Part shown: piece after piece, positions 1 through 64,000 of the stretch
How positions within the stretch are numbered: the first letter of the stretch is position 1
Layout of the letters: every line of letters starts with the position of its first letter
Assembly: GCA_044344255.1 (NCBI GenBank)
Contig: JBIJDH010000003.1
Span: 525,485-589,484 of the forward strand
Length of the DNA: 64,000 nt
Direction: 5' to 3'
Source: Myxococcota bacterium
GTDB lineage: Bacteria > Myxococcota_A > UBA796 > UBA2385
Position numbers and translations under genes: made by a program
The notes under the pieces: generated by a model
What the model was told of the DNA's origin: nothing
Seen by the model: the letters and a program-made list of their open reading frames with translations, nothing else
Database searches by the model: none

Positions 1-2
1 GC

Positions 3-227
3 TTCGGGGCCCTCCTCGATGCGCTGCGGGAGGCCCGTAAGGAGCTCGACCGGGTCAACCTGGAGTCGGCCGAGCTCCACGGAGCGCCGCGCGCAGCCGC
101 CTACGCCGCCGGTCGGGTGCCCGCGCTGGCCCGGCTCCGGGGTGTGGTGGATCAAGTCGAAGCGCGGGTCGCCGACCACCGTTGGCCGCTGCCCCGCTAC
201 CGCGAGATGCTGTTCCAGAACGGCTGA
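3..227 (+). CDS. 3' end of glutamine synthetase type III (truncated by window edge)
   Basis: Frame 3 reads ...LARLRGVVDQVEARVADHRWPLPRYREMLFQNG*. WPLPxYxEMLF is the typical GSIII C-terminus. Not in the ORF track because the start lies outside the window. Confidence 0.75.
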   Translation, partial: FGALLDALREARKELDRVNLESAELHGAPRAAAYAAGRVPALARLRGVVDQVEARVADHRWPLPRYREMLFQNG

Positions 228-341
228 GCGGGGTGGCCCTCCGGGGCACGTCGCAGGATTCTCGACAAGTAGTCTGGATCCTGCCATTGCTCCGCCGCAG
301 TCCGTGGGGTACCCTCGCCGCCTCTTTCGCTGGAGTCCCCC

Positions 342-605
342 ATGGCTGACGGTGGTAGCAACAAGGGCAAGTTCGTAGCGGGCTGCTCCTGTCTCTCGGT
401 TGTCTTCTTTCTCTTCCTGATCATGTTCATTCAGTTCGGGTTGAGCATCGTCGTCGAGCAGGTGCCGGACATCGCGGTGGCCGCCTCGGTCATCTCTGGG
501 GTGGGCGCTTACATCTCGTACTCGTGCTGCTGCTTGAGCGGCGTGGGCATGGTCATCGGCATCGTGATGCTGGCCATGGGCGGCAAGAAGGAAGCGGAGG
601 CCTAG
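342..605 (+). CDS. small two-TM membrane protein, Cys-rich
   Basis: GGAG upstream of ATG; two hydrophobic segments; CSC and SCCC clusters; GC3-rich codons. Confidence 0.7.
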   Translation: MADGGSNKGKFVAGCSCLSVVFFLFLIMFIQFGLSIVVEQVPDIAVAASVISGVGAYISYSCCCLSGVGMVIGIVMLAMGGKKEAEA

Positions 606-610
606 TCTGG

Positions 611-1633
611 ATGCGGACGCCCGATGAGGCCCTCGCTGCCTGGGGAGACCCTGGCCCCGTGCTGGACTGTGCGGACGCGGGCCTCATCAACCGCACCTGG
701 CTGGTCGGCGAGCCCACGCGCGCCGTCCTCCAGTGGTTGAACCCGATCTTCTCGCCGCTCGTGAACGGGGAGATCGGCGCGCTCACCCGGCGCCTCGCCG
801 AGCGCGGCCTCCTCACCCCCCGGCTGATCCCGACGGCGTTGGGCTGGGAGTGGTTGACGGATGACGTAGGGTCCTGGCGCCTGTTGAGCTTCGTCCCTGG
901 CCGAACGCTCCACCGCGCCACGGGGCTCGCGCAGCTCGAGAGCGCGGGGCGGTTGGTGGGGCGCTTCCATGCCGCCCTCGCCGACTGGGCGCATGTGCGC
1001 TCGGCCCCCCGGCGTGACATTCACGACACCCCTCGGCGCATGGCCGATCTCGAGGCCGCCTTCGGAGGGGCAGAGGCCCATCCGCTGTACGCGGAGGCGC
1101 GCGTCCTGGCCGAACAGGTCCTCGGCGACTGGGCGCGCTGGGACGGCCAGCTCGACGGCCCCGAGCGGATCTGTCATGGAGACCTCAAGCTCTCCAACTT
1201 GCGTTTTGACGAGGCCGGACATGAGGCCATCTGCCTGCTCGACCTCGACACTGTGGGCCCGATGGCGCTGTCTTGTGAGCTCGGTGACGCTTGGCGGAGC
1301 TGGTGCAACCCCGCGGGGGAGGACGATCCCGAAGCGGTGACCTTCTCGGTGGAGGTCTTCGCGGCCAGCGCACGCGGTTTTCTCTCGGCCGCTCCGCCGA
1401 TGTCAGCCGGGGAGAAGGCGAGCCTGATCCCCGGGATCGAGCGGATCTGCCTTGAGCTCGCCGGTCGCTTCTGCGCCGACGCGGTGCGGAACACGTACTT
1501 CCGCGAGGATCGCGGGCGCTTCCCGGCCCCGGGCGCCCACAACTTGCGCCGCGCCCAGAGTCAGCTCGCGCTGGCCCGCCGCGCCCGCGCCGCCCGGTCG
1601 GCCTGCGAGGACGTCTTCGCGACCCTCCCCTGA
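611..1633 (+). CDS. aminoglycoside phosphotransferase/N-acetylhexosamine kinase-like protein
   Basis: GLINRTW, HGDLKLSNLRF (Brenner motif), LLDLDTVG; ATG 611 just after the previous stop. Confidence 0.8.
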   Translation: MRTPDEALAAWGDPGPVLDCADAGLINRTWLVGEPTRAVLQWLNPIFSPLVNGEIGALTRRLAERGLLTPRLIPTALGWEWLTDDVGSWRLLSFVPGRTLHRATGLAQLESAGRLVGRFHAALADWAHVRSAPRRDIHDTPRRMADLEAAFGGAEAHPLYAEARVLAEQVLGDWARWDGQLDGPERICHGDLKLSNLRFDEAGHEAICLLDLDTVGPMALSCELGDAWRSWCNPAGEDDPEAVTFSVEVFAASARGFLSAAPPMSAGEKASLIPGIERICLELAGRFCADAVRNTYFREDRGRFPAPGAHNLRRAQSQLALARRARAARSACEDVFATLP

Positions 1634-1743
1634 GGGTCGCGGGGCCGTGCGACGGCGGGTCAGCCCGGCGCCGTTGACTTCAGCGCCGGGGGCCCTACGA
1701 CTCTCCACCACCCCGATGCGTTCGCGCCGCCTACGGAGCGCCC

Positions 1744-3186
1744 ATGTCCCTTCCCCGCCCAGACGGTCCCCCGGGTGCTTGGTTCGAGGGGCTGGGCGTG
1801 AGCCCGGAGCTCCTCCGGCGAGTGATGGCCGCGGCCCTGGGCCAGGGGGCGGAGGACGCCGACCTCTACTTTCAGCACGCCGCCTCGACGAGCCTGAGCC
1901 TCGCCGATCACAAGGTCAGCCGGGTTGACACCCAGGTCGACCTGGGGATGGGGGTGCGGGTGCGGGTGGGTGATCAGGTCGGCTACGCCTACTCCGAGGA
2001 TCTTCGCCCCGAGGCCCTGCTCGCCGCCGCGCGCACCGCCGCCGCCTCCGCGGCCCACAGCCGCAGCCCGAGGGTCGCCCAAGAGGCCCGAGCCGTGAAG
2101 ATCGGTGACCACTACCCGGTCGAGAGACCCTTCTCTTCGGTCGAGGTCTCCGAACGAGTTGCGCTGCTTCGCGCCTGGGATGAGGCTGCCTTCGCCCGCG
2201 ACCACCGGGTGGAGCGAGTCGAGGCCACCCTCGTCGATGGGGCGAGCGTGGTCATGATTGTGCGGCCGGACGGTCGCCTGGTCGAGGACTGGCGGCCTTC
2301 GACGGTGGCGATGTTGCGCTGCACCGCCTCTTCCGCGGGCCAGAGAGAGTCCGCGAACTTCAGCGTGTCGGCGCGTCGCGGGATGGAGTTCTACAGCGCC
2401 GAACGCCAAGAGCGCCTCGTCGCGGAGGCCGTGGAGCGCACCATCTTCCTGCTCGGCGCCACGAAGCCCCCCGCTGGGGAGATGCCGGTGGTGCTCGCAG
2501 CCGGGCCCTCCGCCATCCTGCTGCACGAGGCCATCGGACACGGGTTGGAGGCTGACTTCAACCGAAAGCGCACGAGCATCTACGCCGACCGCATCGGGGA
2601 GCGCATCGCCGGCCCCGAGGTGACCATCGTCGATGACGGGACCCTCCCGGGTACCCGTGGCGCGCTCAACGTCGATGACGAGGGCAACGCCACGGAGCGA
2701 ACCGTGCTCGTCGAGGGCGGCGTTCTCCGCTCCTACCTGCAGGATGAGCTCAGCGCCGCGCATGACGGGGTCGCCTCCACGGGCTCTGGGAGGCGGCAAG
2801 ACTTCCGGCACGAGCCCCTGCCACGGATGCGCGCGACCCTGATGGTCGAGGGTCCCCACGCGCCCGAGGACATCATCCGCTCGGTCGATCGCGGCCTCTA
2901 CTGCGTCTCCTTCTCCAACGGATCGGTGAACATCGGGGGAGGGGACTTCTCCTTCTATATGCGCCACGGCTACCTGATCGAGGGGGGGAAGCTCACGAGA
3001 CCGGTCAAGGACGTCAACATCATCGGCAACGGACCCCGGGCCCTCGAACGCATGGACATGGTGGGCAATGACCTCGTCGTCGACGAAGGGGGCTGGACCT
3101 GCGGCAAACAAGGGCAGAGCGTGCCGGTGAGCCAGGGCATGCCCACGGTGCGGGTGTCCAGCTTGACCGTCGGGGGTGTGAATTGA
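1744..3186 (+). CDS. tldD: TldD metalloprotease subunit
   Basis: LLHEAIGHGLEADF (HExxxH), PLPRM, CGKQGQSVPVSQGMPT. Confidence 0.92.
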   Translation: MSLPRPDGPPGAWFEGLGVSPELLRRVMAAALGQGAEDADLYFQHAASTSLSLADHKVSRVDTQVDLGMGVRVRVGDQVGYAYSEDLRPEALLAAARTAAASAAHSRSPRVAQEARAVKIGDHYPVERPFSSVEVSERVALLRAWDEAAFARDHRVERVEATLVDGASVVMIVRPDGRLVEDWRPSTVAMLRCTASSAGQRESANFSVSARRGMEFYSAERQERLVAEAVERTIFLLGATKPPAGEMPVVLAAGPSAILLHEAIGHGLEADFNRKRTSIYADRIGERIAGPEVTIVDDGTLPGTRGALNVDDEGNATERTVLVEGGVLRSYLQDELSAAHDGVASTGSGRRQDFRHEPLPRMRATLMVEGPHAPEDIIRSVDRGLYCVSFSNGSVNIGGGDFSFYMRHGYLIEGGKLTRPVKDVNIIGNGPRALERMDMVGNDLVVDEGGWTCGKQGQSVPVSQGMPTVRVSSLTVGGVN

Positions 3187-4508
3187 GCGCCACCGCCGAT
3201 CTCCTCGAGCTCGGGGAGCGGATCGTGCGGTTGGGGCGCGACCTCGGGGCGGACGAGGTGGCGGCGCGGACCGGAACGGGGACCTGGACGGAGCTGGTTT
3301 GCCGGGACGGCGCGGTTGAGAAGGCGCACGAGTCGCGCTCGCTCTCCGCCACGATCTCGCTGTTGGTCGATGACCGCTACTCTTCCCATCATACGAGCGA
3401 TCTTCGGCCGGAGGCCCTCCGGACCTTCCTCCGGCGCGCGGTCGAGGCCACGCGCTACCTCGAGCCCGATCCCGACCGACGGTTGCCAGAGCTCAGCAGC
3501 CAGGGTGTCTCAGGGGCGGCCCTTGACCTCCTCGACCCCCAACCTTTGGGGGAGGCCGAGACCCGACGGCGTGTGACGGCGCAGGTGGAGGCGGCGATCC
3601 GCGCGGCGGTGAGCGACCTGCCGATCCGCTCGGTGAGCGCCTCGGCGTCATCGGGGAGATCGGCTGGGGCGATGGTCCACTCCCAAGGCTTCTCCGCAGC
3701 TTGGGAGGGCACCCGCAGCTCCTTCTATGGGGGGCTGAGCGTGGAGGACGTCGGGGGGCGGCTCCCCGATTCACATGCCTCTTTCTCGGCGGTGCACCAG
3801 TCCGATCTGCCGCCGATATCGCGCGTGGGGGAAGAGGTGGGGGCGCGCATCCGCCGTCGGCTCGGCAGCGGCCCCGCTCCCAGCGGGCGTTACCCCCTGC
3901 TCCTCGAGGGTCGGGTGGCGTCCCGCCTGTTGAGCGTCCTCACCGGTCCGCTCGACGGCACGGCCCTGTTCGAGAAGCGGAGCTGCATGTCGGGGCGCCT
4001 CGGCCAGCGGGTCGCGTCGGCGGGCTTCAGCCTCTACGATGACCCGCTGCTCCCTCGCGCGATCGGCAGCCGAGCGTGCGACGGGGAGGGGCGCCCCTCC
4101 GCCCGCAGGGCCATCGTCGAGGACGGCGTGCTCCAGAGCTACCTCCTTGGGGTGTACAACGCACGGCGGCTCGGCCTCGCCCCCTCGGTCGCCTCGCTGT
4201 CCAACGTCGTGGTCCCGGCGGGCCGCCGCAGCCCCGCGGCCATCCTGGCCGAGCTTGGCCCCAGCGTGCGGGTGGACGGCTTCCTCGGTGGGAACACAAA
4301 CCCCACCTCGGGGGACTTCTCCTTCGGCATCACCGGCCTGCTCGTCGATCGGGGCGAGGAGACCCGGCGTCTCTCGGAGATGAACGTCTCCGGCAACGTC
4401 TTCGAGCTCTTCGATCGCTTCTTGGAGGCGGCTGAGGATACGTGGGTCTATGGCACCTGGCAGAGCCCCTCCCTCCTGTTTGACGATGTCCAGCTCTCGG
4501 GGACCTGA
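3183..4508 (+). CDS. pmbA: TldE/PmbA non-catalytic partner
   Basis: TTGA overlap with tldD; DGEG, NPTSGDFSFG, SPSLLF; lacks HExxxH. Confidence 0.88.
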   Translation: MSATADLLELGERIVRLGRDLGADEVAARTGTGTWTELVCRDGAVEKAHESRSLSATISLLVDDRYSSHHTSDLRPEALRTFLRRAVEATRYLEPDPDRRLPELSSQGVSGAALDLLDPQPLGEAETRRRVTAQVEAAIRAAVSDLPIRSVSASASSGRSAGAMVHSQGFSAAWEGTRSSFYGGLSVEDVGGRLPDSHASFSAVHQSDLPPISRVGEEVGARIRRRLGSGPAPSGRYPLLLEGRVASRLLSVLTGPLDGTALFEKRSCMSGRLGQRVASAGFSLYDDPLLPRAIGSRACDGEGRPSARRAIVEDGVLQSYLLGVYNARRLGLAPSVASLSNVVVPAGRRSPAAILAELGPSVRVDGFLGGNTNPTSGDFSFGITGLLVDRGEETRRLSEMNVSGNVFELFDRFLEAAEDTWVYGTWQSPSLLFDDVQLSGT

Positions 4509-4524
4509 GCTGGCCCCGGCCGCC

Positions 4525-5463
4525 GTGGAGCCTCGCCGAGGCTCGCTGCGGTGGGCTTGGGTTGTGCTCTGCCTCGGCGGGGCGGCGCTCTGCCCGGGGG
4601 CCCTCGCCGCAGACGCCCCCAGGGCCACGGTGCCCGCGCCCGCCGCCGGCGCCGCAGGTGGGCCCGCCCCAGATGTGCCCGCCGCAGGTGGGCCCGCCGC
4701 AGGTGAGCCCGAGCTGGGCCCGGCCGGGGCGGCGGCCGACCAGGAGATCGTGGTCTTCGGTGAGCTGGAGCTGGCCAAGCAGCGAGCCCTGCTCGAGCGG
4801 GACCTCCGGGCCCTCGGCTATCGACCCGGCAAGCGAAAGGAGGGTGAGACGGTCTTTCGCCCCGAGGTCGCCTGGAAGCCGACGGTGGTGATCCACGACG
4901 AAGGCTTCGTCATCATCAAGCGCACGCCGCCTCGCTTTGAGTCTTACGTAAAGAGCGAGTCGAAGCTACGTTATTTGGCTTGTGTGCCGCCCTTCACGCC
5001 GATGTGTGTGCGTATCGGCGGGATCATCGTCACGAAGCGCAAGCTCGCGCACCAGAAGTCCAAGGTGGCCGCCGCCATCGATCCCGACCTGCGGGACTGG
5101 CAAGGCGCCATCTCTGGCCTCGCGATGGACCGTCGGCTCGGGGTCGAGGTCCCCGACCAGCTCGACCGCCTGTGGTTGCAGGGGGTCCCCTTCGACGGTG
5201 ACCAACCCACCCTCCCCACGCCGCTCGAGCGTCGGGCGGCGATGCTCACCTTCTGGGCTGAGCGTGCGTGTAATCCGGAGGGAGCGCAGGTCTCGGAGCT
5301 GGTCGCCCTGTACCTCGACGAGGTGGTGCAGAGCTCCACGGACCCGGTCACGCTCGCGGAGCAGGGGGCCGCCAATCAGCGAACGATCTGCCCGCGGAGC
5401 CTTCAATTGTCCGGTCTTGCGCCCGCGACACCGCCACCCCTCGGAGGCAGGCCCGCCCCTTGA
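4525..5463 (+). CDS. hypothetical exported protein (start uncertain, 4486 or 4525)
   Basis: Signal-peptide-like N-terminus, A/G/P linker, then a globular region (EIVVFGE..., CVPPFTPMC). Confidence 0.65.
   Translation: MEPRRGSLRWAWVVLCLGGAALCPGALAADAPRATVPAPAAGAAGGPAPDVPAAGGPAAGEPELGPAGAAADQEIVVFGELELAKQRALLERDLRALGYRPGKRKEGETVFRPEVAWKPTVVIHDEGFVIIKRTPPRFESYVKSESKLRYLACVPPFTPMCVRIGGIIVTKRKLAHQKSKVAAAIDPDLRDWQGAISGLAMDRRLGVEVPDQLDRLWLQGVPFDGDQPTLPTPLERRAAMLTFWAERACNPEGAQVSELVALYLDEVVQSSTDPVTLAEQGAANQRTICPRSLQLSGLAPATPPPLGGRPAP
4651..4710 (+). repeat. 4 x 15-bp in-frame tandem repeat (GCCGCAGGTGGGCCC variants)
   Basis: Units at 4651, 4666, 4681 and 4696 encode AAGGP APDVP AAGGP AAGEP. Confidence 0.85.
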
Positions 5464-5488
5464 CGAGTCCGGAGCCGCCGCTTAGGGC
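5460..5488 (+). promoter_or_regulatory. putative sigma70 promoter of the rimP operon
   Basis: TTGACG-17 bp-TAGGGC; the -10 is weak. Confidence 0.4.
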
Positions 5489-5514
5489 AGAAGGAACCAA
5501 TCCGATCCCCAACC

Positions 5515-5544
5515 AGGAGCGGCCCTCGGGCCCTCCTTTTTTTT
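5515..5544 (+). terminator. intrinsic terminator/attenuator in the rimP leader
   Basis: AGGAG-C-GGCC-CTCG-GGCC-CTCC followed by T8, about 50 nt upstream of rimP. Confidence 0.75.
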
Positions 5545-5593
5545 CGCCCGCGCGGCACCCTCACCGCGCTCCTCCGCTCGGAAACGCCCCTCG

Positions 5594-6118
5594 ATGGACT
5601 TCGCAGCTCGCCAAATGCTCCGCCAGCGCATCCGCGCTATCGCTGAGCCCGTCGTGCTCCGGGCCGGCTGCGAGCTGGTCGCCGTCGAGCTGGGTGGCGG
5701 AAAGGGCGCGACGGTCCTTCGGTTGTACATCGACAAGCCGGAGGGCGTGGCCGCAGAGGACTGCACGCGCGTCAGCCGCAGCCTGTCCCCGGAGCTCGAC
5801 GTCGAGGATCCCATCCCCGTGGCCTACACCCTCGAGGTGTCGAGCCCTGGCATGGAGCGCCCGCTGGAGAGGCCGGCCGATTTTGAACGGTTCAAGGGCT
5901 CCCGAGTTCGGGTGAAGATGCCAGGCGAGTTTGGTCGCCGGCAATTCACCGGTGTGCTCGGGGGTCTCGAAGAAGGCTCTCTCATCCTGGAGGTCGCCGG
6001 CGGGCGTCTCGAGCGGATCCTGCTGGATCAGATCGAGCGTGTTCGTCTGGACCTCACCTTTGACGAGTTCATGCGGCTGGCGGAGAGACCGCTGGCCGAG
6101 CGAGGAGAACTGCCATGA
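5594..6118 (+). CDS. rimP: ribosome maturation factor RimP
   Basis: [31 protein letters not shown]; upstream of nusA. Confidence 0.95.
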
Positions 6119-7422
6119 TCAGCGATCTCGCCCGCTTGATCGACACGGTCCACCGTGAGAAGAACATCCCGCGGGACTCCCTCATCGAGGTGCTCGAGCA
6201 GGCGATGGTCGCCGCTGCTCGCAAGCGCTACGGCCAAACCCGAGACATCGAGGCTCAATACAACGATGACCTCGGCGAGGTGGAGCTCTTCGAGTTCCGC
6301 ACCGTGGTTGAGGAGTTTGGGGAGAACCCGGACACGGAGATCTCTGTCGAGGATGCCCGCACGGATGACTCCGGCTGTGAGGTCGGCGACTCGCTCGGCA
6401 TCAAGATGCTGGTCGAGGATCTCGGGCGCATCGCGGCGCAGACCGCCAAGCAGGTCATCATCCAGAAGATCCGCGACGCCGAGCGGGAGATGACCTTCAA
6501 CGAGTTCAAGGACCGGAAGGGCGAGCTCATCACCGGCATCGTCCGACGCTTTGAGAAGGGCAACATCGTGGTCGACCTCGGTCGAGCCGAGTCCGTCCTG
6601 CCCAAGCGCGAGCAGGTCCCGACCGAGACCTACCGTCAGGGCGACCGGATCCAGGCCTATGTCCTCGACATCACCCGGGCCTCGAAGTCGCCGCAGGTGG
6701 TGCTGAGCCGCACTCACCCCGGCCTGCTGATGAAGCTCTTTGAGCTTGAGGTCCCTGAGATCTACGAGGGCATCGTGCGGATCGAGGCTTGCGCTCGCGA
6801 GCCGGGGCATCGCGCCAAGATCGCCGTCTCTTCGCAAGACCGTGATGTCGATCCCGTGGGCGCCTGCGTCGGGCTCAAGGGCTCTCGCGTCCAGGCCGTC
6901 GTGCAGGAGCTCCGTGGAGAGGCGATCGACATCATCCCCTTCCACGGCGATCCGGCGCGCTTCATCGTGCACGCCATCGCGCCGGCACAGGTGAGCAAGG
7001 TCTACATCGACGAGCACACCCACTCGATGGAGCTCATCGTCCCGGACGACCAGCTCTCGAAGGCCATCGGTCGCCGCGGTCAGAACGTGCGCCTCGCCGC
7101 CCAGCTCACCGGCTGGCGGATCGACATCTTCTCCGAGACCCGCCACGCCGAGATGGTCGCCCAGGCCCGCGACGAGCTGAGCCGCGTCCCTCGCCTGGAC
7201 CACGATCAGGTCGAGACGCTCATCCGCCACGGCTTCCGCAGCGCCCAGGAGCTGTACGACGCCGAAGCCTACGAGGTCGCGGGAATCCTCGGCCTTGAGG
7301 ATGAAGACGCTGAGGCCATCATCGCGGAGGCCGAGCGGGTGCTCGACGCGCTCATCATGGACGAAGCCGACCGGCGTAAGGCCCGTCAGTCGGGGGATGA
7401 AGATCTCCCGGCGGAGGCCTGA
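6115..7422 (+). CDS. nusA: transcription termination factor NusA
   Basis: [43 protein letters not shown]. Confidence 0.97.
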
Positions 7423-7428
7423 ACCGCG

Positions 7429-8040
7429 ATGGGGCAGCCGCGCCCGCGGCGGTCGGGCGCGGGGCCACGGCCGGAGCGCCCAGATGGGCAGGGCGTGCGG
7501 ACCTGTGTGGTCTGTCGAGATCGCTCATCCTCCCGCCTCATGGTGCGGTTCGTGCTGGCCGAGGCGGGGAGGGCCACGCTGGATGGTTCACCCCACCATC
7601 CCGGTCGGGGGGCTTGGTGCTGCCTGCGTGGCGCCTGCCTGAGGGCGATCAAGCCAGGGAACATCTCCCGGGGCGTCAAGGCGGAGGTTCGCCGCTTGGA
7701 CGATCCGCTGCCTGCCCTTCGAATGAAGGTGGTGCTGCGTGTTCGGCAGGCCCTCTTGAGGGCTTGGCGGAGCGGCCTGCTGGTAGACGTCTTGCGTCTT
7801 GGCGCCGCCGGCCCGCCGCCAGTGGCGGTCTGCGGGCTCCAGGGCGACGATCCGCCCTCGGAGGCCCACCCCGCGTGTGTGGGGCTCCCGATCCACATGC
7901 TCCCCCTCTCTCGAGGCGAGCTTCAGGCGCTATTTGGGCTCCACCCCTCCGGAGGGTTCTCCGGAGGGGTGGTGATCCGAGCTGGTCGTCCGAGCCGCGC
8001 CCTGCGAGACGAGTTGCGGTGTCTGCACGATCTGGGTTAG
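7429..8040 (+). CDS. ylxR: YlxR/DUF448 RNA-binding protein with a C-terminal extension, possibly degenerate L7Ae/YlxQ
   Basis: RTCVVCR, PGRGAWCC..AC; conserved position between nusA and infB. Confidence 0.75.
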   Translation: MGQPRPRRSGAGPRPERPDGQGVRTCVVCRDRSSSRLMVRFVLAEAGRATLDGSPHHPGRGAWCCLRGACLRAIKPGNISRGVKAEVRRLDDPLPALRMKVVLRVRQALLRAWRSGLLVDVLRLGAAGPPPVAVCGLQGDDPPSEAHPACVGLPIHMLPLSRGELQALFGLHPSGGFSGGVVIRAGRPSRALRDELRCLHDLG

Positions 8041-8217
8041 TACCCGTGCCGCTGCCGCTGGTACCTCTCGATCCTCGAACCGAGGCCCCCGAGTGGGGCC
8101 AGCGCCATCCTCCCCGCAAGCACGTGCTGGCTCGTGGGATTCACGACAGGAAAGCCTGTCGGCTTCTCCTCTCACGAGACAGTTCACGGAGTGCTTGCGG
8201 GCATTCGAAGGGCCCTG

Positions 8218-11200
8218 ATGTCCACTAAGGATCTGATTGAGCGTCTCTCCCGAACCTCCTCGAGCCGGCCGACAAGGCCCGCTGGGGAGCCTGTGGGTAC
8301 GGACCGCGGTGAAACCCAGACACGCGTCAACAACGCGGTCATCCGCCGCCGAAAGGCCGAGCCGGAGCCCGCTCCGCCTCCGCCCCCGCCGGTAGACGTT
8401 CGTCGGAAGGTCGTGGTCCGGAAGCGGATCAATGAGCCCGAAGAGGCGGTGAGCGCGGCTCCCGCCGGCCCGCCGGCGCGCCTCGGCTCGCCGGTGTCGC
8501 TGCGGTCTCCCGATCCGTCTCGGCCCGTGGCCCCACGGGGCGCCGTCGGCCCTGTCACGGAGTCGCCACCTGTGGTGGAGGCTGCGTCGGCAGGTGAGCA
8601 GGCCCCGGAGCCGGTCGGCGAGCCCGTGGTGCAGTCCGCACCGGCTGTGGTGGCCGCGGCGGTCGAAGAGGCTTCGGCTTCTGTCTCGGCCCCGGTCGAA
8701 GTGTCGGCGACGGTCGTTGAGGCTGCCCCTGCGGTCGAGGCCGCGCCGGAGCGTCTAGCGGTCGAGCCGGAGCGTCCAGCAGCCGCGCCCGTGGCGGTCG
8801 AGGCGTCGGCATCTCCGGTGGTCGAGTCCGTTGCCGCGCCGGTGGTGGACGTCGAGCCTGAGCGACCTGTGGTGCAGGCGGCCCCCGCCGCCAAGGTCTC
8901 CGAGTCGGTCCGTCCGGCCGCCCCCGCCCAAGGGGCCCCCCGTAACGATGGGCGTGTCCCCACTTCGCGCCCTGGTGACGGTCGTGCGGAGCCCGGTCGC
9001 CCTGCCGCCGGCGCCGCTCCGGCTCGTCCGGGTGCTGCTCCCGTCGGCGCCCGTCCACCCCGTCCGGGTGATATTCGCGACCCGCGGCCCGCCGAGTCCG
9101 CCGTGGGTCCCTCCGGCCCCCGCGCCGAGGCGCCTCGACCAAACCTCCCCCGCCTCGCGGCGCGCGGCGAAGGGTCGAACTTCCCCGGCCTCGGCTCCGC
9201 GGTCGTACGCCCTCCGCCTGGCTACGATCCGAACGATCCGTCGGGCAACCGGCGCCGTGCCCAGGCTGCCGCAGAGCAGGCCAAGACGTCCCAGCCTTCC
9301 GGCCAGCAGGCTCGCCCCGGCGGTGCCAACTTCCGTGATGAGCGCCGCCCTGGCGGTCCTCCGGGCCCGGGTGCCGGGCAGGTCGGTCCCGGTCCCGCCG
9401 GTCCGGGTGCTACGGTCATCGGTGGAGGCCCCCCCAAGGAGGGCGATCGCCGGGACAAGCCCGCAGCCCGGAAGGGCGCCAAGCCCGACGGCCGCCGAGG
9501 ACGCATCGAGATGGACGCCGAGGACCTCGGGGGACCGTCGCGCCGTCGCCGGCCGAAGGCCAAGGTTGCCGTCCGGAGCACGAGCCCGCAGGCCAAGCAG
9601 ATCAAGCGCCGCGTCGAGGTCGACGAGACGATCACGGTCGCTCAGCTCGCGCACGGAATGTCGGTCAAGTCGACCCAGGTGATCAAGGCCCTGCTCAGCA
9701 TGGGCCAAATGGTCACCGTCAACGACTCTCTCGACTTCGACACCGCCCAGCTGGTGGCGCAGGAGTTCGAGTTCGAGGTGGTGAACTCTTCCTTCCAGGA
9801 AGATGAGCACCTCATCGACGTCGAGGACGAGGACACCGACCTCGAGCCGCGCCCCCCCGTGGTCACCATCATGGGCCACGTGGACCACGGCAAGACGACC
9901 CTCCTCGACGTCATCCGCGACGCCAACGTGGCCGGCGGGGAGGCGGGCGGCATCACCCAGCATGTCGGCGCCTACCAGGTGGAGCGTAATGGGCAGCTGA
10001 TCACCTTCATCGACACGCCGGGGCACGAGGCCTTCACGGCGATGCGCGCCCGCGGCGCTCAGGTCACCGACATCGTGGTGTTGGTGGTGGCCGCCGATGA
10101 CGGCGTGATGCCGCAGACGATCGAGTCAATCAACCACGCCAAGGCGGCGGGGGTCGACATTGTCGTCGCGATCAACAAGTGCGACAAGGCGGACTCCCGC
10201 CCCGAGCGCGTCACGCAGCAGCTGATGGAGCACGGGCTCGTCCCCGAGGCTTACGGCGGTGAGACGATGTTCGTGCAGGTGTCCGCGCTCAAGAAGCGGG
10301 GCATCGACGATCTCCTCGACGCGCTGCTCCTGGTCGCCGAGCTCGGCGACTACCGGGCCAACCCGAAGCGGCACGGCGAGGGCTCTGTCCTCGAAGCGCG
10401 GCTGGAGCGCGGCAAGGGCCCCGTGGCCACGATCATCGTGCAGCACGGTACGGTCGAGCAGGGGCAGTGTGTGGTGATCGGCAACACCTGGGGCCGCATC
10501 CGGGCGCTGAACGACACCAAGGGCAAGCGCATCAAGGTGGCTGGCCCCTCTACGCCGGTCGAGATCATGGGCATCGAAGATGTCCCGCAGGCCGGTGACA
10601 ACTTCGTGATCGTGGCCTCGGAGAAGGACGCAAAGGCCCTCGCCGAGCACCGCGCCGAAGCCACACGACAGTCGGGCCTCAACGTCACCACCCGCGTGAC
10701 GCTCGAAGACTTGATGGCCCGCGGGCAAGGCGAGGCGGCGAAGCTCAGCCTCAACCTCATCGTCAAGGCCGACGTGGGTGGCAGCCTCGAGGCCATCCGG
10801 CACGCCTTCTCGAAGATCTCGGTCGAGGGCACCGAGCTCAAGATCCTGCACTCCGCGGTCGGCGCGGTGACGGAGAGCGACGTGATGCTCGCGCACACCA
10901 ACGGTGGCGTGATCATCGGCTTCAACGTCAGGCCGGATCCCAAGGCTCGTGAGGCCGCCGACTCCTACGGGGTCGAGGTCCGCACCTACAAGATCGTCTA
11001 CGAGGCCATCGACGACGTGCAGAAGGGCCTCCGCGGCCTCCTGGGTCCCACGATCACCGAGAAGGTGCAGGGCTCCATCGAGATTCGCCAGCTCTTCAAC
11101 ATCCCGAAGATCGGCACCATCGCTGGTTGTTTTGTCATCGAGGGGAAGGTGGCGCGAAATCACGGCGTCCGCCTGCTCCGCGACAGCAAGATCGTCTGGG

Positions 11201-11352
11201 AAGGTCGCCTCGGCTCCCTCAAGCGCTTCAAGGACGACGTCCGCGAAGTGGAGAAGGGCTACGAGTGCGGTCTCAGCCTGGACGGCTTCAACGACATCAA
11301 GGTGGGTGACATCGTCGAGGCCTATACCAAGGAGTCGGTCAAGGCCTTCTGA
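8218..11352 (+). CDS. infB: translation initiation factor IF-2
   Basis: [46 protein letters not shown]; long Pro/Ala-rich N-terminus. Confidence 0.97.
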
Positions 11353-11708
11353 TGTTCCTCCCGGCGCCCGATGAGTCGATCTGGCTCGGCGTCCTGCGCA
11401 TCAGCTTCCTGGTGCCGGGGTCGCGGAGCCTCAAAGACAAGCGGCGGGTGGTGGCTCAGGTGCGAGACCGCATTCGAGCCCGGCACCAGCTGATGGCGGC
11501 GGAGGTCGGTCACCTCGATGATCACCAGTGGGCTGTGATGTCGGTGGCCTCCACCTCAAACGACGCGCGCACGCTCCGCGCGGCGCTTGAGGGCATCGCC
11601 CGCGACATCGAGGCTTGGGGTGAGGCCCGCGTCCAGACCGTGGACGTGGAGGTCTTTCGCCCCTTCTCGACGGGAGGCCCACATGTCGGCCCGCTACGGG
11701 GCGAATGA
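11352..11708 (+). CDS. DUF503/YlxP family protein
   Basis: PGSRSLKDKRRVV, AAEVGHLDDHQ; typical position after infB. Confidence 0.88.
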   Translation: MFLPAPDESIWLGVLRISFLVPGSRSLKDKRRVVAQVRDRIRARHQLMAAEVGHLDDHQWAVMSVASTSNDARTLRAALEGIARDIEAWGEARVQTVDVEVFRPFSTGGPHVGPLRGE

Positions 11709-12228
11709 GGTCTGTGGGTGTGGCTCGGGCCTGAAGTACAAGCGGTGCTGCCAGCCCGCTCACCTCGGGCGGCCGGCCTCGGAGCCGGTCGCGCTCATGC
11801 GGTCCCGGTACTGCGCCTATCGCTTCGGTCTGGTCGACTATCTGATCGACACGACAGACCCGAGGGGACCAGCGGTGCGTGGCGACCGATCGGCCTGGCG
11901 AGCGGAGATCGGGGAGTTCGTGCGGACGACCGCGCTGCTCGGCCTGACGGTTGAGGCCTCTGGATGCGGTGAGGAGGATGGCTGGGTGCGGTTCGCGGTG
12001 CGCATCCGCCAAGGTGACGGAGAGGCCACCTACGCTGAAGAGAGTCAGTTTCGCCGGATCGATGGGCGCTGGCTCTACCACAGCGGCGCGCTGACCGAAC
12101 GACGCGGCGACGGCTCAGTCGGGACAGGAGATGTCCCCGAGCGGGTCGGCCAGGACCCGTTGGGCCAGCGGCGGCAGGGCGAAGGCGCCACAGGGCCCGC
12201 CCGAGGCGGACGAGAGCGCCCGGGCTGA
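11683..12228 (+). CDS. ychJ: YchJ family SEC-C motif protein
   Basis: CGCGSGLKYKRCC, ALMRSRYCAY, ESQFRRIDGRWLY; GGAGG RBS. Confidence 0.88.
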   Translation: MSARYGANEVCGCGSGLKYKRCCQPAHLGRPASEPVALMRSRYCAYRFGLVDYLIDTTDPRGPAVRGDRSAWRAEIGEFVRTTALLGLTVEASGCGEEDGWVRFAVRIRQGDGEATYAEESQFRRIDGRWLYHSGALTERRGDGSVGTGDVPERVGQDPLGQRRQGEGATGPARGGRERPG

Positions 12229-13392
12229 GGCGTACAAGGCCCCCACCTTGACCTCCGGCGTCGGCTGGATCATGCAGACCGGCGCGGCACGCTCCGGTGC
12301 CGGGCCAGGGAGGGCGACCGCGACAGCGCCCGGTGGGGGGAGGTCGATGTTCAGGCGCACCGCCGGCCAGCGCAGCGCGGGGCTCAGAGGGCCCCAGATG
12401 GAGGGGGCCCGACCGACGAGCGCCACGCGGCGGACCCGGTGGGTGAGGAGGAGCTCGAGCACAGGCTCGAGGGAGGCGAAGGGGGCGGACTCGTCCCAGG
12501 CCAGGGCGACGGTGGCGCGGGCGACGTGTGCCCAGCGGGCGTGTGCCTTCGGGACGCACTGGGCCACCTCCTTGCGGGGCGAGGCAGGGTGGCCCAGAGC
12601 GACGAGCTGCTCCGCGAGGGGCCCTCGGTGTGGATCGAGCAGGTCGGCCGAGACCCCGGTCCCCGGCGCCGTAAGGCTCAGCGGGGTTCCGGTGTCCGGC
12701 AGGTCAAGGTCCATCGTCCGGAGGAGAGGCCCGAGGGGCGACGCGGCGCACCAGGCCTGGCCCGCGCAGAGCGAGAGCAGCAGCAAGGCCTCGCGGCGGC
12801 TCGGGCCGGCGCCCCCCCTCCACCGACCGATCAGGAGGCCGAGCCCCGCGCCGATGAAGGGCAGGAGCGCCAGCGGGGGCAGGGCGAGGCTGAGGTTGAC
12901 GCCACGCTGCGTGTCGCCGACGAACAGCGCCCGATCGATCGCCTCGAGCAGGGGCGGCGCGAGGCCGAGGGCGGCGAGCCCGCCGACGGCGGCGCCCCCT
13001 GCGGACAGGGCGCGGCGACCACCGAGGCAGATCGTGGTGAGGGCGGCGCCGAGGAGGAGCCAGGCCGGCCCGAGCGTCGCCGTTTGGGCGAGCGAGAGCA
13101 GCCCGCTGACGGGAAAGGCCGTGTCTAGCCATGTCGCGTCCAGCAGCGCGATCCGGTCACTCCAGAGGCGCGCCCCGGCCGCCGGCGCGAGCCAGCAGAG
13201 CGACATCAGGGCGATGCGGGCGCCGGGGGAGGGATCGCGATCGGTGATGTGATCGCAGAGCCAGGTGGAGGAGAGGGCCAGGATCGGCGCTCCCCAAGCG
13301 AAGCTCGCAGATGGACCGCCGCGTTGAACGGCCGGAATTGCGACGAGGGCGAAGATCACCGTGGCGAGCAGGGGTCGGAGTCGGCGTGACAT
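12115..13392 (-). CDS. hypothetical multi-pass membrane protein with a soluble C-terminal domain
   Basis: Several hydrophobic helices in the N-terminal half; divergent from 13414. Confidence 0.6.
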   Translation of the reverse strand: MSRRLRPLLATVIFALVAIPAVQRGGPSASFAWGAPILALSSTWLCDHITDRDPSPGARIALMSLCWLAPAAGARLWSDRIALLDATWLDTAFPVSGLLSLAQTATLGPAWLLLGAALTTICLGGRRALSAGGAAVGGLAALGLAPPLLEAIDRALFVGDTQRGVNLSLALPPLALLPFIGAGLGLLIGRWRGGAGPSRREALLLLSLCAGQAWCAASPLGPLLRTMDLDLPDTGTPLSLTAPGTGVSADLLDPHRGPLAEQLVALGHPASPRKEVAQCVPKAHARWAHVARATVALAWDESAPFASLEPVLELLLTHRVRRVALVGRAPSIWGPLSPALRWPAVRLNIDLPPPGAVAVALPGPAPERAAPVCMIQPTPEVKVGALYASARALSSASGGPCGAFALPPLAQRVLADPLGDISCPD

Positions 13393-13413
13393 CGCAATAT
13401 CATCCCGCTTCCC

Positions 13414-14973
13414 ATGACCGCTCCGCCGCCCGTCCTGTCTTTGCCTCCTCGTTGGCCTCGCCGCGTCGGCTTCGCGCTGTTGGCGGCCATCGCGGTGCTC
13501 CTCGGAATTCGTTTCGGCGCTGTCGCGCAGGATGACGCGTTTATATCCTTTCGATACGCCGATAACCTCTTGAGGGGGCTCGGCTTCGTCTACAACCCGG
13601 GTGAAGCGGTCGAGGGCTATTCGAACCTGCTCTGGACCTTGCTCGTCGCCGCGGCGATGGCCTGCGGGGCGGATCCCGTGATGGCGACGGTCGTGATGGG
13701 GCTCTCGAGCCTCGTCGCCGGGGTCTTCCTGACGGGAGCGCTGACCAGCGCCGGTCGCCGCCGGTGGATCTCCTCACCGCTGTGGTTGGCTCTCTTGCCA
13801 CCGGCGCTGCTGGCCTTGGACGCCACGGTGGCGCTCGAGGCTGTTGAGGGCTTGGAGACGGTCTTCTACATGGCTCTGGTCACCGCCGCGACCTGGCTCT
13901 CCCTCGAGGAGCGCTGGGTGAGCGCCGGTGACGGGTGGGGTGGGCATCGCGGCTCGGCGGTGCTCTTCGGGGTCGCGACGCTGACCCGCCCGGAGGCGCC
14001 CTACCTCTTTGCCCTCGTCCAGGGGGGGCTCTTGATCGACGCTGCCCTGCGCGGAGACCTCCGTCGGCGATGGCGCCCGAGCGTCGGCGCCGGGGCGGTG
14101 GTCGCCGTGTGGGTCGTCGCGCTCACCGCGTGGCGGCTCTGGGTCTACGGGGATCCGCTCCCCAACACCTTTTACGCCAAGACGGGCGGCCTCGCGATTG
14201 GGAGGGGGCTGGCCTACCTCGGGGCCCACATGGCCACTCACCCGCTGCTGTGGCTGCTCCTTGTGCTCCGGCCGCTCCTCGGGCGGCCCAGCCGCCGCAC
14301 CCTGCCTTTGGCCTCGCTCGTGCTCGGGGTGCTCGCCTACATCCTCGCGGTGGGAGGCGACTTCAAGCCGACCGGGAGATTCATCCTCCCCATCTTGCCG
14401 GCGATGGCCGCGCTCGGCGCCGAGAGCGCGGCGCTGCTCGCGCTCGGTGAGCGGCGGCTCCAACGCCTCGTGCCGCTGGGCCTGTTGCTCCTCTTGAGCC
14501 CCTACCTGCTGGTGCTCCAGCAGGCCGACCGATGGGGAGCGGAGCGTCACGCGAACCTCGAGGCTCGCCGCACGGTGGGCCGCTTCCTCTCCGAGAACCT
14601 GCCCCCGAACACGGTCCTCGCGATCCACTCGGCGGGGGTGATCCCCTACTACGCCCGCCTCACCACCATCGACATGTGGGGCCTGACCAACCGAACCATC
14701 GCCCGGGCGCCCGCCCTCCGCTTCGGGGAGGGGCTGGCGGGACATGAGAAGAGCGACCCCGCCTACGTCTTCTCGCTTGAGCCCGATCTGTACCTGCCGG
14801 AAGACCGCGTCTTCACGCTCCAGCCCTGGAACTTGGAGGAGCTCCCGCGGGAGGCCGGCTTCCCGGCTGACTTCACCGAGCGCTACAAGGCCGTGAGCGT
14901 ACCGGTGGACGGGCGATGGCTGAACATGTGGGTGAAGCGAGGCTTCCTCAAGCAGGTCGCGGGCCGACCGTAA
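13414..14973 (+). CDS. GT-C fold membrane glycosyltransferase-like protein (AftB-like)
   Basis: DDAFISFRYADNL, YNPGEAVEGYSN, GLET, TRPE, PNTFYAK, GGDF, AGVIPYY, DMWGL; many TM helices. Confidence 0.75.
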   Translation: MTAPPPVLSLPPRWPRRVGFALLAAIAVLLGIRFGAVAQDDAFISFRYADNLLRGLGFVYNPGEAVEGYSNLLWTLLVAAAMACGADPVMATVVMGLSSLVAGVFLTGALTSAGRRRWISSPLWLALLPPALLALDATVALEAVEGLETVFYMALVTAATWLSLEERWVSAGDGWGGHRGSAVLFGVATLTRPEAPYLFALVQGGLLIDAALRGDLRRRWRPSVGAGAVVAVWVVALTAWRLWVYGDPLPNTFYAKTGGLAIGRGLAYLGAHMATHPLLWLLLVLRPLLGRPSRRTLPLASLVLGVLAYILAVGGDFKPTGRFILPILPAMAALGAESAALLALGERRLQRLVPLGLLLLLSPYLLVLQQADRWGAERHANLEARRTVGRFLSENLPPNTVLAIHSAGVIPYYARLTTIDMWGLTNRTIARAPALRFGEGLAGHEKSDPAYVFSLEPDLYLPEDRVFTLQPWNLEELPREAGFPADFTERYKAVSVPVDGRWLNMWVKRGFLKQVAGRP

Positions 14974-15592
14974 TGGAGAGGGAGGCTGCGCGGGCGCGGG
15001 CCTCGACCGACTCCACATCCCCGCGGCGGAGGCGATCGAGGGGGCGCTCGCCGAGGTTCAGATCGTGGTTAAGAAAAAAGGCAAGGGCCGACCAGTCTTG
15101 TTGACCGCCCTCTCGGAGCCGGGCCAGCACTTGGGGCAGGCCGGGGAGGGCGCCGGCCGCCTCGAACTGCCAAGAGGGGTACATCCACGCTCGCCGGCCA
15201 GGGTGGTGCACAGAGAGCAGGTGGTGGTGGCTGCGCCTCCAGTCCACGCCTTGTCTCGTGATCCCGAGGGCCGCAGCGACCTGCGCCGCGGTCCAGAGCC
15301 CGCCCTCGGCTTCGGCTAACGCTCGCCTTGCTTGGAGGGCACGGCCGCGCTCTCGAGCGGCGGGATCGGCGGGATTGGTCTGCGCAGCGGACAACGTAAA
15401 GAGCGCGGCCTCGACGTCGGACCGCTGGGAGAGCGCCTGAAGGAGCCCCTCGCGGGGCAGTCCATCCACCGCCTCCAGGCAGGCTCGGACGGTGCGCATC
15501 AGCAAGGGGAGGCGGTCCGGGCTGCGCTCGGCGACACGACAGAGCTCGGCCTGCAGGTAGCTGATGGCGCCAGCTCGCGGATCTTCGGACAC
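14948..15592 (-). CDS. HTH antitoxin-like protein (Xre/MbcA-type, RES-toxin partner class)
   Basis: GGLWTAAQVAAALGITRQGVDWRR HTH, YPSWQF, LPGLPQVL, RPLDRLRRGD. Confidence 0.65.
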   Translation of the reverse strand: MSEDPRAGAISYLQAELCRVAERSPDRLPLLMRTVRACLEAVDGLPREGLLQALSQRSDVEAALFTLSAAQTNPADPAARERGRALQARRALAEAEGGLWTAAQVAAALGITRQGVDWRRSHHHLLSVHHPGRRAWMYPSWQFEAAGALPGLPQVLARLREGGQQDWSALAFFLNHDLNLGERPLDRLRRGDVESVEARARAASLSITVGPRPA

Positions 15593-15774
15593 TGGCCCCT
15601 CCGTTCGGCCAAGCGCTGTCGTGTCGCTCTTGCTGCTTCAGCCCGGCGGCCGCGCCCCAGAGGCCGAGGACATCCCGGAGGAGTATACGCGATGGAGTGG
15701 AGAAAAGATAGGCATTCTTGTGCTACGCGCGTCTGGGAGCTTGTCGACGAGGCTCCGCCGGTGCACAATGAGGT

Positions 15775-17388
15775 ATGTCGCGATCCACCCGCCCCCCCCC
15801 ATTGGCTGAGACCGCGCTCCCGAGCGGTCCGAAGTCGAAGTTTGAGTTCGACCCCATGATCGGCACCGTCGTAGCGGGCCGGTATACGGTGTTGAAGGTG
15901 ATCTCCCGGGGTGGTCTGTCGCGGGTCTACCTTGCTCTGCCGGCTGGCTCCAAGGAGCCCGTGGCGATCAAGATCCTGCTCGAAGACGACGACATCGATA
16001 ACCACGCTGAGCTCATCTCGCGGTTCCACCGGGAGGCTGCGACCCTCTCTCGGCTCTCGCATCCCAACACCGTGCGGGTGCTCGATCACGGCAAGGACCC
16101 TGGCTTTCATTGGCTGGTGATGGAGTTCGTGGCCGACACCACCCTCCAACAGCGCCTGAGGGAGGGCGCCCTCTCCCCGGCTCAGGCCGTCGAGGTGATC
16201 GAGCAAGTCTGTTGTTCTCTCGAGGAGGCACATCAGCTGGGGCTCATCCACCGTGACCTCAAGCCCACCAACATCTTCGTGAGCACGCGGGCGCAGGAGG
16301 GGGTTCGGGTCAAGCTGATGGACTTCGGCATCGCCAAGGACATCGAGGACTGTACGGGCGTCACTCGCCAGGGCGCCCTCGTCGGCACGCCCGGCTACAT
16401 GGCGCCTGAGCAGGTCATGGGCGACACCGTGGACGCCCGCACCGACGTCTACGCGCTCGGCGTGTTGCTGTATCGGATGCTGCTCGGGCGGACGCCCTTC
16501 AGCCACCTCACGGGCCCGGCCGTGCTGGTGGCCCCGCTTCGGGCCGATCCGCCTCCGTTCAACACCATCGAGCCGAACCACGGACTCCCGGACACCCTCG
16601 AGTGGACGGTGATGCGCTGCCTGGAGCGAGCCCCGAGCGCTCGCTTCGCCGACGTGACGGAGCTCCGGCGCGCCCTGCGGGTCTGCCGATACTCCCTGGC
16701 CCACCCGACCGCCTCGCTGCCCGTCTCCCTGGTTCGGGGGAGGGTCGAGGCGCCCGATCATGTGCTTGAGGGCTTCTCCACCCAGTCCACGATCCAGCGG
16801 GCCCCGATCTTGGGGGGCGCGGGTTCGCTCTCCAGCCGCGCGTCGGCGCCGTGGCGGGATCGACGGGTCCTCGCCGCGGCGGGGCTCGCTCTGCTCGTCG
16901 TTTTGGTCGGCGCGGGATGGGCGGCGCTGCACCGGGGGCGCGCCACGCCGTCGCGAGTGGATGAGACCCCCGTCGTCGCCTCACCGGCGCCGGTCGGTGT
17001 CCCCGCGTCCGCCCCAGCGGTGAAGGCCGAGTCCAGCGCCCCAGACGCTGGCCCCGTCACCCTGGCGGGCCTCACGGTCCGCGTGGTGGACGCCGGACTC
17101 CTCGTCTCCGGCCGCACGAGCGGGCCCACGGCGCCCCCCATCGGCTACGTCCTGGACGGCGCGAACGGTCGCCCCCGCTACGTCGTCAAGTTCGCGGGGG
17201 TCAAGAGCGACGGCACCCTTGCCCGAACTCCGGTGAACTCCCCGCTCGTGACCGGAGTGACTGTGACCGAGCTGGGTGAGCAGCTGATCGTCACCGTGGT
17301 GGCCGGCCCGGAGGCGCGGTGGGCGCCGCCCTCCTTCCACCCCAAGGAGGCTGGCTTCGAGGTTCTGATTACGCCCCGGGCTCCTTGA
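15775..17388 (+). CDS. Hanks-type Ser/Thr kinase with TM and C-terminal AMIN-like domain
   Basis: VAIK, HRDLKPTN, DFGIAK, GTPGYMAPEQ, DVYALG; one TM; beta-rich C-terminus. Confidence 0.9.
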   Translation: MSRSTRPPPLAETALPSGPKSKFEFDPMIGTVVAGRYTVLKVISRGGLSRVYLALPAGSKEPVAIKILLEDDDIDNHAELISRFHREAATLSRLSHPNTVRVLDHGKDPGFHWLVMEFVADTTLQQRLREGALSPAQAVEVIEQVCCSLEEAHQLGLIHRDLKPTNIFVSTRAQEGVRVKLMDFGIAKDIEDCTGVTRQGALVGTPGYMAPEQVMGDTVDARTDVYALGVLLYRMLLGRTPFSHLTGPAVLVAPLRADPPPFNTIEPNHGLPDTLEWTVMRCLERAPSARFADVTELRRALRVCRYSLAHPTASLPVSLVRGRVEAPDHVLEGFSTQSTIQRAPILGGAGSLSSRASAPWRDRRVLAAAGLALLVVLVGAGWAALHRGRATPSRVDETPVVASPAPVGVPASAPAVKAESSAPDAGPVTLAGLTVRVVDAGLLVSGRTSGPTAPPIGYVLDGANGRPRYVVKFAGVKSDGTLARTPVNSPLVTGVTVTELGEQLIVTVVAGPEARWAPPSFHPKEAGFEVLITPRAP

Positions 17389-18787
17389 GCGAGGGCCTCG
17401 GCGCGCCGCGACGCCGGCGGAGCGGGTAGAGACCCAACAAGCTGGCGAGCAGGGCCGTCGGGGCGCTCGTCTCCAGCGTGAGCTTCCCGCTCTCGCAGCC
17501 GCAGCCGGCCTTGCCGTCGTTGGCGCCCGGGCCGGTCGGATCGTCGTCCGCGGTGGGCGGGCGGTTGTCGGGCTGGGCGCTGTCGTCGGGCTGGGCGCTG
17601 TCCGTGCCGCTGTCTTCGGGCTCGGGTGCGTTGAGGTGGAGCGTGTAGGCGGCGCCGTCCTCGAGACCGGTCACGGCGATCCGCTCGCCCGCCGAGACGA
17701 CCACCGCGCTGCCCTGCTCTGCGGCCCCGCCCAGCACCACGGGACCCTCCGCGGTCACCGTGGCGGCGGCCGTGGCCCGGTAGTAGTGGCTCCCGAGCAG
17801 GGGGAGCTCGCCGGGCTGGCCGTCGACGAGGTCCACCACGGGGCTGACCGGCGTATACTCCGACCACTCCTCGAGGCTGGCGTTGCCGTATGCGCCAGTG
17901 AAGCCTCCCCACAGCTCGGCGAGGGTCGAGCCGGTGCTGAGCGGCAGCAGCGTGTCCCAGTGGGCGGCGGGGTCAGTGGAGCTGGCGGTCCAGACCGAGA
18001 GCATTCCGCCCGGGCCGGTCTTCTGTTGCTCCAACCAAGCGTTGAACACGAACATGCCGTATTCGTGTGTGGAGTCGTGGGTGTCGTAGCGTTCGTCGGC
18101 GGCCTCTGCGTACCAGGCGCTGGCGTACTGGAAGCCGTCACGATCGGGATCGGAGAGCTCGCTCGCCCAGGTCGCTGAGGCCTCCCAGTACCAGGCCTCA
18201 TTGGGGTCGGAGCCGTCCCAGGCGCGCATCGCATACTGGATGGTGTGCATGAACTCGTGGGCGGACAGGGCCCCCCAGAAATCCACCTCGGATGCCCAGT
18301 CAGGGTTTAGGTAGATCACAGGGTATCCCGAGGGGAATTCGTCTGTGTAGTAGATCGTGGTGTAGCCGGTGCCGCTGAGGCTCGGATCGAGGAGCACCCA
18401 GAGGTAATAGGTGTCGGAGGAGACTGGCGCCGTCCAGCCTCCCTCGTCGACGAAGGCCGTCCACGCTCCCTCCAAGGCCTCGCCCGCGCGCGTGGCCTGA
18501 TCTTCGGTGATGCCCGCCTCCCACCAGTTGATCGAGAAGTGCTCCGTCTCGATGTGGTGTTCGTAGGGGGAGCCGTAGATCACCCGCCCCTCGGCCGCGG
18601 CGCGGCTGCGGCCGTCGAGCTGAGGCGGCGGGAGGAGCATCCCCGGGTGCCTGGGCGCGAGATCGCCTCGGAGGGCGGAGAGGGCCTCGGGGGTCTCACA
18701 GGTGGCCGCGAAGGCGCCGTGCAGCATGGACAGAGTGAGCAAAGGCAGAGAAGACGTGGACAGAGCGAGCAGAGCTGGAGCGATCAC
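17369..18787 (-). CDS. secreted HExxH metalloprotease (MXAN_6640/DUF6055-like) with MYXO-CTERM-like tail
   Basis: GTG start with GGAGGAGG RBS; AHEFMHTIQY, WYWEASATW; tail KAGCGC...LLGLYPLRRRR. Confidence 0.8.
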   Translation of the reverse strand: MIAPALLALSTSSLPLLTLSMLHGAFAATCETPEALSALRGDLAPRHPGMLLPPPQLDGRSRAAAEGRVIYGSPYEHHIETEHFSINWWEAGITEDQATRAGEALEGAWTAFVDEGGWTAPVSSDTYYLWVLLDPSLSGTGYTTIYYTDEFPSGYPVIYLNPDWASEVDFWGALSAHEFMHTIQYAMRAWDGSDPNEAWYWEASATWASELSDPDRDGFQYASAWYAEAADERYDTHDSTHEYGMFVFNAWLEQQKTGPGGMLSVWTASSTDPAAHWDTLLPLSTGSTLAELWGGFTGAYGNASLEEWSEYTPVSPVVDLVDGQPGELPLLGSHYYRATAAATVTAEGPVVLGGAAEQGSAVVVSAGERIAVTGLEDGAAYTLHLNAPEPEDSGTDSAQPDDSAQPDNRPPTADDDPTGPGANDGKAGCGCESGKLTLETSAPTALLASLLGLYPLRRRRGAPRPSLKEPGA

Positions 18788-18980
18788 GGGGCCTCCTCCG
18801 GGTAGGGTAGCCGACCGTGCCCGGTTCGGCCGCACGCCGGTTGACCTCGGAAGCGGCTACGCTCTGGCGCGGCCGACCGCTCCGATCGGCGGTCGGCGCG
18901 AGGCCGACCCCGGCTTGAGATCGGGGTGCGGATCGGCGACGGATCGCGCCCGAGCGGCGCCAGTGAGCAGCGGAGCGGTC

Positions 18981-20621
18981 GTGTCGGAAACCTCGGAATT
19001 GGAAGTCCCTGAGACGCTGGACGGCGGTCGGTACCGCATCGAGCGGGTCATCGGCGCCGGTGGCGCGGCGAGGGTGCTGCTCGCCTTCGATACACGGATG
19101 GGGGTGCGTCGGGCGATCAAGCTCCTGCACCCGCACGTCGCCCGGTCGGAGGCCAACCGGAGCCGCTTCAAGGCCGAGGCCCACGCCCAGGCCGATCTCA
19201 AGCACGGCAACGTGTTGATGGTGCACGACGCCATCGAGGACGCGCAGGGCGTCTACCTCGTGATGGAGCTCGCAGAGAGCGACAGCCTGGGCCAGCGCGT
19301 CCAGGCCCAGGGGGCGATGCCGCTGCGCGACGTCGTGGAGGTGGGCCTGGCGATCGGCGGGGCCCTCTCGGTGGCCCACGCCTCCGGGCTCGTTCACCGA
19401 GACATCAAACCGGCCAACATCCTCGTGGACCGGCATGGGGTCTACAAGCTCGCAGACTTCGGGATCGCCCGCGCTGAGGGGCGGGAGCAGGAGCTCACCC
19501 AGGCCGGCATGGTCATGGGCACGTGGGCCTTCATGCCGCCCGAGCAGCGCGAAGACAGCCACCAGGTGGATCCTCGCTCGGACGTCTACGCCTTCGGCGT
19601 GACCCTCTACGCCCTGCTGAAGGGCCGGCACGCTCAGAGCCTGCACAACCAGGAGGCTTGGGCGGTGGCCTTCGCGGGCGTGCCCCCTGCGTTCGCCGCG
19701 ATCATCCAGCGGGCCACCCGCCTGTACCCAGAAGACCGGTACCCGGACATGTTGGCGATGGTGGCCGAGCTCCAGCGCTTCAAGGAGGCGATGGAGAGGG
19801 CCGGCGACGACCCCGGGGCCCTGCCCTCGCCCGCCCTGGCCGGGAGCGCAGGCGTTCACACGCTCGTCGGCACCACCGCGGTGCCGGCCCTCGATGACGG
19901 TAAGACCTTCCTGCCAGAGGCGATGTCGGCGCAGGGCCTCACCGGCCAGCGCCGTTCCCGCGGGCCGCTCCTGATTGGCGTCGCCGTCGGGGTGGGCCTG
20001 CTCTTCTTCCTGGGGGTCGTCGGGGCCGGGCTCGCCCTGTTGGGAGGGGAGCGAGGTGAGTCAACGGGGGCGCCCGAGGCGACGGAGGCTGCGCTCCCGG
20101 CGGCGCCCTCGGAGACCGCCGCCGCCCTGCCCGCTCCCGAGGTCGCGGGCCCCGGTGGCGCCGTCTCGGCGCCCCCACAGCCGGTCCCTGCCAGCGCTCC
20201 GACCGCGGCGGCGGCCCGGGGCGCGGCGCCGACCAGCGGGGCCGCCGCGCGCGCCGCCGCGCCGCCCGAGGCGAGCGCAGGAGCGTCGAAGGGCCCGCGG
20301 GTCATCGCGGTGATCTCGACCGATGAGGCGTCGAGCGGCGGCACGAGCCCGCCCCCGGTCGCCGACGGCGCGGCCACCACCGAGCCGATGGGGAAGGTGG
20401 TGCTGCGCACGGTGCCTAGCGGGGCGACGGTGCGGCTTCGGGGTCGCGCGCTCTCTCCGGGGGCCGGCGGAGCCTTGGAGCTGCCCGCGGGGGGGCACAC
20501 CCTTGAGCTGACCAGCCCTTCGGGGGAGAGCATCCGCGTCGCCGTCTCGGTGAGCCCCTCCGAGACCGTGCAGCTCTGCTACAACTTCGACACGAACTCC
20601 GCCTGTGCGGGTGTCCCCTGA
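18981..20621 (+). CDS. Ser/Thr kinase with TM and C-terminal PEGA-like domain
   Basis: IGAGGAARV, RAIK, HRDIKPAN, DFGIAR, GTWAFMPPEQ; RTVPSGATV. Confidence 0.9.
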   Translation: MSETSELEVPETLDGGRYRIERVIGAGGAARVLLAFDTRMGVRRAIKLLHPHVARSEANRSRFKAEAHAQADLKHGNVLMVHDAIEDAQGVYLVMELAESDSLGQRVQAQGAMPLRDVVEVGLAIGGALSVAHASGLVHRDIKPANILVDRHGVYKLADFGIARAEGREQELTQAGMVMGTWAFMPPEQREDSHQVDPRSDVYAFGVTLYALLKGRHAQSLHNQEAWAVAFAGVPPAFAAIIQRATRLYPEDRYPDMLAMVAELQRFKEAMERAGDDPGALPSPALAGSAGVHTLVGTTAVPALDDGKTFLPEAMSAQGLTGQRRSRGPLLIGVAVGVGLLFFLGVVGAGLALLGGERGESTGAPEATEAALPAAPSETAAALPAPEVAGPGGAVSAPPQPVPASAPTAAAARGAAPTSGAAARAAAPPEASAGASKGPRVIAVISTDEASSGGTSPPPVADGAATTEPMGKVVLRTVPSGATVRLRGRALSPGAGGALELPAGGHTLELTSPSGESIRVAVSVSPSETVQLCYNFDTNSACAGVP

Positions 20622-21595
20622 GCGCGCGCCGCCCCTCGGGGCTCCTCCTCCTCGGGCTGTCGCTGGCGGGCGGTGCGCTCTCCGGCCTCGCCCGCGCGGC
20701 GACGCCCGTGGTCCATGACGGGGGAGATCCCGCCGCTGTCCTGGCGGAGGTCGCCCACCGCACGGGCCTCCCGCTCAGCCAGTTCGAGGCCACCGCGCTC
20801 GACTCGCTCTTGCGGGCGACCCCGCGCGTGATGGGCGGGGCCACGTTGCGGCACTGCGCCGGCGCTCCCACTCGGGCCGCCGAGCTCCGCGCCAACGCGG
20901 TGCGGGCGGAGGCGGCCTGGCGCGACGGGCGGGCGGCCGAGGCCCTGGATCAGCTCGATCTCGGCATCGGAGGCCTTGGCTGCCTGGGAGAGCGGGTGGA
21001 GCCTCCGGTGGCGGCGCGGCTGTTTCAGCTCCGCGGAGGCATCCTCGCCCAACGGGGTGAGCTCGAGTCCGCTCAGGCCGAGCTCCGCACCGCGCTCAGC
21101 TTCGCGCCAGCGGCGATGTGGGATCAGGCGCTGCCGAGCGAGGGGCTCACGATCTTCCACGCGCTGCGCTCCGAGTCCCCGAGCGCGCGCCTCCGCCTCG
21201 CGCCGGCCGGCGCCTCGGTTGGGCCATCCGTCGACGGCCGCGGCGCCCCGGCGGGTGAGCCCATCCTCGAGCTCCGCCCGGGGCTGCACCTCGTGCAGAT
21301 CCCGAGCACCGCTGGGCTTCGCTCGGCCTGGCTCACCGTCGAGGGGGACGCCACGCTGATCGTCCCCGGCTCCTACCGCCGACCGGTCTTGGAGCAGCTC
21401 GCCCTCCCGGAGGCCGCGCCCGACGTCGAGCGCCTCCTCCTCTCCACCCTCGGCGTCGAGGCGACCTACGCGGCCTCCGGCGGCGGGCTCTGGCTCATCT
21501 CCACCGACGAGTCCGGGCCGCACACCACGACCCTCATCTCGCTACCGCCGCCCGTCGAGGCCGCGCCCGAGAAGGGGCGGCGCCGAGATCGGTGA
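20618..21595 (+). CDS. exported TPR/PEGA-like protein (start uncertain; CTG 20618 proposed, first GTG 20708)
   Basis: Open frame from 20618 gives a signal peptide ending ARA; helical TPR-like segment followed by VDG...LRPGLHLVQI. Confidence 0.65.
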   Translation: MSARRPSGLLLLGLSLAGGALSGLARAATPVVHDGGDPAAVLAEVAHRTGLPLSQFEATALDSLLRATPRVMGGATLRHCAGAPTRAAELRANAVRAEAAWRDGRAAEALDQLDLGIGGLGCLGERVEPPVAARLFQLRGGILAQRGELESAQAELRTALSFAPAAMWDQALPSEGLTIFHALRSESPSARLRLAPAGASVGPSVDGRGAPAGEPILELRPGLHLVQIPSTAGLRSAWLTVEGDATLIVPGSYRRPVLEQLALPEAAPDVERLLLSTLGVEATYAASGGGLWLISTDESGPHTTTLISLPPPVEAAPEKGRRRDR

Positions 21596-21616
21596 GCCGG
21601 TGAGCGGCCGGCCGCT

Positions 21617-24319
21617 TTAGAAGAAGGCGAAGCCACACGAGAAGGCGAGGGTGGCCTGGAGGAGCGGGAAGGTGCTCGTCTCGTCTTCGTCGAAGTCGTG
21701 GAGGTCGATGATGCCGTACTGGCCCATCCCCATCTCGACCCGTGTGTAGAAGAACTTGCTCTCGCTGTACATGCCCAAGCGCGCGCTCAGCCCGGTGCGG
21801 GTCAGCGGCGAGCTGAGCTGGCCACCGCTCGCCTGGAGCTGGTGGACGCCGGCCATCCCGTAGAGGCCGCGGGCCTTGTTGTTGGGGTAGAGGCGGAGCC
21901 CGGCGTCCATGTAGGTGAAGTCCGGCGGGTCGTCGGGGTAGCTGCCCCCCTCGATTTGGACCATCACGCCGCCCGCTCCGGGGATGTAGGAGTAGGAGCC
22001 CGTGAGGGCGATGGCCGGACCGACGGGGATCGGCACCACCAGCTCACCCTCGCCGCCGGCGATGGAGGGGAAGCCGAGGTGGAGGCCGAGGCGGACGTGA
22101 CGCCGGTCGGCGTTGACGCTGTAGCGCTGCGCCAACTCTTTGGCCTTGGTGCGGTCTTTCTCGACGCCCTTGCCCTTCTGGTACATCGCGCCGAGCTGCT
22201 TGCAGCTCTCAAAGTGCCCGTTGTCACAGGCACTCTGGAGGTGTGCGGCGGCGATCTCATCGTCGAAGCTGGTCTCTCTCTGGAGGTGGACGTCCGCGAG
22301 GGCGGCGCAGGCGGTGCCGAAGTCGCCTTCGCAGGAGCGCTCGAGGAGGAGGTAGGCGGCCTCGGGCGGGTCCCCCTTACGCGGGAGGTCGGCCTCGGCC
22401 TGCCAATAGCAGCCCTCGGCGTCGCCGTGCTCACAGCCGCGCGCGAGGTAGGCGGCAGGCGGCTGCTCACTCGGCCAGGGCGGATCGTGCTTGTTCGTGA
22501 CGAAGCGGCCCAGCGCAGTGCAGGCGCTGGCCTCCCCGGTGTCGCAGGCCTTCGTCCAAGCGCTGTAGGCCTCTGCCCAGCTCTTCTTCGAGCGCGACCA
22601 GCGCTCACCGAGGCCTGCACAGCCCACCGGGCTGCCGAGCTCGCAGGCCCGATCCCACATCTCTTCGGGGCCAGGGGCCTCGATCTTGCGGGCGGCGCCG
22701 ATGCGACGCTGCTCGGCGCCGGCGATGCAGGCGCTCGGGAGGCCGCTCGAGCAGGCGGTGGAGAAGAGGGTCAGAGCTTGGCCGTACGCGAGGTCGCGGG
22801 GCTCGTGGCGGACGAGGAGGTGGGCGGTGCCCACACAGGCGCGCTGCTCCCCCTGGTCACAGGAGGCTTGGAGGGCCGCCTCGGCCTTGACCACGCGAGG
22901 GTGGGCGATGCCCCAGCGATCGACATAGTCGCCGAGTCGCACGCAGCCCTCTTCGTCACCGAGCTGGCAGGCGCGGAGGAAGGCAGAGAAGTCGTCGAGC
23001 TTCGTGGCGGAGATCGGGCCGGACTGCAGCAGCTTGCCGAGCTGGACGCAGGAGGTGGCCAGCGGGAGGGTCTCGTCTTCGCACTCGCGCACCGCCTTCA
23101 AGGCGAAGGCCTCCTGGCGGCGGCGGGCGGCGCTGTCGCAGGCCTCGGCCCGGCCGAGCACGCAGGCCTGGTCGAGGCTCAGCAGCGCCCGGTCGGGGAT
23201 GTTCAGCTTGTCGAAGGCCGAGCTCAACAGCATGCAGCCTTCGCCGACGTCTTCGAGGCGGCGCAGGCGCTCCCCGAGCGAGCCGCTGGCGTCGACGGTG
23301 CAGGAGTACTCGAGGACCCCGACGAGGGTGTCGGAGGGGCGATCGGCGGCGGTCCGCATCCGGTCTCGGGCCACCTCATGGCAGGCGTTGACGTCGCGCT
23401 CGCCGCAGGCGTTGGCCCGGGCGGCGAGGGCGGGCACGTCGAGGGCTACGGCCTCCAAGCAGGCGCGGTAGGTGCCGCCCTCACAGGCGAGCCCGAAGAC
23501 GCGGAGGGCCTCGTCTTTACCGCCCTCCTTGTCGAGGAGCTGCGCCGCGATCTGTCGGCCGGCGACGAGGCAGGTCTCGGGGACCTCTGGGACGCACACC
23601 GGCAGCTCGGGCGCGCCGGCCGGCCAGGCGACGGTGTAGACGTGCAGGCCGTCCGCCTCTGGGATGGCGAGGTGGTCTCCGGCCTGCCCTTGGAAGCGGC
23701 TGAGGCGGGCGGCGCCATTGAGCTCGGCGCGGACCCAAGCGCGGTCTCCACCCTCGACGGTGGCGGCGGTGAGCACCGCCCAGGGGGCGTCCGACAGCGA
23801 CCACCAGACCTCGGGGATGCGGAGCTCCTGGCCCTTGGCGGCGCTCGCGGCGGCGCGGGTGATCGCACCTGTGGCGGGGTCGAACACCCATGGTTGTCCC
23901 TTGTCCTTTCCCGATCCTGTGCCTTGGAGGCGGGGGCGCCCGTCTCCGGCGGCGGTCCAGCCGGCGGCGCCCTCGAGGCCCTCTGGCCAGGGCAAGCGGC
24001 CGACCTCCTCGACGACCACGAGGGGGCCCCGGGGGACGACGAGGATGGTCTCGCCCTCGGGGGTGTCGAAGTGCAGGCGCACCGACCGGGCGGGGCCGGC
24101 GGCGACGATCCGCTGCGCTGCGAGCGGATCTCCCGCGATCTTGAGGCCATCGACGGCCGTGAGGGTCCAGCCGGCTTGCACGCCGGCAGAGGCGAAGGCG
24201 GCGGGGAGCTCGGAGGGTAGCACCCAAGCGCCGGTGGGGGCGACCTCGAAGGGCAGGGCCACGCCGGGGAGGCTGGCGGCCTCGGCGCCGAGGGAGAGGG
24301 CGAGCAGGGCCTGGATCAT
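21617..24319 (-). CDS. secreted Sel1-like Cys-repeat protein with PDZ-like N-region and probable C-terminal beta-barrel
   Basis: Signal peptide; AGVQAGWTLTAVDG; many 'ACxxGxxxAC' repeats and LGAMYQKGKGVEKD; ends FSCGFAFF. Confidence 0.75.
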   Translation of the reverse strand: MIQALLALSLGAEAASLPGVALPFEVAPTGAWVLPSELPAAFASAGVQAGWTLTAVDGLKIAGDPLAAQRIVAAGPARSVRLHFDTPEGETILVVPRGPLVVVEEVGRLPWPEGLEGAAGWTAAGDGRPRLQGTGSGKDKGQPWVFDPATGAITRAAASAAKGQELRIPEVWWSLSDAPWAVLTAATVEGGDRAWVRAELNGAARLSRFQGQAGDHLAIPEADGLHVYTVAWPAGAPELPVCVPEVPETCLVAGRQIAAQLLDKEGGKDEALRVFGLACEGGTYRACLEAVALDVPALAARANACGERDVNACHEVARDRMRTAADRPSDTLVGVLEYSCTVDASGSLGERLRRLEDVGEGCMLLSSAFDKLNIPDRALLSLDQACVLGRAEACDSAARRRQEAFALKAVRECEDETLPLATSCVQLGKLLQSGPISATKLDDFSAFLRACQLGDEEGCVRLGDYVDRWGIAHPRVVKAEAALQASCDQGEQRACVGTAHLLVRHEPRDLAYGQALTLFSTACSSGLPSACIAGAEQRRIGAARKIEAPGPEEMWDRACELGSPVGCAGLGERWSRSKKSWAEAYSAWTKACDTGEASACTALGRFVTNKHDPPWPSEQPPAAYLARGCEHGDAEGCYWQAEADLPRKGDPPEAAYLLLERSCEGDFGTACAALADVHLQRETSFDDEIAAAHLQSACDNGHFESCKQLGAMYQKGKGVEKDRTKAKELAQRYSVNADRRHVRLGLHLGFPSIAGGEGELVVPIPVGPAIALTGSYSYIPGAGGVMVQIEGGSYPDDPPDFTYMDAGLRLYPNNKARGLYGMAGVHQLQASGGQLSSPLTRTGLSARLGMYSESKFFYTRVEMGMGQYGIIDLHDFDEDETSTFPLLQATLAFSCGFAFF

Positions 24320-24461
24320 GGTCCGGGTTCCGGGGCGATCGGGACTTTGTCGGCGGCGGGCGGGGCGGCTCCCTATCCTGCCCTCGCCTCGCCGCGGCTG
24401 TCCACCCTGTGGCGGTCCGGTGTCAGGTCGGCGTAAGGTCGGTGACCCGGGGGGAGAGCCG

Positions 24462-25346
24462 TCAGGGTGGGGGCGGGCCACCTCTGGGCTCCAGGCGGCG
24501 GAGGACGAGGCCCTCGGACAGGGGGAGGAGGAGCAGCAGCGAGCCGTCTGGCGCCGCCGAGACCCCCGCGATCGGGAGGTACTTGAGGCGGTGCAGCTCG
24601 ACTGACAGCGGCTGCTCGGCGCCCGGCGCCCAGATCTCCCGCGTCGCGCGCAGCACCGGCAGGCCGCGCCGAGGCACGGTCGTCGCGCGGTCTACCACCA
24701 GCCAGGGGGGGGAGGATCCATAGACGGAGAGCGCGACCTCGGGCTCGTCCGGGATGTCCCACTGGGCGGCGCCCACCGCGACGTGCAAGGAAGCGCCGCG
24801 GTCTTCGACGGAGATCCGAGCCTGGACGGCGCTCAGGCGCGTCGACGTGGGTGGCAGGAGCCGACCTCCGCGGGCGGTGGCGACGGGGTGGCGGTTGCCG
24901 AAGACGTCCTCCAAGAAGACGCTGTCCCCGTCCAGCTCCAGTCGGCCCCCGGTGGGCACGAGCTCGGGCACGGGGCGCCGATCGAGGAGCGTGCCCCGAT
25001 CGGCGTCGTGGAGGGTGAGCTCCCGTCGCATGTCGTCCAAGACGAGCAGCGCACCCTCCGGGTTGAAGGCGAGGCCGTCGAGGCGGGGGAGTCGGAAGGT
25101 GCCGATGATCCTGCCGTCGCGGACGAGGCAGACCCGCCCGTCGGTCGACTCGAAGAAAGCCGCTCTGCCGTTCGGCCCGGCCCCGACGAGATCGCCGCCC
25201 GTGACGGCCTGGGGGCCTCGCCAGGGGAAGGTGAGGTCGGGAGCCGCAGCGGCCGGCTGAGGGGCGAGCGCCCCCCACGCGGCGGCACAGCCGACCAGCG
25301 CGCATACGAGGCCCCGGTGGGCCCGCGCGGGTGGCGACCGCGTCAC
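24462..25346 (-). CDS. hypothetical secreted beta-rich protein
   Basis: Signal peptide; short beta repeats (LAFNPEGALLVLD); 4-nt overlap with upstream gene. Confidence 0.6.
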   Translation of the reverse strand: MTRSPPARAHRGLVCALVGCAAAWGALAPQPAAAAPDLTFPWRGPQAVTGGDLVGAGPNGRAAFFESTDGRVCLVRDGRIIGTFRLPRLDGLAFNPEGALLVLDDMRRELTLHDADRGTLLDRRPVPELVPTGGRLELDGDSVFLEDVFGNRHPVATARGGRLLPPTSTRLSAVQARISVEDRGASLHVAVGAAQWDIPDEPEVALSVYGSSPPWLVVDRATTVPRRGLPVLRATREIWAPGAEQPLSVELHRLKYLPIAGVSAAPDGSLLLLLPLSEGLVLRRLEPRGGPPPP

Positions 25347-27085
25347 GGCCCGAGCACCCGCGGCGGTCGTCCCTCTCGGATCAGGAGCACGGCCTCGTGG
25401 GCGCGCTGGGCGAGGCGCCGCTCAACCATCGGCGAGGCGAACCACCGGAGCACGGCCAGGAGCGGGGTCGCCGAGCCCGTGAGCCGCCGCTCCGCGAGCG
25501 CGACCACGGCGGTCTTGATCTGGTGCGCCACGAAGATGGGCTCGGTGGCAGGGGCGGCGAGGAGGTAGTCCCGGAGCGAACCCTCGAGGTCCAGCCCCGC
25601 GTGGAGCATGGCCTCGCCCACCACCACCGCGCGGGCCGGCTCGCGGTGGCGGATCGCCGCGTGGAGGTCGGCGAGGCTGGGCGACACGGCGGACGTCGCA
25701 GCCTCAGCGGCAGGTCCGGCCCCATCGAGCGGGTGGGCCGCGTGGATGAAGCGCGCCGCGAAGAACAGCAGGCGCAGCCCCTCCTCCCCGGAGAGCCGCG
25801 GGAGGGCCGTCCGCAGGGCGTGGGCGTGCGTGAGGGGGTGCGAGACGCTCAGCCAGGAGTCCTGCACGGTGGGGTCGAGATCCCAGGCCGGGTCAAAGCG
25901 GAGCAGCCGGCGAGCAGCGGCCTCCACGAGGGCGTCGATGAGGCGCTGCGGGGCTGTGCCGGCGTCGATCGCGCCGCGGAGGGCGTCGATGACGGTGGTT
26001 TGGTCCTCGGCGAGCAGGGCGTCCACGAGGCCAACCGCGGCGGGGCCCTCGCCTCGGGCGAGCGAGGCGCCGAGGGCGGGGAGGTCGAGCGCGGCCACCT
26101 TGCGGCTCCAGCCGATCCAGGGAGGGAGCTGCTCCTCCCGGGTCGCGTAGACGAAGCGGTAGATGAGGGTGCCGGTCAACGCGCCCAGGGCCTCCCGCCC
26201 CTCGGGCAGCGAGGCGGCGGCGCGGGCGAGGCGGTTGAGCTTCTCGACGAAGATGAGCTCGTGGCCGAAGTCGAGGAAGTGATCTGCGGCCAGGCGGAGC
26301 AGCCAATCGCGGACGACCGACCAACCGATCCCGGCGCCCCAGGCACCGAAGAAGATCCCTTCGGCCTCGGCGGCGCGCTCGGCCTCGACGGCGGAGCGGA
26401 GGGCGGCGAAGACACGCTCGGGATCGGCGTCGACGGGGAGCGGGGCCGGTCGAGGCCGGGGGAGCCGGCGGACGCTCCCGCGGGCGGCGAGCTCCATCGC
26501 CGGCAGGATCACGGCCGTCGCGTCGAGGCCGGGCCGGCGGGGCAGCCAGTCGAGGAGATCGGCGGCCACGGGCAGGGCGTGGGTGGTGCCCCACTCGGCG
26601 TGGTCGGCGTCCCAGCGGGCGGCGTGGAGCAGCAGGGCCTCGGGGGAGACGCCGAGGTCGAGGAGGCGGGCGGTGTCCCGCGCGACGCGGCCGAGCTCGT
26701 TCTCGAAGAGGCCAAGGTCGAGGCTCTTCTTCGCGCGCTCGATCGCGGCCTGGGGCGCGGGCTCGCGGAGGTCGACCTCGACCCAGCCATCGACGACGCG
26801 GACGGGGAGCACACGCAGGTCCTCCTCACCCACGAGACAGGCGCCATCCTCCAGGTTGAACTTGAAGTTGTGCCACTTGCAGGTGAGGACGCAGCCAGAG
26901 ACATCCCCCTGGGTGAGGGGGTAACCCTCGTGCGGGCAGCGGTTGTCGCTTGCGAAGAGGTGGCCGCCTTCGGTGTGGAAGAGCGCGACCGGCAGGCGAG
27001 GCGTCTTGAAGAGGCGGCTCCGGCCCACGGGGAGGTCGGCGAGCGCGCAGAGCGGGGACCAGGCGGAGGGCGGTGCTGTGTCCAT
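25343..27085 (-). CDS. Rieske [2Fe-2S] domain fused to a His-rich helical domain
   Basis: NRCPHEGYPL...LTCKWHNFKF; repeated His motifs (THAL, FGHELI, SHPLTHAH, VAHQIK). Confidence 0.85.
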   Translation of the reverse strand: MDTAPPSAWSPLCALADLPVGRSRLFKTPRLPVALFHTEGGHLFASDNRCPHEGYPLTQGDVSGCVLTCKWHNFKFNLEDGACLVGEEDLRVLPVRVVDGWVEVDLREPAPQAAIERAKKSLDLGLFENELGRVARDTARLLDLGVSPEALLLHAARWDADHAEWGTTHALPVAADLLDWLPRRPGLDATAVILPAMELAARGSVRRLPRPRPAPLPVDADPERVFAALRSAVEAERAAEAEGIFFGAWGAGIGWSVVRDWLLRLAADHFLDFGHELIFVEKLNRLARAAASLPEGREALGALTGTLIYRFVYATREEQLPPWIGWSRKVAALDLPALGASLARGEGPAAVGLVDALLAEDQTTVIDALRGAIDAGTAPQRLIDALVEAAARRLLRFDPAWDLDPTVQDSWLSVSHPLTHAHALRTALPRLSGEEGLRLLFFAARFIHAAHPLDGAGPAAEAATSAVSPSLADLHAAIRHREPARAVVVGEAMLHAGLDLEGSLRDYLLAAPATEPIFVAHQIKTAVVALAERRLTGSATPLLAVLRWFASPMVERRLAQRAHEAVLLIREGRPPRVLGP

Positions 27086-27258
27086 ATGGGGCCTCTGCGG
27101 GGTGGTTCACCCCTCTTTACCTCACCCACGGCCTCAGACCGCTCACGAACGGTCCGCCGAAGGGTCCGCGAGCGGGCTCGCCGCCCTGACCGGTTCGCCG
27201 CGTTAGTCCGGGCCCCGACGCCTTGGCCTTCGCACCGCCCCTGCCGATTGGAACTGCC

Positions 27259-28864
<1,606 letters not shown>

Positions 28865-28881
<17 letters not shown>

Positions 28882-29227
28882 GCGGCCGCCGCCGCGGGCC
28901 GCCCGGACGCTCGATCGGGCCTACATTGGCAACGAGCTCTTCCTCTTCGGGCTCTGCCTGCTCGTCGTGCTCGCCTCGATGCTGCTCCAGCCCTCCGATG
29001 ATGCGGTCTTCCTCTTCGGTTGGAAGGTGCCGCCCCTCTGCGTGTGGCAGAACCTCTTCGACCGGCAGTGTTTGGGCTGCGGCATGACCCGCGCCTTCAC
29101 CTACATGGGCCACGGCGACATCGTGGGCGCCTTCCGCGTCCACAAGGCGGGGCCCGCCGTCTTCTTGCTCGTCGCCGCGCAGGTGCCGCTTCGGGCCTGG
29201 AACGCCTGGAAGCTGTGGCGTGCCTGA
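28865..29227 (+). CDS. DUF2752 membrane protein
   Basis: PLC...QCLGCGMTRAF motif between TM segments. Confidence 0.8.
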
Positions 29228-29320
29228 ACGCGGGCCGGCAGGTGCGCCCCTCGACCGGCCCGCCCCCGGGGTTATCGTCTGAGCACCCCGCTCGCTCCGC
29301 ACCACGATGAGAGATGACCC

Positions 29321-29752
29321 ATGGAATCCACCTCCACCGATCAAGCCCCCACCCCCGTGATCGACGTCGGGGCCGACGCCGCCGCAGACGCCGCCGCAGA
29401 CGCCGGCCCTGGCTACGGCCCCGAGGACACCATCACCGTCACCGCCGACGCCGTGGAGAACATCCGCGACCTCCGGAAGGACTACGGCGACGAGGGCTGG
29501 GGCCTCCGCTACGGGCTGACCGGCGGCGGCTGCTCTGGCTACAAATACCTGCTTGAATTCGAGGAGCGCCCCGCGGAGGGGGACCTCGTCTTCCACTACG
29601 ATGACGTCAAGGTCTTCGTGCGCCCCGAGCACATGGTCAAGCTCAAGAACTCGGTGATCGGCTGGAAGGACTCGCTCATGGAGGCGGGCTTCAACATCGA
29701 GAACCCTCAGGCCAAGCGTCCCTGTGGCTGCGGCGCCAGCGTCGATTTTTAG
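29321..29752 (+). CDS. HesB/IscA A-type Fe-S carrier
   Basis: GGGCSGYKY, ENPQAKRPCGCGAS. Confidence 0.92.
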   Translation: MESTSTDQAPTPVIDVGADAAADAAADAGPGYGPEDTITVTADAVENIRDLRKDYGDEGWGLRYGLTGGGCSGYKYLLEFEERPAEGDLVFHYDDVKVFVRPEHMVKLKNSVIGWKDSLMEAGFNIENPQAKRPCGCGASVDF

Positions 29753-29829
29753 GCGGGCCCCGCGTCCCGATCCGCTCCACGCCTGCGCTCGCAGGTGGGG
29801 CGGCTTATGCTGGCCGACAGGAGGTGTTG

Positions 29830-30888
29830 ATGCTCCAGAACCGCCCGCGGCTCTTGTCGGTGGGCACGGCGAACCCGCCGGAGCGTTACACGCAAGACGA
29901 GATCCTCGATCGCTTCCGTGCCGCGAATCCTGACGTTCGTGCATTGTTTCGGGCGAGTCACATCGCGCACCGCTACCTCTTTCTCCCGCCCGCCGACGCC
30001 GAGGGGCGCCCGGTGGAGAGCCAGAGCGAGCTGCTGGCTAAGCACCGGCGGGGCGCGCTCTACATGGCGAGCCGGGCGATCCCCGCCGCGCTGGAGCCGC
30101 TCGGCCTCCGGGCGTCGGACGTGGACTACCTCTGCGTCATCTCGTCGACGGGCTTCATGTTGCCCGGGCTCACGGCGATGTTCATCCGCCACCTCGGCTT
30201 CCGGGTGGACTGCCACCGCGCCGACATCGTGGGCATGGGCTGTAACGCCGGCTTGAACGGGCTCAACCCCGTGGCATCTTGGGCCAGCGCCAACCCCGGC
30301 CGGGTGGCGCTGATGGTGTGCTGTGAGGTCAACTCCGCGCTCTACGTCTACGACGACACCGTCGAGACCGGCGTGGTGAACAGCCTCTTCGGCGATGGCT
30401 GCGCGGCCGTGGTCGTGCGCGCCGACGCCGCAGACGAGGGCCGCTTCGCCCCCACGGTGCTCGGCTTTCAGTCGCACATCATCCCCGAGACGTGGGAGGC
30501 GATGAGCTACCACTGGCTGGAGGAGCACGGGAAGTTCGGCTTCCACCTCGATCGAGACGTGCCCTACGTGCTCGGCACCCACGCCGCTGTGCCGGTGGGG
30601 GCGCTGCTCGACCGCTTCGGCCTCAAGCGACGACACATCTCCCACTGGCTCGTACACTCGGGCGGGAAGAAGGTGATCGACGCCATCAAGTACACCGTGG
30701 GCATCACCGAGCATGACGTCCGCCACACCGCGGGCGTTCTGCACGACTACGGCAACCTCGGCTCCGGCAGCTTCTTGTTCAGCTTCAAGCGCCTCCTCGA
30801 AGAGGGGAAGGTGCGCCGCGGCGACCATGGGATCATGATGACCATGGGCCCCGGCTCTACGATCGAGACCGCGTTGATTCGCTGGTAG
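29830..30888 (+). CDS. dpgA: DpgA-like type III polyketide synthase (3,5-dihydroxyphenylacetyl-CoA synthase)
   Basis: Cys-His-Asn triad in RADIVGMGCNAGLNGL, WLVHSGGKKVI and YGNLGSGSFLFS; these segments are DpgA-type rather than chalcone-synthase-type. Confidence 0.85.
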   Translation: MLQNRPRLLSVGTANPPERYTQDEILDRFRAANPDVRALFRASHIAHRYLFLPPADAEGRPVESQSELLAKHRRGALYMASRAIPAALEPLGLRASDVDYLCVISSTGFMLPGLTAMFIRHLGFRVDCHRADIVGMGCNAGLNGLNPVASWASANPGRVALMVCCEVNSALYVYDDTVETGVVNSLFGDGCAAVVVRADAADEGRFAPTVLGFQSHIIPETWEAMSYHWLEEHGKFGFHLDRDVPYVLGTHAAVPVGALLDRFGLKRRHISHWLVHSGGKKVIDAIKYTVGITEHDVRHTAGVLHDYGNLGSGSFLFSFKRLLEEGKVRRGDHGIMMTMGPGSTIETALIRW

Positions 30889-30896
30889 GAGTCCCC

Positions 30897-31643
30897 ATGC
30901 GCGTCCCCGAGACCCTCCGTTACGAAGAGCGCGGCGAGGTCGCCACCGTCACGCTGCTGCGCGAACGAACGAACATGGCGATGGTGCGCGAGCTCACCGC
31001 GGTCTGTGACCACCTCGAAGACCAGAGCGCCTGTAAGATCGTGGTCTTTCGCGGAGAGGGTGGCCGCTTCAACCGCGGGATTGACCTCGCGGACTTCCGC
31101 CCCGATCAGGCCATGGACATCCACGGCTTCAACAAGTGGGAGAAGCTCTGCTCTCGCATCGAGCGGCTCGGTAAGGTCACCGTGGCCTTGCTCGAGGGGG
31201 ACGTCGTGGGCGGCGGCTTCCAGCTCGCCCTCGTCTGTGACGCGCGCATCGCCTCCCCGTCGGCCCGCTTTCAGCTCGATGAGCTGCACAAGGGCTTCCT
31301 CCCCGGCATGGCCACGTTCCGGCTCGCCAAGTACGTCGGCCTCGGGAGGGCCAAGCGTCTGGTGATGCAGTCGATCGTGCTCAGCGCCGAGGAGGCCCGT
31401 GACCAGGGCATCATCGACGAGGTCTACGAAGACCTCGAGATCGGGCTCGCGGCGACCCTGGCCTCCTTCGGCCCGACCCACGGGGTGGCGATCGAGCTCG
31501 CCCGCCGGTTGATGAACGAGTCCTTCAGCACGAACTTGGAGGATGCCCTGGGTAACTTCCTCGCCGCGCAGCACCGGGCGATCACCCAGCCCGCCTTCCA
31601 GGACACCCTCAAGAAGTCGCAGCGCGCCCCCAAGATCGCATGA
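30897..31643 (+). CDS. dpgB: DpgB-like enoyl-CoA hydratase/isomerase
   Basis: Crotonase fold (GGGFQLALVCD); KWEKLCSRIERL and PGMATFRL resemble DpgB; directly after dpgA. Confidence 0.7.
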   Translation: MRVPETLRYEERGEVATVTLLRERTNMAMVRELTAVCDHLEDQSACKIVVFRGEGGRFNRGIDLADFRPDQAMDIHGFNKWEKLCSRIERLGKVTVALLEGDVVGGGFQLALVCDARIASPSARFQLDELHKGFLPGMATFRLAKYVGLGRAKRLVMQSIVLSAEEARDQGIIDEVYEDLEIGLAATLASFGPTHGVAIELARRLMNESFSTNLEDALGNFLAAQHRAITQPAFQDTLKKSQRAPKIA

Positions 31644-32353
31644 CGCGCGCAGCGCCGAGCGCGGAGGGGGCCAGCGCGGTCAAGCCCTTCCCGGTGGACG
31701 CCTCCGTGATGGCGTCGATCCGACCGATGCAATTCCGCGACGCGGATCGGGTGGGGGAGCTGCACCACGCCGCGATGGGCCAGAGCCTTTGGGCGAAGCT
31801 TGGGCTGCGCTTCTTGCAGGAGCTCTATCGGGCGCTCGTGAACGATCCGCGCTTCTTCGCCTTCGTCTATGTAGAGGATGGGCGGGTGCGCGGCTTCATC
31901 GCCGGCTCCTCCGATCCCGACGTGATGATGTCGGCCACCTTCCGGAGGGCGTGGTTCCTGCTCGGTCCCCCGGCCTTCCCGGGCGTGCTCCGGCCGAGCG
32001 TGATCAAGAAGCTGGTGGAGACGCCGCTCTATTCACGGCGCAGCAACGCGGTGAAGCTGCCCTTCGGCGTGAAGGCTGAGAGCCTGTTCTGCTCCTTCGA
32101 GCCCGATCTGCGCGGCAAGCGCGTGAGCGGGCACATCAACAAGGTGCTCTTCGACGAGCTGCTCGCGCGCGGACACGGCGCGGTGAAGATCACCACCGAG
32201 ACGGACAACGAGGGCGCCAATCGGCAACTGCAGAGCTGGGGCTTCGTGGACTGCGGGCGCTTCACCTTTTACGGTAAGGAGATGGTGACGTACGTGCTCG
32301 ATCTCGAGGCGTCCCCGCGGGTCGAGCCAGTGAGCCGTCACCCCACGATTTAG
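31640..32353 (+). CDS. GNAT-family acyltransferase
   Basis: PDLRGKRVSG, TETDNEGANRQLQSWGF; ATGA coupling. Confidence 0.75.
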   Translation: MTRAAPSAEGASAVKPFPVDASVMASIRPMQFRDADRVGELHHAAMGQSLWAKLGLRFLQELYRALVNDPRFFAFVYVEDGRVRGFIAGSSDPDVMMSATFRRAWFLLGPPAFPGVLRPSVIKKLVETPLYSRRSNAVKLPFGVKAESLFCSFEPDLRGKRVSGHINKVLFDELLARGHGAVKITTETDNEGANRQLQSWGFVDCGRFTFYGKEMVTYVLDLEASPRVEPVSRHPTI

Positions 32354-32373
32354 GGCGCCCCGGGAGGTTCACG

Positions 32374-34008
32374 GTGTCGGAGATCTGGAACACGCTCGTC
32401 CCCGAGCAGACGGTCCACCTCGCCCCTTGGGCCTGGATCCTGGTCGAGAGCTCCACACCGCTTGGCTCCTTCGCGCATGTCACCGGCGTGACCGGCGACG
32501 TGATGGCGGCGCTGAACACGGTGCGGGACCAGCTCCGCGCCTGCATCGAGTCCACCATCGGCGACGTGGCGTCCGGGCGCCTCCGCTTTGACGACCCTCG
32601 CCTGCCCGGTCTCATGGAGGACGCGTACGCCGAGGTGGTGGCCAGCCATCCGCACCTGGCCCTGCTGATCCAGGCGCGTCGGCGACGAGACGGCGGCTTC
32701 GACTGGTCCTTCCCGCGGGACCCTGACTACCTCCCCGACCACCGCCTCGATCGTCTGCGGCTGATCAACGTGGTGCAGCGCGAGGTCTCCGGCGGAGAGC
32801 TCCGCGCCCTCTCCTCCGAGGCGGTGGGCTGGCTGTCGGGGGAGCTCCAGGGGCGACATACGGCGCGCAGCCTGCAGCGGGCTGTCACGGCGCGTCCGGA
32901 GGCCGAGCGGCTGCCGATGGAGAAGCTGCTCGGCAACCTGCATCGAGTGGGCTCTTTGCTCCAGACCCCCGGGGCCGGGCTGCGCCGCTGGTGGCTCGAC
33001 CACACCCGCGACGGCGACGTGGTGCACCTCGGCCACGCCGCGCTGATGGCCCGGATCGGGGAGGAGTTCATCTACTTCGATCCCTGGCTCGTTCCCTGGC
33101 TGTCGGAGGTGCCGGCGGCTTCGCTTTGGCCCTCGCTGCTGCCGGCGCCTGCGGCCATCTTCTTCACGCACGAGCATGACGATCACCTCGATCGGCGCGC
33201 CATGATGGCCTTCCCCAAGGACACCCCGATCATTGTGCCGGCGCCGCGGGACGGGGCGTCCTTCCACTTCGACTACGAGGGGTTCTTGAGGCGCCTCGGC
33301 TTCACCCGGGTGGTGCCGCTCGAGCACGGCGAGCGCTGGACGGTGGGGCCGGCGGAGGTGGAGGCGGTGCCCTTCTACGGGGAAGACCCCTGTGACGTCG
33401 ACCTCCCGCGCAACTGCTACTTGCTCGCCGATCGCGGCCGCAACACGCTCATGTGGGCCGACAGCGGGCCGAACAACGCTGGCCGCTCGGCCCTCGTGGA
33501 TGGAGTGGTGGATGACCTCGTGCGGCGGTGGGGCAAGGTGCACCTCCTGCTGAGCTCGCAGCAGCAGATCAAGGAGCTGCGCGCGCTCTCGGTCTACGTC
33601 GCCCTCTGCCCGCCCGGGACCTGGTTTCAGGCCGGGGAGAACGGCTACCTCACCGACGAGTACCTCACCGAGGTCGTGGCGCGCTCGGGGGCACGGCAGT
33701 TTGTGTCCTATGCCACCGGCGGAGCCGACTGGCGCCCGGGCAACACGAGCTTCGCCTTCGGCTGGCACAACCCCGCTCGCGCCGCGTTGATCACGGCGGC
33801 GTGGCGGCCTTTGGAGACGCTCCGCGCGCCACTTCAGCCCCTCGGCTGCGCCTGGCACTACGCGCGGGCCACCGACATCTACCGGCCCCGCGCCGATGGC
33901 GGCACCGACATCCTCTCCGAGGTCGCGGAGCTCTCTCCGGCGGCGCTCTTCGAGGTGGATCATCCGCGCCCGACCTTCTTGGATCGGCTCCCCCGCCTCG
34001 GTCGATGA
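32374..34008 (+). CDS. metallo-beta-lactamase-fold protein resembling CmlA-type diiron beta-hydroxylases
   Basis: HLGHAA, FDPW, THEHDDH, LGF, PFYGED, WADSG, YATGGADW; about 220-aa N-terminal extension. Confidence 0.7.
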   Translation: MSEIWNTLVPEQTVHLAPWAWILVESSTPLGSFAHVTGVTGDVMAALNTVRDQLRACIESTIGDVASGRLRFDDPRLPGLMEDAYAEVVASHPHLALLIQARRRRDGGFDWSFPRDPDYLPDHRLDRLRLINVVQREVSGGELRALSSEAVGWLSGELQGRHTARSLQRAVTARPEAERLPMEKLLGNLHRVGSLLQTPGAGLRRWWLDHTRDGDVVHLGHAALMARIGEEFIYFDPWLVPWLSEVPAASLWPSLLPAPAAIFFTHEHDDHLDRRAMMAFPKDTPIIVPAPRDGASFHFDYEGFLRRLGFTRVVPLEHGERWTVGPAEVEAVPFYGEDPCDVDLPRNCYLLADRGRNTLMWADSGPNNAGRSALVDGVVDDLVRRWGKVHLLLSSQQQIKELRALSVYVALCPPGTWFQAGENGYLTDEYLTEVVARSGARQFVSYATGGADWRPGNTSFAFGWHNPARAALITAAWRPLETLRAPLQPLGCAWHYARATDIYRPRADGGTDILSEVAELSPAALFEVDHPRPTFLDRLPRLGR

Positions 34009-34054
34009 GCGGCTGGCCCTGAGGCGACCTCGGCCGGGGCCCCCTCGAACGGCG

Positions 34055-34086
34055 GCGGGCGCCGGAGGTCTCCCTCCGACGCCCGC
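34055..34086 (-). terminator. hairpin between convergent genes
   Basis: GCGGGCGCCGGAGG-TCTC-CCTCCGACGCCCGC; the single mismatch is a G-U pair on the minus strand. Confidence 0.55.
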
Positions 34087-34118
34087 GCCTCGACTCGGGC
34101 CGCGCGAGCGGCCTCGGC

Positions 34119-35642
34119 CTACTCGCCCTTCTTCTTGTCGCCCTTCGAGCTTCCGCCGGCCTTGGCGGGGGTCGCGTCGACGAAGGCGTACCCGAGCCCC
34201 TTGAGCTCGCTGAACACGTCGACGTTGAGCTCGGTGCCGTTGGCGTCCTTTCCGGTCACGGTGCGCGGGCCCACCACGACGATGATCTGGTGCGCGGGAT
34301 CGAGCCACTTCTTCGCGGCGGCGTGGGCCTCCTCCGCGGTGACGGCGTTGACCTTGGCGCCCCAGGTCTGCCAGGTGTCGGTGGGCAGGCCATCGGCGAC
34401 GAGGCGGCTGAGCGAGCCGGCGGCGCGGGCGTTGGTCTCGAAGCCGCCGGGCAGCGACTTGACCATGCCGTCCTTGGTCACCTGCAGGAGCTCCGCCGAC
34501 GGCGGGTTGGCCATCGCGCGGGAGTAGACGCCGACGAACTCAGCCACGGCGGGGGCCGTCTTGTCGGCCTGGACGGAGGCGTAGGACTGGAACCAGCCGA
34601 GGTCCTTCGTGGCGTCGAAGCCTCCGTAGGCGCCGTAGCTCCAGCCCTTCTCCTCGCGGAGCACCATGTTGAGGGGGGAGGAGAAGTTCCCAGCGGCCAG
34701 CGTGCCCGCCATGTCCGCGGCGTACCAGCCGGCGTCCGTCTTCTGGAGGCCGGCGGCGCCCGTCAGGATGAAGGACTGCACGGAGCCCGGGCTCTCAACG
34801 AAGACGAGCTTCGTGGAGGGGACCGCGAGCGCCGCCGCCACCACGGGGGGCTTGTCCTTGCCGACCTTCCACTTGCCGAAGCGGGCGTCGAGCTCGCGCG
34901 TGAACGCGGCGGGATCGACCGCCCCGGTGACGACGAAGGAGGCGTTACCCGCGTGCCACCACTTCGTGTACCAGCCCTTCACGTCCGCCAGCTTGAGCTT
35001 CGGCAGCGTGGTGAGCGAGCCCCGGCGGGGGAGGCTGTAGGGGTGACCGTTGCCGTAGAGCTGGACGTCCATCGTCTCGCGGGCGATCGTGCGCGGGTCG
35101 CTGCGGTCGGCCTCGACGTCGGAGATGATCTCGGCTTGAACGCGCTTGAAGTCGGTCTCCTTGAAGGCGGGGTTGAGCGCGACCTCGGCGAGGAGGTCAA
35201 GGCTCGGACCCTCGGCGGCCCCGCCGAGCGCGTTGAGCGAGACGCCCACGCTGCGGGAAGACGCGGTGGTCGAGAGCTCCGCGCCAAGGCCCTGGGCTGC
35301 GGCGGCGAGGCCGAGCGTGTCGTACTTCTTGGTGCCCTCGTCGAGCAGGGCCCCCATGAGGTTGCCGATCCCCGCCTTCCCGGGCGCGCCGGTGGGCATC
35401 TCCACCGAGAGCTGCACCGTCACGAGCGGCAGGCCCGTGTTGGGCACGAAGTAGACGGGGATGCCGTTGCTCAGCTTGGTGGTCTGCACAGCGGGGGCGG
35501 TCCAGGCCTTCTCGGGGCCGGGGCCGGGCTGGGTGGCCCGCCAGGCCTCCGGATCGACGACCGGGGGCGGGGCCGCCGCCACTTCGGGGGCCTTCTTGGG
35601 GCCGCAGGCGAGCGCCAGGAGGAGGAGGAGGGGACGCTTCAC
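34119..35642 (-). CDS. M16 peptidase non-catalytic subunit, lipoprotein
   Basis: GTG start overlapping upstream stop; LALAC lipobox; LLDEGT, LREEKGWSYG; no HxxEH. Confidence 0.85.
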   Translation of the reverse strand: MKRPLLLLLALACGPKKAPEVAAAPPPVVDPEAWRATQPGPGPEKAWTAPAVQTTKLSNGIPVYFVPNTGLPLVTVQLSVEMPTGAPGKAGIGNLMGALLDEGTKKYDTLGLAAAAQGLGAELSTTASSRSVGVSLNALGGAAEGPSLDLLAEVALNPAFKETDFKRVQAEIISDVEADRSDPRTIARETMDVQLYGNGHPYSLPRRGSLTTLPKLKLADVKGWYTKWWHAGNASFVVTGAVDPAAFTRELDARFGKWKVGKDKPPVVAAALAVPSTKLVFVESPGSVQSFILTGAAGLQKTDAGWYAADMAGTLAAGNFSSPLNMVLREEKGWSYGAYGGFDATKDLGWFQSYASVQADKTAPAVAEFVGVYSRAMANPPSAELLQVTKDGMVKSLPGGFETNARAAGSLSRLVADGLPTDTWQTWGAKVNAVTAEEAHAAAKKWLDPAHQIIVVVGPRTVTGKDANGTELNVDVFSELKGLGYAFVDATPAKAGGSSKGDKKKGE

Positions 35643-37009
35643 TTGGCACCTCCGGCCACGGGCACGACCGTGACGATCACGCGGTTGTCGGCCCGGACGG
35701 TCTCGGCGTAGGTCTTCTGGATGGACTCCGGGGTGACGGCGTCGTAGCGGGCGAAGTCCTTCGGGAGGAAGCCCGCGTCCCCGGCGATCGTGTGGTAGTA
35801 GTTGAGCAGGTCGGCCTTTCCGCCGAAGCCGCCGATCTTCTCGAGGCCGCGAAGCGTGTCGGCCTGCCACTGGCGGCGGGCCCGCTCCACCTCGGCGGCC
35901 GTCGGTGCCTGCTTGGTGAGGGCTTCGATGACGGGCCAGGCGGCCTTCTCGAGGCTCTCGGGGGTCTGGCCCTTGTTGCCGGTGATGCCGATCTCGAGGA
36001 TGGAGCCTTGCACCTGGGAGTACCAGGCGACGCTGACCTCTTGGGCGATCGGCTTGTCGAGGACGAGCGCCTTCTCGAGGCGCCCCGTCTTCTCCAGGCC
36101 GAGGATGGTGGCTGCGAGCGCCATCTCGGCGTCGCCGGCCTGCATCGCGCGGGGCCCGATCCACGCGAAGTAGACCTTCGGGAGCTCGACCTCATCCTCC
36201 ACCGTGGCCCGCCGCTCGGCGGTGATCGGCTGGGTGGTGATGTTGAGGGGAGGGGGCTCGCCACCCTTCGGGATGGAGCCGAAGTACTTCTCGACGAGCG
36301 GCTTGAGCGTCGCCGGATCAAAGTCTCCGGCGATCACGAGGCTCGTATTGTTGGGCGTGTAGTACGACTTGAAGAAGCTCTTCACGTCGTCGAGGGAGGC
36401 GGCCTCGAGGTCGGCGTGCGAGCCGATCACGTAGCTGCCATAAGGGTGGCTGTTTGGGAAGAGGAGCTGGAACAGCTTCTCCTCACCGGGCACGTAGGGC
36501 ACGTTCTCGACCGACTGCTGGCGCTCCTTGCGGACCACCGCCTTCTGGTTGTCGAGCCGCTCCTGAGTGAGCGTGTCGAGCAGGAAGCCCATCCGGTCGC
36601 TCTCCAACCACAGGGCCAGCTCGAGCTGGTTGCTCGGCACGGTCTCGAAGTAGTTGGTGCGGTCGAAGTCGGTCGTGCCGTTCACATCGGCGACACCGGC
36701 GGCCTCGAGCTTGGGAAAGAACTGGTCTTCCGGCACGTTCCTCGAGCCCTGGAACATGATGTGCTCGAAGAGGTGGGCGAAGCCGGACTTTCCGGGCGTC
36801 TCGTAGCCGGCCCCCGTCTTGTACCAGAGGTCGACCGCCACGAGGGGCAGCCGGTGGTCTTCGGTCGCGATGACGGTGAGGCCGTTGGGCAAGGTCCAGG
36901 TCTCGAAGCGGAGCTCCGGCGGCGCGGACTTCGGGGCTTCGGCCTGGGCGACGGACAGGTTCGCCGCCAAGAGTGCTGGGATGAGAGAGACCATCGCGGG
37001 CAAGAGCAC
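35639..37009 (-). CDS. M16 zinc peptidase catalytic subunit (start approximate)
   Basis: GFAHLFEHIMFQGS, NGTTDFDRTNY, ESDRM. Confidence 0.92.
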   Translation of the reverse strand: MLLPAMVSLIPALLAANLSVAQAEAPKSAPPELRFETWTLPNGLTVIATEDHRLPLVAVDLWYKTGAGYETPGKSGFAHLFEHIMFQGSRNVPEDQFFPKLEAAGVADVNGTTDFDRTNYFETVPSNQLELALWLESDRMGFLLDTLTQERLDNQKAVVRKERQQSVENVPYVPGEEKLFQLLFPNSHPYGSYVIGSHADLEAASLDDVKSFFKSYYTPNNTSLVIAGDFDPATLKPLVEKYFGSIPKGGEPPPLNITTQPITAERRATVEDEVELPKVYFAWIGPRAMQAGDAEMALAATILGLEKTGRLEKALVLDKPIAQEVSVAWYSQVQGSILEIGITGNKGQTPESLEKAAWPVIEALTKQAPTAAEVERARRQWQADTLRGLEKIGGFGGKADLLNYYHTIAGDAGFLPKDFARYDAVTPESIQKTYAETVRADNRVIVTVVPVAGGAK

Positions 37010-37178
37010 CTCCGTGGGCCGGCCGGCTTAACGCCCTACGCGGTCCGGTGGAAGCAGGGGGTGTCCGCGGGACAGGAAAGGTTCACGATCGGGCGAAGCC
37101 GCTTCGGCGCTCCCGCCGAAGGCTCCGGGAACCGCTGGCGGGGAGCGATGTCAGGGAGTCGTGAACCCTGGAGGTCCC

Positions 37179-37430
37179 ATGCCCATCTTCCTCGCCCTCG
37201 TCGCGCTGCTCCCGGTCGCCTTTGCCCAGGCTGAAGAGCCCGAAGGGCCCCACATCACCTACCGCCCCGTCACCGAGCTCGACCTCGAGGAGGTCACCGT
37301 CGAAGGTTCGGTGGTGCGGCCCCCCATGAGCTTCATCCAGGAGGCGAAGCACAAAGGGTTCCCGCCGATGATCGCGCTTCGACTGAATTTTGACGAGGAC
37401 CTCCGCGCCTCGGTTGACGCCGTCCGCTGA
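37179..37430 (+). CDS. CglF/GltF-like small secreted gliding-motility protein
   Basis: Signal peptide, then YRPVTELDLEEVTVEGSVVRP...MIALRLNFDEDLRASVD, matching my recollection of the CglF pattern; GGAGG RBS. Confidence 0.6.
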   Translation: MPIFLALVALLPVAFAQAEEPEGPHITYRPVTELDLEEVTVEGSVVRPPMSFIQEAKHKGFPPMIALRLNFDEDLRASVDAVR

Positions 37431-37521
37431 GCGGAGGGGTCTGGAGGGAGTGGTCTGGAGGGCGGGGAGGGAGAGCGGCGCTAGTGTAGCGGGTCTCGGC
37501 ATCCGGCGGTAAATTCAGGGA

Positions 37522-38832
37522 ATGCCTGCTCACCGCACCTCTCGCTCGGCCCTCATGGGCGCCACCCTCCTCTCCACCCTCCTGTTCGGCGCCTGCGGCG
37601 ATGACAAGGGTGGTTCGGGTAACCCCGAGAGCAGCGCCTTCGAGGGCGGAGGCGCGGAGGGTGTCACGTACTATCGAGACGTGAAGCCCCTGATGGACCG
37701 CTCCTGCGTGCGATGCCACGTGGACGGGGGGATCAGCACCCCGCTCACCGACCCCGCCGCGGTGGTGGGGCTCGCAGATCGAATCGGGGCCTATGTGGCC
37801 TCCGGCTACATGCCCCCTCCGGCTCCCGACCCCACCTGCCGCCCCTACGACGGCTCCGAGGTCTTCCACCTGACCGACGCCGAGCGGGCGGTCTTCTCGG
37901 CGTGGATCGAGGGTGGCGCCCCCCTCGGTGACCCCAGCGATGCCCCGGACACGTTCCCGGCCGAGGCCGCGAGCTCGGACCTCAGCTACGATCTCGTCCT
38001 CCGTCCGCCGGCGCCTACCTCGCCCGTCTTCGACGAGACCGGCAACGGCTACACTTGCTTCGTGGTCTCCACCGGGAGCGAGGAGGCGGTCAAGGCCTCC
38101 GCGTTCGTACCCTTGGTGGATAACGACCAGATCGTGCACCACATCGTGCTCTTCGGCTCTACGGACGGGCGCGGGATCCCCGACGACGAGACGGCCACCA
38201 CCGGCTTCACCTGCAACGGCCTCGGTGGTCCGGGCTGGCTGCCAGTCACCGCATGGGGCCCGGGGAACCAGACCACGCAGTTCCCGGACGGCGCGGCCTT
38301 CACGCTGGTGCCCACCACCCAGTACATCCTCCAGATGCACTACTACGAGAGCTACGAAGGCGCTGCGACCGCCACCGATCAGACTGGCTACGGCGTCATC
38401 CTCGACGATTCGGCTGATCGGGCCGTGATCACCGCTCCCTTTGGGCCCACCTCCTTCCGGATCCCGGCTGGCGCGGAGGCCTACTCCAAGGGGGACACCG
38501 TCACCTGGAGCTACGGAGACTACGAGATCCTCGGCTCCTGGCCGCACATGCACGTGCTCGGCAGCGGCTTTCAGCAGAAGATCCTCCGTGCGGACGGCTC
38601 CGAGGACTGTCTGCTCCAAATGGACGACTGGGACTTCCACAGTCAGGTCACCGCGATGTTCAACGAGGCGGCGCCCATCACCTCGGGCGACAAGATCGTG
38701 ACCACTTGCACCTGGGACAACTCCGAGGACAACCCGGCTCAGGTCAACGACCCTGTCCAGGAGGTCACCTTCGGCGAGGGGACCGCGGACGAGATGTGCT
38801 TCGCCTTCACCTACATCACCGCCGCCCGCTGA
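37522..38832 (+). CDS. lipoprotein with c-type heme motif plus copper type II monooxygenase (PHM/DBH-like) domains
   Basis: FGAC lipobox; CVRCH; VHHIV, QMHY, PHMH, DEMC. Confidence 0.82.
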   Translation: MPAHRTSRSALMGATLLSTLLFGACGDDKGGSGNPESSAFEGGGAEGVTYYRDVKPLMDRSCVRCHVDGGISTPLTDPAAVVGLADRIGAYVASGYMPPPAPDPTCRPYDGSEVFHLTDAERAVFSAWIEGGAPLGDPSDAPDTFPAEAASSDLSYDLVLRPPAPTSPVFDETGNGYTCFVVSTGSEEAVKASAFVPLVDNDQIVHHIVLFGSTDGRGIPDDETATTGFTCNGLGGPGWLPVTAWGPGNQTTQFPDGAAFTLVPTTQYILQMHYYESYEGAATATDQTGYGVILDDSADRAVITAPFGPTSFRIPAGAEAYSKGDTVTWSYGDYEILGSWPHMHVLGSGFQQKILRADGSEDCLLQMDDWDFHSQVTAMFNEAAPITSGDKIVTTCTWDNSEDNPAQVNDPVQEVTFGEGTADEMCFAFTYITAAR

Positions 38833-38980
38833 GGCGCCCCCGAAGGTCCGGAGGGTGAGTTCACACAGGGGCCTGTGAGCACGCCCCCGGTGAGGTCGTG
38901 GGGCGCTCGGAGGGAGGCGCCCTATCGGCGGCCGGGCCTAGGCATGTTTCGTGCTGTGCGCTTCGTCGACCGAGGTGTGC

Positions 38981-40336
38981 ATGAGCGATTGGAGCTTCAG
39001 GACGATCATCGAGCCCTTCCGCATCAAGGCGGTCGAGCCCATCCCGATCCTCGATCGGAAGACCCGCGCCGCGGCCCTTGAACGAGGGGGCTACAACCTG
39101 TTCAAGCTGCACGCCGATGAGGTCACCATCGACCTCCTCACCGACTCCGGCACCGGCGCGATGAGCGACGCCCAGTGGGCGGGCATGATGATGGGGGACG
39201 AGACCTACGCGGGCAGCCGCTCCTTCGCGCACTTCGAGGCGGTGCTCCAGCGGCTCACCGGTTTCCCGGTGATCTTCCCCGTGCACCAGGGGCGGGCCGC
39301 CGAGCGGATCTTGGCCACGACCCTGCTCGGGCCGGGCAAGGTCGTGCTCAACAACACCCACTTCGACACCACGCGAGCGAACATCGAGCATGCCGGCGCT
39401 GGCGCGGTCGACCTCCCGGTCGCCTCGGCCGCCGAGCCGGCGAACCCCGCCCCCTTCAAGGGGGACATGGACCTCGCCGCCCTCGACGCCGCCCTCCAGG
39501 AGCACGGCGACCGGGTGGCGATGGTCATGTTGACCATGACCAACAACGCCGCCGGAGGGCAGCCGGTGAGCATGGCCAACGTCGAGGCGGTGAGCGCGCG
39601 TTGCCGCCGGGCGGGGGTCCCCTTCTACATCGACGCCGCCCGGTTCGCGGAGAACGCCTGGTTCATCCGAGAGCGCGAGCCCGGCTACCGCGAATGGAAC
39701 CTCGCCGACATCGCCCGCCGCTTCTTCGATCTGGCGGACGGCTGCACGCTCTCGGCTAAGAAGGACGGCATCGCAAACATCGGCGGGGTGCTCGCCACCC
39801 GTCTGCCCGACCACGCCGATCGCTTCCGCAATGAGCTCATCGTCGGTGAGGGCTTCCCCACCTATGGCGGCCTCGCCGGGCGCGATCTCGAGGCCATCGC
39901 CATCGGCCTCGAGGAGGCCCTGAACGTCGACTATCTTCGCTACCGGGTGCGGACGGTGTCCTACCTCGCGCAGGGCCTTGAGGCGGTGGGGATCCCCGTC
40001 GTTCACCCCTCGGGAGGCCACGCCGTCTATGTCGACGCGGCCCGCCTCCTCCCGCACATCCCCGCCTCGCGCTTCCCCGGGCAGGCCCTGGCGACCGCGC
40101 TGTACCTCGAAGGCGGAGTCCGGAGCTGCGAGATCGGCAGCTTGATGTTCCCGGCGGCCCGCCTGCAGCTTGTCCGCCTCGCGCTGCCGCGCCGCACCTA
40201 TACGCAGGCCCACATCGACTATGTGATCGAGGTCGCGGAGCGGGTGGCCATGCACAAGGGCGAGCTGCAGGGCTACCGCATCGTGAAAGAGCCGCCCTTG
40301 CTCCGGCACTTCACGGCCGAGCTCGCCCCGATCTGA
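38981..40336 (+). CDS. tnaA: tryptophanase / tyrosine phenol-lyase family PLP lyase
   Basis: EPFRIKAVEPI, IDLLTDSGT, HQGRAAE, SAKKDG, EGFPTYGGLAGRD. Confidence 0.88.
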   Translation: MSDWSFRTIIEPFRIKAVEPIPILDRKTRAAALERGGYNLFKLHADEVTIDLLTDSGTGAMSDAQWAGMMMGDETYAGSRSFAHFEAVLQRLTGFPVIFPVHQGRAAERILATTLLGPGKVVLNNTHFDTTRANIEHAGAGAVDLPVASAAEPANPAPFKGDMDLAALDAALQEHGDRVAMVMLTMTNNAAGGQPVSMANVEAVSARCRRAGVPFYIDAARFAENAWFIREREPGYREWNLADIARRFFDLADGCTLSAKKDGIANIGGVLATRLPDHADRFRNELIVGEGFPTYGGLAGRDLEAIAIGLEEALNVDYLRYRVRTVSYLAQGLEAVGIPVVHPSGGHAVYVDAARLLPHIPASRFPGQALATALYLEGGVRSCEIGSLMFPAARLQLVRLALPRRTYTQAHIDYVIEVAERVAMHKGELQGYRIVKEPPLLRHFTAELAPI

Positions 40337-40339
40337 GCC

Positions 40340-41779
40340 TCAGCCCGGGAGGGTCACAGCGTCTGGGTTCGGCACGGCGAGGCGGGTGAGCTGCCGCTCC
40401 ATCCAAGGGGCGCGCAGGCGGTGGTAGACCGCGCCCACCATCCGCCGCGCGCTCTGGCGCCCGGGCCGCTGGACCAGCGCTCGCAGCGCCAGATCGGCTC
40501 GGCTTCCGGAGTGGGTCGAGCGCAGGAGCTCCTTTGCGGCGTCGTAGAAGGGCTGCGGGTAGGGCGCCGGGAAGAGCGTGCGGTTCTCCATCGAGGCCTC
40601 CCAGCTCGTCCCGAGGAGGTGGTCCCGAACCCGCTCGTAGAACACGGTGTTCGGCAAGGGGTAGCTGACGCTGACCCCGATCTCGTCCGGGCGGAGGGTT
40701 CGCACGAGGTCAATGGTGGACCGTACGTCGGCGAGGGTCTCGCCCGGGTAGCCGAGCTGGAGGAAGAAGCCGACGGCGACGCCGCGCCGGTGCAGGTTCT
40801 CGGTGGCTCGTCGGATCTCGGCCACGGTCCCGTCCTTGTCCATCCGCCGCAGCACGGTGTCTGCCCCGCTCTCGGCGCCGATCCAGACCCGGTCGCAGCC
40901 GGAGGCGGCGAGATCGTCGACCACCGCGGGGTCCTGGAGGAGGTCGGCCCGGGAGAGGCAGCGGTAGGGGAGGGGAGGGGCGCCAGCGGCCTCGATCGCT
41001 ACCCGGAAGGCGCGGAGCCAGGCGGGACGGAGGCCGAAGATGTCGTCGGTGAACCAGAGGCGATCGGGCTGATAACGGGCCCGCAAGAGCGAGATCTCGG
41101 CCGCCACGGCTTCGGCGGACCGGACGTGGTAGCTCCGTCCCCAGGTGGGCTTGGCGCACCAGTTGCAGCGGAAGGGGCAGCCGCGGGCCGTCCAGACGTT
41201 CATCTCCCAGTGCCCGTGGCGCGCCCTCCACCGTCGAGCGTACTGGGCGAGGTCCACCAGCTCCCAGGCCGGTAGGGGGAGGTTGTCGAGGTCGGTGATC
41301 ACCGGCCGCCGGCCGCCCGGGCCGCCCTCGCCGTGCAGGCCGAGGAGGTCGCGGCGGCCTTCGGCCCACTCGACGAGGGCGAGGGTGGGGTCTCCCACGA
41401 AGGCGGCGCTGGCACCGGCGGCGAGGTGCTCGGCGGGGCGGTCCGAGACGTCGGGCCCCGCGACGAAGACGGGGAGGCCGCGTCGACGGCAGGCCGCGGC
41501 CATCGCCTGCTGCGCCCGGCGGATTCGACCGAGGCACTGCTTGATCTGGACAGAGTGGTCGTCTGCGAGGATCGCGACCCGCTCTGGGCGTTCGCGGTCG
41601 AGCACCGACTCGAAGCCCCCCTCGTCGACCTCGAACATGGGGTCCCAAAAGCGCACCACGTGGCCGCGCGCTCGTAGAGCCGCCCCCGCCACGAGCGTGG
41701 AGAGGGGGCTATACGGCCGCCCGAGCGCCGCCTCCCGGGGATCCAGCGCCAGAACGTATGGGTGGGTGAGGAGGAGCAT
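40340..41779 (-). CDS. B12-binding radical SAM protein
   Basis: RGCPFRCNWC, FTDDIF, IGAESG, LGYPGET; N-terminal cobalamin-binding-like domain. Confidence 0.88.
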   Translation of the reverse strand: MLLLTHPYVLALDPREAALGRPYSPLSTLVAGAALRARGHVVRFWDPMFEVDEGGFESVLDRERPERVAILADDHSVQIKQCLGRIRRAQQAMAAACRRRGLPVFVAGPDVSDRPAEHLAAGASAAFVGDPTLALVEWAEGRRDLLGLHGEGGPGGRRPVITDLDNLPLPAWELVDLAQYARRWRARHGHWEMNVWTARGCPFRCNWCAKPTWGRSYHVRSAEAVAAEISLLRARYQPDRLWFTDDIFGLRPAWLRAFRVAIEAAGAPPLPYRCLSRADLLQDPAVVDDLAASGCDRVWIGAESGADTVLRRMDKDGTVAEIRRATENLHRRGVAVGFFLQLGYPGETLADVRSTIDLVRTLRPDEIGVSVSYPLPNTVFYERVRDHLLGTSWEASMENRTLFPAPYPQPFYDAAKELLRSTHSGSRADLALRALVQRPGRQSARRMVGAVYHRLRAPWMERQLTRLAVPNPDAVTLPG

Positions 41780-41830
41780 GGGCAACTCTACCCCAGCCAG
41801 ACCGCCGCGGCGGGGCGCCCGCGGTCGCGC

Positions 41831-43144
41831 TCAGGGGGTGAGCGTGCCCGCCCCGTTGATCGACCAGCGATGGTCGATCATGGTGTACTGATCGGCGTTG
41901 TCCGCGATGAGCCGGAGGTTCGGATCGGTCAAGGCGTCGACGCGGAGCTCGTACTCGGACAGGTCTCCGGCGCAGGCCCCTTGCGACATCACCACCACCT
42001 GCCAGGTGCCGCCCGTAGAGTCGAACTTCATCGACGGACAGTCGGCGCTGCCCGAATCATCCACCGGCCAGGTGCAGACGAAGCTGCTCCAGGCCTGGCC
42101 GACCGTGCAGCTCTCGCCGTCGTTGAGCCAGAAGGTGGGGTCAAAGGCGGTGGTGGGGTCGGAGGTGTCGATGGAGACCGCGACCGTCTCGCCGGCCACG
42201 GTGTCAATCTCCCACACGTCGAGGATCTCGCCGTCCGACCACCAGCCATAGGAGTAGGGCTCGGGGGGCACATCACCGCCGCCACCGCCGCCGTCATAGT
42301 ATCCGTAGCCGGTGTAGTAGGTGCCGCAGTCGAGGTCAGAGAGGTCCGCGAAGTCCCCGCCGTAGTTCGTCGTACCTTCGCGGAAGGCGCCGTAGACGGC
42401 CTCAGGGCGTCCGTCTGCGCCGTAGTCTTCATAGCCGTAGTAGCTTCCGCAATAGTCTCGGTAGTTCGCCTGGTAGTCAGACCACCCGTAGGACATGCTC
42501 CACGCGATCTGATCACCGTCCCGGGTGAAGGACGACTCCCAGGGGACCCCTCCGCCCGCGACGGGGATCCACACGGTCTCGGCCGGGGGCGGCGCCGCGG
42601 TGTCCGGCTCTCCGCCATCGTCGTAGCCGGGCTCGTCGTAGCCGTAGTAGCCGGTGAAGCCCACGATCAGGACGTCGGAGAAGGTCTCGCCGTACCAGGT
42701 GAGCTCGTTCGAGTGCCCGATGCGCAGGTCGCGGTAGGCGCCGCCCTCCTCGACCAGGGAGAGCAGGGGCGAGAGCCCACAGTCGGCGGGCGCGTCCCCC
42801 GACGCCACCACCCCGTCGGTGGAGAAGGCGAAGTCGCAGTCCGGGCAGACGCCGGTGTATTCGGCGCCAGAGACCGCGACGGTGCCCGCGCAGGACTCGA
42901 CGTCGTCTTCGGAGGAGGACCAAGTGATCGTCCCCTCGAAGGCGCCGAGGTCAGCGTCGGCGTCCGCGTCGCTGTCGGCGTCGGTGTCCGCGTCACTGTC
43001 GGCGTCGGCGTCTCCTTCCTGACGGCCGTCGTTGTCCGGTTCGGCCTTCGGATCACAGGCCGTGAGGCCGAGTGCGCCGAGGCTGAGGATCGAGAGTGCG
43101 GCCCACCACGAGCGGGGGAGGGGTGTGGCAGAGGTCGTGCGCAT
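41831..43144 (-). CDS. acidic lipoprotein with DADADSD linker and C-terminal PPC-like domain
   Basis: LTAC lipobox; DADADSDADTDADSDADAD; CPDC; FDPTFWL...GTWQVVV. Confidence 0.75.
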   Translation of the reverse strand: MRTTSATPLPRSWWAALSILSLGALGLTACDPKAEPDNDGRQEGDADADSDADTDADSDADADADLGAFEGTITWSSSEDDVESCAGTVAVSGAEYTGVCPDCDFAFSTDGVVASGDAPADCGLSPLLSLVEEGGAYRDLRIGHSNELTWYGETFSDVLIVGFTGYYGYDEPGYDDGGEPDTAAPPPAETVWIPVAGGGVPWESSFTRDGDQIAWSMSYGWSDYQANYRDYCGSYYGYEDYGADGRPEAVYGAFREGTTNYGGDFADLSDLDCGTYYTGYGYYDGGGGGGDVPPEPYSYGWWSDGEILDVWEIDTVAGETVAVSIDTSDPTTAFDPTFWLNDGESCTVGQAWSSFVCTWPVDDSGSADCPSMKFDSTGGTWQVVVMSQGACAGDLSEYELRVDALTDPNLRLIADNADQYTMIDHRWSINGAGTLTP

Positions 43145-43337
43145 GTCTTCTCCGGGCAAGGCGACCCGAAACCCCGCCCCGTCGGCACCTCGCTCAATCG
43201 GCCGTAGGCCCGGCGGAGGCGGCGTTCGAAGCAGGGCGGCGCGTCCGTGCGGCCCGTGCAGAAGGTAACCGAAAAGAGGGCGATCGGCGGGGGAGCGGTC
43301 GGACTTCTTCTGGAGGATGTGCGTGGACCGCCCAGGC

Positions 43338-45458
43338 TCAGACGCCGATCAGTCCGGCCTGGCGCACCTTCGCCCAGCGCCGCTCGAAGCGCCTCCACTC
43401 GCCGGGGAAGGTGGCCAGGGCGGCGTCGAAGGTCAGGTGCTCGGCAGCCTTTGGGCTGGCGGCGTCGAGCAGCTCGGAGAGCCACTCGCGCTCCTCCGGG
43501 CTCCCCGCGATCTCGACCTCCTCGTCGATCCCGTGCAACACGAGGCCCGCTGCCGACTCCAACACGGCGCCGCCGAGCCAGATGAGGCGCTCCCCCGGCT
43601 GGATGGGCACGGGCTTGCCGCTGACGGCCTGGCGGACACGGTCGCGCGGCTCACGGCTCCGCGGCACCTTTCCGGAGAACCAGGCGTCGACCGGCTTTTC
43701 GAGGTCTTGGCCGCGCTTCCAGGCCTCCAGAGCGGCCACGAGCGGCTCGTCGAAGCGGTCGTGATCGGCGCCCGTGGGGTCCTCGTGGGGGATGTCGTTG
43801 GAGGCGAAGGTGCCCTCGGGCACGGTGAAGCGCACCTTGTAGCGGGAGGGGTCGCGGAAGACCGCGGAGTGTCGGGTGAGCACGAAGCGGTGCCAGAAGG
43901 CGCTGTTCAGCAGCCCCTCCTCGAAGAGCTGACGCACCACCTCCATGCTCGAGAGGGTCTCCTCGGCGGTCTCGGTGGGGAAGCCGTACATGAGGTAGGC
44001 GTGGACGAGGACCCCGGCCTCGCGGAAGGCCCGGCAGGCGCGCGCGGCCTGCTCGACGGTGATGCCCTTCTCCATGAGGAGGAGCAGGCGGTCGCTCGCC
44101 ACCTCGAGCCCCCCGGTGACCGCGATGAGGCCGGCGGCGGCCAGGAGGCGGCAGAGATCGGGCGTGAAGGTTCGCTCGAAGCGGATGTTCCCCCAGAAGG
44201 AGACGGTGAGGTCGCGGCGGAGGAGCTCCAGGGCCAGCTCCCGAAGGAGCTTCGGCGGCGCCGCCTCATCGACGAGGTGGAAGCCGCTGCAGCCGGTCTC
44301 TTCGATGACCTGCTCCATCTGGTCGACCAAATCTGCGATGCGTGCAGGCTCGTATCGTGCGATATAGTCAAGGTTAATATCGCAGAATGCGCAACGTTTC
44401 CAGTAGCACCCGTGCGCCAGGGTCACCTTGTTCCAGCGCCCATCTGACCAGAGGCGGTGCGCGGGGTTCAGCGTGTCCAGCACGTTGATGTAGGTGTCGA
44501 GACGGAGGTCGGCGTACCAGGCGACCGAGGAGGCAGTGGCGGTGGCGGTGGCGGTGGCGGTGGCGGGCCGCGTGGGCGCCGTGTGGAGGCCAGACGCGCT
44601 GCGGGTGCGGAAGCGGTGGTCGGCGCCGCTGGCGAGCTGCTCGAGGATCGCGAGCAGCGGCCCCTCTCCGTCGTCGTAGGTGAGCGCGTCGATGTTCTCC
44701 CAGAGCCGGGGCTCCGAGACCGAGCGGAGCTCGGTGTTGACGTAGCCCCCGCCCATCACGACGGGCACTCCGGCCGCCTTGAGGCGGCGCCCGATCCGCA
44801 GGGCGCCGTACAGGGTGCCGGGGAAGGGCACCGAGAGGCCCACGAGGTCGGGGCGAGGTCCGTCCAGGAGGCTGTCCGCGAGCTCGTCGAGCCAGTCGTC
44901 GAGCAGGGTGTGGCCCTTGAGGCGCTCGTGCAGGGCGTCGAAGGAGACCGGCCCGACGCAGAGGTGGTGCTGGTAGGCCGCGAGGCTGAAGCCCTCGTCG
45001 AGGCAGCTCTGCACGAGATCGCAGAGGTCCTCGATGTAGAGGGAGGCGAGGTAACGGGCGGCGTCCTCCACCCCCATCGGGCCGAAGTCCTCCGTGCTGG
45101 CGGCGTCGAGGCGGGGCCCCGTCGGAAGGAAGGCCGTGTGGAGGATGCGGGTGGCGAGGGTGCGGTCCTTCCCTTGGAGGAAGCGGAGGACCGGGCCGAT
45201 GGTCGCCTCGTGACGCTCGCGCAGGGCGAAAGATCGCCAGGCGGGCTCCGGGAGCTCGTCGGCCTCGGCGCGCTGCTCGATCTGGTCGAAGATCTCGCGG
45301 AGGCCCTCACGGGAGAGGACCCGGCAGACGAGCTCGATGCCGAGGTCGCGCAGGTGCACGCTGTGGCCGGCGTCCCGGAGCGCACGCGCGAGGTAGCCGA
45401 TCGCCGGGTAGGGCGTGTTCAACTGCGTGAGCGGCGGGTTGACCAGCGTGACCCGCAT
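43338..45458 (-). CDS. B12-binding-type radical SAM protein (about 700 aa family)
   Basis: PPLTQLNTPYPA, HGCYWKRCAFCD, GGLEVASDRLL, HAYLMYGFPT. Confidence 0.9.
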   Translation of the reverse strand: MRVTLVNPPLTQLNTPYPAIGYLARALRDAGHSVHLRDLGIELVCRVLSREGLREIFDQIEQRAEADELPEPAWRSFALRERHEATIGPVLRFLQGKDRTLATRILHTAFLPTGPRLDAASTEDFGPMGVEDAARYLASLYIEDLCDLVQSCLDEGFSLAAYQHHLCVGPVSFDALHERLKGHTLLDDWLDELADSLLDGPRPDLVGLSVPFPGTLYGALRIGRRLKAAGVPVVMGGGYVNTELRSVSEPRLWENIDALTYDDGEGPLLAILEQLASGADHRFRTRSASGLHTAPTRPATATATATATASSVAWYADLRLDTYINVLDTLNPAHRLWSDGRWNKVTLAHGCYWKRCAFCDINLDYIARYEPARIADLVDQMEQVIEETGCSGFHLVDEAAPPKLLRELALELLRRDLTVSFWGNIRFERTFTPDLCRLLAAAGLIAVTGGLEVASDRLLLLMEKGITVEQAARACRAFREAGVLVHAYLMYGFPTETAEETLSSMEVVRQLFEEGLLNSAFWHRFVLTRHSAVFRDPSRYKVRFTVPEGTFASNDIPHEDPTGADHDRFDEPLVAALEAWKRGQDLEKPVDAWFSGKVPRSREPRDRVRQAVSGKPVPIQPGERLIWLGGAVLESAAGLVLHGIDEEVEIAGSPEEREWLSELLDAASPKAAEHLTFDAALATFPGEWRRFERRWAKVRQAGLIGV
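44536..44565 (+). repeat. (GTGGCG)5 in-frame microsatellite
   Basis: Five perfect hexamers encoding an Ala-Thr run just N-terminal of the radical SAM core. Confidence 0.9.
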
Positions 45459-45459
45459 G

Positions 45460-46308
45460 TCAGCCCTTCGCGGGGCGCATCGCGGCGAGGGCGGCCTTGA
45501 TGTCTTCCCGAGGCCAGTCCGTGAGCAGGCTGAACTCCTGCCCGCCCTTGAGCCACTCCCCGCCGTCGATGGTCACGATCTCCCCGGTCACGTAGGCGGC
45601 GCCGGGGGCCATCAGGTAGCAGGCGAGGTTGGCGAGCTCGGGCAGCTCGCCGAAGCGGCCGGCGGGGATGCGCTTCAAGGTGGTCTCCTCCATCCCCGAG
45701 GCCATCAGCCGGCTGAAGGCCCCTTCGGTGGGGAAGGGCCCAGGCGCGATGCCGTTGCAGCGGATCCCGTAGTGGGCCCACTCCACGGCGAGAGAGCGGG
45801 TCATGGCGAGCACGCCGGCCTTGGCCATCGCGCTCGGCAGCACGAAGCCGGAGCCCATCCAGGCGTAGGTGGTGAGGATGGAGAGCACCGACCCCTTCGT
45901 GCCGCGGGCGATCCACCGCCGCCCGAGCTCGGTGGTGCAGTGGAAGCTCCCGTACATCACGATCTGCACGACGGAGTTGAAGCCACCGGCGCTGAGGTCT
46001 TCGGAGGGGCAAAGAAAATTGCCGGCCGCGTTGTTCACGAGGCCCGTGATCGGCCCGAGCTCGGCCTCGAGGGCATCCACCGCGGCCGTGACCGAGGCCG
46101 GGACCTTCACGTCGAGCGGCGCCCAGGCGGCGGTGCCTCCGGCGGCGCGGATGGCCTCGACGGTCTCCTGAAGCGGCTCTGGGCGGCGACCGCCGACCGC
46201 GATCCTCGCGCCGAGCTCGGCCATACGCTCGGCCATCGCCCGGCCGAGTCCGGTGCCCCCGCCCGTGATGAGGATCGTCTGGCCAGCTAGCAGATCGGTC
46301 GAAAACAT
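45460..46308 (-). CDS. SDR, 2,4-dienoyl-CoA reductase-like
   Basis: ITGGGTGLG, NNAAGNF, SAMAKAGV, IAPGPFPT, IDGGEW. Confidence 0.9.
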   Translation of the reverse strand: MFSTDLLAGQTILITGGGTGLGRAMAERMAELGARIAVGGRRPEPLQETVEAIRAAGGTAAWAPLDVKVPASVTAAVDALEAELGPITGLVNNAAGNFLCPSEDLSAGGFNSVVQIVMYGSFHCTTELGRRWIARGTKGSVLSILTTYAWMGSGFVLPSAMAKAGVLAMTRSLAVEWAHYGIRCNGIAPGPFPTEGAFSRLMASGMEETTLKRIPAGRFGELPELANLACYLMAPGAAYVTGEIVTIDGGEWLKGGQEFSLLTDWPREDIKAALAAMRPAKG

Positions 46309-46432
46309 GGGCGCTCCGGAGGGCGAGGAGAGTCGGCGACGAATTTCTGGGGAGGCTCGTTAACCGACCGCGCTACGTTGACACCTCTGAGTGGATGGCG
46401 GGGCGCTGCGCCCGCACCGTGGGAGCATCGGC

Positions 46433-47032
46433 ATGAACTATGCGGCCCTCTACGAGCGGATCCTCCGCAAGGTGGACGATCAGTCCTACCTTCCCCTCGT
46501 GGACTCCGTGGCCGACGCCGCCCAGCGTCAGGCCCTGCAGCCCTTCCAGCAGATGATGCTCAGCCGCGACTTTGACGCCGCGCTCGTGCTGGAGATGCTC
46601 AGCGGGCTGGCCGCGGCGGGGCGAATCGATCGGGTGATCCACCTCTCTTGTCAGCACGCGGTCGCCACCAAGCAGCGCGACCACACGCTCGCCGCCCGTC
46701 TGGTCGGCGAGCAGGAGATGGCCGCCATCGAGCTCGGCGGTCCCAACCTACAGAGCAACCTCGCCAGCGTGGAGCGGCACCGTGGAGTGCTGGCCTTCCG
46801 TCTCGGCAGCTACGAGGTGGCCCTCGACTACTTCTCCCGCGCCTTCGAGCGGCAGCGCAGCGCGGGCAACCTCTCGAACGTGCTCGCGACGTTGATCCGC
46901 CTCGGGGACGAAGGCGAGGCCCGGGAGCTGCTCCAGCAGGTGCAGCGGTCCCTCCCGACTGCCCTCGTCACCGAGCTCAACCGATTGATCGCCCTCGATC
47001 CGGACCTCTCTCTCCTGCGTACGGAGCCTTAG
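46433..47032 (+). CDS. cytoplasmic TPR-like protein
   Basis: GGAG RBS; RGVLAFRLGSYEVALDYFSRAF and NVLATLIRLGDEGEARELL helical pairs. Confidence 0.75.
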   Translation: MNYAALYERILRKVDDQSYLPLVDSVADAAQRQALQPFQQMMLSRDFDAALVLEMLSGLAAAGRIDRVIHLSCQHAVATKQRDHTLAARLVGEQEMAAIELGGPNLQSNLASVERHRGVLAFRLGSYEVALDYFSRAFERQRSAGNLSNVLATLIRLGDEGEARELLQQVQRSLPTALVTELNRLIALDPDLSLLRTEP

Positions 47033-47034
47033 CC

Positions 47035-47268
47035 ATGAATTTCCTCGCCCTTTATTCGTGGCTCCTCCTCTCCCTCAGCCCGAGCTCCACCGCGCCCGTC
47101 GGCAGCGCCAGCGGGCATGCCGGCTGCGGCGCGCACGGCACCGCCGCGTACGCCCGGTGTGTGCGGGAGGGTGAAGAGGCGACCTCGGGCTCCACCAGCG
47201 GGGGGGGGGGCCAGGATGGGCGGGGCCAGTACTCGACCGATCCTCGCCCCATTTACGACGGGATCTGA
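47035..47268 (+). CDS. 77-aa putative exported peptide precursor
   Basis: GGAG RBS, ATG 2 nt after the upstream stop; MNFLALYSWLLLSLS hydrophobic N-terminus; two Cys; ends PRPIYDGI; fills the gap between its neighbours exactly. Confidence 0.7.
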   Translation: MNFLALYSWLLLSLSPSSTAPVGSASGHAGCGAHGTAAYARCVREGEEATSGSTSGGGGQDGRGQYSTDPRPIYDGI

Positions 47269-47271
47269 GCC

Positions 47272-47931
47272 ATGCGGTTGAACGACCGGGATGAGCTCTC
47301 CCTCCTGTTACGCGCGCTGCTCGCCGATCGGACGGCGCCCGAGACCCGGGCCCTCTGCCTCAGCCTCGCGCCCTCGATCCACCAACGGATCGCCAGTCAC
47401 ATCCAGCACCGGTACCCCGACCTGCTCGCCGCCCCCGACGAGGAGGAGCTGGTCGAAGAGGTGCTGATGGAGCTCCTCACCAACGGGCTGCGCAATTTCC
47501 GGGGGGGCACGGTGCCCGAGCTCGTGGCCTACGTCCGTCGGATCGCGGACTGCGCGGTCTGGAAGCGCGCCACCCGTCGCCGTCGCGAGCGAGACGCCCT
47601 GGCCGGCGAGGTGGGCGAGATCGTGAGGAGCTGGTCTTCGGCGGCGCCCGAGGTGGAGGAGAGCCTCCGCCATCTGCCGGCATGTCCGCTCAGCTCGACC
47701 GATGAGGCCTACCTCCTCGAGCTGCTCCGGGCCGGGAGCCGCGCCGACTTCGCCCGTCGCCAGGGTGTGAGTCGCGCCGCGGTGACGCAGCGGGTCCAGC
47801 GAATCCGGGACCGGATCGAGGCCCTCTCGCCGCTCGACCGCGCCTCGGCGGAGGCCTGGCTCCTCCACGCCGCCGACGTCGCGATTCGTCAGCGTGCCGA
47901 ACAGACCCCGATCGACGCCCGGGCCCGCTGA
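47272..47931 (+). CDS. ECF-like sigma factor
   Basis: Region 2-like EELVEEVLMELL..NFRG..AYVRRIA; region 4 HTH SRADFARRQGVSRAAVTQRVQRIRDRI. Confidence 0.7.
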   Translation: MRLNDRDELSLLLRALLADRTAPETRALCLSLAPSIHQRIASHIQHRYPDLLAAPDEEELVEEVLMELLTNGLRNFRGGTVPELVAYVRRIADCAVWKRATRRRRERDALAGEVGEIVRSWSSAAPEVEESLRHLPACPLSSTDEAYLLELLRAGSRADFARRQGVSRAAVTQRVQRIRDRIEALSPLDRASAEAWLLHAADVAIRQRAEQTPIDARAR

Positions 47932-47934
47932 TGG

Positions 47935-48924
47935 TCAGAGGGCGAAGCGCGCGCCCACATGCCCGCCGAAGCTTCGATCGAGGCCGGCGTTGAGCTGTCC
48001 ATATAGGCGGAGGTAGGCGAGGTTGATCTGCAGGCCGCCGAAGAAGCGGGGGGTGAAGAGGTCGCCCTGGCCGACGCTGGAGATCGAGGCGGTGGCTGAG
48101 CCGATCTTCTGCGTCTCTCCGTCAGCCCGGACCGTGATGTCGCCGGTGAGGGCGATGTCGCTGACCGCGTTGCCCTGAGGGGTGATGTCGACGGCCGCCC
48201 CCAAAAAGGGCGACAAGATCCGGAGCTGCATCCCCGTCGAGAGCTCGACCGGGATGCTGTTGGACGTGGCGGTGATCTCGTAGGTTCCGTCGGCGTCCCA
48301 GGTGATCTTCCCCGACTCCACGGGAACCGACTCGGCGAGCCCCACGCGGTAGCGGGCGTGCTCAAAGCCGGTGGTGAGGTTGAAGCCACCCCACGCGGTC
48401 TTCTTCTGGGAGGTGGGCCCGCCGAGGTTGAATTGCATGTGGGCGCCCAGGTTGAGCAGGTCGCCGGTGAAGGGGGCGTGGTTGGCCTGCGAGGCCATCC
48501 CGTTCACGTAGAGCCGGAAGTGCCGTGCGGGGCTGCCGTCCTTTGCGCCAACGCCGAAATTAATTCCGGCCATCGCCGCCAACTGAAAGGCAAAGCCGCC
48601 GTTTGGGAGGTAGTTGTCTCCCCAGCCGAGGCGCACCCCGTTCGAGTTCACCGCGCTGCCAAACGCGACCCCCGCGACGAAGCGCTGCGGGTTGCTGGCA
48701 TAGTCCACCCCCATCCCCTTGGTCGACATCGTGGTGGCGTTCGCCATCTTCACGAGGAAGTCTTGCTGATCGTCGAGGGAGAGCTGCTCGTTCATCGCCC
48801 CGCGCATTTGATCATCGTAGGTGTCGGCGTTCACGCCGGCGGCGGCAGAGAGCGTGGGGTCCAGGTTCACCGAGATCTGCTGGGCCAGCGCGGCGTCGGT
48901 GAGGGCAAGGAGGAGAAGGACCAT
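47935..48924 (-). CDS. outer-membrane/surface beta-barrel-like protein (Lsa36-like)
   Basis: Signal peptide; MANATTMSTKGMGVDYAS; alternating beta strands; ends GARFAL. Confidence 0.6.
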   Translation of the reverse strand: MVLLLLALTDAALAQQISVNLDPTLSAAAGVNADTYDDQMRGAMNEQLSLDDQQDFLVKMANATTMSTKGMGVDYASNPQRFVAGVAFGSAVNSNGVRLGWGDNYLPNGGFAFQLAAMAGINFGVGAKDGSPARHFRLYVNGMASQANHAPFTGDLLNLGAHMQFNLGGPTSQKKTAWGGFNLTTGFEHARYRVGLAESVPVESGKITWDADGTYEITATSNSIPVELSTGMQLRILSPFLGAAVDITPQGNAVSDIALTGDITVRADGETQKIGSATASISSVGQGDLFTPRFFGGLQINLAYLRLYGQLNAGLDRSFGGHVGARFAL

Positions 48925-48946
48925 CAGCGCGCTCCGTTGGGGGCCA

Positions 48947-50320
48947 TTATGGCCCCTCGGTCTCGCTCACGCCATCGCCGAGGCCAAGCCGTGAGAGCTT
49001 GTTGAGCAGCCCTTGGCGAGAGAGCCCGAGGCGGAGGGCCGTTCGGCTGCGATTGCCCCCCTCTGTGGCCAAGGCCGCGGCGATGACCCGCCGCTCGAGG
49101 GCCTCGACTTGCCCGGAGAGGGTGCTCCCATCCGGGCCTGTGGTCGGGGCCTGTAAACCGAGATCTGCGGGTACCACGGCCGGGCGTGAGCCCGCCATGA
49201 CGGCGGCCCGCTGCATGCAATGGCGGAGCTCGCGGAGGTTCCCGGGCCAGGGGTGGGCGAGCAAGGCCTGCTCGGCCGCTGGTGTGAGGGCGTGAGCGCC
49301 GCCGACGAGGGTCTCGGCCTGACAGAGGAAGTGTCGCGCCAGGATGATGATGTCCTCGCCCCGGTCTCGGAGGGGCGGGAGGCTGATCTCGATGCCGCGC
49401 AGGCGCCAGAAGAGGTCGTCGCGGAACGCGCCCTCGCGGGTGAGGCGGCTGAGATCGCGGTTGGTCGCCGAGACGATGCGCACGTCCACATGGACGGTCC
49501 GGTCCGCCCCCACAGGCAAGATCTCGCCGGCCTCGATCGCGCGCAGGAGGCGGACCTGGGTGGGCGGCTCGAGGTCGCCCACCTCGTCCAGGAAGAGCGT
49601 ACCCCCATGTGCCTCCGTGAAGAGGCCCTTCCGCGCGCGATCCGCGCCGGTGAAGGCGCCCTTCACGTGCCCGAAGAGCGTGCTCTCCAGCAGGGTGGGC
49701 GGCAGCGCGCCGCAGTTGACCGCCACCCAGGGCTGGCCGGCGCGGCGGGAGGCCTCGTGGACCCGGCGGGCGAGGAGCTCCTTTCCGGTGCCGTGCTCGC
49801 CGGTGATCAGCACGGCGAGATCGGTGGGGCCGACCCGATCCGCGAGATCGACCGCGGAGATGAGCTGAGGCGCTCGGCCAACCAGGCCCCCGCCCGGTTG
49901 ACGCTCGACGAGCTGCTGCTTGAGGGCGGCGATCTCCCGCTCCATCTGGCCGAGCGCCGCCGCCCGCTTGAGCACCACGAGCAGCACGTCGGGATCGACC
50001 GGCTTCTGCAGGTGGTCGTGGGCCCCACGGCGCACGGAGGCGAGGGCCACGTCTCGGGCGCCAGAGCCCGTGACCACCACCACCTTGGCGGAGGGACAGC
50101 GCTGGAGGAGCTGGTCCAGCAGGTTCAGGCCCTCCTCGGCGCGCTGGGTGGGCGGCAGCATCAGGTCGAGCAGCACGAGATCGGGCGCAACCCGCGTCGC
50201 CGCACTCACGGCCGCCACCGCGTCGGCGGCCTCGGAGACGACGTAGCCCTCCGCCTCGAGGAGGGGCCGGTAGACGCGGCGCAGCGCGGCGTCGTCTTCG
50301 ACCCAGAGCAGGTGTGTCAT
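48947..50320 (-). CDS. sigma54-dependent response regulator (NtrC/PrsR-like)
   Basis: VEDD receiver, LLDLMLPP, GEHGTGKE, GAFTGA, WPGNLREL, Fis HTH. Confidence 0.92.
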   Translation of the reverse strand: MTHLLWVEDDAALRRVYRPLLEAEGYVVSEAADAVAAVSAATRVAPDLVLLDLMLPPTQRAEEGLNLLDQLLQRCPSAKVVVVTGSGARDVALASVRRGAHDHLQKPVDPDVLLVVLKRAAALGQMEREIAALKQQLVERQPGGGLVGRAPQLISAVDLADRVGPTDLAVLITGEHGTGKELLARRVHEASRRAGQPWVAVNCGALPPTLLESTLFGHVKGAFTGADRARKGLFTEAHGGTLFLDEVGDLEPPTQVRLLRAIEAGEILPVGADRTVHVDVRIVSATNRDLSRLTREGAFRDDLFWRLRGIEISLPPLRDRGEDIIILARHFLCQAETLVGGAHALTPAAEQALLAHPWPGNLRELRHCMQRAAVMAGSRPAVVPADLGLQAPTTGPDGSTLSGQVEALERRVIAAALATEGGNRSRTALRLGLSRQGLLNKLSRLGLGDGVSETEGP

Positions 50321-50410
50321 GGACCGGTAGATATGGTGCTCAATCCAGCGGCGCACGTGCCAGTTCGGCGGCGACAGGGCTACATTCGGAGCCCCGCTCA
50401 GGTGCCCCTC

Positions 50411-53400
50411 ATGCGTCTACTCGCCCTCCTCTTCCTCGCTCCGACGGTCCACGCCGAGCTCCCGCTCCCCACCTACCCGCAGTGCGGCGAGCCCGATCGT
50501 CCTGACCTTTGTCCTGCCGACTACGAGGGTGAGTGGAGCTTCCAGAGCTGGATCCCGGCTGGCTCCCGCGGCTCTGTCCGCGCCGAGGAGCTCGCCCTCG
50601 GCAGTGGCATGTGGGCGGACCGCGCCTGGCGCATCAGCACCGGCCGGTGGGACGTCATGATCGCCATCGCAGACTCCGGTATCGACTGGGCTGAGGGCAG
50701 CATCGTCAACAAGCTGTGGTTGAACATGGAGGAGCTCCCGCTACCGCAAGACGCGAGCGGCGTGCCCTCGGCAGACCACGACCTTAACGGAGACGGGCTC
50801 GTCAACATCAATGACTACGCCGAAGATCCGCGGGTTGACGCCACCGCGGGCCGCGACGTGGCCGACCACATGCTCGACCCCTCTGACCTCATCTACACCT
50901 TCTCCGACGGCGTCGATGACGATGGCAACGGCTTCGTAGACGATATCTGCGGCTGGGACTTCTTCGGCCGCGACAACGACCCCTTCCACGAGTACTACGA
51001 CGGCTTCGGGACCCACGGCTCCGGGGTGGCCGAGGAGGCCGCCGCCGAGGGCAATGACAGCCACGGCGACATCGGCGTCTGCCCGAACTGCTCGATCCTC
51101 CCCGTTCGGGTGGGCGACACCTTCGTCACCGACGGAAACCGCTCGGCCGAGGGCATCTCTTACGCCGTCGATATGGGCGCCGTCGCGGTGAGCCAGGCGG
51201 TGGGGGCGCTCACCAGCCCCGAGCTCGCTGCAGCCGCCGTACGCTACGCCACCGATATGGGCACGAGCATCATCGGCGCCACCGGCGACGAGAACGCCTA
51301 CCACCACAACTTCCCGGCGATGCTGGACAATGTGGTCTATGTGCACTCGATCAAGAGCAACGGCGGAGACGAGAACGGCGCCGGAAACTACACCTACATG
51401 ACCACGTGGAACTGTAACAACTACGGGCCGCGGGTCACCATGGTCGCCCCCTCCTCTGCGTGCGCGACGGGCGCCGTGGCGAACATCACCGGGGCGGTGG
51501 GCTTGCTGCACTCGGCGGCCCGTGACGCCGGGGTCACGCTCAGCGCCCTGGAGGTCTACCAGCTCCTCACCAGGACCACCGACGACATCGCCTTCTCCGA
51601 GGCCGATCTCGCCGAAGCGAAGCCCTACCCCAGCCACGAAGGCTGGGACCCCTACACCGGCTATGGGCGGTTGAACCTGGCCCATGCCGTGGAGGCGGTA
51701 GCGTCGGGTCAGATCCCGCCCACCGTAGACGTGACCGCCCCCGCCTGGTTCTCCACCTTCGATCCCGCCCAGCAGCCCTCGGTGGAGATCACGGGCACGG
51801 TCTCAGCGGAGCGCTCGGCGTCCTTTACCTACACCGTGGAGCTCGGCCACGGCTTCGATCCGGACAGCTGGAGCGCGGTGGGTGAGGGGAGCGGGTCGGG
51901 CTCCTTCACCGGTACCCTCGCCACGATCGACCTCAGCGCCATCCCGACCGCGCCGATGGCCGAGCCCACCTTCGACGAGGGCATCGTCCAGCGTCTCGAG
52001 CGGGTGGACGCCCCCTCCGCCACGGTTCGGATCACGGTCACCGACGCCGAGGGGCGCACCGCGGAGCTCCGAAAGACCTTCTACGTCTACCGCGACCCCG
52101 ACCTCCTGCGGGGCTTCCCGTACGCGCTCGGGTCCTCGGGTGAGTCGAGCCCTATCCTCGCCGATCTGGACGGGGACAACATCTTCGAGATCGTCATCGC
52201 CAATTCGGGCGGTCGGGTCCTCGCGATGAAGGGCGACGGCAGCATGCTCCCGGGGTGGCCGACCTCGGCCGACCTCATCCCCGACCCTCACCCTGGGCAG
52301 GCCGGCTTCGCCTCCGGCGCCCTCCCCGAGAACCGGGAGAATTTCATCTCCACGGTCGCGGTTGGCGACATCGACGGCGACGGTGAGCCCGAGGTGGTGG
52401 CTGCCAGCTTTCAGGGTGGCGTCTACGCCTGGCACGCTGACGGCAGCGGGGTCGCCGGCTTCCCGGTCCGCGCGATCGGCCGCGGCCCCGAAGAATTTGA
52501 TACCCAGCACCTCTACGATCAGGGCTTCATGGGTTCTCCTTCTCTCAACGACCTCGATGGAGACGGTGACCACGAGATCCTGCTGCTCGGGCTCGACAGC
52601 CGCCTCTACGCCTTCAACGGCGACGGGTCGAGCTGGGGGCCGTACCCGAAGGAGATCTGTGCGCCGGACCTCTGTGGCGTGAAGGGCTACCGCATCATCA
52701 ACACGCCTGCGGTGGGGGACGTGGACGGTGACGGCGACCTCGACATCGGCTTCGGCACCAACGAGGCCGCCCAGGGCGATCGCTTCAGCGTGAGCTACCT
52801 CCTCGACGCCACCACGGGGGAGTCCCTGCCGGGCTGGCCCAAACAAGACCTCGGGTTGATCAACACCGCCGTGCTGCTGCCGCTGATCGGCGAGGGGCAC
52901 CCCGCCTCGATGGCCTTCGCTGACCTCGACGGAGACGGCACCCTCGAGATCGCCAACCCAATCATGCTCGGCACCACGCCGCTGCTCGGCGCTGACGGGG
53001 AGACTCACACAGAGATCGGCTACTACGCCGAAGACTTCGGCGCCTCGACCAACGCCGGCAACGTCCCGGCGATGGTGCAGTTCGTGAGCCAGCCGGCCTT
53101 CGGAGATCTCGACCAGGACGGCGTCGTAGACTTCGTCATGGGCGGGGCCAGCACGACCTACCTCGTCAGCCTCGCCCTCACCGCCATGTATGACTTCCAG
53201 AACCCGGTTGGCGCCTGGAGCGGGGTCGACGGCAGCGCCTTCCCCGCCTGGCCCCGTCAGATCGAGGACGCCCAGTTCTTGATGTCCCCTGCGGTGGCCG
53301 ATGTCTCGGGCGACGGCGCACCCGAGGTCATCTACGGCTCGGCGGGCTACCTGATGCACGCCTGGGACGTCGATGGGGTCGAAGCGCCGGGCTGGCCGAA

Positions 53401-53758
53401 GTTCACCGGTAACTGGCTCCTCGGCAGCCCTGCGGTCGGCGACATCGACGGGGACGGCTTCGTCGAGGTTGTGGTCTCCACCCGCGAGGGCTGGCTCTTC
53501 GCCTGGCACACCCGGGGCCGCGCCGATCAGGACGTCCAGTGGGCGATGGCCCGCCACGACGCTCGAAACACCGGCAACTACGAGACGCCCCTCGCCCTCC
53601 AGGCTGGGCCCGTCGGTGTGGTGGACGGCGAATTCCTCGGCGGCGGCGGATGTTGCGGTGGTGGGAGCTCAGCGGCGCTGGTGCTCCCCGTCGGGCTTGG
53701 TCTGCTCGCCGGTCTCCGCCGTCGCCGCGGGCCCGTCGAGGCGCCCAAGCGCGCCTGA
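50411..53758 (+). CDS. secreted S8 subtilase-like protein with FG-GAP/VCBS repeats and MYXO-CTERM-like tail
   Basis: IAIADSG, GTHGSGVA, DDDGNGFVDDICGWDF; repeated GDIDGDG; tail GGGCCGGG...GLRRRR. Confidence 0.82.
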   Translation: MRLLALLFLAPTVHAELPLPTYPQCGEPDRPDLCPADYEGEWSFQSWIPAGSRGSVRAEELALGSGMWADRAWRISTGRWDVMIAIADSGIDWAEGSIVNKLWLNMEELPLPQDASGVPSADHDLNGDGLVNINDYAEDPRVDATAGRDVADHMLDPSDLIYTFSDGVDDDGNGFVDDICGWDFFGRDNDPFHEYYDGFGTHGSGVAEEAAAEGNDSHGDIGVCPNCSILPVRVGDTFVTDGNRSAEGISYAVDMGAVAVSQAVGALTSPELAAAAVRYATDMGTSIIGATGDENAYHHNFPAMLDNVVYVHSIKSNGGDENGAGNYTYMTTWNCNNYGPRVTMVAPSSACATGAVANITGAVGLLHSAARDAGVTLSALEVYQLLTRTTDDIAFSEADLAEAKPYPSHEGWDPYTGYGRLNLAHAVEAVASGQIPPTVDVTAPAWFSTFDPAQQPSVEITGTVSAERSASFTYTVELGHGFDPDSWSAVGEGSGSGSFTGTLATIDLSAIPTAPMAEPTFDEGIVQRLERVDAPSATVRITVTDAEGRTAELRKTFYVYRDPDLLRGFPYALGSSGESSPILADLDGDNIFEIVIANSGGRVLAMKGDGSMLPGWPTSADLIPDPHPGQAGFASGALPENRENFISTVAVGDIDGDGEPEVVAASFQGGVYAWHADGSGVAGFPVRAIGRGPEEFDTQHLYDQGFMGSPSLNDLDGDGDHEILLLGLDSRLYAFNGDGSSWGPYPKEICAPDLCGVKGYRIINTPAVGDVDGDGDLDIGFGTNEAAQGDRFSVSYLLDATTGESLPGWPKQDLGLINTAVLLPLIGEGHPASMAFADLDGDGTLEIANPIMLGTTPLLGADGETHTEIGYYAEDFGASTNAGNVPAMVQFVSQPAFGDLDQDGVVDFVMGGASTTYLVSLALTAMYDFQNPVGAWSGVDGSAFPAWPRQIEDAQFLMSPAVADVSGDGAPEVIYGSAGYLMHAWDVDGVEAPGWPKFTGNWLLGSPAVGDIDGDGFVEVVVSTREGWLFAWHTRGRADQDVQWAMARHDARNTGNYETPLALQAGPVGVVDGEFLGGGGCCGGGSSAALVLPVGLGLLAGLRRRRGPVEAPKRA

Positions 53759-53827
53759 GGGGGCGTCGGCGGACAGGCGAGGGCGCGCGCGCCCCCGCGC
53801 CCAGAGAGTCCGACGCCGCCGGATCGT

Positions 53828-55198
53828 TCAGGCGGCGAGGAGGGCCGGGTTCTCGATGTAACGACGCACCACCTGCAGGAAGCGGGCGCCGAGGGCTCCG
53901 TCCACGACGCGGTGATCGCAGGTGAGGGTGACCTTCATGCGCCAGCCGGTGGTGAGCGCGCCCGACGCGTCGACCACGGGCTCTCGCTGGAGCGACCCCG
54001 CGGCGAGGATCAGTGCCTCCGGCGGGTTCAAGATCGCCGTGAAGTGCTCGATCCCCATCATGCCGAGGTTGCTGATCGAGAAGGTGGAGCCCGTGTACTC
54101 GTCCGGCTGCAGCTTCCGCTCGCGGGCCCGTCCGGCGAGGTCGCGCATCTCGTCGGCGATTCGTGCGACGCCCTTCTGATCAGCGTTCCGGATCACGGGG
54201 GTGATGAGGCCGTCGGGTAGGGCGACCGCGACGCCGATGTGAACCGCGGCGTGTCGGGTGATCGCCTCTTCACCCCACGATGCGTTCACCTCGGGGACCT
54301 CGCGGAGGGCGCGGGCGCAGGCCTTGATGAGCAGATCGTTGTAGCTGACCTTGAGGCCTGCCCCGACGAGCTGCTCCCGGAAGGACACGAGGCGATCACA
54401 GTCCAGGCGGGCGGAGAGGAAGAAGGCTGGAGCCTCCTGCCAAGCCACACGGAGCCGCTTGGCGATGGTCTTGCGCATCTGACTGTTGCGGACGAGCTCA
54501 AAGGCTGGGGGAGCCGCCGGCGCGGTGGTCAGGGGAGGGGCGGTGGGGCGGGCCGCGGCTTCGACGTCTGCACGAACCACTCGACCGCGCGGGCCGGTGC
54601 CTTGCACGTTGGCGAGGTCGACCCCGAGCTCGTGGGCGGCCCTTCGGGCGGCGGGGGCGGCGCGGACACGGCCCTCAGCGCTCCCGCTCACGTCCGAGCC
54701 GGGCTCGAAGAGGTGCTGCTCCATGATCCCGTGGATCAGCGGCCTCCCGGCCCATGTGGGTGGGGAGGTCCGGCTCGGCGCCGAGGCGCCCTTTGGCGCG
54801 ATCGGTGGCGCCGCGGGAGAGGACCCACCTGTGGCCGTGACGGTCACCGGTGCCGGTGCGACGACGGTCGCAGGGGCCGGGGCGACGACGGGCGCGGGCG
54901 CTGCGGCGGGCGGAGCTCCCGCGGACAGGGAGGCGAGGAGGGCGGAGTAGTCCTCCCCGATGGACTTCCCGATGATCGCGATCGGCTGGCCGGCCGGGGC
55001 GGACTCCCCCGCGGCCACGAGGATCTTCAACAAGACAGCCTTGTCGAAGATCTCGATCTCCATGGCAGCCTTGTCGGTCTCGACCTCGGCGAGGACGTCG
55101 GAGGGGGAGAGGACGGCGCCCTCCGCCTTCTTCCAGGAGAGGATGGTGCCGGCCTCCATCGTGGGGGAGGCCTGGGGCATGAGGAAGAATTCGGCCAT
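53828..55198 (-). CDS. pdhC: pyruvate dehydrogenase E2 dihydrolipoamide acetyltransferase
   Basis: EVETDKA lipoyl site, GTGPRGRV, ISNLGM, DHRVVDGA. Confidence 0.95.
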   Translation of the reverse strand: MAEFFLMPQASPTMEAGTILSWKKAEGAVLSPSDVLAEVETDKAAMEIEIFDKAVLLKILVAAGESAPAGQPIAIIGKSIGEDYSALLASLSAGAPPAAAPAPVVAPAPATVVAPAPVTVTATGGSSPAAPPIAPKGASAPSRTSPPTWAGRPLIHGIMEQHLFEPGSDVSGSAEGRVRAAPAARRAAHELGVDLANVQGTGPRGRVVRADVEAAARPTAPPLTTAPAAPPAFELVRNSQMRKTIAKRLRVAWQEAPAFFLSARLDCDRLVSFREQLVGAGLKVSYNDLLIKACARALREVPEVNASWGEEAITRHAAVHIGVAVALPDGLITPVIRNADQKGVARIADEMRDLAGRARERKLQPDEYTGSTFSISNLGMMGIEHFTAILNPPEALILAAGSLQREPVVDASGALTTGWRMKVTLTCDHRVVDGALGARFLQVVRRYIENPALLAA

Positions 55199-55201
55199 GG
55201 C

Positions 55202-56203
55202 TCAGTACCTGTGCAGCTTCTGGATGGCTTCGACGACGCGCTCGGGGCTGATGCCCACGAGCTTCTCCAGGTTTGTGGCGTAGGGCGTGGGGATGTCGCG
55301 GTTGGTCACTCGCATCACCGGCGCCTCGAGCTGCTCGAAGCAGGCCTCTGTGATGCGAGTGCTGATCTCGGCGGCGACTCCCGCGAAGGGGAAGCCCTCC
55401 TGAACGACGAGGCAGCGCCCGGTCTTGGCCACGGAGCGGAAGATGGTCTCGTGATCGAGGGGGCGGAGCGAACGGAGGTCGATGATCTCGCAGTCGATGC
55501 CCTCGGCGGCGACCACCTTGGCCGCGGCCTCCGCGTTCTGGACCTGCTTGCCCCAGGTGACGATCGTGAGGTCGTTGCCAGCGCGGCGGACGTTTGCGAG
55601 GCCGAGCGGGATGATGAGCTCGGCCTCGGGCACCTCGCCCTCGACGCCGTAGGTGAGCTCACTCTCGAGGAAGCACACCGGGTTGTCGTCCCGGATCGCC
55701 GCCTTGAGGAGCCCGTAGGCATCATGGGCGTCACAGTAGGTGACCACCTTGAGCCCGGGGAAGTGCGCGTAGAGGGAGTCCACCGAGGTGGAGTGCTGGG
55801 AGCCCAGGTTCTCGGCGGAGCCGTTCGGCCCGCGGAAGACGATCGGAATGTTGAACTGACCGCCCGACATCTGGAAGATCTTGGCGGCGCTGTTGATGAC
55901 CTGGTCATAGGCCACGAGGGAGAAGTTCCAGGTCATGAACTCGATGATCGGGCGCATCCCCGCCATCGCCGCTCCGACGCCGAGCCCGGCGAAGCCGTTC
56001 TCGCTGATCGGCGTGTCCACCACGCGCTCCGGGCCGAACTCGGCGAGCATTCCCTGGCTCACCTTGTAGGCGCCGTCGTATTGGGCGACCTCTTCGCCCA
56101 TCAGGAAGATGCGGTCGTCCCGACGCATCTCCTCCACCATGGCGCGTCGTAGCGCCTCTCGGATCTTCATCCGGACTGTCCCGGGGGAGCTTGTACCGGC
56201 CAT
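55202..56203 (-). CDS. pdhB: pyruvate dehydrogenase E1 beta
   Basis: GEEVAQYDGAYKVS, DTPISE, EFMTWNF, VFRGPNG, IDLRSLRPLD. Confidence 0.95.
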   Translation of the reverse strand: MAGTSSPGTVRMKIREALRRAMVEEMRRDDRIFLMGEEVAQYDGAYKVSQGMLAEFGPERVVDTPISENGFAGLGVGAAMAGMRPIIEFMTWNFSLVAYDQVINSAAKIFQMSGGQFNIPIVFRGPNGSAENLGSQHSTSVDSLYAHFPGLKVVTYCDAHDAYGLLKAAIRDDNPVCFLESELTYGVEGEVPEAELIIPLGLANVRRAGNDLTIVTWGKQVQNAEAAAKVVAAEGIDCEIIDLRSLRPLDHETIFRSVAKTGRCLVVQEGFPFAGVAAEISTRITEACFEQLEAPVMRVTNRDIPTPYATNLEKLVGISPERVVEAIQKLHRY

Positions 56204-56348
56204 GCTTGCCTCGGTCTCAACTGGGGTCGGGCTCCCTACCACGTTCGGGCGGGTGACGGTCGTCCGTCCAGCTCCTGTCGGAGCGCACAGTTTTTTCCAT
56301 CCTCCACCCTTGCCGGGCGGGGTGGGGTTGCATAAACGGCTGGGGTCA

Positions 56349-56435
56349 GCGCGGATGGCGGAATTGGTAGACGCGCCAGTTTGAGGTGCTGGTGGCAGCA
56401 ATGCCTTGGGGGTTCAATTCCCCCTCCGCGCACCA
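56349..56435 (+). tRNA. tRNA-Leu(GAG), copy 1
   Basis: GCGCGGA/TCCGCGC acceptor stem, CCAGT-TTGAGGT-GCTGG anticodon arm, long variable arm, GGTTCAATT, encoded CCA. Confidence 0.95.
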
Positions 56436-56444
56436 CCCCAAGAG

Positions 56445-56472
56445 GAGGCCGACAGGGAAACCTGTCGGCCTC
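56445..56472 (+). terminator. hairpin after tRNA copy 1
   Basis: GAGGCCGACAGG-GAAA-CCTGTCGGCCTC. Confidence 0.7.
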
Positions 56473-56612
56473 TTCGCATTTCCCTCGGTCGTCAGGCGGA
56501 ACCGGCCTGGTTGGCCGGATCTGTCCGAAGGGGGACAGGCCGACTGTGTCGAGCGCTTGCGCGCGGTCGGGCCTTGCGAGCTCGGCGCCGATCGAGTATG
56601 GGAGTTGAGTCA

Positions 56613-56699
56613 GCGCGGATGGCGGAATTGGTAGACGCGCCAGTTTGAGGTGCTGGTGGCAGCAATGCCTTGGGGGTTCAATTCCCCCTCCGCGCACCA
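56613..56699 (+). tRNA. tRNA-Leu(GAG), copy 2
   Basis: Identical 87 nt to copy 1, 264 bp downstream. Confidence 0.95.
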
Positions 56700-56707
56700 C
56701 CCCAAGA

Positions 56708-56737
56708 GAGGGCCGGTAGGGAGACCTACCGGCCCTC
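56708..56737 (+). terminator. hairpin after tRNA copy 2
   Basis: GAGGGCCGGTAGG-GAGA-CCTACCGGCCCTC. Confidence 0.7.
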
Positions 56738-56811
56738 TCGCTCGTTCGGGGTGGGGAGGGAGCGACGATTCATCGGACTTGACCGGGCCCTCCGCTCACA
56801 TCGGCGGGCGT

Positions 56812-57873
56812 TCAGCCCACCTCGAGGGAGGTGGTCTGCGGGGCGTAGACGAAGTCGTAGAGCCGAGCCTCGTCCGGGATCGGGCTCTCCTTGGCGAACC
56901 GGGTCGCGTCGTTGACCTCGTCTTCCACCGACTGGTCGGTGGCCTCGATCCGCGCCTCCGCCATGCCGAACTGGTTTAGCAGCCGGCTGCGCGTGATCTT
57001 GAGGGGGTCGGAGGTCTCCTTCTTCTCGTCGAGCTCCCCGTTCGGACGGTAGCGCGCCGGATCGGACATCGAGTGCCCACGGAATCGATACGTGATGGCC
57101 TCGAGCAGCACGGGGCCGTGACCGGACCGGGCAAAGGCCGCCGCGCGACCCACCCGCTCGCGTACGATCTCCACGTCGAAGGCCTCGAAGGAGTCTCGCT
57201 CCATCCCAACCCCGTCTGCTCGCAAGCTGAGGTCGGTGAGGGCCGACTGACGGTGAAGGGCCGTGCCCATCGCGTAGAAGTTGTTTTCGACGATGAAGAC
57301 CACGGGCAGCTTGTAGAGCTGCGCCAAGCAGAGCGCCTCGAAGAACGCGCCCTGGTGACAGGCCCCATCTCCAAAGAAGCAGACCGCGACGCGCCCCTCG
57401 GCGCGGTGACGGATGGCCCAGGCCACGCCGGTCGCGAGGGGGAGGTGTGCGCCGACGATCCCGTAGCCTCCGAGGAAGCGGACGGACTTGTCGAAGATGT
57501 GCATCGATCCGCCCTGCCCCTGAGACGAGCCGGTCGACCTGCCGTACAGCTCTGCCATCAAGGCGCGTGCAGGGACGCCCTTCGCCAAGGCGTGGCCGTG
57601 TTCACGGTAGGCGGAGATCCACCAGTCATCGCGGGTCGCGGCCGCCGCGCCGACCGCGACGGACTCCTGCCCGATGTAGAGGTGGCAGAAGCCTCGGATG
57701 TCTCTGTTGGTATAGGCTTTGGCGGCCTGCTCTTCGAGCCGGCGAATGAGCTGCATCTCTCGGTACAAGAGAAGCAGCCCGTCCGCGTCGAGGGCGGCCA
57801 GACCGCTGTGGGCCGGCAGGACCTCGCGCTCGGGCTGGACTCGGTGATCGGGGGGATCGAGCGGTGCGGACAA
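56812..57873 (-). CDS. pdhA: pyruvate dehydrogenase E1 alpha
   Basis: GFCHLYIGQE, GGSMH, FGDGA, ENNFYAMGT, TYRFRGHSMSDP; TTG start with GGAGG RBS. Confidence 0.95.
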   Translation of the reverse strand: MSAPLDPPDHRVQPEREVLPAHSGLAALDADGLLLLYREMQLIRRLEEQAAKAYTNRDIRGFCHLYIGQESVAVGAAAATRDDWWISAYREHGHALAKGVPARALMAELYGRSTGSSQGQGGSMHIFDKSVRFLGGYGIVGAHLPLATGVAWAIRHRAEGRVAVCFFGDGACHQGAFFEALCLAQLYKLPVVFIVENNFYAMGTALHRQSALTDLSLRADGVGMERDSFEAFDVEIVRERVGRAAAFARSGHGPVLLEAITYRFRGHSMSDPARYRPNGELDEKKETSDPLKITRSRLLNQFGMAEARIEATDQSVEDEVNDATRFAKESPIPDEARLYDFVYAPQTTSLEVG

Positions 57874-57969
57874 GTACCCTCCACGGAGTGCGAGGGGGAG
57901 TCCTACCACGGCGGAAGCCGCTGGGGAGAGCTGGCGGGGGTGAAGTCCCCTCGCCAGCCCGTGGCCGCC

Positions 57970-60030
57970 TCAGATGCCGAGCCCCTGGATCAGGTAGGCG
58001 GCGCCGGTGGAGGCCCCGCTGCTGCTGTTCTGGGGGGCGCCGATTAGCAGGTCGGGCCAATCGTCGCCGTTGACGTCCCCAGCGCCCGCCACGCACGTGC
58101 CGGCGGCGTCGCCGGAGATGCCGGTGACCTCGCCGCGGAAGGAGATGGCCGCCCCGCCGAGGCTGAGGGTCCCGCGGGTGGTGCCGCTCACGAGATAGGC
58201 GCTCCCTGCTGCGCTCCCGGCGCTCTCATTGTACGGCGCGCCGACCATGAGGTCGATGAACCCATCGTGGTCGACGTCTCCGGCGCCGGTCACCGAGCGA
58301 CCCGCGGAGTCGCCGACCGCCTCTCCCACCATTCGAAGCTCGGCCGCGGCGAGCCCGGCGCCGCTGGTGGCGGAGAGCAGCAGGTAGGCCGCGCCGGCGT
58401 TCGCGCCGCTCCCGTCATTCTCGGGCGCCCCGACGAGGATGTCGGCGAAGCCGTCGTTGTTGATGTCGCCGGCTCCTGCGACAGACGTTCCAGCGTGATC
58501 TTCACCCAGCTCGCCGAGCAGCTCGATGTCCGCGTCGTTCAACGAGATGGCGCCCGAGAGCGGCCCGTAGAGGAGGAAGGCGCCACCGCTCTTGTTGGAG
58601 GAGGTGCCGGCTTCGCGGGCACCGATGAGGAGGTCTTCCAGGCCGTCCCCGTTGACGTCGCCGGCGAGGGCGATGGACCAACCCGCGGTGTCACCGGACC
58701 GCCCGCCGACCACCTTGGCCGCGGCGGTGGTGAGGCTGAGGTTCGTGGTGCCCGAGCTGAGGGGGCCGGCCACGACGTACACGGCGCCCGAGTCGTTACC
58801 CGCGGCGTCGTGGTAGGGCGCTCCCACGATCAGGTCTGCTCCGCCGTCTCCAGTCACGTCGGCTCCCCCCGACACGGAAAATCCGGCGTTATCCGCAGTA
58901 GACTGGCCGTTGAATATAGCCTGGTCGCCGTCGCTCGGGCTGATGCCAGACCCGGGGTTCAGTACGACGCGGACGCCTCCTGCGTTGCCACCGCCCGGAC
59001 CGTCCTGGTTCGGAACGCCGATCGCGATGTCGTCGGCGCCGTCTCCGTTGAGGTCGCCGGGGCCCGACACGGCCCAACCGAGCTGGTCCTCCTCCGCCTC
59101 GCCGTACCACGCCGCCGCGGCGTCCTCGGCCAGGGTCCAGGACGTGACCGTCCCGTACACCAGGTAGGTGGCCCCGCCGTTGTAGTCGGCGCGGTCGTTG
59201 TAGGGGGCCCCCACCAGGACGTCGTTGAGCCCGTCTGCGTTGATGTCACCCGCCGCCGAGACCGACCACCCAGCGAAGTCGCCGGAAGAGGAGCCCTGGA
59301 GCCCGGGGCGCTCGTCGGAGAGCTCGAACTGGGCGTCGAGCGCGCAGTCTCCCGGGTCGCCATCACAGTCGTCATCGAGGCCGTTGTTGCAGACCTCCGC
59401 TACGCCCGGGTTGACCTCCGGGATGGTGTCGTCGCAGTCCCCACCGTCCGCGACGTGTCCACTGGGGCTCACGCAGGAGACCACCGAGCCCTCATCGGTT
59501 CCGAACCCGTCGTTATCGCCGTCGGGGAACCAAGTGAGGGGGTCGGTGACGTTGTCGTCGGAGTCGTCGATGGCGCTGTCGCAGTCGTCATCGACGCCAT
59601 TGCAGACCTCATCAGCGCCGGGGAAGATGGTGCTCGCTGCGTCGTTGCAGTCGTCGTTTTCGGCGGCGTAGCCGGTGGGGGAGTAGCAGGCCTCGACGGT
59701 GTCGGCGTCCGACCCGTGTCCATCTCCATCCTTGTCGACGAACCAGTCGGACTTCTCCTTGATGTTCGGATCGTCGTCGTCGCAGTCGTCGCGGGCCACG
59801 ACCCCATCATTGTCGTTGTCTTGGAGGTCGGGGTCATTGTTGCCGCCCTCCCCGCCGTCTCCGCCGTTGGCCTTGGTCAGGCTGTCACAGCCCGCGAGCG
59901 CGAGGAGGAGCGTCCAACACAACAGCCCACCCCCGCGGGACGAGGAGCGCCCGAGGGAGACCGGCGCACACGCGCCGGTGGGTGTGTCGATGGTCTCCGT
60001 GTTCGCCCGTGGGGTCGTGGATGTGGGCAT
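57970..60030 (-). CDS. lipoprotein with Cys/Asp 'DCDD..PGA.EVCNG.DDDCD' repeats and integrin-alpha FG-GAP propeller
   Basis: LAGC lipobox; MopE-like metal-binding repeats; about seven AGD.NGDG..D.LVGAP blades. Confidence 0.85.
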   Translation of the reverse strand: MPTSTTPRANTETIDTPTGACAPVSLGRSSSRGGGLLCWTLLLALAGCDSLTKANGGDGGEGGNNDPDLQDNDNDGVVARDDCDDDDPNIKEKSDWFVDKDGDGHGSDADTVEACYSPTGYAAENDDCNDAASTIFPGADEVCNGVDDDCDSAIDDSDDNVTDPLTWFPDGDNDGFGTDEGSVVSCVSPSGHVADGGDCDDTIPEVNPGVAEVCNNGLDDDCDGDPGDCALDAQFELSDERPGLQGSSSGDFAGWSVSAAGDINADGLNDVLVGAPYNDRADYNGGATYLVYGTVTSWTLAEDAAAAWYGEAEEDQLGWAVSGPGDLNGDGADDIAIGVPNQDGPGGGNAGGVRVVLNPGSGISPSDGDQAIFNGQSTADNAGFSVSGGADVTGDGGADLIVGAPYHDAAGNDSGAVYVVAGPLSSGTTNLSLTTAAAKVVGGRSGDTAGWSIALAGDVNGDGLEDLLIGAREAGTSSNKSGGAFLLYGPLSGAISLNDADIELLGELGEDHAGTSVAGAGDINNDGFADILVGAPENDGSGANAGAAYLLLSATSGAGLAAAELRMVGEAVGDSAGRSVTGAGDVDHDGFIDLMVGAPYNESAGSAAGSAYLVSGTTRGTLSLGGAAISFRGEVTGISGDAAGTCVAGAGDVNGDDWPDLLIGAPQNSSSGASTGAAYLIQGLGI

Positions 60031-60160
60031 GTCTGATCTCCTGCTTCATCAGGATCATGGCACCCGCGGCGTGAGCTCACCGGGCGCCGAGTCCTATCGT
60101 GACACAAAATGGCAAATGTTCCACGGGCCCCAGCTCAGGGCTGGCGGGTCGACGAGGACC

Positions 60161-60769
60161 TTATGGCGGAGCGCCGGTGTCGGCCGTCGCCTCGTGGAAC
60201 ACAAAGGAGCCCTGCCACTTCATGCTGCAGGTGGCAGGGCGAGGCATGGCATCGCAGGCCGTGCCTGTGCCGACGTGCGTTCGAGCCACGTCCAAGGCAA
60301 ACTCGACGGGGCTGGTGATTCGGCCGGCGACGACTGTGTGCTCGGTCACCACGCAGTCTGACCCATCCGGCGCCGAGAAGTCCTTCGTGGAGTCGCCTCG
60401 CATCCGCCCTCGGTTGGACGCCTCTAGGAGCACGTAGCCCCACAGCAGGGTGTTGGTGCCGTCCGAGGTCGCCGGCACCTGCGCGACCGTGCCGGGCTCC
60501 AGCGGTTCTTCGCAGGTGTTCTCGGGGATACTGTCCACCGTCATGTCATAAACCCCCGGGCGGATGGCCACGACCTCCCACTCCTCCGGGGGAGGCCCGC
60601 TGTCCTCCGTCGTGCCGGTGTCGTCGCCCTCGCCCTCGCCTGCGCGAGAGGGCAGATCCTTGTTGGTGTTCTTGTCCGTCGCTGTGCAAGCGGAGACCGT
60701 GGCACACAGGCAGACCGCCCAGAGAAAGCGGACCGAAGCAGGCTGTGGTCGAACGTGGCGCGGGCGCAT
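60161..60769 (-). CDS. hypothetical lipoprotein
   Basis: VSAC lipobox, acidic linker, Cys-containing beta domain; GGAGG RBS. Confidence 0.65.
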   Translation of the reverse strand: MRPRHVRPQPASVRFLWAVCLCATVSACTATDKNTNKDLPSRAGEGEGDDTGTTEDSGPPPEEWEVVAIRPGVYDMTVDSIPENTCEEPLEPGTVAQVPATSDGTNTLLWGYVLLEASNRGRMRGDSTKDFSAPDGSDCVVTEHTVVAGRITSPVEFALDVARTHVGTGTACDAMPRPATCSMKWQGSFVFHEATADTGAPP

Positions 60770-60973
60770 GTGGCCTCCCAGTGGGGGCAGCCTGACCACA
60801 GCGTGGCCTGCCGTCAAGGGGGCGCTCCATCCCGACGGCTGGTGCTCCTCCTGCCAGGGGCGGTCATGCGTGCTAACGTCTCGATCAACCGCCCAGCTCA
60901 AGAGGCCTCCCCTGCCGGACCGACCGAACATCGCTGGTCTACCCACCGGAACCCGAGAGGCAAAAGACAGGGC

Positions 60974-62824
60974 ATGAGCGAGGCGGCGGATGGAGCCGGC
61001 TTCCCGGACGGCACGCCGATGCGCCTGGGGCGGTATCGGCTGGTGCGGCCGATCTCCACGGGGGGGATGGCACATGTCTTCGAAGCGCGGAGGGACAGCA
61101 TCGCCGGGGTGTCCCCCCGGGTGGCGATCAAGGTCATCCTTCCGCACTTTGCGGCTGACCTCGGCTTCCGGGAGCTCTTCGTCAACGAAGCGAGGGTGGG
61201 GTCGCTGCTGCACCATCAGAACTTGGTGCAGATTCAGGACTTCGACAGCGAGGGCGATCGCTACTTCATCGTGATGGAGTACGTCGAAGGCTTCACATTG
61301 CGGCGCGCGATCAGCCTTTACAAGCGAAGCGGGCTGCGGTTGAGCCTGTCCACGGTGGCCGAGATCGGTCGCCAGGTCTGCGATGGACTCCACCATGCCC
61401 ACGCGGCCTGCTCGGAAGGTGGGCAGCACCTTCATCTGGTGCATCGGGACGTCAAGCCGAGCAACCTCATCCTCAACCCGCAGGGGGTCGTGAAGATCCT
61501 CGACTTCGGGATCAGCAAGGCGCGGATCCTCGCTGAAGAGAACGGCGCGGTCCGCGGGACCTGGGGCTACATGGGCCCGGAGCAGGCGGATGGTCTGGAT
61601 GTTGGGCCTGGCGCGGACCTCTTCGGGCTCGCCTCCGTCATCTACGAGCTCGCCCAGTTCGAGCCGCTGTTCCCGGAGAAGGACCCCTTCGTCATCCGGC
61701 GGCTCCTGGATGAGGATCAGGCCGCTCGTCGTGCCAGTCAGCTCCCGTCCACTTTCTCGCCTCTCATCCGAGTCCTGGTTCGTGCGCTCCAGCGAGACCC
61801 CGCCGCGCGGTTCCCCACCGCGGCCGCGATGGGTCGGGCTTTCGGCGAGCTGGTCACCGATCCGGTGACAGCGAGGGAGGAGGTGGTCGCGCTCCACAGC
61901 TCCCTCGCGACCCTCTCCGGAGGGTCGGCGCCAGAGCGAGCGAAGGCGGCACCCCATGCCCTCCGAGCTCCGCAGACCCCGGCGCCGGTCTCGACGATGG
62001 CGCCTCGAGCTGGTCTGCCTGTGGTGGTCGGTGACGGGCATCGCCCCCATCCGTCGTCGCCGCCCGCTTCACGAGCAACGACCTTCTCTTGGTGGGCGCC
62101 GATGGCGGCGACGCTGTTCCTCGTGGTCGCATTTGCGGTGTTGCTGTTCACCGCTTCGCGCGTCCTGCTGCCCCGCTGGTCGGGGAGATCCGAGTCGCCG
62201 ACCTCCCCGACCAGCCTTGTCACAGCTGCATCTACGCAGGACGACGCGGCCCTGACGGATCCGCCGCCGCCTGCGACCATCGCGGGCCCTCCTGTAGAGG
62301 GAGCGGTGGCCCAGAGCCCGGTGCCCGCGCCGGCGCGAGAGGCCGCTCAGTCCGAACAGCCGATGGCCGAGGCGGAGAATCCGCGGATCACGCCTCATCC
62401 GGGCGCACCTGCGGGGGTGTCGCTCGAACATACGGCGTCGCAGATGCCGGCGCCCCCCGGAGGTGACAGCGAGAGCACGGCCGCCGTCCCCGTCCCGAAC
62501 CCGTCGGCGCCGGACGCCGATCTCCCGTCGAGCCCAGCGCCAGCGCCGTCCAGCCCGCCGGCGGCCACCGCCGGGGTTGGCGCCACCGCGGCTCAGGGGG
62601 CGACCTCTCTCACCATCTCCTCCGAGCCCCGTGCCCAGGTGTTGATCGACGGGGTCTTTGTCCGATACACGCCGCTCTACCGGTACCGCTGTGAGCCGGG
62701 CCCGCACACCGTGACCCTGGTGGTGGACGACGGGCGCCGCACAACCTTTCGGCTCGAGGTGGCGGAGGGCGAGCAGCTGCGGCGAGTGTGGTCCTTCGAA
62801 CGAGGAGACTTCGTCAGCCCCTGA
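60974..62824 (+). CDS. Ser/Thr kinase with TM, Pro-rich linker and PEGA domain
   Basis: GGMAHVF, VAIK, HRDVKPSN, DFGISK, GTWGYMGPEQ; ISSEPRAQVLIDG..TP..GPHTV. Confidence 0.9.
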   Translation: MSEAADGAGFPDGTPMRLGRYRLVRPISTGGMAHVFEARRDSIAGVSPRVAIKVILPHFAADLGFRELFVNEARVGSLLHHQNLVQIQDFDSEGDRYFIVMEYVEGFTLRRAISLYKRSGLRLSLSTVAEIGRQVCDGLHHAHAACSEGGQHLHLVHRDVKPSNLILNPQGVVKILDFGISKARILAEENGAVRGTWGYMGPEQADGLDVGPGADLFGLASVIYELAQFEPLFPEKDPFVIRRLLDEDQAARRASQLPSTFSPLIRVLVRALQRDPAARFPTAAAMGRAFGELVTDPVTAREEVVALHSSLATLSGGSAPERAKAAPHALRAPQTPAPVSTMAPRAGLPVVVGDGHRPHPSSPPASRATTFSWWAPMAATLFLVVAFAVLLFTASRVLLPRWSGRSESPTSPTSLVTAASTQDDAALTDPPPPATIAGPPVEGAVAQSPVPAPAREAAQSEQPMAEAENPRITPHPGAPAGVSLEHTASQMPAPPGGDSESTAAVPVPNPSAPDADLPSSPAPAPSSPPAATAGVGATAAQGATSLTISSEPRAQVLIDGVFVRYTPLYRYRCEPGPHTVTLVVDDGRRTTFRLEVAEGEQLRRVWSFERGDFVSP

Positions 62825-62901
62825 CGTGCTGCACGCCACCCGTGTGCGGCAGAGTGTCAGAGCCGTGGCCCAGACGCGCCGGGCCCCCGATCTCGGCCTC
62901 C

Positions 62902-63375
62902 CTATACCTGTGCGGGGAGGCGATCCATGAACCGCTCGACGCACCTGCGGAGGTCGTCCCGGCAGGTTCGGAAGCGCCACCGCCAGCCGCCGTAGGGATC
63001 CTTGATCTCGGAGAGGCCCCCGAAGCTGGCGAGCTGAAGCACCTTGCCCTCCGAGCCTGGGTGATCCTTGTGCAGGACCATCTGGTGCGCGAGCTCCATT
63101 ACCAGGATGTGATCCGCCCACAGGACCAGCTCGGGGGTGACCGCTCCGCTCTGGTGCTTGGAGATGTTGATGGACACCTCCTGCATGACCCGCACAGCGG
63201 TGGGGTCAGCGGCGCGTCCGATGAGCCCGAGCACACCCGCCGAGCGAACCTCCGTCGCCCAGCCTCGATCAGTCGCGTAGGCGCGGGCGAGGCCCTCAGC
63301 CATCGGCGAACGACAAATGTTCGCGGTGCACACAAAGACGAGGCGAGAAGGGCGGGAGGCGCTCGGCCGTTCCAT
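62902..63375 (-). CDS. low-molecular-weight protein tyrosine/arginine phosphatase
   Basis: VCTANICRSPMAE, SAG, IKDPYG. Confidence 0.9.
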   Translation of the reverse strand: MERPSASRPSRLVFVCTANICRSPMAEGLARAYATDRGWATEVRSAGVLGLIGRAADPTAVRVMQEVSINISKHQSGAVTPELVLWADHILVMELAHQMVLHKDHPGSEGKVLQLASFGGLSEIKDPYGGWRWRFRTCRDDLRRCVERFMDRLPAQV

Positions 63376-63620
63376 CAGGTCGCTCGGAGCAGTAGGAGTC
63401 CAAGAAAAGCGGAAGTCCGTGCGGTGGCGCACCGCCGCCCGAACTGCCGGCGGTCAGCCGGGATCGGCGCTGCCGACCGACCGTCACCTCACGCGACGGC
63501 CAGGCTCGATTCAGCCCGCTCTTAACGGCAGCAAGGCGAGGGTGCCGATCGGGGACCTCCAGCGTGGGGGCCAAGCCCTCGGAGGCCGAGAGCACCCACG
63601 AGCGTTTGGGACTCGAAGCC

Positions 63621-63887
63621 TTGACACCCTGGCGGATCCGGATATCAGGGCGGGCGCCGGGGGTGACCCCGGAAGCTCTTTCTACCTCGGTACGGCACCC
63701 GCTCTTCAGTGTTTGAGTCCTGTCAGCCTTGACAAGACGAGGGACCCTGAGTAGACTGCTGGGCCACCCCGAAAAGGGTGGCCTGCTCGGGTGGCAAAAA
63801 ACCTTCTGAAGTCGCTTGACGGATGTAGGCTGCCAGAGTAGATAAGCGAAACCAAGACGCTGCTGGGCGTTTGCGGTCTTTGAAAAC
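63621..63887 (+). promoter_or_regulatory. rrn tandem promoters and antitermination leader
   Basis: TTGACA 63621 with weak -10; TTGACA-17-TAGACT 63729-63757; TTGACG-17-TAGATA 63816-63844; boxB-like hairpin then boxA-like GGTCTTTGAAAAC 63875-63887. Confidence 0.75.
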
Positions 63888-63932
63888 CAGATAGCAACTC
63901 TCGTTTGAAACAAGTAAGAGTTTTTGTGGATT

Positions 63933-64000
<68 letters not shown>

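Follow-up and report, generated by a model that had tools for sequence, protein, structure and literature searches.

Described systems related to the locus

Intracellular quorum sensing by peptides has been described for Bacillota and the mobile elements of these bacteria (PMC10075063, in the sections available). In systems of the RRNPP type (Rap-Phr, PlcR-PapR, NprR-NprX, AimR-AimP, and Rgg-SHP), the gene for a soluble TPR receptor is directly followed by a small ORF with a hydrophobic start and, at its C-terminus, a conserved core of few residues. Variants of the peptide are matched by changes at individual receptor positions, an example being residue 278 of PlcR with PapR (according to the available portion of PMC2441798), and the core can be duplicated, intragenic duplication being known in RRNPP propeptides (PMC10075063, same sections). 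The locus described here is alike in all these respects, with TPRs in the putative receptor, adjacent genes for the receptor and the propeptide, and a propeptide of matching size. It departs from the RRNPP pattern in that the TPR protein, with its 199 aa, is shorter than the 250–500 aa given for the receptors in the accessible part of PMC10075063 and contains no DNA-binding domain, the predicted output is a co-transcribed sigma factor, the host belongs to a diderm lineage of Myxococcota rather than to Bacillota, and the peptides change slowly. Propeptides of the RRNPP type leave the cell by Sec (or PptAB), and the mature peptide is taken up again and bound by its receptor (PMC10075063, same sections).

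A TPR domain is combined with an ECF sigma factor also in ECF42, where activity depends on the TPR extension, for which binding of a partner of unknown identity is predicted (PMC8999054 and PMC7826278, in the parts available). In ECF42, the TPR domain is fused C-terminally, whereas here it is encoded by a separate upstream gene (an N-terminal fusion was seen once); furthermore, unlike in ECF42, the candidate ligand is encoded between TPR and sigma, and the sigma factor is missed by the Pfam sigma models. With the pairs of ECF sigma and anti-sigma factors (sigmaE-RseA, soluble ZAS, and NepR-PhyR), the locus shares the sigma2 plus sigma4 fold, predicted targets of the envelope type, and a bipartite promoter, with AAC at -35 and under autoregulation, which in our case is a prediction. 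Secretion-coupled switches include an exported small partner, with a TPR protein or chaperone controlling a transcription factor, and ExsE/ExsC and FlgM are examples of such export-coupled mechanisms. This class (IpgC-MxiE, SicA-InvF, ExsE-ExsC-ExsD-ExsA, and FlgM-sigma28) resembles our locus in these components, as far as the accessible descriptions go, but relies on type III export and on N-terminal or internal motifs, in contrast to the Sec-like signal and C-terminal pentapeptide found here. Finally, the genes for arrest peptides (SecM, MifM, VemP, and Apd) precede a protein-localization gene, whereas here a sigma gene follows. In arrest-peptide genes, a hairpin hides the downstream start site; the corresponding junction of our locus shows no excess structure.

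A peptide-gated TPR regulator is not named among the modes of ECF regulation in the available parts of PMC7826278 and PMC8999054, and the accessible text of a Myxococcota preprint (10.64898/2026.07.10.737566) mentions neither quorum sensing nor sigma factors. The initial annotation, which was aware of no described system with this layout, agrees with our literature search, which lay largely beyond subscription journals and found no description. A peptide-controlled sigma switch is thus apparently undescribed for outer-membrane bacteria.

Organization of the locus

The window, that is, the whole analyzed stretch of 64,000 nucleotides of Myxococcota DNA, contains the operon listed in Table 1. 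The arrangement reported earlier, namely three co-oriented genes with tight junctions between opposite-strand flanking genes, was confirmed in all particulars, positions included; the junctions read, in order, TAG-CC-ATG and TGA-GCC-ATG. The operon encodes no membrane anti-sigma factor, ZAS domain, kinase, or response regulator. Two short identical contigs of low depth represent it in one freshwater metatranscriptome, where DNA carry-over is possible.

Table 1. Positions of the operon, its flanking genes, and a predicted target gene in the window
Feature	Position	Strand	Description
TPR gene	46433-47032	+	199 aa, soluble; putative pentapeptide receptor
Small ORF	47035-47268	+	77 aa, ends PRPIYDGI; hydrophobic N-terminus, Cys pair, variable linker, conserved tail; putative propeptide
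C-terminal pentapeptide IYDGI	47251-47265	+	family pattern [ILF]-x-[NVD]-[GE]-[FILVY]; candidate ligand
Divergent ECF-type sigma gene	47272-47931	+	219 aa; sigma2 + sigma4 + extra C-terminal helix, W196 invariant
Predicted ECF-type operon promoter	46359-46384	+	-35 GTTAAC 46359-46364, 17-nt spacer, -10 CAC 46382-46384, short T-tract upstream
Second promoter-motif copy GTGAAC-N17-CAC	37061-37086	-	upstream of exported M16-peptidase gene; predicted regulon member
Exported M16-family peptidase gene	35639-37009	-	behind the 37061-37086 motif; predicted target
Flanking SDR gene	45460-46308	-	
Flanking Lsa36-like gene	47935-48924	-	

Distribution of the cassette

Among 61 related genomes, TPR is present in 41 and sigma in 43, including all 41 with TPR, and 18 have neither, so the expected co-conservation of the two genes is observed. 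Of the two genomes with sigma only, one (G012) has no TPR call but carries the peptide and sigma genes at a contig end, and the other (G047) encodes an orphan sigma with neither TPR nor peptide adjacent. In a sample of the phylum, 44 of the 401 genomes match the TPR profile, 37 of them in the order to which the window belongs; a wider TPR profile yielded no extra genomes (again 44 of 401). Altogether, 142 distinct genes of the TPR family were collected, of which 15 were too near a contig end and 127 were scored. The next gene is a small ORF with a five-residue tail in 110 cases (109 identified by script and one by eye) and a longer ORF whose motif is internal in five; another ten are second paralogs located behind sigma, and the remaining two comprise one gene split from the operon and one followed by a 12-codon remnant. 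No relative was detected on the viral contigs searched, and querying genome contigs for the locus with the sigma protein alone found nothing. The conserved, putatively regulatory three-gene module of uncultured myxobacteria is real.

The small ORF and its five-residue tail

For comparison of the small ORFs, we used 81 cassettes with TPR identity below 90% (93 distinct complete cassettes minus 4 with an internal motif and 8 redundant ones). In this set, the small ORF is 48–88 aa long (median 63), inside the 10–100 aa range of RRNPP propeptides, and varies throughout, save for a hydrophobic N-terminus and precisely the last five residues. Conservation starts abruptly at residue -5: the entropy is 3.24 bits at position -6, and 0.38, 1.41, 0.56, 0.17, and 1.28 bits at positions -5 to -1. 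The prediction that the intervening DNA of homologous loci would code for a small ORF with a conserved C-terminus is thus borne out, the conserved portion being these five residues. Both families of Ser codons are used for the serine of the tail (TCG 20, AGC 19, and TCC 8), synonymous variation which indicates that selection acts on the peptide; a DNA-level cause of the conservation was considered as well and is ruled out by the codon variation. There are 15 tail variants, two of which, ISNGF (35 cassettes) and IYNGF (17), together cover 52 of the 81 cassettes and are found across several families.

The TPR gene and the small ORF overlap by ATGA in 54 of the 81 cassettes, with every junction falling within -14 to +30 nt, and the start of sigma is no more than 10 nt from the small-ORF stop in 80. 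Judging by this spacing, the small ORF is translationally coupled on both sides.

The N-terminus is hydrophobic, as previously noted, but is not a textbook signal peptide: 78 of the 81 small ORFs have no K or R in the first six residues, and the AxA motif is present in only 8. Two observations soften this departure: of 180 signal peptides crudely identified in this genome, 80 likewise lack early K/R, and a site with small residues at -3 and -1 is found in 63 of the 81 small ORFs. The segment that follows the hydrophobic helix is acidic in 78 cassettes. Exactly two cysteines are present in 49 small ORFs, compared to about 20 expected under the Poisson distribution, and none has three; this pairing suggests an oxidizing compartment. 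Distant homologs of the small ORF have canonical Sec or lipoprotein signals; one of these (G158) combines a lipoprotein signal with two tandem copies of the core, and in one family (f8), the motif is internal and the signals are strong and canonical. Export of the small-ORF product is likely, as far as sequence features can tell. Residue -6 is R or K in 33 of the 81 cassettes, and no cleavage consensus is found ahead of the pentapeptide, so that the tail may act uncut.

The TPR protein as the probable reader of the tail

The 199-aa protein produces matches to Pfam TPR_2 and TPR_12 with E of about 1e-5, below the curated cut-offs, and its AF2 model (pLDDT 89) is an all-helical TPR solenoid with neither a signal peptide nor an HTH, in line with the original description of a soluble TPR-like protein. 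Its closest homologs are about 192–240 aa long. No sequence match to RRNPP proteins was detected in PDB, Pfam, or NCBIfam; the fold matches of the model include NprR (TMq 0.61) and PlcR (Z 12.2), which are not above generic TPR proteins. Residues S72, H75, R115, H116, N146, and N149 are invariant or nearly so. The first helices of TPR repeats line the groove, and in the model, positions 35/38, 76, 119, and 145 sit on successive first helices. The positions that track the tail are 145, 119, 94, and 38. R9, Y19, D189, and D191, which are invariant and lie away from the groove positions, are candidates for contacts with sigma.

The tightest association is that between tail position -4 and TPR position 145: S pairs with E in 47 of 47 cassettes and Y with G in 28 of 28, and the rest are F-G (1), N-M (2), Q-I (1), and I-P/A (2). 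When mapped on a FastTree tree, four of the five changes at the two positions coincide, with a score of 0.67, compared to 0.27 for the runner-up among the 401 TPR and sigma columns; in a simulation that assumes changes to follow branch length, the probability of this happening by chance is about 2.5e-6 per column and about 1e-3 over all columns. Further related cassettes, which are kin and of which 26 of 28 are readable, gave S-E in 7 of 7, Y-G in 16 of 16, and F-G and I-A once each; one cassette of this held-out set has N-G, which departs from N-M. The code is obeyed also in a system that is split between contigs (G046), where TPR has G145 and the tail, IYNGF, is encoded on another contig. 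At tail position -3, a change from N to V, representing a single event, is accompanied by the replacement of Q94 (72/72) with K or R (8/8) and of V119 with A. Aliphatic residues at position -1 go with a changed 35/38/76 pocket in 15 of 18 cassettes vs 1 of 63, a post hoc association which is not significant in a sign test on independent pairs (median p 0.125). In the f8 family, S72, H75, R115, and N146 are all replaced (4/4), as would be expected if these residues clamp the free C-terminus.

For tail positions -4 and -5, none of the sigma columns is conspicuous, and the peptide as a direct ligand of sigma, a possibility that we also considered, is disfavored on that account. The residue-level co-change points to TPR, not sigma, as the reader of the tail, which upholds the original proposal that TPR is the partner of the peptide; we have high confidence that the tail is bound by TPR, as predicted from this co-variation. 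Prediction of the three-chain complex from alignments, with TPR, sigma, and the C-terminal 32 residues of the small protein as the chains, gave a median of 0.51, and the controls, one of which still contained TPR and the peptide, gave 0.00, 0.52, and 0.68; this outcome counts neither for nor against binding.

The divergent sigma factor and its connection to TPR

The 219-aa protein has no match to the Pfam sigma models and weak matches to those of NCBIfam (the best at 8.5e-5). Nevertheless, its earlier identification as a divergent sigma2/sigma4 protein is corroborated by the predicted structure: the model of the N-terminal domain matches region 2 of Escherichia coli sigmaE (Z 10.7, rmsd 2.5, 90 aligned residues), and an HTH at about 147–182 follows this sigma2 domain. 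Only sigma2 and sigma4 domains are present, joined by a short linker, as is characteristic of the ECF type. ECF sigmas make up most of the Foldseek matches of the full-length protein, with no match reaching E ≤ 0.001, and the language-model neighbors of the protein are sigma70 clusters.

The search for sigma homologs spanned proteins of 120–384 aa. In a natural fusion (P0356, 327 aa), a domain of the TPR family (E 2.2e-8) is located N-terminally of this sigma2 domain (E 3.8e-5); it is a single protein, seen without genomic context. From this fusion and the nearly strict co-occurrence of the two genes, which are contextual evidence, direct action of TPR on sigma is probable.

Promoter and predicted regulon

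The cassettes are preceded by a bipartite motif that consists of a T-tract, GTTAAC, and, after 17 or 18 nt (the spacer lengths obtained on refinement), CAC; the seed motif was found in 74 of 80 upstream regions, and the f8 cassettes are preceded by the motif as well. The operon promoter is the best genome-wide match of the matrix (24.7, an in-sample score), and in a genome scan with the T-tract matrix, nothing rose above shuffles except for this promoter. A scan with the core matrix produced 313 sites, 25 of them non-coding with a gene behind, a count for which there is no direct false-positive estimate. In the relatives, exact motif sites recur in front of orthologous genes, including those for M16 peptidase, secreted PepF, TonB, TonB-dependent receptors, MurJ, lipoproteins, and barrels. 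The M16 peptidase of the window clusters by blastp with a Pfam-M16 protein of another locus (L192). By our own classification, 11 of the 14 recurring target clusters are exported or envelope proteins. Exported proteins are not enriched behind unselected exact sites (14/43 vs 2110/6206, or 34%, with 2/13 in the negatives) in what is a crude test, so that the character of the regulon is suggestive only.

Three genes were used to compare genomes with and without the cassette, by scoring 330 nt upstream with a matrix derived from cassette promoters only and a cut-off of at least 11: the exported M16 peptidase (53 scored of 58 genomes with a match), a small exported protein (30 scored of 48, 2 genomes being excluded because their flanks were too short), and a putative barrel of the outer membrane (45 of 51). 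Sites scoring at least 11 were found in 23/36, 12/21, and 13/29 TPR-positive genomes, respectively, vs 1/17, 0/9, and 1/16 TPR-negative ones, and on the reverse strand in 1/53, 1/30, and 0/45 (2/128). Both TPR-negative exceptions come from G012, which carries sigma. Regrouping by sigma gives 24/37, 12/22, and 14/30 (50/89) vs 0/16, 0/8, and 0/15 (0/39), figures to be read with the provisos that the three genes were selected for their recurrent sites in some positive genomes and that kin are non-independent; the negatives span five families. Very probably, the motif is read by this sigma factor, and sigma appears to autoregulate its operon, to the extent that co-occurrence of motif and gene can indicate this.

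Proposed mechanism and alternatives

Our best reading, which we regard as finely balanced, is that the operon could encode a self-inducing pentapeptide circuit of the RRNPP kind with an ECF-type sigma factor as its effector. The small protein would be exported and cut down to its last five residues; this pentapeptide would return to the cytoplasm through an Opp/Dpp-type transporter and occupy the groove of TPR; the peptide-bound TPR would turn on sigma, and sigma would transcribe its own operon along with envelope and peptidase genes, closing an autoinduction loop. The sign of control would be positive, with the peptide either freeing sigma from TPR as its anti-sigma or making TPR a co-activator, and we lean toward this sign. 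We slightly favor export with release and re-import through such a transporter; the genome contains three Opp/Dpp-like ABC clusters. Most plausibly, the loop would sense density or diffusion and gate extracellular peptide scavenging. Density-dependent protein digestion by myxobacteria is a long-standing idea, for which the cassette, if it produces an intercellular signal, would provide a molecular handle. The broader scenario, an independently evolved diderm quorum sensing with a re-imported pentapeptide, a minimal TPR receptor, an autoinducing ECF sigma, and order-wide group peptide scavenging, is offered tentatively. If true, the circuit would be a Gram-negative counterpart of RRNPP signaling and also a new way of controlling sigma factors, with the receptor, ligand, output, and promoter, in their putative roles, all in one cassette together with a residue-level specificity code.

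The initial annotation had proposed a peptide-signaling or kin-recognition module, an interpretation that is supported in part; three of its four predictions hold. Co-conservation, the five-residue tail, and co-change of the tail with TPR rather than sigma support the signaling part; the kin-recognition part, a signal with private peptide-receptor pairs, is disfavored by the low tail diversity. Although the 15 tail variants with matching TPR changes resemble the pherotypes of PlcR/PapR (PMC2441798, in the available portion), the variants mark deep clades, the switch between S and Y is one change in the tree, and two tails dominate across families; on this evidence, which concerns variation between clades, private signals are improbable. 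The low diversity of the tail weighs against a population signal in general. Its slow evolution and the missing cleavage consensus are explained equally well by a cell-autonomous monitor of export, in which the tail of the cytoplasmic precursor would bind TPR, and efficient export, by removing the tail, would flip the TPR-sigma switch, so that envelope-gene expression would be matched to export capacity and no peptide would return from outside. Such a monitor would produce the same tail-TPR co-change, accommodates the weak signal peptide and the envelope-like nature of most recurring target clusters, and has analogs in the TPR chaperones IpgC and SicA, which act with MxiE and InvF (chaperones of this type are TPR proteins, according to the accessible part of PMC13466201). 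The tandem cores and lipoprotein signal of G158 and the canonical signals of f8 suit a processed product better, however, and the predicted targets that were examined include no gene for Sec, YidC, or Bam, so that we consider export monitoring unlikely, albeit a serious contender; were it correct, it would be a new coupling of secretion to sigma. Either of the two, pentapeptide signaling or export monitoring, could give compact, orthogonal peptide-inducible switches.

The features of the N-terminus are also relevant to an uncleaved N-out membrane anchor, whose cytoplasmic tail would hold TPR and sigma until intramembrane proteolysis. The lack of n-region charge, the rarity of AxA, and the use of membrane anti-sigmas in canonical ECF control (PMC8999054, in the part available) are compatible with such a tether, but the acidic segment after the helix goes against the positive-inside rule, and the pairing of cysteines, together with the cleavable or lipoprotein signals of distant homologs, places the tail outside; we hold tethering to be improbable, if slightly less so than kin recognition. 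Even less credence is given to a ribosome-arrest peptide of the SecM/MifM type that would control sigma translation in cis. The hydrophobic N-terminus and a C-terminal motif at least 32 residues away would suit such a peptide, and the peptide gene stays with sigma in the split system. Contact with the ribosome, however, does not explain the co-change of tail and TPR; moreover, the sigma start lies right behind the small-ORF stop, with no excess of RNA structure at this junction (mean z -0.25 vs -0.30 in the control), distant homologs have the motif in an internal position or in two copies, and monitoring substrates, in the accessible descriptions, regulate Sec/YidC genes. Returning to the autoinducing pentapeptide circuit, the split system (G046) retains the promoter and the peptide gene with sigma, whereas the TPR gene has moved and has no promoter motif. 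That the peptide gene stays with sigma and not with TPR is, like the orphan sigma of G047, a point against the circuit; the promoter arrangement of this one case fits a loop in which ligand and sigma would be amplified while the threshold set by TPR stays constant.

Variant architectures of the cassette and the TPR family

In several loci, the cassette is extended by a second TPR paralogue that is located 3′ of the sigma gene and lacks a peptide gene of its own (L057-L060, L103-L105, L109, L119, L126, L131, L133, L144, L157 and L162). The four second paralogues that were aligned retain N146, N149 and R115, three of the invariant or nearly invariant residues of the cassette TPR protein, and carry G or Q in place of a further one, H75. 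Possible roles of the second paralogue include those of a decoy, a co-activator or a second receptor.

Other loci depart from the common layout in the sigma factor or the small ORF. In family f8 (L061, L062, L065, L078), the sigma2 domain of the sigma factor is duplicated, and the small ORF product has a signal peptide of canonical type, with the motif II[FL]GQ[DE]R at an internal position. In L064, from a genome of another class (G158), the product of the small ORF is predicted to be a lipoprotein; it contains a beta-rich segment, and a related core occurs in it twice in tandem. The metagenomic locus L148 retains only 12 codons of the small ORF, with no signal, along with a degenerate promoter and a diverged TPR N-terminus; judging by these three features, it is a decaying or signal-less version of the cassette. 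In L418 (G047), a sigma factor of the cassette family is an orphan, with neither TPR nor peptide gene adjacent.

Among distant homologues of the TPR protein, P0356 is a natural TPR-sigma2 fusion, and in P0283, the TPR-family domain is followed by a C-terminal domain of about 90 aa that produced no match in a Pfam search and may resemble effector-associated domains.

Promoter-associated genes and signal peptides

In family f3 (L361, L362, L365, L371), the predicted promoter motif precedes a gene for an oligopeptidase F (PepF, family M3) with a signal peptide. PepF is, as a rule, cytoplasmic, and because it degrades Phr peptides in Bacillus, the signal peptide-bearing f3 enzyme may, by analogy, damp the peptide signal.

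Among the 180 crude Sec-type signal peptides detected across all contigs of GCA_044344255.1, 80 contain no K or R within the first six residues, possibly a lineage trait.

Additional features of the window

Candidate promoter-pattern matches and other genes in the window
Feature	Position	Strand	Remark
Promoter-pattern match (candidate)	761	+	
Promoter-pattern match (candidate)	19397	-	
Type III polyketide synthase-like gene	29824-30888	+	Translation judged by eye
Tryptophanase/tyrosine phenol-lyase-like gene	38951-40336	+	Translation judged by eye
Two B12-binding radical SAM-type genes flanking an acidic-repeat putative lipoprotein gene	40340-45458	-	One radical SAM-type gene confirmed by Pfam
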